Positions 1 through 64,000 of a stretch of 64,000 nt of DNA are shown in pieces. The stretch covers positions 672,001 through 736,000 of the forward strand of contig OY970332.1 of the NCBI GenBank assembly GCA_963717435.1. The letters are read 5' to 3'. The position numbers were made by a program, and so were the translations under genes. How positions within the stretch are numbered: position 1 is the first letter of the stretch; each line of letters begins with the position of its first letter. The stretch is from an uncultured bacterium. GTDB taxonomy: Bacteria; Babelota; Babeliae; Babelales; Babelaceae. The notes under the pieces were generated by a model. The model saw only the letters and a program-made list of their open reading frames with translations. It searched no databases and had not been told where the DNA came from.

Positions 1-738
1 CCAATCGCTGACAATGCTGGTGGAATTTCTGAGATGGCCGAATTTGATCCTAAAGTCAGAAAAATTACAGATAAATTGGACGCACTTGGAAATACAACTG
101 CGGCAATGGGCAAGGGCTTTGCAATAGGTTCAGCGCTTTTAGCGGCACTTGGAATATTTTCGGCTTATGCAGAAGAATCCGCTGTTGGTGTTTTAAATTT
201 AGCTTCTCCTGAAATTTTGGTTGGAGTATTTATTGGCGCAACAATGCCATTCATGATCGCATCTTTGACAATGAGATCAGTAGGTGACGCTGCGCTTAAG
301 ATGGTAATCGAAGTTCGCCGTCAGTTTAAAGAGATCCCGGGCCTTATGGAAGGCACAGGCTCTCCAGACTACGAACGTTGTATTGCAATAAGTACAAAAG
401 CAGCTCTTCAAGAAATGATCTTGCCTGGCATTATAACTGTAGCAATGCCTGTGTCTGTATTTTATCTTATAGGCAAAGCTGCTCTTGGAGGTCTTTTAGT
501 TGGATCAACAGTTGTCGGGGTTCTACTGGCACTTATGATGGCAAATGGTGGCGGTGCTTGGGATAACGCAAAGAAATATATAGAAGCCGGTCATCTTGGC
601 GGCAAAGGCTCGGATGCTCATAAGGCAGCCGTTGTAGGCGATACAGTTGGTGATCCATTCAAGGATACATCAGGTCCTGCCCTTAATATTTTAATTAAGT
701 TGATGTCCATAATATCTCTACTTCTTGCTAGTTTGTAA
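1..738 (+). CDS. hppA: Membrane-bound cation-translocating pyrophosphatase, C-terminal part (5' truncated by window)
   Basis: Frame is open from base 1 ([12 protein letters not shown]...). Motifs [22 protein letters not shown] and [17 protein letters not shown] are present. Confidence 0.95.
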
Positions 739-748
739 TCGATAACCG

Positions 749-779
749 AGGGCGCCCAATTTGGGCGCCCTTTTTGTTT
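749..779 (+). terminator. Rho-independent terminator after hppA
   Basis: AGGGCGCCCAA-T-TTGGGCGCCCT hairpin followed by a T-tract. Confidence 0.85.
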
Positions 780-1162
780 GTTTGTTTTTAAATTTTATTT
801 TGTGATCTTCTTATTAAATTATATTTATTGCTAAATTTTGTTTTAAAAATATTTTCCAGAGCGATAATAAATAATCAAATTTCTTATTTACATCGAACCA
901 AAAAGTATTATCGTAACTTTTTTTAAAAAAATATTTATTCCCATTTTGCAATTATCTTCTATTTTTATAATTAAAATTTCAAGAATGATTTTAAGAAAAA
1001 AATTTCCTAAAAATTGTTGATATCATGCAGTTAAGTTGCTAAAGTAAATGCAACGAGATAAAAGTTAATAATATTCTGATTGAAACGATTTTGTAGAAAG
1101 AATGTGGGCCTTTGCTCACATTCTTTTTCTCATTAGAGTTTTATTTATTGCAAAGGGGTAGT

Positions 1163-3664
1163 ATGAAGGAATTAGAATTTGCAAATGACGTGGGCATGTC
1201 ATTAAGTATTTCAGATAGTGGAATTTCTGGTGAGCAGAATTCTATTACTTTGATTAAAAGAGATGGTCGCATGGTTCCCCTGGACCATCAAAAACTGAAG
1301 TCTACAATTTCTAGAATAGCAAAAGATTTGTTGGATGTTTCAGTTGAAGATGTAGAGAAAGAGATTTTTAGAAATTTACAAGATGGGATGCAAACTAAAG
1401 ACTTTGATAAACTTTTTGTTCTTGTAGCATCTGGATTTATCGAACGCTCCCCTGAGTATAATGTTTTATCAACAAGATTTTTAAAACAAAGACTTTATAA
1501 AGAAGTTTTTGGTAAATCTGTTTCTGAACAAAATTTTGCTCAACTTTATCGTGAAACTTTTATTACAAATTTAACAATTGGCGTTGTTCAAGATTATTTT
1601 GATAAGCGTTTGTTAGATTACGATCTGGAATTTATATCACAAAATTTGAAGCCTGAGTGCGACGAGCTTTTCGGCTTTATGGGACTCCATACTCTTTATG
1701 AGAGATATTTCTTAAAGATCGACGGCAGACGTCTGGAAACACCCCAAGCATTTTGGATGAGAATCGCGATGGGATTAGCACTTAACGAAAAAAATCCACA
1801 AGAGCATGTGTTAGAATTTTATGAAATTTTATCAACATTAAGATATGTTCCATCAACTCCGACGTTGTTCCATTCAGGAATGAAAATTCCACAACTTAGT
1901 TCATGTTTCTTATCAACAGTTACAGACGATCTGTCCCACATTTTTAAATGTATTGGCGACAATGCTCAGCTTGCAAAGTGGGCCGGCGGACTTGGAACTG
2001 ATTGGACAGGAATTAGAGCAACCGGTTCTTTTATAAAGGGCATCAAAGCTACAAGTCAGGGCGTTGTTCCATTTTTGAAAATAGCAAATGACGTTGTTGT
2101 TGCTATTACAAAAAGTGGCATACGTCGCGGGGGAACATGTGCATACTTAGAAGCATGGCACCTTGATATTGAGCTGTTCTTAGATTTAAGAAGAAATACT
2201 GGTGATGAAAGAATGCGTACCCATGACATGAATACTGCAAGCTGGATCCCAGATCTATTTATGAAACGTGTTCTTGTTGACAAAGATTGGACATTGTTTT
2301 CTCCGGACGAAGTGCCAGATCTTCATGAATTATTTGGAAAAGCTTTTGAAGAACGTTATGAGCATTATGAAAAGCTTGCACATGAAGGGAAAATGCGTCA
2401 ATACAAAACAATAAGTGCAAAGGCACTTTGGCGCAAGATGTTAACAAGATTATTTGAAACTGGTCATCCATGGTTAACTTTCAAAGATCCATGCAACGTT
2501 AGATCTCCACAAGATCATGTCGGTGTTGTTCATAGTTCAAATTTGTGCACAGAGATAACTCTTAACACAAGTGCTTCTGAAACTGCTGTATGTAATTTGG
2601 GCTCTATAAATTTTGAGCGACATGTTATGGATGGCAAGCTCAACGAAGAGCTTTTGAAAGATACTGTAAAAAAAGCAATAAGAATGCTTGATAATGTAAT
2701 CGATCTTAATTTTTATCCGACCCAAGAGGCTAAAAACTCAAACTATAAGCACAGGCCAATTGGTCTTGGTGTGATGGGCTTTCAAGATTTATTATTTAAG
2801 CTCGATATTCCGTTTACATCAGAAGACGCTTTAATTGCAGCTGATTTACTTGGCGAGAAAGTTTCTTATTATGCAATATCAGCTTCATGTGAACTTGCTG
2901 CCGAAAAGGGCGCATATGAAAGCTATAAGGGCTCTAAATGGGATCGTGGTATATTTCCGTTGGATACTGTAGATCTTTTGGAAAAAGAGCGCGGTATGCC
3001 AATCGAAGTTTCAAGAACTTACACTATGGATTGGAATGCACTTAAAGCGAATGTCAAAAAGTATGGCATGAGAAATTCTAATGTAATGGCGATTGCTCCA
3101 ACAGCAACAATTTCTACCATTGCAGGATGCTCACCATGTATTGAGCCTATTTACAAAAATATTTTTGTTGAGTCTAATATCAGTGGCGAATTTGTTATAG
3201 TAAATTCATATCTTGTTGAAGACTTGAAAAAGCGTGGGCTCTGGAACAAATCCACACTTGATAAGTTGAAATATTATGACGGCGATATCTCTATGATTGA
3301 CGGCATAGACTCGCATCTTAAAGAAAAATATAAAACTTCTTTTGATATCCAACCTGAGTGGCTCATGAAGATAACTGCAACAAGAGGTAAGTGGATCGAT
3401 CAAAGCCAGTCGCACAACGTCTTCATGAAAGGTGTTTCAGGAAAGCGTATGGAAGAGGCTTATATGGCTGCATGGAAATATGGCATGAAAACAACTTATT
3501 ATTTTAGAACTTTGGCTGCAACTCAGATTGAAAAATCGACTCTCGATGCGTCAACTTATGGATTTACGCAAAAAAGAGAATATGGTGCAGCTGCCGGTTC
3601 TGTTGGTTCTTCTGGCCCGCAAGCTTGTGGAATTGAAAATCCAGAATGCGAATCTTGCCAGTAG
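1163..3664 (+). CDS. nrdA: Class I ribonucleotide reductase large subunit with N-terminal ATP-cone
   Basis: IKRDG ATP-cone start, PSTPTLF, QLSSC, SSNLCTEI, APTATIS, TTYY, C-terminal CESCQ. ATG 1163 follows an AGGGG RBS. Confidence 0.95.
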   Translation: MKELEFANDVGMSLSISDSGISGEQNSITLIKRDGRMVPLDHQKLKSTISRIAKDLLDVSVEDVEKEIFRNLQDGMQTKDFDKLFVLVASGFIERSPEYNVLSTRFLKQRLYKEVFGKSVSEQNFAQLYRETFITNLTIGVVQDYFDKRLLDYDLEFISQNLKPECDELFGFMGLHTLYERYFLKIDGRRLETPQAFWMRIAMGLALNEKNPQEHVLEFYEILSTLRYVPSTPTLFHSGMKIPQLSSCFLSTVTDDLSHIFKCIGDNAQLAKWAGGLGTDWTGIRATGSFIKGIKATSQGVVPFLKIANDVVVAITKSGIRRGGTCAYLEAWHLDIELFLDLRRNTGDERMRTHDMNTASWIPDLFMKRVLVDKDWTLFSPDEVPDLHELFGKAFEERYEHYEKLAHEGKMRQYKTISAKALWRKMLTRLFETGHPWLTFKDPCNVRSPQDHVGVVHSSNLCTEITLNTSASETAVCNLGSINFERHVMDGKLNEELLKDTVKKAIRMLDNVIDLNFYPTQEAKNSNYKHRPIGLGVMGFQDLLFKLDIPFTSEDALIAADLLGEKVSYYAISASCELAAEKGAYESYKGSKWDRGIFPLDTVDLLEKERGMPIEVSRTYTMDWNALKANVKKYGMRNSNVMAIAPTATISTIAGCSPCIEPIYKNIFVESNISGEFVIVNSYLVEDLKKRGLWNKSTLDKLKYYDGDISMIDGIDSHLKEKYKTSFDIQPEWLMKITATRGKWIDQSQSHNVFMKGVSGKRMEEAYMAAWKYGMKTTYYFRTLAATQIEKSTLDASTYGFTQKREYGAAAGSVGSSGPQACGIENPECESCQ

Positions 3665-3758
3665 CGAGTTTCACATTGTAAAGTAAATTTTAAGCACATA
3701 AACAAATAAGCCCGTTATTTTGATTATAAGTAGCGGGCAAAGCAAAAGGGTAAAAAAA

Positions 3759-4772
3759 ATGAGCAAAATTAATAAAAAAACAATAATAAATAATTCAGTA
3801 ACTGATCCAAATAAAATTTTGCCAATGACATATTTGTGGGCAAGACAACACTACAAAGATGGCATAGCGAATAACTGGACCCCTGATGAAATTTCAATGC
3901 AACAGGATATGGAGCAATGGAAATCAAAAGAGGCGTTAAGTGCAGCAGAACGTAAATTGATTTTGTGGAACTTGGGATTTTTTTCAACGGCAGAGTCTTT
4001 AACTGCAAATAATTTAGTGCTTGCTGTTTACAAACATGTAACCAATCCTGAATGCAGACAGTATATTTTGCGTCAAGCTTTTGAAGAGGCCGTTCATACA
4101 GATACATTTATATACTGCTGTGACTCTTTGGGTTTAGAGCCAGATGAAATTTATACAATGTATCAAAATATTGCGTCTATCAAAGCAAAAGATGATTTTG
4201 TTGTGGAAATAACAAAATCCCTTTTTGATCCAAGTTTTGAAACTAAGACGCAGGACGATATTAGAAAATTTCTTCATGATCTTGTAGGCTACTATGTGAT
4301 CATGGAAGGGATTTTTTTCTATGCCGGATTTGCAATGATGCTTGCATTAAAGCGCCAAAATAAGATGGTTGGTGTTGGTCAGCAATTTGAATATATAATG
4401 CGTGATGAAAGTATTCACTTGGCATTCGGTTGCGATTTAATTAACACTATTAAATCAGAAAACCCTGAGATTTGGACACAAGAATTTCAGGACAACGTGG
4501 TGATATTAATCAGACAAGCTGTTGAGCTTGAAAAAAACTATGCAATGGATGCCTGCCCGAGTGGAATTATTGGGATAACGGCAAAGCAGTTCTGTGACTA
4601 TGTTGAGTATATTGCTGATAGAAGACTTGAGCGCCTTGGATTATCAAAAATATATTTGACAGAAAATCCACTACCATGGATGGCTCAATCAACTGATATA
4701 AATAAAAAGAAGAATTTCTTCGAAACCCGTGTTACTGAATATCAAGCAGCTGGTTCTTTAAACTGGGATTAA
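3759..4772 (+). CDS. nrdB: Ribonucleotide reductase small subunit, class Ic (R2c)-type
   Basis: Ferritin-like ligands FSTAE, EEAVH, MEGIFF, RDESIH and C-terminal NFFETRVTEY. Phe occupies the radical Tyr position. Confidence 0.93.
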   Translation: MSKINKKTIINNSVTDPNKILPMTYLWARQHYKDGIANNWTPDEISMQQDMEQWKSKEALSAAERKLILWNLGFFSTAESLTANNLVLAVYKHVTNPECRQYILRQAFEEAVHTDTFIYCCDSLGLEPDEIYTMYQNIASIKAKDDFVVEITKSLFDPSFETKTQDDIRKFLHDLVGYYVIMEGIFFYAGFAMMLALKRQNKMVGVGQQFEYIMRDESIHLAFGCDLINTIKSENPEIWTQEFQDNVVILIRQAVELEKNYAMDACPSGIIGITAKQFCDYVEYIADRRLERLGLSKIYLTENPLPWMAQSTDINKKKNFFETRVTEYQAAGSLNWD

Positions 4773-4799
4773 TTTTAATTATTTAATTTATAAATAATA

Positions 4800-4837
4800 A
4801 TAATGGGCAAGCTTAATAAGTTTGCCCATTATGTTTT
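4800..4837 (+). terminator. Terminator hairpin after nrdB
   Basis: ATAATGGGCAAGCTT-AAT-AAGTTTGCCCATTAT followed by GTTTT. Confidence 0.7.
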
Positions 4838-4906
4838 AAAACTCAAAATACCGTTCGTCCCCAAGCTTCCCGATTCTCAAGACTACCCAAGACAGGTCGC
4901 TTAAAG

Positions 4907-4951
4907 CCCGCTCATCCCGAGTGTTTTTTCGCAGAAAAAATGTATCGAGGG
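4907..4951. repeat. REP-like GC-rich intergenic element
   Basis: CCCGCTCATCCCGAGTG-(TTTTTTC-GCA-GAAAAAA)-TGTATCGAGGG; a related unit lies at 30816-30891. Confidence 0.5.
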
Positions 4952-4971
4952 GTGTTCAAAATTTTTTTTAA

Positions 4972-5268
4972 CTAGCCGTTCTTATTTCCGTTGCCCTTAC
5001 CACGAGTTTTGCCCGGGTTATTTCTGTCTCGTCTATTATTCTCGTGTCCTGGAAGACCGTGTCCCTTGTTTGTTATTGTTCCTGAGTGATCTTTCGGGTT
5101 TGTGTGCTCGTATGCGCGATGGTTTGAATTTGCGGGATTAATATCTTTCCCGTGATGATTATTATGTTCGTGCTGATGTCCATTATTATTGTTATTATTG
5201 CTGTTATTATCGGTATTATTGTTATTTTCTCGTCCGTAATTATGGCCAACTTTTTTATCAAATTTCAT
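4972..5268 (-). CDS. Low-complexity Asn/His/Gly-rich hypothetical protein (possibly the tail of the upstream gene)
   Basis: Open frame with GGAG RBS before ATG 5268; poly-Asn and His-rich composition. Confidence 0.45.
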   Translation of the reverse strand: MKFDKKVGHNYGRENNNNTDNNSNNNNNNGHQHEHNNHHGKDINPANSNHRAYEHTNPKDHSGTITNKGHGLPGHENNRRDRNNPGKTRGKGNGNKNG

Positions 5269-5284
5269 AAACTCTCCGTTTTTG

Positions 5285-5920
5285 TTATCCATTTTTTACT
5301 TCGTCACTTGCTAAATATTTGTCTGCTGCCGCTTTACCCTGTGTTTGCAACCTCTTTCCCAATAGTATATATAAATTAACCCAATTAATTAATAGATTTT
5401 CTAAATTTGTTTTTAGTTCTTCTTGCTCAGCTAATTTTTCACTTGTGCTTAATAAATTTATTTTATTTTTTGCCACTTTTACCTGTTCATCTATATTTAA
5501 TAAAACTGGATTTAATTGCGTAACTTTAAATTGATAAATTGCTTCTTTGGGCTCATATTGCTCTATATTAAATAAGCGTTCTTTAGATTTTGATACAGTT
5601 TCAAATCCGTTAAGCGCCGTTTGGCTCAGATATTTTGGCGTAGAGAATAACTTTTTTATTTCTAATTCTATTTCCAGTGGTAATACCCCACTTGTAACTA
5701 TATAAAACAATTCATCGTTAATATTTTTTAACTTGGTTTTTTCTAAATCAGAAATTCCCAATATATTCTGATTTTTTTCTATAATACCCTTTAACTCAGT
5801 TATTTTTGGCGATAGAGACTTTATTTCTTGGTTTATATCAAATTTTTTATAGCCATCGCATACTACTGAACCAGTAACTGCAAAAGTTAGGGCCGTCAGG
5901 ATCACTAATTTTTTATTCAT
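5285..5920 (-). CDS. Secreted helical hypothetical protein
   Basis: Signal peptide MNKKLVILTALTFAVTGSVVC, followed by a helical/coiled-coil-like body. Confidence 0.75.
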   Translation of the reverse strand: MNKKLVILTALTFAVTGSVVCDGYKKFDINQEIKSLSPKITELKGIIEKNQNILGISDLEKTKLKNINDELFYIVTSGVLPLEIELEIKKLFSTPKYLSQTALNGFETVSKSKERLFNIEQYEPKEAIYQFKVTQLNPVLLNIDEQVKVAKNKINLLSTSEKLAEQEELKTNLENLLINWVNLYILLGKRLQTQGKAAADKYLASDEVKNG

Positions 5921-6242
5921 AAAACATCCCAATTTTTTAATGGTATTTTTAATCGCACACACATACTACTTACTATAAATCATAATTTAATTTCAGTCTG
6001 AAAATCAACAATTGTCTTATTATTAGTGATTATTTTAGGCTTTTTAACCTGTTTTTGAAGATCATATTATATTGATTATTGCCCGATTTTTGTTGTTTTT
6101 TAATAACTTTATTAATCAACAAATTTGGTGGCCCATTTAATTTGTTTCTAAATTGTTGCTTTTGGGAGTCTGTAATTGCTAATATAAATTATGAATAGGC
6201 TAATTTTGAAATTTAATTATGCGGGTATGGGAGACCAAAAAA

Positions 6243-6716
6243 ATGAATAATAACGGAAATAAGAGATTTTTTTATACACTAGCGTTTGTTTCGATGCTTA
6301 TATCTTCGAGTATTTACTCACTTGTTGTATTCCCGAGTATATCAATCGAAAATAATACAGATTTTGAAATACAAGTTTCTTTTACTCTAGGTGCGACAAA
6401 GAGTGGCAATACCCCGGCACGTGCTACTGTAAAACCGCCTATTCCTGTACGTGGCCCGTCATCGGAAGCCTTTAATTGTAAGAATGTAGGAGAGGCAAGA
6501 AGCTTGATAATCAAAGCTAAAAGTCAAACTAGTACTGATTTAGGACGCTGTGGTGTTAATAATTTAAAAATTACAAGTTCAAATGCGACTTTGTTTGAAG
6601 CAACTGAACCTATATATTTTAATATTCTTGTCAGAGATAAGGGTATTAAAATAAACAAAGAAAATAGCAGATTTAAAGTAGATATTAACGTTGGAAGTAC
6701 TGGTAAGAAAAATTAG
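6243..6716 (+). CDS. Secreted small beta-rich hypothetical protein
   Basis: GGGAG RBS, signal peptide ending SIYS, and an I-x-N-x-T...C...C pattern shared with the N-domains of the downstream ankyrin proteins. Confidence 0.75.
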   Translation: MNNNGNKRFFYTLAFVSMLISSSIYSLVVFPSISIENNTDFEIQVSFTLGATKSGNTPARATVKPPIPVRGPSSEAFNCKNVGEARSLIIKAKSQTSTDLGRCGVNNLKITSSNATLFEATEPIYFNILVRDKGIKINKENSRFKVDINVGSTGKKN

Positions 6717-6744
6717 GTGTTTATAATAATTTTATGGAGGGTTT

Positions 6745-8412
6745 ATGAAAAAGAGTGGTGTTTTTGTCTTAACAATGTTGCTAATTAACTTTGGGAACAT
6801 TTTTTCAGTCAAATATTCTATTACCAACGTCACAAAAGAGAAATTGTACGTGGAAATTTTTTCTGGCGTAGGGGAGCAGGCCCAATCTGTTATACCGGCC
6901 ATAACTACAGCTGGCTTAGCTGCGATTTCTATGCACGATTGTTTAAATGGTTTTTCTATAACTTTAGAATCAGGGCAGTCTTACAGGGTTGATGCTCCAT
7001 GTTGTATAAGTAATATAAAGGTTAGTAGATCAGATAGTTTTGATAAGGTTATTGCAACTAGATACGGGGATTACTGTGCATCAAATGATGTTTACATTCA
7101 TAAGTCTGATATAGATAGTTTTTATTTAGATTCAAATCATGACGCAAGTGATTATGAAAAAAGGACTGCGGGTATTGCGGAAATTTCAAAATCGTCAGCA
7201 GCAGATTTGGCAGTTATGGCCTCACAAATCAAAAGTGGGGTTATAGATTTTAAATTTATAGCCAACAAGCCAGTAGGTACCGGTGGATTAACCGATGCCC
7301 TTATTGAATCTATAAAAAAATCTAATATTGAGGCTAAAGCAAAAGACAAAGAAGGTAATAATTTACTTCAACAATTGATTATAGCAAATCCTGTTTTTGC
7401 AGGAATGGGGCCTGATGTGCTTTCAAATGCTGAGAATTATGTTTCAGCAGGCCTTTTGAAACAAAATAATAAAAATGGGGATAATGCTGTTGCTACAGCA
7501 GCAAAAATTGATAGTAGAGATTGGGCATTGTTTCTGGTTAGGTATCATGGAAATGTTTTAATTTCAAATAATAATAAGCAAACTCCATTACATCTTGCTG
7601 CATTAAAAAATGATATTTACTTGATACAGTTATTCATAAAAGCCGCTACGGTTACTCCAGGCATAAAGGAGCAAGCTATGAATCGGTATATAAATCAACG
7701 TGATTCCTCAGGCAAAACTGCGTTTGATTTGATAACTGATATAAACATATTATCAAGTTTAATTATGGAGCCAATCAGAACCTTGAATTATAAGCCTGAA
7801 ATTACCGATGTAAACAGAGTAGTTTCACAAAATGGAGACACTTATTTAATTGCGGCTTTAAAAAATAATTTATCTAATTTTGCAACCAAATTACTTTCTA
7901 TGGGGGCAGATCCTAATATTAAAAATGGTGACGGTAGGACAGCGATTTTTTATGTCTTAATGAATATTAAATCAGGCGAAGGAATACCTTTGTTAAAATC
8001 ATTAATTGAAAAAAAAGTTGACTTGAATATTGTAGATAAATTTGGAATTACGCCATTAATAGTTGCAACTAACGCAAAAGATATTAAATATATTGATCTT
8101 TTGCTTTCAAATGGAGTCAATATAAATCAGCAGGATGCTGGCTCTAAGTTAATAACTCCAACTATGCGCGTAGAGTCTGTTACACCGCTTTTAATTGCTG
8201 TAAATTCTGGTGATAATAAGCTTGTAAGATATCTAATATCCAAGGGCGCTGATGTAAATTTAAAATATCCAGTTCAATTTGGAAAAAGCAAAGAAAAAGT
8301 GATGGTGAGTTTGGATCAGATAATCGATATAGCTAAAATCAAGGGTGTAAATATTAGGGAGTTAAAACCTAAACAGGAGCCTAAGCAACCAGAGAAGCCA
8401 GCTAATAGTTAG
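6745..8412 (+). CDS. Secreted ankyrin-repeat protein (copy 1)
   Basis: GGAGG RBS, signal peptide, ankyrin motifs QTPLHLAA, GDTYLIAA...GADPN, TPLIVA and TPLLIAV...GADVN. Confidence 0.9.
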   Translation: MKKSGVFVLTMLLINFGNIFSVKYSITNVTKEKLYVEIFSGVGEQAQSVIPAITTAGLAAISMHDCLNGFSITLESGQSYRVDAPCCISNIKVSRSDSFDKVIATRYGDYCASNDVYIHKSDIDSFYLDSNHDASDYEKRTAGIAEISKSSAADLAVMASQIKSGVIDFKFIANKPVGTGGLTDALIESIKKSNIEAKAKDKEGNNLLQQLIIANPVFAGMGPDVLSNAENYVSAGLLKQNNKNGDNAVATAAKIDSRDWALFLVRYHGNVLISNNNKQTPLHLAALKNDIYLIQLFIKAATVTPGIKEQAMNRYINQRDSSGKTAFDLITDINILSSLIMEPIRTLNYKPEITDVNRVVSQNGDTYLIAALKNNLSNFATKLLSMGADPNIKNGDGRTAIFYVLMNIKSGEGIPLLKSLIEKKVDLNIVDKFGITPLIVATNAKDIKYIDLLLSNGVNINQQDAGSKLITPTMRVESVTPLLIAVNSGDNKLVRYLISKGADVNLKYPVQFGKSKEKVMVSLDQIIDIAKIKGVNIRELKPKQEPKQPEKPANS

Positions 8413-8520
8413 TTTTTTTACGCTATTATTTGGAATTTTAATTGCTTGGCCCAAGCTAAAAAATATAGGGTTTGAAAGAATTAGAAAATTGTGTGCTTAT
8501 AATAATTTTATGGAGGATTT

Positions 8521-10185
8521 ATGAAGAAGATAGGTGTTTTTGCTTTGACGATGTTGCTAATTAATTTTGGGAATATTTTTTCGGTCAAATATTCTATTAC
8601 CAATATCACAAAAGAGAAATTGTATGTAAAGATTTCTCCTAGTTTAGGAGAACGTGGTCAATCCGTTATACCGGCAGTAACTACTGCAGGTTTATCTGCA
8701 ATCGCGATGCACGATTGTTTAAGTGGCCTTTCTATAACTTTAGAATCAGGGCAATCTTACAGAGTTGATGAACCATGTTGTATGAGTAAAATAAAGGTTA
8801 GTAGGTCAGATAGCTTTGACAATGTTCTTACAACCAGAGACGGGGACTATTGTGCATCAGACGATGTTTACATTCATAAGTCTGATACAGATAGTTTTTA
8901 TATAGATTCGAATCGTGATCTAAATGACTATGAAAAAAGAACTGCGGCTATTGCAGGAATTTCAAAAGCAGTGACAGCAGATTTGGCAGTTATAGATTCG
9001 CAAATCAAGAGCGGAGTTATAGATTTAAAATTTATAGCCAATAAGCCAGTAGGTACCGGTGGATTAACCGATGCTATTATTGAATCTATCAAAAAATCTA
9101 ATATTGACGCTAAAAAACAAGACAAAGACGGGAACAATTTACTTCAGCAATTGATTATAGCAAATCCTGTTTTTGCAGGGATAGGGCCTGATGTGCTTTC
9201 AAATGGTGAAAATTATGTTTCAGCAGGTCTTTTGGAAGAAAAGAATAAAAATGGAGATACGCCGCTTGCTACAGCAGCAAAAATTGATAGTAGAGAGTGG
9301 GCATTGTTTCTGGTTAGGCACCATGCAAATGTTTTAACTTCAGATAATAATAAGCAAACTCCATTACATATTGCTGCATTAAAAAATGATATTTACTTAA
9401 TACAGTTATTTATAAAAGCGGCTAAAATGTTAGGCGTGAGCGATGCAGCTATCACCCAGTACCTAAATCAAGCCGATTCTTCAGGTAAAACTGCATTTGA
9501 TTTGATAACCGACCTAAAGATATTATCAACTTTGATAACTGAGCCGCTTAGAACCCTGTATTTTAAGCCTGAAATTACTGATATAAACAGAGTAGTTTCA
9601 AAAAATGGAGACACTTATTTAATGGCGGCTATAAAAAATAATCTAACTGATCTTGCGACCAAGTTACTTTCTATGGGTGCTAATCCCAGCACTAAAAATA
9701 CTGATGGTAGGACAGCGATTTTTTATGTTTTAATGAATATGACATCAGACGAAGGAATGCCATTGTTGAAATTATTAATTGAAAAAAAAGTTGACTTAAA
9801 TCTTTTAGATAAATTTGGAGTTACGCCATTAATAGTTGCAACTAACGCAAAAGATAATAAATATATTGATCTTTTGGTTTCAAATGGAGCCAATCTAAAT
9901 CAACAAGATCCTGCTTCTAAATTAATAACTCCGGTCATGCGAGTAGAGTCTGTTACACCACTTTTAATTGCTGTAAATTCTGGTGATAATAAGCTTGTAA
10001 GATATCTGATATCCAAGGGAGCTGATGTAAATTTAAAATATCCAGTTCAATTTGCAAAAAACAAAGAAAAACTGATATTGAATTTGGAGCAGATAATCGG
10101 CGCGGCTCAAATTAAGGGTGTAATCATTAGGGAGTTAAAACCTAAACAGGAGCTTAAGCAACCAGAGAAGCCAGCTAATAGTTAG
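8521..10185 (+). CDS. Secreted ankyrin-repeat protein (copy 2, tandem paralog)
   Basis: Colinear and highly similar to 6745..8412, with the same ankyrin motifs. Confidence 0.9.
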   Translation: MKKIGVFALTMLLINFGNIFSVKYSITNITKEKLYVKISPSLGERGQSVIPAVTTAGLSAIAMHDCLSGLSITLESGQSYRVDEPCCMSKIKVSRSDSFDNVLTTRDGDYCASDDVYIHKSDTDSFYIDSNRDLNDYEKRTAAIAGISKAVTADLAVIDSQIKSGVIDLKFIANKPVGTGGLTDAIIESIKKSNIDAKKQDKDGNNLLQQLIIANPVFAGIGPDVLSNGENYVSAGLLEEKNKNGDTPLATAAKIDSREWALFLVRHHANVLTSDNNKQTPLHIAALKNDIYLIQLFIKAAKMLGVSDAAITQYLNQADSSGKTAFDLITDLKILSTLITEPLRTLYFKPEITDINRVVSKNGDTYLMAAIKNNLTDLATKLLSMGANPSTKNTDGRTAIFYVLMNMTSDEGMPLLKLLIEKKVDLNLLDKFGVTPLIVATNAKDNKYIDLLVSNGANLNQQDPASKLITPVMRVESVTPLLIAVNSGDNKLVRYLISKGADVNLKYPVQFAKNKEKLILNLEQIIGAAQIKGVIIRELKPKQELKQPEKPANS

Positions 10186-10197
10186 TTTTTTAGATTA

Positions 10198-29668: not shown

Positions 29669-30388
29669 CTAAACTTTGGGCGTAAATTTATTGATATCGT
29701 AAATATCAAGCTCTTTTTCGATCTCTTCTACTTGCTTTAAGATCCCCTCAAAGCCCTCTTTTCCGAACAGTTCATGCTCCGTATCTTCAAATATATCAGC
29801 CAGTTCTTCAAACTCTTTTATTGTTATTAGCGTTCTGAATTCTGGGAACAACTCAGTGTCTTCCCGTGTTTCATGAACCCGGTACATGATTATAAAGCTC
29901 TTAATGGCAAAAATAAGCTGCTGTTTATTTTTGGGATCAGAGATTTTGTCTTGTTGAGAAAGATTTATTATCTGGTCTGTTAAAACGCGTCCTGCTTGGT
30001 GCTGTTCGAGTAAGCTGTTAACCAGATCCAGTAATTTCCCGGCTTTTTGAAATCTTGTAAATATATACTGCTCTTCTGATTTCTCATGATAATCTTCGAT
30101 AAAGTTTCTGATTATTGAAGCAGATTTTTTTAGATTTTCTATATTAAAATTTTTATTGTTATCTAGTCTTTTAACTATTTCTTCGTAAATTAATAATACT
30201 CTGTTTAATATGCCGTGCTCGCGCATCAGGTCTTCTGTTGGCGGTATATCTTCTATAAATTCTTGTTGCGTTTTTTGAGCAGGGTTAAAATTTATTTTGT
30301 TAAACTTTAAGACAATAAATACTATTATTATTGCCGCAAAAACTATTATAAAACTTAATAGTAATTTGTTTGAAAAAATTTGGTTCAT
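29669..30388 (-). CDS. Hemerythrin/HHE cation-binding domain protein with N-terminal membrane anchor
   Basis: LMREH, YHEKSEEQYIF, EQH and HETREDTELFP motifs. Confidence 0.82.
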   Translation of the reverse strand: MNQIFSNKLLLSFIIVFAAIIIVFIVLKFNKINFNPAQKTQQEFIEDIPPTEDLMREHGILNRVLLIYEEIVKRLDNNKNFNIENLKKSASIIRNFIEDYHEKSEEQYIFTRFQKAGKLLDLVNSLLEQHQAGRVLTDQIINLSQQDKISDPKNKQQLIFAIKSFIIMYRVHETREDTELFPEFRTLITIKEFEELADIFEDTEHELFGKEGFEGILKQVEEIEKELDIYDINKFTPKV

Positions 30389-30517
30389 AAATACACTCCC
30401 AAAAATAATCACAAAATATATTTTTTTTTCAAATTAACATGTAGTTTAAAATTTAAGCAATTATATATTTATAATATTTTTTTAGTTATAAATTTAATTA
30501 TAATTTTGGAAGTTTTT

Positions 30518-30799
30518 ATGTCACTAATAATCGAAATAAAAGTTTTTCCCTCTTCCGGCAAACAAAAGTGGGCGCTTGAAGAATCGGGACTTATCAAGTG
30601 TTATATAAAAAGTCAGCCTGAAAAGGGCAAAGCTAACAAAGAAGTAATAGAATTTTTGTCTGAATCTTTAAAAATTCCGAAATATTTAATTACACTGGTT
30701 TCAGGATTAACTACGCCAAGAAAAAAAATAAAGATCGAATATCAATTGACCCTAGAACAACTTTTAACTAAGTTGAAACTTGATGGTAAATTAATTTAG
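30518..30799 (+). CDS. YggU/DUF167 family protein
   Basis: IKVFPSS, PEKGKANKEVIEFL and SGLTTPRK. Confidence 0.85.
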   Translation: MSLIIEIKVFPSSGKQKWALEESGLIKCYIKSQPEKGKANKEVIEFLSESLKIPKYLITLVSGLTTPRKKIKIEYQLTLEQLLTKLKLDGKLI

Positions 30800-30815
30800 A
30801 AAGAAAATTTCTATT

Positions 30816-30891
30816 CCCGCTCGTCCCCGTCTGCCGGGCAGGCTGAGTTTAGTATCGCCTGCGCGCCGGAGTTTTAACGTAGGCGTGAGGG
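30816..30891. repeat. REP-like element with two nested short hairpin inserts
   Basis: CCCGCTCGTCC[..]CTGAGTTTAGTATC[..]GAGGG scaffold resembles 4907-4951. Confidence 0.45.
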
Positions 30892-30922
30892 ATGGCGGTG
30901 TTAATAATTAATGTGAGTTTTT

Positions 30923-32116
30923 ATGCCATATTTCAAATGGACCGGAATAGATATTTCAGGAAAAGTTTATAAAGGCAAAGATTTTGCGCGATCAAAATCT
31001 CAGGTCGATAATGTTCTTTTCAAGCACGATCTTGCTTTAATTGATATCAAGCAAGTTTCGGCTCCTATTTTTGAAGAAAAAATTAATAGCTCAAATAAAT
31101 TAGAATTTTTTAGAATGCTTTCTATTCTTCTTGGCGCAGGTGTCAAGCTTCATGATGCATTAGAGATTATTTTTGTAAAGCAAAAAAATGGACGTTTTAA
31201 ACTTGTAATCGAGGATATTAAAGATGCTGTTAGCGAAGGTATAAATTTTGGCGAAGCGCTATCACACCACAATGACATTTTTGATTCGCTTACTTGCGCG
31301 TTAATAGCTTCTGGTACAGAATCGGGCAATTTGCCACAATCACTTAATATTATTGTTGAAAGTGCTCAAGAGAGACAAATTTTTTTACAAAATTTAAGAT
31401 CAGCCCTTTTGATGCCGATAATAACTTTTGGTTTTTTTATCTTTATTTTAATTTTGCTTTTTATTTTCGTGATTCCACGTTTTGTGGATATGTTTGCATC
31501 TTTTGGAAACAATATCCCATGGGCTACAAGAATGGTTATAAATATAAGCAAAACTATAACTAGCTTTAATTTTGTTTATATTTTAATGGGATCAGTTTTA
31601 ATCGGGTTAATTTTAAATCGCGTTTTTAAATTAGAATCTGTAAAAAAAATCAAAGACAGCTTTTTGTTAAATACCCCAATTTTTGGTCCAATAATTTTGC
31701 AATATAACATAGCAAACTTTTTGCACACACTCTCTGTTTTACTTCAGGGCGGGGTTCATGTTGTCAGAGCGCTTGAAATTTCCCGCCAAGCCGTTAAAAA
31801 TTCAAATCTTGGAGTTAAAATAGACAGGGTCGCAAGACTCGTTGAATCTGGAAACTCTCTAAGCGACTCATTTAAACAAGTTGGCTTTGATGACCCTGAG
31901 TTAATAGCTTTGGTTTCTGTTGGGCAAGAATCAGGCGCATTGGCTTTTACTGTTTTAAAGTCTGCTCAAATATATCAAGATAGATTTTATAGAAGAATTA
32001 AATTCTTAATTACGCTTATCCAGCCGCTACTATTAATAGTTATAGGTTTATTTATTGCCACACTTATATTTGCCGTTTACGTGCCAATATTTACCATGTC
32101 TTCCGTTATACAATGA
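30923..32116 (+). CDS. Type II secretion/type IV pilus inner-membrane platform protein (GspF/PilC family)
   Basis: MPYFKWTG start, LLGAGV, GTESGNL, IPRF, GQESGAL and IQPLL...VYVPIF. Confidence 0.9.
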   Translation: MPYFKWTGIDISGKVYKGKDFARSKSQVDNVLFKHDLALIDIKQVSAPIFEEKINSSNKLEFFRMLSILLGAGVKLHDALEIIFVKQKNGRFKLVIEDIKDAVSEGINFGEALSHHNDIFDSLTCALIASGTESGNLPQSLNIIVESAQERQIFLQNLRSALLMPIITFGFFIFILILLFIFVIPRFVDMFASFGNNIPWATRMVINISKTITSFNFVYILMGSVLIGLILNRVFKLESVKKIKDSFLLNTPIFGPIILQYNIANFLHTLSVLLQGGVHVVRALEISRQAVKNSNLGVKIDRVARLVESGNSLSDSFKQVGFDDPELIALVSVGQESGALAFTVLKSAQIYQDRFYRRIKFLITLIQPLLLIVIGLFIATLIFAVYVPIFTMSSVIQ

Positions 32117-32169
32117 TACCAACTCAAATAGATTGATATAAAAGCCTACTTATGATATTATGAACTTAT

Positions 32170-32559
32170 ATGATAAAATTCAAATGTAATAAACTTGCAA
32201 GGGACAAAACCCTTGAGAACATGAAACAAGATGGCATAATAACTAGCCATAAAATTCTAAACAAAAATGATCTTCTCTATCATCTAAAACAAAAACTTGT
32301 CGAAGAATCTAAAGAAGTTGAAGAGGCTTCAAGTCAAAATGAAATTATCGCTGAACTAGCGGACGTTTTTGAGCTGCTTGATGCAATAATAAAAGTGTCA
32401 GAAATTTCACTTGAAAATATTATCTGCGTAAAAGAGTTTAAACAAAAAACGCGAGGCGGTTTTGATATGGGGATTTACTTAGAAACAATAGAAATGGACG
32501 AAGATAATAAATGGGTCAAGCATTTTCGGGCTTCTCCGGATAAATATAAAGAAAATTAA
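32170..32559 (+). CDS. MazG-like/phosphoribosyl-ATP pyrophosphohydrolase-like NTP pyrophosphatase
   Basis: KLARDK, KLVEE, ELADVFE and RGGF. Confidence 0.8.
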   Translation: MIKFKCNKLARDKTLENMKQDGIITSHKILNKNDLLYHLKQKLVEESKEVEEASSQNEIIAELADVFELLDAIIKVSEISLENIICVKEFKQKTRGGFDMGIYLETIEMDEDNKWVKHFRASPDKYKEN

Positions 32560-32649
32560 TTTAATAAATTTATTGATTATGCTTATGAATTGCGCAATTA
32601 TTTGACGCATTTTCAGCTTCTGGTATCATATTTATACAGTTTTTTAATC

Positions 32650-32733
32650 GCCGGGGTGGCGAAACTGGCAGACGCACGGGACTCAAAATCCCGCGGTGGC
32701 AACACCGTGTCGGTTCGACTCCGACCCCCGGCA
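32650..32733 (+). tRNA. tRNA-Leu(CAA), CCA not encoded
   Basis: GCCGGGGTGG... CGGGA-CTCAAAA-TCCCG, variable arm, GTTCGAC. Confidence 0.93.
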
Positions 32734-32751
32734 CGCTTTTTAGGGTAGTTT

Positions 32752-33093
32752 ATGATCGATTCAAATTGTCTGTTTTGCAAAATTATCTCCGGTCAAATTC
32801 CAGCCGAAATAATAAAAGATACTGAGCAAGTCTTGGTCATCAAAGACAAGTTCCCAAAAGCCCCAATTCATTATTTAATCATCCCCAAAAGTCACGTTAA
32901 AGATATTCAGTCAATAGATCCAAAAGATTCTTGGATGGCTGCAAAGACCTTTGAAGTTGCAAAACAACTTTCTGAGGAAAATCCAGAAGCCAAAGATTTT
33001 AAGCTTGTTGTTAATTCCGGCTACGGCGCTGGCCAAAGGGTGTTCCATTTACACACCCATTTTTTAGCTGGTAGATTGCAGGGCGAAGTTTAA
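32752..33093 (+). CDS. HIT family nucleotide-binding protein
   Basis: CLFCKI, PKAPIHYL, GQRVFHLHTH histidine triad. Confidence 0.92.
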   Translation: MIDSNCLFCKIISGQIPAEIIKDTEQVLVIKDKFPKAPIHYLIIPKSHVKDIQSIDPKDSWMAAKTFEVAKQLSEENPEAKDFKLVVNSGYGAGQRVFHLHTHFLAGRLQGEV

Positions 33094-33659
33094 TTTTTAT
33101 CATCTACAATGTCTTCTATTTCCATAAGGGCGTAGTAAAATTCTTCGTGACCGCCATACTTAAGACTTTCATCTTTTAATAAAGATTTAATTTTAAGTAG
33201 TTTTTCGTTTGCTATATTTAGCACTTGGTTTTTATCCGTTTCTTCGTCACAAATTAAATGTATGTCTAAAATTACGTCATGTAGCTGTTCGGCAGTATCT
33301 TCTGGAGAAGCTGCATTTAGGGATTGTTCTGTTAAAGATTTAATTTTAATTAGCTTGCTATTATTTTTTTCCAAAAACTCTACCAAAGTTTTAATTTCTG
33401 AAAGTTGTTTGGATAAATTTTGTTGTGTTATTTCAGACAATTTTTTTGTTGCTTTTTGTTCGCTCAAAATTTCAATGTTTCTATCATTTGATTTTGAATA
33501 TTTTCTTAAATTATTTAAGTTTGTTTTTGGTTGTAGCAAAAATCTTGTTCTAGAAAGCTTTGCGCCGGTTTTTAATAAAGTCGCAAACATTGCATGTGAT
33601 TTGGATTGGGATAACATAATTAATGAGAGTAGGATAAAATTATTGAATGTAGATTTCAC
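33090..33659 (-). CDS. Secreted orphan with presequence-like segment (paralog C)
   Basis: GTG start after AAGGAG; 23-aa signal peptide followed by MFATLLKTGAKLSRTRF...LRKYS. Confidence 0.8.
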   Translation of the reverse strand: MKSTFNNFILLSLIMLSQSKSHAMFATLLKTGAKLSRTRFLLQPKTNLNNLRKYSKSNDRNIEILSEQKATKKLSEITQQNLSKQLSEIKTLVEFLEKNNSKLIKIKSLTEQSLNAASPEDTAEQLHDVILDIHLICDEETDKNQVLNIANEKLLKIKSLLKDESLKYGGHEEFYYALMEIEDIVDDKN

Positions 33660-33674
33660 TCTTTCTCCTTTGTA

Positions 33675-34136
33675 TTATCTAGTTTTTTCTTCCCAGTAAG
33701 TTTTTTCCCAGAACTCTTTTTGTTCAGGGTTCTTTTTTATTAGCTCTTTCAATTTCTCATATTCTTCATTGTTCTTTATTAAATCAATTCTTTCAATAAG
33801 TTTTAGTTTTAATTTAATTATCTTTGCAGCTTGTTCTTTTTCAGTTATTTCCCATTGCTCTACTTCATTTAAAAAATCTTTAATCATTACAAAATGATAC
33901 GGGTAAACTGAGTCTAGGCTGTCCTGAACCTCTTTATAATTATTGTATTTGTTATCGAATTCTTTTCTTTCTAAGACATATTTTCTTAGGCTATTTATCG
34001 TTTTTGGTTGTAACAACAATTTTGTTCTTGAAATCTTTGCGCCGGTTTTTAATAAATTACTAAACATAGAGTTTAGTTTGGCTTGAGATAGTATAATTAA
34101 TGAGATTAAAATAGATTTTTGAAAGTTCGATAACAT
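33675..34136 (-). CDS. Secreted orphan with presequence-like segment (paralog B)
   Basis: 23-aa signal peptide followed by MFSNLLKTGAKISRTK...LRKY. Confidence 0.8.
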   Translation of the reverse strand: MLSNFQKSILISLIILSQAKLNSMFSNLLKTGAKISRTKLLLQPKTINSLRKYVLERKEFDNKYNNYKEVQDSLDSVYPYHFVMIKDFLNEVEQWEITEKEQAAKIIKLKLKLIERIDLIKNNEEYEKLKELIKKNPEQKEFWEKTYWEEKTR

Positions 34137-34177
34137 AATAGGTCTCTTTTCTTTAGGTTCCTGATGTATATTGTCTT

Positions 34178-34756
34178 TTAATCTTGTTTTAGGCCTAACT
34201 CCTTTTTAAGTTCATCTGTAAGTTCTTCTATTTTTTTATTAGTATGGTAAATATTGGTTTCATTTGCCCCACAACGGTATAGGTCATCCGCCAAGTATCT
34301 AATTTTTTCTATCAAATAATTAATTTTATATACATTTTTTGTAGGGCTTGGTTTTCTTGCAAGTGTTTTTAATATTGATTTAATTTCTACGAGTTCTCTA
34401 GTTTGTTCTGAATGGATGGAATCGTGTTTTGTTTCTAAGTCTTTTAAATATTCTATTATTTTTATAACTTTATTATCACAAAGTTCTTTGGGATCGATCT
34501 CTTCTATGAATACAGGATGCCCTTGTATTATTTGTCCATTTTCATTTTTAATATAGAATTCTTTAAATTTCCCAATTTTAACATCATAATCTTGTGATTT
34601 GAATCTTCTTGAGCTTAAGTTTGTTTTGGGGTTTAAAAGAAATTTTGTTTTTGAAAGCACTTTAAGTTTGTTCAAGCTGCCAAACATGCAGTGCAATTTG
34701 GTTTGGGATAATATAATTAATGAGAGTAAAATGTATTTATTGAATCTTGATAACAT
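34178..34756 (-). CDS. Secreted orphan with presequence-like segment (paralog A)
   Basis: ATG 34756 after AGGAG; 23-aa signal peptide followed by MFGSLNKLK...SSRRFKS. Confidence 0.8.
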   Translation of the reverse strand: MLSRFNKYILLSLIILSQTKLHCMFGSLNKLKVLSKTKFLLNPKTNLSSRRFKSQDYDVKIGKFKEFYIKNENGQIIQGHPVFIEEIDPKELCDNKVIKIIEYLKDLETKHDSIHSEQTRELVEIKSILKTLARKPSPTKNVYKINYLIEKIRYLADDLYRCGANETNIYHTNKKIEELTDELKKELGLKQD

Positions 34757-34824
34757 AGTTTCTCCTGCTTTTTGTATAAATCTCAAGACGAGATTTTACA
34801 ACAAGTTATTTGCTTAGACAATAA

Positions 34825-35241
34825 TTAAATTGGTTGGGAAAATCTGAGCAGGTAGCCATCAGGGTCCATAACCAAAAATTCTTTGTAGCCATAAGAACTA
34901 TTTTTTACTTTATAATAACTTTCTTGTAAGCCTCTTTTTATTGGATAATTTATTTTTTTTAGTTTATCTAATAATTTTTCGGCGTTATCAGTTCTTATTT
35001 GAAAATTTATACCACGGCCAAAGGGATATTCTGGCTTGCCGTTGTGCCAGTCTTGATTGTCGTCTTCTAACTGGATCATGAGTTGGCTATCTTGATATGA
35101 CAAAAATGCAAAATATGTTTTTTGAGTTTTCGGATCTTCCCTCTGATACTCTATTTTAAAATCTAAAATTTCGGTATAAAACTTTATGCTTTTTTGAAAA
35201 TCTAAAACATAAAATTCTGGAACAAGAGAATTGAATTTCAT
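34825..35241 (-). CDS. VOC/glyoxalase/bleomycin-resistance family protein
   Basis: LVPEF, SIKFYTEILDF, YPFGRGINFQI and DPDGYLLRF. Confidence 0.88.
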   Translation of the reverse strand: MKFNSLVPEFYVLDFQKSIKFYTEILDFKIEYQREDPKTQKTYFAFLSYQDSQLMIQLEDDNQDWHNGKPEYPFGRGINFQIRTDNAEKLLDKLKKINYPIKRGLQESYYKVKNSSYGYKEFLVMDPDGYLLRFSQPI

Positions 35242-35364
35242 AAATCGCTTTCTATCTAATATATATTATTATATGTTTTTTAAGCTTAACTTTACTTTTA
35301 TACCCTAAAATATAATCTAATTTAAGCAAAAATATTTGCACAAACATATTTTCTGGGGTCCATT

Positions 35365-36975
35365 ATGCAAATTCTAATATTTATTGTTTCAGTATTACTT
35401 TCGATTTTTTCTACAGCAGTTATGGCATATATAACAATGGCGACTCCGATAGGGCCATGGATCGAGCCAACTTTGGTGTTATTCGCAACAATAATATTTA
35501 GATTTATTTTCAGACTCGCAAATTCACCAAAATATTATACAAATGCATTAGGCTTATCTACAGCGTCTGGAGCAATTGGTGGAATTTTGGCAACGGGATT
35601 TGGTTTTGCTTTCCCAACTTTATTTTTCTTAGATCCAGTTTTGTTTAATTCTTGGTTATCAAATCCAGTATATTTTGTTTGCATAGTTGCTAGTCTTGCG
35701 TTTGTCTCAGGTTCAGTTGCTTTTATTGTTGCAGAGATTTTTGAACAAGAACTATTAGTTAAAGAAGAGATGCCGTTTGCTGTTGGTCAGATGGTTTATA
35801 AAATGATCACCGCACAAAATCAGGCAAGAAAAGCATGGGAGCTTATCGCAGGTATTTTTAGTGCAGCAACTTTTTTAATGTTCCAAAAATTTTCAAAGCT
35901 TGTTAATAGCGTTATTTTGTTGTGGCCAAAAACAAATCTTTTTGGCGTATATTTCCCGTCGGCAGTTTTAAGACTTGATCAGGCGCCCATGTTGCTCGCT
36001 ATAGGTTTTATAACCGGTCATGTGATTACTCAGCCATTGGCTGTGGGCTTAGTTTCAAGAATATTTTTAGCTAACCCATTACACCAGTTTGTTTTTAATT
36101 ATATCTCTCTTGAAGATTTCATGATGGCATTTTGCAGCGGCATGGTATTATACGGCGCGGTTATGTCACTTATTGATTTACCAAAGACTTTAAAATCTGC
36201 TGTTAAAAATCTGAATAAAACTAAAAGTGAAAATTCAAATAATTTTTTTAAAGACTTATTAAGTAAAGTAAGCTTGGTGCAGTTTGCAATTGTTGGTATT
36301 ATCTCAGTACTGTTTTTTACTTATTTTAAGTTTTCTTTTTTGGCACAAATTTATTTATTGGCTTTTACTTTTGTTTGCGCATATCAATTAATGTCTATTG
36401 CCGGGAAGATGGGAATAGCCCCCGTGGCTCGTTTTGCAACTTTTGTGATGGTGCCAGGAATGTTGATTTTCGGTTTTAACGCGGTGCAAGTTACACTTGT
36501 TTCTGTTTTTGTTGAATCTTGCGGCGGCGTTGCAAGTGATATAATGTTCGGCAGGAAAATGGCTAAACTCGCAGGAATCGAAAGAAAGCAAATAGTATAT
36601 TACCAGTGGCTCGGATTGGCTGTCGCAAGTTTGGCGCTTGGCGGAATTTTATGGTTATTAATAAGCTACTTTGGTATTGGCTCAGATCAGCTATTTGCAC
36701 AAAAAGCACAAGGTCGCGCTTTATTAATTAATTTTACACACTTTAACTACTATGCACTTGCATGCGGTGCGCTGTTTGGCTTTTTACTTAAATTTACAAA
36801 AGTTAATCCAGTTATGGTTCTTGGTGGTTTATTGATGCCTATAGATTACTCTATAATGTTAATCTCTGGTGGTTTACTTACTTATCTTGTTAAAGACAAA
36901 GAGGAGTTGTACCCATACTGGTCAGGCGTATTTGCGTGTAACTCTATATGGATGTTTATAAGTACGTTGTTTTAA
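35365..36975 (+). CDS. OPT/YSL-like oligopeptide transporter family membrane protein
   Basis: Many TM segments with Gly/Pro-rich motifs (EMPFAVG, LFAQKAQ); family assignment is by resemblance only. Confidence 0.6.
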   Translation: MQILIFIVSVLLSIFSTAVMAYITMATPIGPWIEPTLVLFATIIFRFIFRLANSPKYYTNALGLSTASGAIGGILATGFGFAFPTLFFLDPVLFNSWLSNPVYFVCIVASLAFVSGSVAFIVAEIFEQELLVKEEMPFAVGQMVYKMITAQNQARKAWELIAGIFSAATFLMFQKFSKLVNSVILLWPKTNLFGVYFPSAVLRLDQAPMLLAIGFITGHVITQPLAVGLVSRIFLANPLHQFVFNYISLEDFMMAFCSGMVLYGAVMSLIDLPKTLKSAVKNLNKTKSENSNNFFKDLLSKVSLVQFAIVGIISVLFFTYFKFSFLAQIYLLAFTFVCAYQLMSIAGKMGIAPVARFATFVMVPGMLIFGFNAVQVTLVSVFVESCGGVASDIMFGRKMAKLAGIERKQIVYYQWLGLAVASLALGGILWLLISYFGIGSDQLFAQKAQGRALLINFTHFNYYALACGALFGFLLKFTKVNPVMVLGGLLMPIDYSIMLISGGLLTYLVKDKEELYPYWSGVFACNSIWMFISTLF

Positions 36976-37057
36976 AGTTTAAAAACTTATACCATTTGTG
37001 TTTTAGATAAATTGAACTAAAATTATTAATAGTAAGTTTAAATTTTATGGAGTTATT

Positions 37058-37564
37058 ATGAATTTTAAAAACAAAATTTCACAGTATTTATTATTAAGCT
37101 TTATTATTCTTGGTTTTCAAAAAACTTCATGCATGGAAGTGGCTCAAGAGATTGCTTCTAGCGCAATAGCCGGCGCTGCTGCACGTACTTTGATTTTTGA
37201 AAATTTGCCAGGGTTATTTAAGGCAGAATTTAATAAAGACAACAAAAACAGTAATAAAGACGGTAATTCAAAGCGCGAAAGTAAAACAGACTGGAAAAGC
37301 TGGGCCCACGGTAGTGCTACCCTAATAAATTGCTTTAATATTGTTTTAGCTGCGCGATTTATTTTTAGAAAAAATGATATGATTAGCTATGCGCAATGGG
37401 GAACGCGGTGGTTTTATTTGCCCTCTGCTGCTGCAGGATCTCACTTTGAACGCAAATTTGTTAGGTCATTAAAAGATAATAAGACGTTGAAAAATCATGA
37501 AGATCTGGTTGATGCCTCTATGCCAGTCGTGCTTGCTGCTTTGCAGTATCTTGTAACTAAATAA
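37058..37564 (+). CDS. Secreted hypothetical protein
   Basis: GGAG RBS; signal peptide ending KTSC followed by Met. Confidence 0.75.
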   Translation: MNFKNKISQYLLLSFIILGFQKTSCMEVAQEIASSAIAGAAARTLIFENLPGLFKAEFNKDNKNSNKDGNSKRESKTDWKSWAHGSATLINCFNIVLAARFIFRKNDMISYAQWGTRWFYLPSAAAGSHFERKFVRSLKDNKTLKNHEDLVDASMPVVLAALQYLVTK

Positions 37565-37592
37565 TTAATTTAAATTTGATTTGTAAAAAACT

Positions 37593-37622
37593 ACAGGCAC
37601 GTGTAACAACGTGCCTGTTTTA
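37593..37622. terminator. Bidirectional terminator between convergent genes
   Basis: ACAGGCACGT...ACGTGCCTGT with flanking A- and T-tracts. Confidence 0.75.
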
Positions 37623-37649
37623 CTTATTAATATAAAAGTTTTTTATTTT

Positions 37650-38741
37650 CTAGATTTGACCCGTGTTTGATTTAATCAGATAGCTTTCGATAAAGTCCAT
37701 TAAGTCACCGTCAAGCACAAGTTCGGGCTGATTAGATTCAAAATCTGTCCTATGATCTTTTACAAGTTTGTATGGTTGTAAGATATAAGATCTGATTTGC
37801 GAACCCCATTCAATTTTCTTTTTCTCTATAGATGCAGTTTTCGCTTCTTGCTCTTCTTTTTGTTTTTGATACAACTTTGCCATAAGCATTTTCATGGCAG
37901 TTTCTTTGTTCTGTGTCTGAGAGCGTTCGTTTTGGCACTGAACAACCGTGTTTGTCGGAATATGGGTTATTCTTACAGCAGAATCTGTTTTGTTAACATG
38001 TTGTCCACCAGCTCCGCCAGCTCTATATGTATCTATTCTTAAATCTTTTGGATCGATATGTATTTGTATGTCAGGAACTTCTGGTGTTACAGTAACGCCA
38101 GCAAAAGATGTATGTCTTCTTTTGTTGGCATCAAACGGTGATATTCTAACTAATCTGTGAATTCCCTGCTCTCCCTTAAGTAAACCGTAGGCATATTTGC
38201 CCTTTATATATAATGTAGCAGATTTTATTCCGGCCCCTTCACCTACTTGATAGTCTAATATAGAGCATGAAAGTTTTTCTTTTTCACAAAATCTTACATA
38301 CATTCTTAATAGTATCTCTGCCCAGTCTTGCGATTCTGTTCCACCGGCACCAGAGTTTATACTTAAAAAACAGGGGCTGTTATCTTGCTCGTCACTTAAT
38401 AACAAAGTAATTTTGAATCGAGCTATATTCTTGCAAAACCTAAATATATCTTCTTTAAGTTTTAATAGTTCAGATTCATCGTTGGCAAAGAGATCCAATA
38501 AATCAGCAAGCTCTTTTTGATTATTAATTATTTCTATATACTGATCACGTTGTAATCTTATTTTTTGAAGCTTTTTTAAAATTTCTGTTTGGTTCGGATT
38601 TTTCCAGAAGTTTTCAGATTCACTTTCTGAGAGCCATTTTTGATATTCTTCTTCATTTCCGGAATTCTGCCAAAAACTTTTTATGGTGGAAATATCGGGC
38701 TCAACGCTTTTGAGTTTTTCTTTAAGATCGTCTATAAACAT
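37650..38741 (-). CDS. prfB: Peptide chain release factor 2
   Basis: GAGGTESQDW, SPF tripeptide, GGQ and WGSQIRSY. Confidence 0.96.
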   Translation of the reverse strand: MFIDDLKEKLKSVEPDISTIKSFWQNSGNEEEYQKWLSESESENFWKNPNQTEILKKLQKIRLQRDQYIEIINNQKELADLLDLFANDESELLKLKEDIFRFCKNIARFKITLLLSDEQDNSPCFLSINSGAGGTESQDWAEILLRMYVRFCEKEKLSCSILDYQVGEGAGIKSATLYIKGKYAYGLLKGEQGIHRLVRISPFDANKRRHTSFAGVTVTPEVPDIQIHIDPKDLRIDTYRAGGAGGQHVNKTDSAVRITHIPTNTVVQCQNERSQTQNKETAMKMLMAKLYQKQKEEQEAKTASIEKKKIEWGSQIRSYILQPYKLVKDHRTDFESNQPELVLDGDLMDFIESYLIKSNTGQI

Positions 38742-38841
38742 ATATATATGTCTTTAAATATAAGATTAAATATAAATTTTTTAATTCGTGTTTTTTAATA
38801 TTTACAGTAATAACAATAACATATAAGAAACTAATATAAAA

Positions 38842-39414
38842 ATGATAGGTAAACTTTTTTTAGTATGCGCTCCATCGGGGGCAGGGAAAACTACTTTGGT
38901 TAATTCTGTTCTTAATGAACTAGGAGATAACAATAATATAAGTAGGGTTGTTACTTACACCTCAAGAGCGCCAAGAGTCGGAGAAATTCACGGGGAGCAT
39001 TATTTTTTTATCAGCGAACCAGATTTTGAAAAAAAGATTGGTGAAAGCTATTTTATAGAGTGGAGCAAATCTTATGGGACTTATTATGGATCGCCCAAGT
39101 CTATAATAGAACAGCTTGAGTATGGCAAATCTTTTATTCTTATAGTAGACACTAATGGTATAAAGAGTATTACTAAAGAACACCCCGCGGCAGTTGTAAT
39201 AAGAATACTCCCCCCAAATTTTGATACACTAATAGATAGATTAAATAAAAGATCTACGGAAAATACCCAACAAATTCAAAAAAGATTGGCACTTGCTCTT
39301 GGGGAACTTGAAGATTTGGAGATTTCTAAGATTTCCAAATATACGGTAATAAATAACGATCTTGAATGTGCTAAAGAAGAGCTAAGAGAGATACTATTGA
39401 AAGAAATATCTTGA
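38842..39414 (+). CDS. gmk: Guanylate kinase
   Basis: APSGAGKTT, TSRAPRVGE..G..YFF and YYGS. Confidence 0.93.
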   Translation: MIGKLFLVCAPSGAGKTTLVNSVLNELGDNNNISRVVTYTSRAPRVGEIHGEHYFFISEPDFEKKIGESYFIEWSKSYGTYYGSPKSIIEQLEYGKSFILIVDTNGIKSITKEHPAAVVIRILPPNFDTLIDRLNKRSTENTQQIQKRLALALGELEDLEISKISKYTVINNDLECAKEELREILLKEIS

Positions 39415-39508
39415 TTGTTATGAGTGTCAAAAAACAGGGGACAGGTAGGGGGCAAATAGATTATTTTTTGATATTTAAAAGATTTTTTATGTTTTTTTAT
39501 AAAAAATG

Positions 39509-39536
39509 TTGACTTGGCCGCATATAACTGTATAAT
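39509..39536 (+). promoter_or_regulatory. rRNA operon promoter P1 (sigma70)
   Basis: TTGACT-16 nt-TATAAT with an A/T-rich upstream tract. Confidence 0.75.
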
Positions 39537-39678
39537 TTTCTTTGTCTTTAAGCGAAATGGCTAAAGCAAAAACCGAAAATTTGAAATGTTCGTCAAGTCC
39601 CAACAGACGCATCAATTGATGCAATTTGTTATCGAACTTCGACAAATAAAAAAAGTTTAAAAAACTTCTAAAAAAAGT

Positions 39679-39707
39679 TTGACATAGTTAAAACAAGCGG
39701 GTACAAT
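39679..39707 (+). promoter_or_regulatory. rRNA operon promoter P2 (sigma70)
   Basis: TTGACA-17 nt-TACAAT. Confidence 0.75.
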
Positions 39708-39849
39708 TAAAAACATCCTGAATTTGAAACGCCTGTTTGAAACAAGTTAATCAAAAAAAGAGATAAAAAATTTATCTTTGAAATACACAAGAAATCCTAA
39801 AAATCAAAACCTATAATTTTGTGATTGTTTTATCCAAAACATAAATTTT

Positions 39850-41392
<1,543 letters not shown>

Positions 41393-41490
41393 CGAGGGAG
41401 ATAATTAGATCCGACGACTCTTTAATCTTAGAAGTGTTACATTGTACGGTGATAAAGAATTCATAATCTTATAGGTTTTTTAGAATTACT

Positions 41491-41567
41491 GGGCCTATAG
41501 CTCAGCTGGTTAGAGCACCCCGCTGATAACGGGGAGGTCAGTCGTTCAAGTCGACTTAGGCCCACCA
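41491..41567 (+). tRNA. tRNA-Ile(GAT)
   Basis: Spacer tRNA, CT-GAT-AA loop, CCA. Confidence 0.95.
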
Positions 41568-41617
41568 AAAGTGGCCTAGTAATCTGAGATCTCGTCTAGG
41601 TTATGTTCTATAATATA

Positions 41618-41692
41618 GGGGATGTAGCTCAGTTGGTAGAGCTCCGCTTTGCACGCGGAGGGTCATCGGTTCGACTCCGCTCATCTCCACCA
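41618..41692 (+). tRNA. tRNA-Ala(TGC)
   Basis: GGGGATG acceptor with G3:U70, TT-TGC-AC loop, CCA. Confidence 0.92.
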
Positions 41693-41856
41693 ATATTTCG
41701 ATCTGGCTGAGTATAATAAGGTCTAGAATTCTTTATATATATCATAGATGTTTAAATTAAAAAATTCTTGTGTTCTTTGAAATATTTGTAATGTAATAAT
41801 TGCTGAATAGTATAAGTTAATACTACAATCTAAGTAAATAAAGTCATTAAAAATTT

Positions 41857-44877
<3,021 letters not shown>

Positions 44878-44985
44878 GCTATAATTTAAAAAAGTCTAAA
44901 CAACTTAGTCGAAAAAACTAGTAAGAATTATCATCAAATATTTCAAAAACACGAGATTAAATTTTGAATATGAATCATAAAAATT

Positions 44986-45101
44986 TCCTGGTGCGTATAG
45001 CTGTGGGGTCACACCCGTTCCCATTCCGAATACGGAAGTTAAGCTCACAGCGCCGATGATACTTGGCTGGTAACGGGCTGGAAAAGTAGGTAGTGCCAGG
45101 A
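44986..45101 (+). rRNA. rrf: 5S rRNA
   Basis: TCCTGGTG...CCCATTCCGAATACGGAAGTTAAG...GCCAGGA. Confidence 0.95.
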
Positions 45102-45108
45102 TTAAATT

Positions 45109-45140
45109 AAAGCCCTGAGATAAATCTCGGGGCTTTTTTT
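45109..45140 (+). terminator. rRNA operon terminator
   Basis: AAAGCCCTGAGAT-AA-ATCTCGGGGCTTT followed by a T-tract. Confidence 0.85.
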
Positions 45141-45185
45141 ATTGAAAAATTAAATATTTTATTAAATATTTTAGAGGAGATAATC

Positions 45186-45764
45186 TTGAAAGAAATTTTT
45201 TACGCTACTGGCAATTCTGGAAAGTTTGCCGATGTTAGCAAATATATTACTGAAAATAATATTAATATAATTATTAAGCAGTTCGAAGCAGATATTCCTG
45301 AGATACAAAGTTTGGATTTAAAAGCTGTTGCAATAGACAAAGCAAGACAAGCTTTTAATATTTTACAAAAGCCCGTTATTGTTGATGATTCTGGTCTTTT
45401 TGTTTTGAAGTATAATAATTTCCCGGGAGTGATGAGCAAATATGTGTTTGAAGGGATAGGGCTTTCCGGTCTCATGAAACTTTTTGATGCTGGAGATAAG
45501 GCTGAGTTTATTGTAAGTTTAGTTTTTGCTTATGCTCCTGGGAAAATTGAGACTTTTGAGCGTAAAATTTCTGGTAAAATTGTTGCGCCAACAGATAAAG
45601 CGAAATTTAATCCCAAGCTCCCGTATATCAGCATTTTTGTGCCTGATGGTTACGATCAAACTCTTGCTGAACTACGACAGTTAGAAAGTAGTCCTAAGTT
45701 TAACCCAAGGGTCGCGGCTTTTAGTGATCTTATAAATTGGCTAAAAACTCAAAAAGATATCTAA
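45186..45764 (+). CDS. Non-canonical purine NTP pyrophosphatase (RdgB/HAM1 family)
   Basis: ATGNSGK, EIQ, VDDSGL and FPGVMSK. Confidence 0.88.
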   Translation: MKEIFYATGNSGKFADVSKYITENNINIIIKQFEADIPEIQSLDLKAVAIDKARQAFNILQKPVIVDDSGLFVLKYNNFPGVMSKYVFEGIGLSGLMKLFDAGDKAEFIVSLVFAYAPGKIETFERKISGKIVAPTDKAKFNPKLPYISIFVPDGYDQTLAELRQLESSPKFNPRVAAFSDLINWLKTQKDI

Positions 45765-45847
45765 TTAATACCCAGTTGATGGGTTTTTATAAATTTGTTT
45801 AATTTGTTATACTCAAAAAATATTAATATTTGATTTGTAGGGGTTTT

Positions 45848-47374
45848 ATGAGATTTATATACAACTTAATGTTGGCCATTACGCTAGTTTTGAGTAGCGT
45901 TTGTCATGCAAATCCAAACGATATTTTCTTCCAGAAAAGACCCGATGGAGTAGTTTACCCCAAGGGTTTTCTGAAGGGTGTTGCATGCTCAACCTATCAA
46001 AATGGTGGGCACAATTATTGGGAATCGCTCGGTTATAAGCCAGAAAGCAACTGGACATGGTTTGAAAAGAATTTTACCGCTCGTTTTATTATTAATCGTG
46101 AAAGAGAAGCTGGTAGATCTTGGACATTTTGCAAATCATCTCCCATTGATCGTGGTGAAAAAGTTGGAATATCTGCAGACGGCTGGAATCGCATGTTTGA
46201 TGATATTCAGCTGATTAAAAATTTGGGTTGTAATGCTTATCGTTTTGAAATGCCATGGACGGATTTGAATCCGAAACAAAATATTTGGAACGAAGAAGCT
46301 TTTGAATTTTTTGACAGATATATCGATGAATTAAAGAAAAACGGTATAGAACCAATAGTTACTTTATATCACTGGGTACACCCAAAGTGGTTTTCGGATC
46401 TTGATGCGTGGGAAAAAGAAGAAAATATTAAATACTTTGTGCGTTATTGCCAAGAGGTTTTTAAGCGTTATGGTCACAAAGTAAAATATTGGGCCACTAT
46501 CAATGAACCAACAGTGATCAGTGTTTGCGGGTATGTTATGGGATCTCACTCACCCGGCAGAAAAGATCTAGCATCGCCAATTTTTAGAGCATTTTGTTAT
46601 GACACTATGCTTTCTATGGTCCCAAATAATTATAGACTCGCAGGGACAGTTTTGGGAAATTTGTTTAAAGCGCATATAGAAGTATATAATGCGATCAAAG
46701 CCATGCCTCATGGCCAGCAGGCTCAAGTAAGTATTGTTCACCAAATGGCTCTTTTTGATGCAAAAATAAAAACTGGTGTAAGCGGGTTATTAAATCCTAT
46801 AAGTAAAATGCTCGCAAAGCAGTTTAATAAGAATTTTTCCCATGAAATATTCATGAAATTTTTTACGACAGGCGTTTTTGAATATGAAGTTCCCGGGGAA
46901 GAACCGGTTAAATTTAAAGACACACGAGCGCTTAATAGTCTTGATTTTATAGGTCTTAATTTTTATGCAGATATGACATTTGGTCCAGCGCCCGAGTGTC
47001 ACGAAGACGAAGAGATGACAGACATGGATATGTGGGCGATTCGTCCATACTCGTTATATAAAGCCATAAAAGAAATTTCTGTGTTTAATTTGCCAATTAT
47101 AATAACTGAAAATGGTATTCCTGACGCAAAAGACGATCGTCGTGAAAAATGGATTATTGGGTATAATAACGCAGTAAAGCAAGCCCTGGACGATGGCTAT
47201 GACGTAAGAGGGTATTGTTATTGGTCGTTAGTTGACAATTTCGAGTGGAACATGGGACATAATAAAAAATTCGGTCTCTATGCTGTCGATACATTAAGTG
47301 ACGATCCGTCTAAAAAAGAGCGTAGTTTGCGCAAGGGCTCTTGTGCATATCGCGATTATGTTAGAGTAGAATAA
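45848..47374 (+). CDS. Secreted glycoside hydrolase family 1 (beta-glucosidase-like)
   Basis: Signal peptide, TINEP (acid/base), IITENG (nucleophile), WSLVDNFEW and FGLY. Confidence 0.92.
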   Translation: MRFIYNLMLAITLVLSSVCHANPNDIFFQKRPDGVVYPKGFLKGVACSTYQNGGHNYWESLGYKPESNWTWFEKNFTARFIINREREAGRSWTFCKSSPIDRGEKVGISADGWNRMFDDIQLIKNLGCNAYRFEMPWTDLNPKQNIWNEEAFEFFDRYIDELKKNGIEPIVTLYHWVHPKWFSDLDAWEKEENIKYFVRYCQEVFKRYGHKVKYWATINEPTVISVCGYVMGSHSPGRKDLASPIFRAFCYDTMLSMVPNNYRLAGTVLGNLFKAHIEVYNAIKAMPHGQQAQVSIVHQMALFDAKIKTGVSGLLNPISKMLAKQFNKNFSHEIFMKFFTTGVFEYEVPGEEPVKFKDTRALNSLDFIGLNFYADMTFGPAPECHEDEEMTDMDMWAIRPYSLYKAIKEISVFNLPIIITENGIPDAKDDRREKWIIGYNNAVKQALDDGYDVRGYCYWSLVDNFEWNMGHNKKFGLYAVDTLSDDPSKKERSLRKGSCAYRDYVRVE

Positions 47375-47395
47375 TTTTAGATAAAATATTTTTTG

Positions 47396-47425
47396 TGGGA
47401 GAGTAAATCTGTTTTTACTCTCCCA
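47396..47425. terminator. Hairpin between convergent GH1 and EamA genes
   Basis: TGGGAGAGTAAA...TTTACTCTCCCA. Confidence 0.7.
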
Positions 47426-47546
47426 TAATTTTTTTAAATAGTTTTTAAATACTTAAAGTATTACTTAAACTTTTGTGTGAGATTTAGTTTATAAAAAATA
47501 GTTTCTTAGATTTATACCGCTTATTTCCAGAATTGCGGTGGGCTGG

Positions 47547-48464
47547 CTATTCTAAAATTTCTTTAAGTTCTCTAGTTTTTATATCTTCTTTATAGAATAT
47601 TAATAACCCAGCAAGAGTTATTATTGCCGAAATTACAAATACATTTGACCATTGTTCGCCCAAGAATAGCAGGCCGTAAATATAGACAAAAATTGGGACA
47701 GAAAAACCTGATAACGCAATAAGTGTGGAAGTGTGTTCTTTAAGTATTTTTCCGTATAGTCTGTAAGCTATTATGTTTCCAACAAATACTGTATATGCGA
47801 TTAAACCAATTAGCCTGAAATTGATTTGTGATATTTCGGGCATAGTTTCTTGTGTAACGGAAGCTATTGTCGCAACAATACCAGTAATCGTCATAGTGAC
47901 ACCATTTAATTCTAGTGGCGTATAGCGCTCGCGTTTAAGTAGCATTTGAACGATCATCCACCCATATCTGCTTATGGCAACCGAAAGAAACATCGCTATT
48001 TCTGGGTAAGATAATACACCAAAACTCGATACGCCAATTTCTGTATTTGTTGTAGATAGCACAAGAATAGACAGGCCAATAATTGCGACTATTATTCCTA
48101 ACAGTTTATTAAGAGTTAATTTTTCATTAAACAAAAAATAAGAGTAAACTGCCGTAACAAATGGATCTATACTTCCCAATAACGTTACTTTAGAAGACAG
48201 CATGTTTTTTAGGGCAAAAGATTTTAAGATAGAGGGCACAAAAGTCGTTAATAAAGCTACGCCCAAAATTACTATAAGATCTTGCTTTAAATAATTTAGT
48301 TTTATTCGTTCAGATTTTTTATACAAGCAGTAACCAATAATTATCACACCAGCAACTAGCATTCTTGTTGCCACGGCAAGAACTGGGGGCAAGGTAGCGA
48401 GTATCAATTTGTTTACTGTTATTGCGCTTGCAAGAAGTGCAAATGTTAAGAAAACTATTAGCAT
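47547..48464 (-). CDS. DMT/EamA family transporter
   Basis: About 10 TM segments in two repeats: PPVLAVATR, PFVTAVYSYFLFNEK, PIF...FLGE. Confidence 0.88.
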   Translation of the reverse strand: MLIVFLTFALLASAITVNKLILATLPPVLAVATRMLVAGVIIIGYCLYKKSERIKLNYLKQDLIVILGVALLTTFVPSILKSFALKNMLSSKVTLLGSIDPFVTAVYSYFLFNEKLTLNKLLGIIVAIIGLSILVLSTTNTEIGVSSFGVLSYPEIAMFLSVAISRYGWMIVQMLLKRERYTPLELNGVTMTITGIVATIASVTQETMPEISQINFRLIGLIAYTVFVGNIIAYRLYGKILKEHTSTLIALSGFSVPIFVYIYGLLFLGEQWSNVFVISAIITLAGLLIFYKEDIKTRELKEILE

Positions 48465-48652
48465 TATTTAGCAATTCGATTAATCTGACCAGGTTTTTTG
48501 AATTACTATAATAGTGTCGAGAAATACTGCTTTTATGTCAAATTTATGCATAAATTTTGATATTACTTGCCAACTTTTTAAAATTACTTAAAATTTAGTT
48601 TGTTTACAGGGGAAATTTAGGTAAAATGTTAGTGAAAAATTAGAAAGTTATT

Positions 48653-49936
48653 ATGTCAAATCAATCGCTTGTTATTAACCAGTCTCAGCCTCTAAATGGC
48701 GAAATTAAGATCTCTGGGGCAAAAAATGCAGTTTTGGTTATTATGGCTTCTTTGATATTACCATCGGGTAAGTCAAAATTGACCAATGTTCCAAATTCTT
48801 CTGATGTTTTCCAAATGATAGTTCTACTTGAAAGTCTTGGCGCCCAGGTCAAATTTGATGCCAATTTGGGGATTCTAGAGATAGATAGTTCCACTATTGA
48901 TAGACATAAGGTTAGTTCTGAAATAATGAAAAAGATGAGAGCCTCGATACTTGTCATGGGGCCATTGCTTGCCAGGTTCAAAAGAGCTGAAGTTGCCCTT
49001 CCTGGTGGGTGCGTAATTGGTGCAAGACCTATAGATTATCACTTGAAGTTGCTTTCCAGAATGGGAGTAGACATACAGTTTTCGGGCGAATTTTTGACTG
49101 CATCTACGGGTTCACTCAGAAGTGCGCGATTAATACTTGAATATCCTAGTGTTGGCGCAACTGAAAATGCTCTAATGGCAGCCGTTGCAGCTTCGGGACC
49201 TACCCAGATTATTAATGCTGCTATAGAACCGGAAGTTTTAGATTTAATAACTGTTTTGCGCAAAATGGGCGCTGTTATAAATATTTTGCCTCCTGCGACC
49301 ATAGAAATTTATCCTGCAACTCAGCTTCACCCAATAGAACATGATGTTATGCCTGATAGGCTAGAAGCAGGATCGCTGTTATTGGCCGCTTCAGTTACAG
49401 GTGGTGAAATTTTAATTCCAAATGCTCCCGCTTTATTAATGGACGTATTTTTACTTAAACTGCAGGAAATGGGACATTCAATGGCAATTGGTGAAAATGG
49501 CATGGGTGTCTGGATTAAGGCAACAAAAACACCACAAGCTGTTTCTTTTAAAACTATGCCATACCCCGGTTTCCCTACTGACTTGCAGGCACCTATGCTT
49601 GCAGCTTTATGCTTGGCAACAGGAACAAGTATTGTTCAGGAAACGGTTTATGAAAATCGTATGTTGCATGTTCGTGAATTACAAAAAATGGGTGCGCAAA
49701 TTACCGTTGAAGGCACAACTGCGATAGTTAAAGGTGTCGATGAACTTTATGGCGCGCAAGTTATTGCCCCTGATATTCGTGGCGGATACGCACTTGTTGT
49801 TGCGGGTCTTGCAGCCAAAGGACAAACTACTATTACTGGCGTACATCATTTAAGGCGCGGCTATGAAGAAATGGACGTTAAGCTTAGCAGTCTTGGTGCA
49901 AGTCTAGCTTTTAAAGATGGCCAGTTATTGGGTTAG
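48653..49936 (+). CDS. murA: UDP-N-acetylglucosamine 1-carboxyvinyltransferase
   Basis: SGAKNA, MRASILVMGPL, PGGCVIGARP, SVGATEN and PYPGFPTDLQ. Confidence 0.96.
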   Translation: MSNQSLVINQSQPLNGEIKISGAKNAVLVIMASLILPSGKSKLTNVPNSSDVFQMIVLLESLGAQVKFDANLGILEIDSSTIDRHKVSSEIMKKMRASILVMGPLLARFKRAEVALPGGCVIGARPIDYHLKLLSRMGVDIQFSGEFLTASTGSLRSARLILEYPSVGATENALMAAVAASGPTQIINAAIEPEVLDLITVLRKMGAVINILPPATIEIYPATQLHPIEHDVMPDRLEAGSLLLAASVTGGEILIPNAPALLMDVFLLKLQEMGHSMAIGENGMGVWIKATKTPQAVSFKTMPYPGFPTDLQAPMLAALCLATGTSIVQETVYENRMLHVRELQKMGAQITVEGTTAIVKGVDELYGAQVIAPDIRGGYALVVAGLAAKGQTTITGVHHLRRGYEEMDVKLSSLGASLAFKDGQLLG

Positions 49937-49971
49937 ATCTTAAAAAATTAATTTTTTAAGAAAAACTTCAC

Positions 49972-50829
49972 TTAGTTGCTGCCAGTTAACTCTGTTAGCT
50001 CTTTTGTAATTTCTGCTTGTCTTAGCTTGTTATATTCTAGCTTCATGATATTAATCAAATCAGAAGCATTTCTGGTTGAGCTATCCATAGAAATAAATCG
50101 TGCGGCTTGTTCAGCCAGTAGAGAGTCAAAAAGAAGTTCTGTGATAGAGATACGAATAATAGTTTTTTTTAGCGACGAAGTTAGACTTGTAGCACTTTGG
50201 GGCCAAATATATTCGCCAATATTTTTAGTGTTCTGCGTGTTATCTGTTTGCTCTGGGATTGGGTAAACTACAGTTTTTTTCTGTTTTTGTATAAAAAAGC
50301 TTTTTGCCCAGTTGCTATAAACTATAATTTTCCCGTAATTACTTATATTGTCGTTAATAAACTTAGATAACTCTTTTGCAATGTCATTAAAGTTTGTTGA
50401 ACTAAATTGTGGAAAATTCAGAATCGTAGGGATCTTTTCTTGCCCAAGATGCTTAATTCCTTCTTTGCCGACAACAATAATATCAGAATTGCCGTCACCA
50501 CTTTTTTGGCTATTATAATAACCAAAAAGTGAATTGTTAAAATTTCCACAAAGACCCTTTTCAGAAGACAAAATTATAACCAGATTTTTGGGTTTTTTAG
50601 GTTCAGAGATTGGTTCAGAAGCGGTTTCAAAACTAAGTTGTTTATTGTTTGTTTGACTGCTGACTAAAGCCCACAATTTTCTTATTTCTCTGTTATAATT
50701 ATCAAGAAAGCTTTTTTTGCCTCTTAGCTTAAGATTGTTGGACATTGAAACAAGCTGCATAGCGTGAGTGATTTTTTTTATTGTCTCTGCTGCTTTAATT
50801 CTTTGTTTCAGGTTAACTAACTGTGCCAT
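49972..50829 (-). CDS. atpG: F1 ATP synthase gamma subunit
   Basis: KITHAMQLVS, SEKGLCGNFN, EQAARF and YNKLRQAEITKELTE. Confidence 0.93.
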   Translation of the reverse strand: MAQLVNLKQRIKAAETIKKITHAMQLVSMSNNLKLRGKKSFLDNYNREIRKLWALVSSQTNNKQLSFETASEPISEPKKPKNLVIILSSEKGLCGNFNNSLFGYYNSQKSGDGNSDIIVVGKEGIKHLGQEKIPTILNFPQFSSTNFNDIAKELSKFINDNISNYGKIIVYSNWAKSFFIQKQKKTVVYPIPEQTDNTQNTKNIGEYIWPQSATSLTSSLKKTIIRISITELLFDSLLAEQAARFISMDSSTRNASDLINIMKLEYNKLRQAEITKELTELTGSN

Positions 50830-50983
50830 TTACAGCCCTAATATAATTTAGTTTAGATTATAAAAAAGTCTTATTTTTGTTGCTAATTTTAAGTATTATT
50901 TAATTAATTATTTAATAAAGTACTTTCTTCAAGTTTTTTTGGCAATATCTGAGTAAATTAAAATTGATCAGGGGGAAAAATAT

Positions 50984-51607
50984 ATGATTCTTTTAATTGA
51001 TGCTTATAATATTTTGAAACGGATTTATTCGGGACAATATATTTCAGAGAGCCAAAAAGGCATGTTCGTAAATCAGATCATAAAATATTGTTCTCTTGGC
51101 GGAACAAATAAGAACTTAAAAGCTATAATAGTCTTTGATGCTGGAGGAAATACATACCCTGATATTGAATCCCGTGCAAATGTTACGGTTGTGCATTCTG
51201 GTAGCAGAATAAACGCAGATGATTATATAAAAGAGTATATTGAAAAAAACAGAAATAAAGCTGAATTTTTACTTGTTTCTTCTGATAGGGAACTGAAAAA
51301 ATATGCTCAAAAATTTAATATAGAATCTGTGGGTGGCTACGAATTTTATCAAATGGTGACCCAGAACGAGCATGAAAATAAAAATTTGAGTACTAAAAAA
51401 ATAAAAATTATTAAAAAAGAACTATTAGAAGACGAAGAAGGCTCAGAAAATTCTGAACTTGATAAACTTATGGAACGGTCAGCTGGTATAAAATTTGAAA
51501 AAATTGATCTCGATGAAATCGAAAATAGCGCCTCTACGCGATCTAGCAACTCAAAGAGACCGTCAAAACAAGATAGAAAGCTTTTGAAGATTGTTAAGAA
51601 GCTTTAA
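50984..51607 (+). CDS. YacP-like NYN-domain RNase
   Basis: LIDAYNI, IVFDA, ADDYI and VSSDREL. Confidence 0.85.
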   Translation: MILLIDAYNILKRIYSGQYISESQKGMFVNQIIKYCSLGGTNKNLKAIIVFDAGGNTYPDIESRANVTVVHSGSRINADDYIKEYIEKNRNKAEFLLVSSDRELKKYAQKFNIESVGGYEFYQMVTQNEHENKNLSTKKIKIIKKELLEDEEGSENSELDKLMERSAGIKFEKIDLDEIENSASTRSSNSKRPSKQDRKLLKIVKKL

Positions 51608-51661
51608 AATATTTTTTTGGAAAAAATTATATAAAATTAAGAGAAAAAATTAGAGAAAACT

Positions 51662-52111
51662 ATGGAAAAAAATCAAAAAAATGAACTTAATGGGCAGCTT
51701 GTTTATAGCTTGGAAGAAGTAGGCAAAGCTGTAGAGCTACTGAATAATCTTACTCAAAAATATTCTGTAATAGCCCTGTCTGGTAGCTTGGGTGCGGGTA
51801 AGACTACTTTGGTACAAAATTTTTTAAAATCACATGGGGCCAAAGAGCCGATATTGAGCCCGACTTTTGCCTATTTTAACAAATATGAACTAGGTAAAAA
51901 AACTTACTATCACTTTGATCTTTATAGACTTGCTAATCTTGAAGAGTTTGGTGCTCTGGGATTTGACGAACTGCTTCATGAACCAAATTCTGTATCTTTA
52001 GTTGAATGGCCCGAGGTTATCGAGCCATTATTAACTAAATCTACTTGCAAAATCTCTTTGGATTATTCTGGCTTTGATAAAAGAATATTAAATTATAGCT
52101 GTAAACTATAA
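51662..52111 (+). CDS. tsaE: tRNA t6A biosynthesis ATPase TsaE
   Basis: GSLGAGKTT, SPTF, HFDLYRL and VEWP. Confidence 0.95.
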   Translation: MEKNQKNELNGQLVYSLEEVGKAVELLNNLTQKYSVIALSGSLGAGKTTLVQNFLKSHGAKEPILSPTFAYFNKYELGKKTYYHFDLYRLANLEEFGALGFDELLHEPNSVSLVEWPEVIEPLLTKSTCKISLDYSGFDKRILNYSCKL

Positions 52112-52144
52112 TAAAAATATTTTTAGCCAGAAAATTTAAATAAT

Positions 52145-52342
52145 TTACTTTTTCTTCGCTTTTTTAGCAGTTTTTTTCGGGACTTTAATACCCTTTGCTC
52201 TTGCTTCTGAAAGGCCTATTGCAATAGCCTGTTTTCTGCTTTTTACTGTTTTTTTGGATTTGCCACTTTTTAGCTTACCCTTTTTGAATTTTTTCATAGC
52301 TGCTTTAACTACTTTTTGTGATTTTTTACCATATTTTGCCAT
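52145..52342 (-). CDS. Small Lys-rich protein (DUF6496-like)
   Basis: GGAGG RBS; MAKYGKK...GKLKSG...SRKQAIAIGLSEAR. Confidence 0.75.
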   Translation of the reverse strand: MAKYGKKSQKVVKAAMKKFKKGKLKSGKSKKTVKSRKQAIAIGLSEARAKGIKVPKKTAKKAKKK

Positions 52343-52667
52343 ATTGGCCTCCATTTAAAATAAATATTTTTTAAAACTACACACTCTCTGATATTTATTT
52401 TATTTTAAATTTTGCTTTAAAAGCAATAGTTTTTATATAATTTTTTGTATATTTTTTTAATAATTTTAAATTTTAATTTTGCAAAATTAAAATTTATACA
52501 GCTTATATAACTGTATTTATCAGCTTATTATCGAGCTTAAGATTTTATTGTTTTTTAAAAAAATTCTATAACTTATAGTGATTTATATATGATTTATACT
52601 GTAAAATTGTAAAAATTAAGTTGAAATGATTTTAAATATACAATATGCTATTTTGCATTGGTTCTAC

Positions 52668-52752
52668 GGTGAGATTCCCGAGCGGTCAAAGGGGGCGGAC
52701 TGTAAATCCGTTGGCTCAGCCTTCGTAGGTTCGAATCCTACTCTCACCACCA
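52668..52752 (+). tRNA. tRNA-Tyr(GTA)
   Basis: GGTGAGATT... CT-GTA-AA loop, CCA. Confidence 0.95.
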
Positions 52753-52784
52753 TTATTTCCGCAGGAAATGAATGGCAGGCCAGT
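52750..52784 (+). repeat. tRNA 3'-linked hairpin repeat, copy 4 (diverged)
   Basis: CCATTATTTCC-GCA-GGAAATGAATGGCAGGCCAGT, starting at the CCA of tRNA-Tyr. Confidence 0.85.
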
Positions 52785-52844
52785 TAAAAAAAGTTTTTTT
52801 GTATTTGATTAAAATTAAAAAAACTGCTTAAATTTGTAAACCGC

Positions 52845-52920
52845 GCGGGAATAGCTCAATTGGTAGAGCGGCAGCCTTCCAAGCTGTAGGTTGCGGGTTC
52901 GAGTCCCGTTTCCCGCTCCA
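52845..52920 (+). tRNA. tRNA-Gly(TCC)
   Basis: GCGGGAATAG... CT-TCC-AA loop, TCCA end. Confidence 0.95.
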
Positions 52921-52929
52921 GAAAGCATT

Positions 52930-53005
52930 GCTGGCGTAGCTCAGTTGGTAGAGCAGCTGATTTGTAATCAGCAGGTCGCTGGTTCAAATCCAGTCGCCAG
53001 CTCCA
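52930..53005 (+). tRNA. tRNA-Thr(TGT)
   Basis: GCTGGCGTAG... TT-TGT-AA loop, CCA. Confidence 0.95.
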
Positions 53006-53084
53006 TAAATTCAAAAATTGCTATTGTCTTTGTTTTTGTTAAATTAAATTATAATTTAAATAATAGTGATAATTGTAATGATTG

Positions 53085-53160
53085 GCCCACGTAGCTCAGT
53101 TGGTAGAGCACTTCCTTGGTAAGGGAGAGGTCACCGGTTCAAATCCGGTCGCGGGCTCCA
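53085..53160 (+). tRNA. tRNA-Thr(GGT)
   Basis: GCCCACGTAG... TT-GGT-AA loop, CCA. Confidence 0.93.
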
Positions 53161-53217
53161 GGTGTACAGAGCGATGTAATAGCGCAAAATTTAATTTAAA
53201 ATCACAGGTTATTTATT

Positions 53218-53376
53218 ATGGCAAAAAATAGAGTAACTACTCATTTGGCTTGTGAAAGTGCAAAGAGCGTAATTATACGCAAGTTGTATCTAAAAAGCGA
53301 ACTGTTGGTTCTCTGAAACTTAAGCAAATTTTGCTTCCGCTGCCGCAAGCACAATATGCATAAAGAAACAAAATAA
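53218..53376 (+). CDS. rpmG: 50S ribosomal protein L33 (apparent indels)
   Basis: MAKNRVTTHLACE, then after a frame change CKERNYT...KFCFRCRKH..HKETK; two CxxC motifs. Confidence 0.88.
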
Positions 53377-53392
53377 CAGTATTTAATGTATT

Positions 53393-64000: not shown

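Follow-up and report, generated by a model that had tools for sequence, protein, structure and literature searches.

Members of the Dependentiae live as widespread obligate parasites in protists. Nearly half of their predicted proteins carry signal peptides, and almost nothing is known of the route by which these proteins leave the diderm cell or of where they end up. In passages of the genome description of Chromulinavorax destructans, 44% of the coding sequences carry a signal peptide, with an enrichment in ORFans (PMC6561590); in those on Babela massiliensis, 79 of 126 ankyrin proteins do so and a type II secretion system (T2SS) is the sole secretion system detected (PMC4378268). Sec-dependent ORFans and ankyrin proteins are held in these sources to be secreted into the host (PMC6561590, PMC4378268). 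The three tandem proteins described here are comparable to this repertoire, as far as those passages portray it, in being lineage-specific proteins with a signal peptide, in an ATP-importing parasite, for which a Sec plus type II/secretin route is presumed. They differ from it by a polybasic module placed between the signal peptide and the passenger, by the lack of a recognisable domain and by the lack of homologues in 260 other genomes of the phylum. A conserved module behind the signal peptide of a fast-evolving tandem family offers a handle on the export problem.

Map and EspF of EPEC are effectors with a cleavable N-terminal mitochondrial presequence; VacA of Helicobacter pylori is an autotransporter made with a Sec signal peptide. 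For Ats-1 of Anaplasma there is experimental proof of import: in the passages concerned, the first 17 residues are needed for targeting and cleavage occurs near residues 55-57 (PMC2824752). The trio is like Ats-1, Map and EspF in that a bacterial protein bears a basic peptide of the targeting type (theirs being removed inside mitochondria). However, those effectors reach the host by type IV or type III injection, with the presequence at their true N-terminus, whereas the peptide of the trio would be exposed only after removal of a Sec signal peptide; unlike Ats-1, moreover, the trio is known from genes alone and its amphipathicity is unsupported. In the p34 fragment of VacA, the mature N-terminus is described as a mitochondrial targeting signal of 32 uncharged residues leading to the inner membrane (PMC2861713). 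As described there, p34 sets an example of a targeting signal brought to the N-terminus by removal of the signal peptide. The segment of the trio is nevertheless strongly basic while that of VacA is uncharged, and VacA crosses the outer membrane by the autotransporter route. Distinct domains for nuclear targeting are reported in passages on the phytoplasma protein SAP11 (PMC4235307), and a CLIBASIA_04065-GFP fusion of Liberibacter is located in plant mitochondria, with no presequence credited in the passages concerned (PMC6888081). In these accounts, as in the trio, the region behind a Sec signal peptide sends, or might send, the protein to a host compartment; hosts and lineages are different and there is no sequence similarity. 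In oomycete RxLR-dEER and Plasmodium PEXEL proteins, a motif lying no more than about 40 residues behind the signal peptide is read by the pathogen's own eukaryotic secretory machinery. The trio shares with them the order of signal peptide, short conserved motif, acidic residues and fast-evolving domain, as well as the tandem families, in an analogy of design only.

The tandem genes and their family

The window, that is, the whole stretch of 64,000 nucleotides analysed, contains on its minus strand three tandem open reading frames (ORFs), whose positions in the earlier note were confirmed by the ORF calls. The 23-residue N-termini and the peptides after Met24 quoted there agree with the translations letter for letter. 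The features, in window coordinates, are as follows:

34178..34756, minus strand: g1 (P0002), 192 aa; ATG at 34756, with AGGAG at 34766-34762, 6 nt upstream; HMM E 1e-33
33675..34136, minus strand: g2 (P0001), 153 aa; ORF call, translation and HMM match
33090..33659, minus strand: g3 (P0003), 189 aa; GTG start after AAGGAGA; ORF and HMM match
34688..34756, minus strand: predicted g1 signal peptide, residues 1-23; n-region with R4/K7, h-region ILLSLIIL, c-region SQTKLHC; dN/dS about 0.2-0.3
34068..34136, minus strand: predicted g2 signal peptide, residues 1-23; translation and signal-peptide heuristics
33591..33659, minus strand: predicted g3 signal peptide, residues 1-23; translation and signal-peptide heuristics
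34592..34687, minus strand: g1 basic acid-free module, residues 24-55 (Met24 to RRFKSQ), net +8
33972..34067, minus strand: g2 basic acid-free module, residues 24-55 (Met24 to RKYVL), net +7
33486..33590, minus strand: g3 basic acid-free module, residues 24-58 (Met24 to RKYSKSN), net +8
34793..34821, minus strand: promoter-like match upstream of g1, TTGTCT-17-TAAAAT, 9/12 (consensus match only)

The spacers are short, 41 nt between g1 and g2 and 15 nt between g2 and g3, which suggests that the three genes form one operon. Promoter-like matches numbered 19, against 14.1 +/- 3.9 in shuffled sequences, so that the match ahead of g1 is weak. In the ORF listing, the frame of g1 can be extended to a TTG at 34786.

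A profile of residues 1-56, run against the 9,984 stop-to-stop ORFs of the genome, matched the trio only (E 1e-31 to 1e-33; next best 0.012), and by this measure the N-terminal likeness of the three proteins is one of paralogy. In the N-terminal part dS is 0.8-1.65 (0.38 for g2/g3 in residues 24-53) and dN is 0.13-0.45, while in the remainder of the proteins dN reaches 0.8-1.1. High dS with low dN indicates that the N-terminal conservation reflects purifying selection and not recent gene conversion, which is thus ruled out for most comparisons; for the g2/g3 patch over residues 24-53, with its dS of 0.38, conversion is possible. The C-terminal domain is rapidly diverging (16-30% identity between paralogues), of mixed charge and mostly helical. 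An AF2 prediction on an alignment of six sequences was of low confidence (pLDDT 53, pTM 0.28). Profile searches with the trio gave nothing below E 0.069 in Pfam, nothing below E 0.024 in NCBIfam (far under the cut-offs), a best E of 0.088 in the PDB, to a coiled coil, and no usable match in the ESM Atlas.

The family is present at a meaningful score in one of 261 genomes of the phylum, being absent from the 260 others searched, and beyond this genome it consists of five short metagenome ORFs. By these searches the trio are paralogues of an orphan, genus-restricted family. A search for homologues with g2 alone returned only g2 itself, 400 kb of a related genome contain no protein comparable to the trio, and a scan of JGI metagenome contigs with the family alignment gave 209 pattern matches, none of which was confirmed. 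A remote tandem pair with the same layout is encoded in the same genome (hhalign probability 48%, E 1.8e-4) and has an IR[SD]F motif and a hydrophobic C-terminal segment. Two further groups of candidate relatives were judged spurious: matches in genomes G007 and G099 (E about 0.005), which cover the helical part only and lie in frames of 840 and 592 aa, and P0008, a repeated C2H2 zinc-finger protein. Separately, four DNA read runs from soil and freshwater-sediment metagenomes yielded eight short contigs, six of 146-193 nt with 0-2 differences and two with weak partial matches of 35-39 nt; none is informative on variation at key residues, and they are not evidence of habitat.

The genome itself measures 1,198,203 bp with 34.6% GC and encodes three ATP/ADP translocase ORFs, which fits an intracellular energy parasite. 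It also encodes LspA, Lgt and two secretins, and a gene for T2SS protein F lies 1 kb from the trio.

The signal peptide and the Met junction

The related 23-residue Sec-type signal peptide that the earlier note had described in all three genes is borne out, with a typical n/h/c organisation. Sec type-I features are present: 1-3 Lys/Arg among residues 2-8, an h-region ILLSLIIL or a variant of it at residues 9-16, and a polar c-region SQxK(L/S)(H/N)x. Between paralogues, codons 1-23 have dN of 0.20-0.34 against dS of 0.8-1.2. A lipoprotein was rejected, since Cys23 occurs in g1 only (1/7 aligned sequences) and is preceded by K-L-H instead of L-[AS]-[GA]; so was a Tat signal peptide, as no member has RR before the h-region, and so was a prepilin. 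One match to Peptidase_S26 in the genome, over the cut-off (E 1.3e-36), represents signal peptidase I.

The position of the cut is less sharply defined. Sec type-I cleavage calls for small uncharged residues at -1 and -3. At 23/24 (here and below the slash marks the cut), the seven sequences have C/S/A/S/S/S/S at -1 and L/L/S/L/L/L/L at -3; at 19/20 they have T/A/S/A/A/A/A at -1 and an invariant Ser at -3, a site of the S-Q-A/K type. A crude cleavage scorer picked 19/20 or 17/18 and not 23/24, while an unsupervised EM matrix trained on 356 signal-peptide-like proteins settled at the point where the h-region ends and gave no cleavage motif. The analogy with the rest of the genome favours 23/24. 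Indeed, a small residue followed by Met at the junction after the signal peptide occurs in 119 of 420 signal-peptide-like proteins, with the Met no more than 10 residues past the h-region, and Met24 lies at the modal position of this junction. Cleavage at 23/24 is therefore plausible, with 19/20 as a compatible alternative. These counts, like the signal-peptide calls and the secretome statistics given below, come from our own heuristics and gene caller.

The same junction was found in 65 of 142 signal-peptide-like proteins in a related genome, and its prevalence means that Met24 is not special to the trio; elsewhere the junction Met is usually followed by acidic residues, unlike the basic stretch of the trio. 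The main texts of two Dependentiae genome papers contain no mention of methionine at such a junction, nor of a presequence (PMC6561590, PMC4378268). As a simple and testable regularity of the secretome, the lineage-wide junction may matter more than the trio.

Translation starts at Met1, and a Shine-Dalgarno motif lies ahead of Met1 in g1, g2 and g3. In the 140-protein junction set drawn from the whole genome, Shine-Dalgarno-like motifs precede 54% of first Mets and 1% of junction Mets; genome-wide the figures are 1% for junction Mets, 49% for annotated starts and 7% for random internal Mets. No such motif precedes Met24 in any of the three genes, which rules out an internal start there. This bears on the possibility that the proteins are not exported at all, either because positive charge blocks or inverts translocation and leaves them cytoplasmic or anchored by the N-terminus, or because Met24 serves as a second start for a cytoplasmic form. 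In E. coli, a strongly positive early mature region hampers Sec export, and the 25 residues after the h-region in the trio carry a net charge of +5, against -0.32 +/- 2.35 in the background, where a charge of at least +5 is matched by 5 of 356 proteins only. The charge and the invariance of Met24 would both fit retention. However, the strictly hydrophobic core of 8-9 residues is too short to span a membrane, the signal peptide is under purifying selection and Met24, like junction Mets genome-wide (1%), is not preceded by a start signal. Of all the readings considered here, a failure of export is the least probable.

The basic module and its possible destinations

Counting confirmed that Met24 opens a stretch with no Asp or Glu, which is 32 residues long with 8 Lys+Arg in g1, 32 with 7 in g2 and 35 with 8 in g3; the first Asp or Glu, placed by the earlier note soon after RRF/RKY, does appear there, 3-5 residues past the motif. 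Across seven family members the segment comprises 28-38 residues, with a net charge of +6 to +11, no Asp/Glu and 6-7 Ser+Thr, and it begins with Met-Phe or Met-Leu in all of them. A core S-[KR]-T-x-hydrophobic-L-L-[QN]-P-K-T is followed by [RK][RK][FY], with M24, S35, T37, L41 and K44 invariant in 7/7 sequences, and the module is the best-conserved part of the protein. In the AF2 model, pLDDT is below 50 for residues 21-63 and g1 has no regular structure from residue 32, so that the module is probably disordered. A pairing of the module with an acidic domain of the same protein was ruled out, because the residues outside it have a net charge of -10 to +3.

Within the predicted secretome of this genome, proteins continue past the predicted signal peptide with a median of 5 acid-free residues (95th percentile 27). 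Runs of at least 30 residues with at least seven Lys/Arg occur in 7 of 457 predicted secreted proteins, and three of the seven are the trio; the other predicted exported proteins are neutral to negative in their early mature region. By these counts the basic stretch of the trio is an outlier in the secretome, although acid-free windows of 32 residues with at least seven Lys/Arg are found at some place in 99 of 1,251 ORFs.

The reading we favour, tentatively and at somewhat less than even confidence, is that the trio is a lineage-specific, modular, Sec-exported family of effector-like proteins in which the basic module serves, by its specific sequence, for docking or sorting. The proteins would consist of three modules: a type-I signal peptide ending in a small residue followed by Met, a Lys-rich acid-free module of 32-35 residues and a fast-diverging helical C-terminal domain. 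Sec export would be followed by cleavage at 23/24 by the single signal peptidase I and by release from the diderm cell through a secretin pathway or vesicles; in the host cell the basic module, which would not be a generic amphipathic matrix presequence, may dock or sort the variable domain onto an anionic surface or partner. Tandem triplication with divergent C-terminal domains would then point to a diversifying host-interaction family.

The earlier note had gone further and read a bipartite address, in which signal peptidase cleavage at 23/24 unmasks a Met-first, Lys-rich matrix presequence that enters through the host TOM/TIM and that MPP (with Icp55) then cuts off at [RK]-x-[FY]. Its first half stands, as a conserved, basic and acid-free segment does lie behind a Sec-type signal peptide; the second half holds for composition only, which is the one respect in which the segment resembles a mitochondrial import signal. 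In particular, the segment is acid-free, with a net charge of +6 to +11, rich in Leu, Ser and Thr and soon followed by acidic residues; it has Met-Phe or Met-Leu at the unmasked end in all members and is an extreme outlier in the secretome. It would be N-terminal only with a cut at 23/24 or close by. No in silico test beyond composition clearly supported routing through TOM/TIM. For g1, g2, g3, P0004, P0005 and P0009, the highest Eisenberg hydrophobic moment (100 degrees) was set against 2,000 shuffled versions of each segment; the p values, in that order, were 0.95, 0.11, 0.24, 0.48, 0.78 and 0.65 in 11-residue windows and 0.92, 0.46, 0.39, 0.68, 0.75 and 0.71 in 18-residue windows. In 6/6 members, therefore, a helix would be no more amphipathic than after shuffling, g1 falling below the shuffle mean, and the 18-residue moments (0.23-0.40) lie within the ordinary range of the N-termini of the proteome (median 0.31, 90th percentile 0.46). 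The low-confidence AF2 model likewise shows residues 32-60 as coil instead of helix. MPP sites have Arg at -2/-3, in the forms R-x/x or R-x-[YFL]/[SA]. An R-x-[FY] is found in g1 (RRF-K), g2 (RKY-V), g3 (RKY-S) and P0004 (RKF-T), and the remote pair has IR[SD]F; the four-residue R-x-(Y/F)-S cited in the earlier note is found in g3 only, and the Arg is not kept in relatives, being replaced by Lys in P0005, P0006 and P0009 (K-K-F) and in P0007 (K-K-I), while the motif is deleted in P0010. Lys and Arg in the three segments stand at 16:7, the same as the 2.6:1 of the proteome, and thus show no preference for Arg.

Other arguments for mitochondrial import come from the biology of the organism and from precedent. 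The parasite imports ATP by its three predicted translocases, the host mitochondrion wraps itself around a related species according to passages of its description (PMC6561590), and bacterial proteins with a cleaved presequence are known, Ats-1 being an example in the passages cited (PMC2824752). The wrapping, to which the earlier note had alluded as a remodelling of the host mitochondrion by Chromulinavorax, cannot simply be transferred, as the genome of C. destructans is given there as 1,174,272 bp with 33.7% GC (PMC6561590) and differs in size and GC from the present one. On the other side, a conserved segment on a divergent passenger is the opposite of what presequences usually show, Met24 forms part of a widespread junction, mostly continued by acidic residues, and cleavage may occur at 19/20. 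Nor is the design a general code, being carried in this genome only by two related families, the trio and one remote tandem pair. Passages on Dictyostelium, an AT-rich protist, report that lysine-based presequences function there and are scored low by predictors (PMC3578813), so that mitochondrial targeting of the trio is not refuted; all in all we regard it as quite unlikely. If true, it would connect a specific group of genes with the mitochondrion-centred life described for one member of the phylum. More doubtful still is a wider scheme in which the Met junction is a lineage-wide means of unmasking a Met-first, newly translated-looking N-terminus on proteins of the host cytosol, with the trio and the remote pair adding a lysine-type organelle-import leader in a two-step code to the host mitochondrion.

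Two further destinations were weighed against host docking. The proteins may stay in the envelope, in the periplasm or at the inner face of the outer membrane, where the basic module would tether them to anionic lipid head groups, LPS or peptidoglycan-associated polymers, with no host delivery. In a diderm, a Sec substrate ends up by default in the periplasm, we know of no linear signal for secretin-type export, a polybasic and probably disordered module would suit such a tether and the hydrophobic C-terminal segment of the remote pair would serve as a membrane anchor. However, housekeeping envelope proteins are usually conserved across a phylum while this family is found in 1/261 genomes, tandem amplification with fast divergence is typical of host-interaction genes, and the other predicted exported proteins are neutral to negative where the trio is basic; residence in the envelope therefore appears unlikely, though less so than mitochondrial import. 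Alternatively, the module could, in the host, direct the proteins to the nucleus or nucleolus, or bind phosphoinositides or membranes. Bipartite nuclear localisation signals consist of spaced basic clusters, and the Lys/Arg clusters of the module lie about 11 residues apart (KTK ... RRFK); low amphipathicity is easier to reconcile with a basic motif in extended form than with a helix, and SAP11 of phytoplasma, in the passages concerned, has a nuclear targeting region behind a Sec signal peptide (PMC4235307). Composition is the sole evidence for such a role, and a nuclear signal would explain neither the invariant Ser/Thr nor the hydrophobic core LL(Q/N)P, which makes this reading very improbable, below even the two mitochondrial ones.

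A bipartite signal plus transit peptide of the plastid type was discarded, as such proteins would have to be of eukaryotic origin and made by host ribosomes, and no homologue pointing that way was found. A PEXEL/RxLR motif was also set aside, there being no RxLR and an RxLxQ in g3 only: tested against RxLx[EQD], g3 has the exact RxLxQ form in RFLLQ, while at the aligned place g2 has KLLLQ, g1 KFLLN and P0004 NLNLQ.

The tandem genes and their basic module

Three minus-strand paralogues encoding candidate secreted proteins, g1, g2 and g3 (P0002, P0001 and P0003, respectively), are arranged head to tail in the window with spacers of 41 and 15 nt, and a Shine-Dalgarno-like motif stands ahead of every one of them (AGGAG, AAAGAGA and AAGGAGA, respectively).

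Genes of the trio and a nearby secretion gene (window positions)
34178-34756, minus: g1, 192 aa
33675-34136, minus: g2, 153 aa
33090-33659, minus: g3, 189 aa, GTG start
30923-32116, plus: type II secretion / type IV pilus protein F gene (Pfam T2SSF, 2.6e-51), 1 kb from the trio

A glyoxalase-family gene lies upstream on the same strand, an HIT-family gene and tRNA-Leu(CAA) lie downstream in convergent orientation, and the region is flanked by the protein F gene and by one encoding an OPT transporter. The window also holds a complete rRNA operon at 39850-45101 (16S, spacer tRNAs at 41491-41564 and 41618-41689, 23S and 5S) and tRNA gene clusters at 29031-29592 and 52668-53465. Short contigs from soil and freshwater-sediment metagenomes match scattered pieces of 33000-34729, six of them over 146-193 nt with 0-2 differences and two only weakly and partially, over 35-39 nt; no contig covers a whole trio gene.

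The earlier note had described, behind a related 23-residue signal peptide, a segment starting at Met24 that has 7-8 Lys/Arg and is devoid of Asp and Glu. Its quoted peptides match the translations exactly and the acid-free runs are present (32, 32 and 35 residues with 8, 7 and 8 Lys plus Arg in g1, g2 and g3, respectively), so that the observation is confirmed at the coordinates given. In G000, the 1,198,203-bp genome, an HMM of residues 1-56 matched the trio alone out of 9,984 stop-to-stop frames (E 1e-31 to 1e-33; next-best match E 0.012), and the N-terminal likeness is paralogy. Selection acts on both the signal peptide and the basic module and maintains their conservation, as seen from the comparison of dN and dS: codons 1-23 have a dS of 0.8-1.2 and a dN of 0.20-0.34; codons 24-53 have a dS of 1.65 (0.38 between g2 and g3, where a patch may have been converted) and a dN of 0.13-0.45; in the remainder dS is saturated, dN is 0.8-1.1 and amino-acid identity is 16-30%.

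The module is also unusual for its proteome. Among the 457 of 1,251 G000 ORFs predicted by our own heuristics to be exported, acid-free runs behind the signal peptide are mostly short (median 5, 95th percentile 27), and only seven proteins have a run of at least 30 with at least seven Lys or Arg; those no shorter than 100 aa are the trio and a single protein from a second tandem pair. The net charge of the trio over the 25 residues past the h-region is an outlier at +5, the background being -0.32 +/- 2.35 and +5 being reached by 5 of 356 background proteins. Acid-free basic 32-mers are not rare per se, as they occur somewhere in 99 of the 1,251 ORFs, many of them ribosomal proteins.

Relatives of the trio family

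The distribution of the family is restricted. No match was found in Pfam, NCBIfam, PDB sequences or the ESM Atlas, and when 261 genomes of the phylum were searched by profile the family was confined to the window's genome; two matches at E~0.005, covering the helical part of long frames only, were set aside. An exhaustive search of 1.84 billion representatives with HMMER returned the metagenome ORFs P0004 (178 aa, 1.7e-33) and P0005 (193 aa, 6.7e-18) and two fragments, together with a zinc-finger protein that was a spurious match, while P0009 and P0010 were added by cluster look-up and a second search. The metagenome relatives are all on contigs of 1.1-1.8 kb. Residues M1, L10, S12, L13, I14, S17, Q18, K20, M24, S35, T37, L41 and K44 are invariant in the 7-sequence alignment. 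P0010 (151 aa) equals P0009 minus 25 residues; the deletion takes away the [RK][RK][FY] motif along with the first residues of the acidic part, and it could reflect natural variation or an artefact of assembly.

Second tandem pair in the same genome (G000:C1:394475-395834)
L006:2475-3134, minus: 219 aa
L006:3181-3834, minus: 217 aa

Both members of this pair have a 20-residue signal peptide, Met21 followed by Phe or Leu, 45 or 41 acid-free basic residues and then IR[SD]F, beyond which come a charged helical part and a hydrophobic C-terminal segment that is an extra feature relative to the trio layout. On the basis of a profile-profile comparison with the trio family (hhalign probability 48%, E 1.8e-4, 114 columns from the junction onward), the pair is possibly related to the trio as a remote paralogue, as opposed to having arisen independently; its family has no match in the other 260 genomes of the phylum. 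A 100-aa ORF elsewhere (L007; G000:C1:544202-544504, minus) has a signal peptide ending in SANC, followed by MFATQANRF, KRFKSD and a Cys-rich tail; it recalls g3 (MFAT start) as well as g1 (RRFKS), with an HMM match that is not significant (E about 1).

A methionine junction across the secretome

Cys-Met is tenfold enriched at residues 13-35 in G000 (46 of 28,773 positions vs 50 of 307,585 elsewhere), and 40 signal-peptide-like proteins have such a Cys-Met junction. When 420 signal-peptide-like proteins were aligned on the end of the h-region, Met frequency was maximal at offsets 4-7 (0.040-0.064 vs a background of 0.0157), and 119 of the 420 had a Met within offsets 1-10, compared with 50 for a control window in these proteins. 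A small residue precedes the junction Met in 89 of the 119 (S30, C26, A17, G16), and the one that follows it is mostly Glu or Asp (E41, D11). Met24 of the trio stands at offset 7; examples in the window are g1, with its Cys23 codon at 34688-34690, and the plus-strand ORF at 37058-37564. In the first 400 kb of the related complete genome G007 (L010-L029, G007:C1:1-400000; 27.6% GC), 65 of 142 signal-peptide-like proteins have the junction vs 17 in the control. Here the junction mostly takes the form S-M(E/Q); an ankyrin-like motif is found in 30 of 50 junction proteins vs 13 of 92 other signal-peptide-like proteins, and many junction proteins have LPxEL F-box-like starts. Because paralogues were counted separately, these counts are not independent.

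A small residue followed by Met after the signal peptide is thus a lineage-wide trait, normally continued by an acidic, un-presequence-like start. The earlier note had stressed that each signal peptide is followed exactly by Met24: by analogy, the junction supports signal peptidase cleavage between residues 23 and 24, a plausible site in the trio, but since it is lineage-wide Met24 is no specific evidence for host mimicry. By the -3/-1 rule for the residues before a cleavage site, a second compatible site lies between residues 19 and 20. The junction Met was rejected as a start led by a Shine-Dalgarno sequence, as such a motif precedes 1% of junction Mets vs 54% of first Mets in the same 140 proteins; moreover, the residue after it is E, D or Q vs the usual second residue K, N, I or S. 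Translation of the trio begins at Met1, and it is most improbable of all the readings weighed here that the proteins are not exported or that Met24 is a second start. No mention of the junction was found in the main texts of PMC6561590 and PMC4378268 (the word "methionine" is absent). It is the more general and better supported by-product of this work. Cys is also enriched just past the h-region (79 of 360 G000 signal-peptide-like proteins vs 37 expected), often in the form N-x-x-C; it tends to be preceded by large residues (N, Y, F, H), which does not agree with a canonical lipobox despite the presence of LspA and Lgt.

Export, destination and known systems

The interpretation put forward in the earlier note, that cleavage exposes a mitochondrial presequence for TOM/TIM import, is partly supported: the composition fits, but helical amphipathicity, Arg preference, predicted structure, conservation pattern and generality do not. 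In particular, the maximal helical hydrophobic moment shows no excess over 2,000 shuffles in six of six members (p 0.11-0.95 and 0.39-0.92) and lies in the ordinary proteome range. Lys:Arg in the trio modules is 16:7, which is the proteome ratio (8.8%:3.4%), and the modules of P0005 and P0009 have zero Arg. The MPP R-2/R-3 and Icp55 rules were relied on for presequence processing, and RxLR/PEXEL motifs were used in comparisons; at the proposed R-x-Y/F site, Arg is replaced by Lys in P0005, P0006/P0009 and P0007, and the motif is lost with the deletion in P0010. AF2, run on a 6-sequence alignment, gave a poor model (pLDDT 53) with residues 32-60 lacking regular structure. Beyond the trio family and the second pair, no G000 protein of at least 100 aa combines a signal peptide with an acid-free basic module of this kind, and the scan of a Dependentiae relative, covering the first 400 kb of G007 (1,118,422 bp) with the same filter, matched solely a Gly/Arg-rich low-complexity protein; the design is thus not a general address. 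These tests do not refute the presequence model, and a lysine-based presequence with low predictor scores is described as functional in Dictyostelium (PMC3578813), yet we consider the model unlikely.

Conservation is highest in the basic module, whereas the passenger domain drifts; this suggests a sequence-specific interaction more than a composition-type signal. We tentatively favour the trio as a modular family, restricted to the genus and amplified in tandem, of effector-like proteins exported by Sec, in which the basic module would be a docking or sorting element acting by sequence-specific contact. The cleavage site, the exit from the cell and the target are what we infer. A strongly positive early mature region, such as that of the trio, hampers Sec export in E. 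coli, which is a point against this reading. A single signal peptidase I, LspA and Lgt are encoded by G000, along with two secretins, the protein F gene in the window and three ATP/ADP translocase ORFs.

Secretin-domain ORFs
G000:C1:589391-589867: 855-aa frame
G000:C1:594400-594885: 958-aa frame

For the phylum, the literature assumes that proteins with a signal peptide reach the host by Sec plus type II secretion (PMC4378268, PMC6561590). That the trio proteins instead reside in the envelope, tethered by the basic module, is a distinctly weaker candidate than the effector-like reading, and another host destination, such as the nucleus or membranes, is less probable even than the mitochondrion.

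That bacterial proteins can bear an organelle address is an established concept, and the presequence model, if right, would fall within it. Ats-1 has a cleaved presequence on a bacterial protein (PMC2824752), VacA p34 targets mitochondria by its mature N-terminus (PMC2861713), a GFP fusion of a Liberibacter signal-peptide protein was found in plant mitochondria (PMC6888081), and phytoplasma SAP11 has a signal peptide followed by a nuclear-targeting part (PMC4235307). As it stands, the trio belongs to an orphan family whose polybasic module is unusual and conserved. Wrapping by the host mitochondrion has been documented in C. destructans (PMC6561590), whose genome differs in size and GC: it has 1,174,272 bp and 33.7% GC, vs 1,198,203 bp and 34.6% GC for G000.
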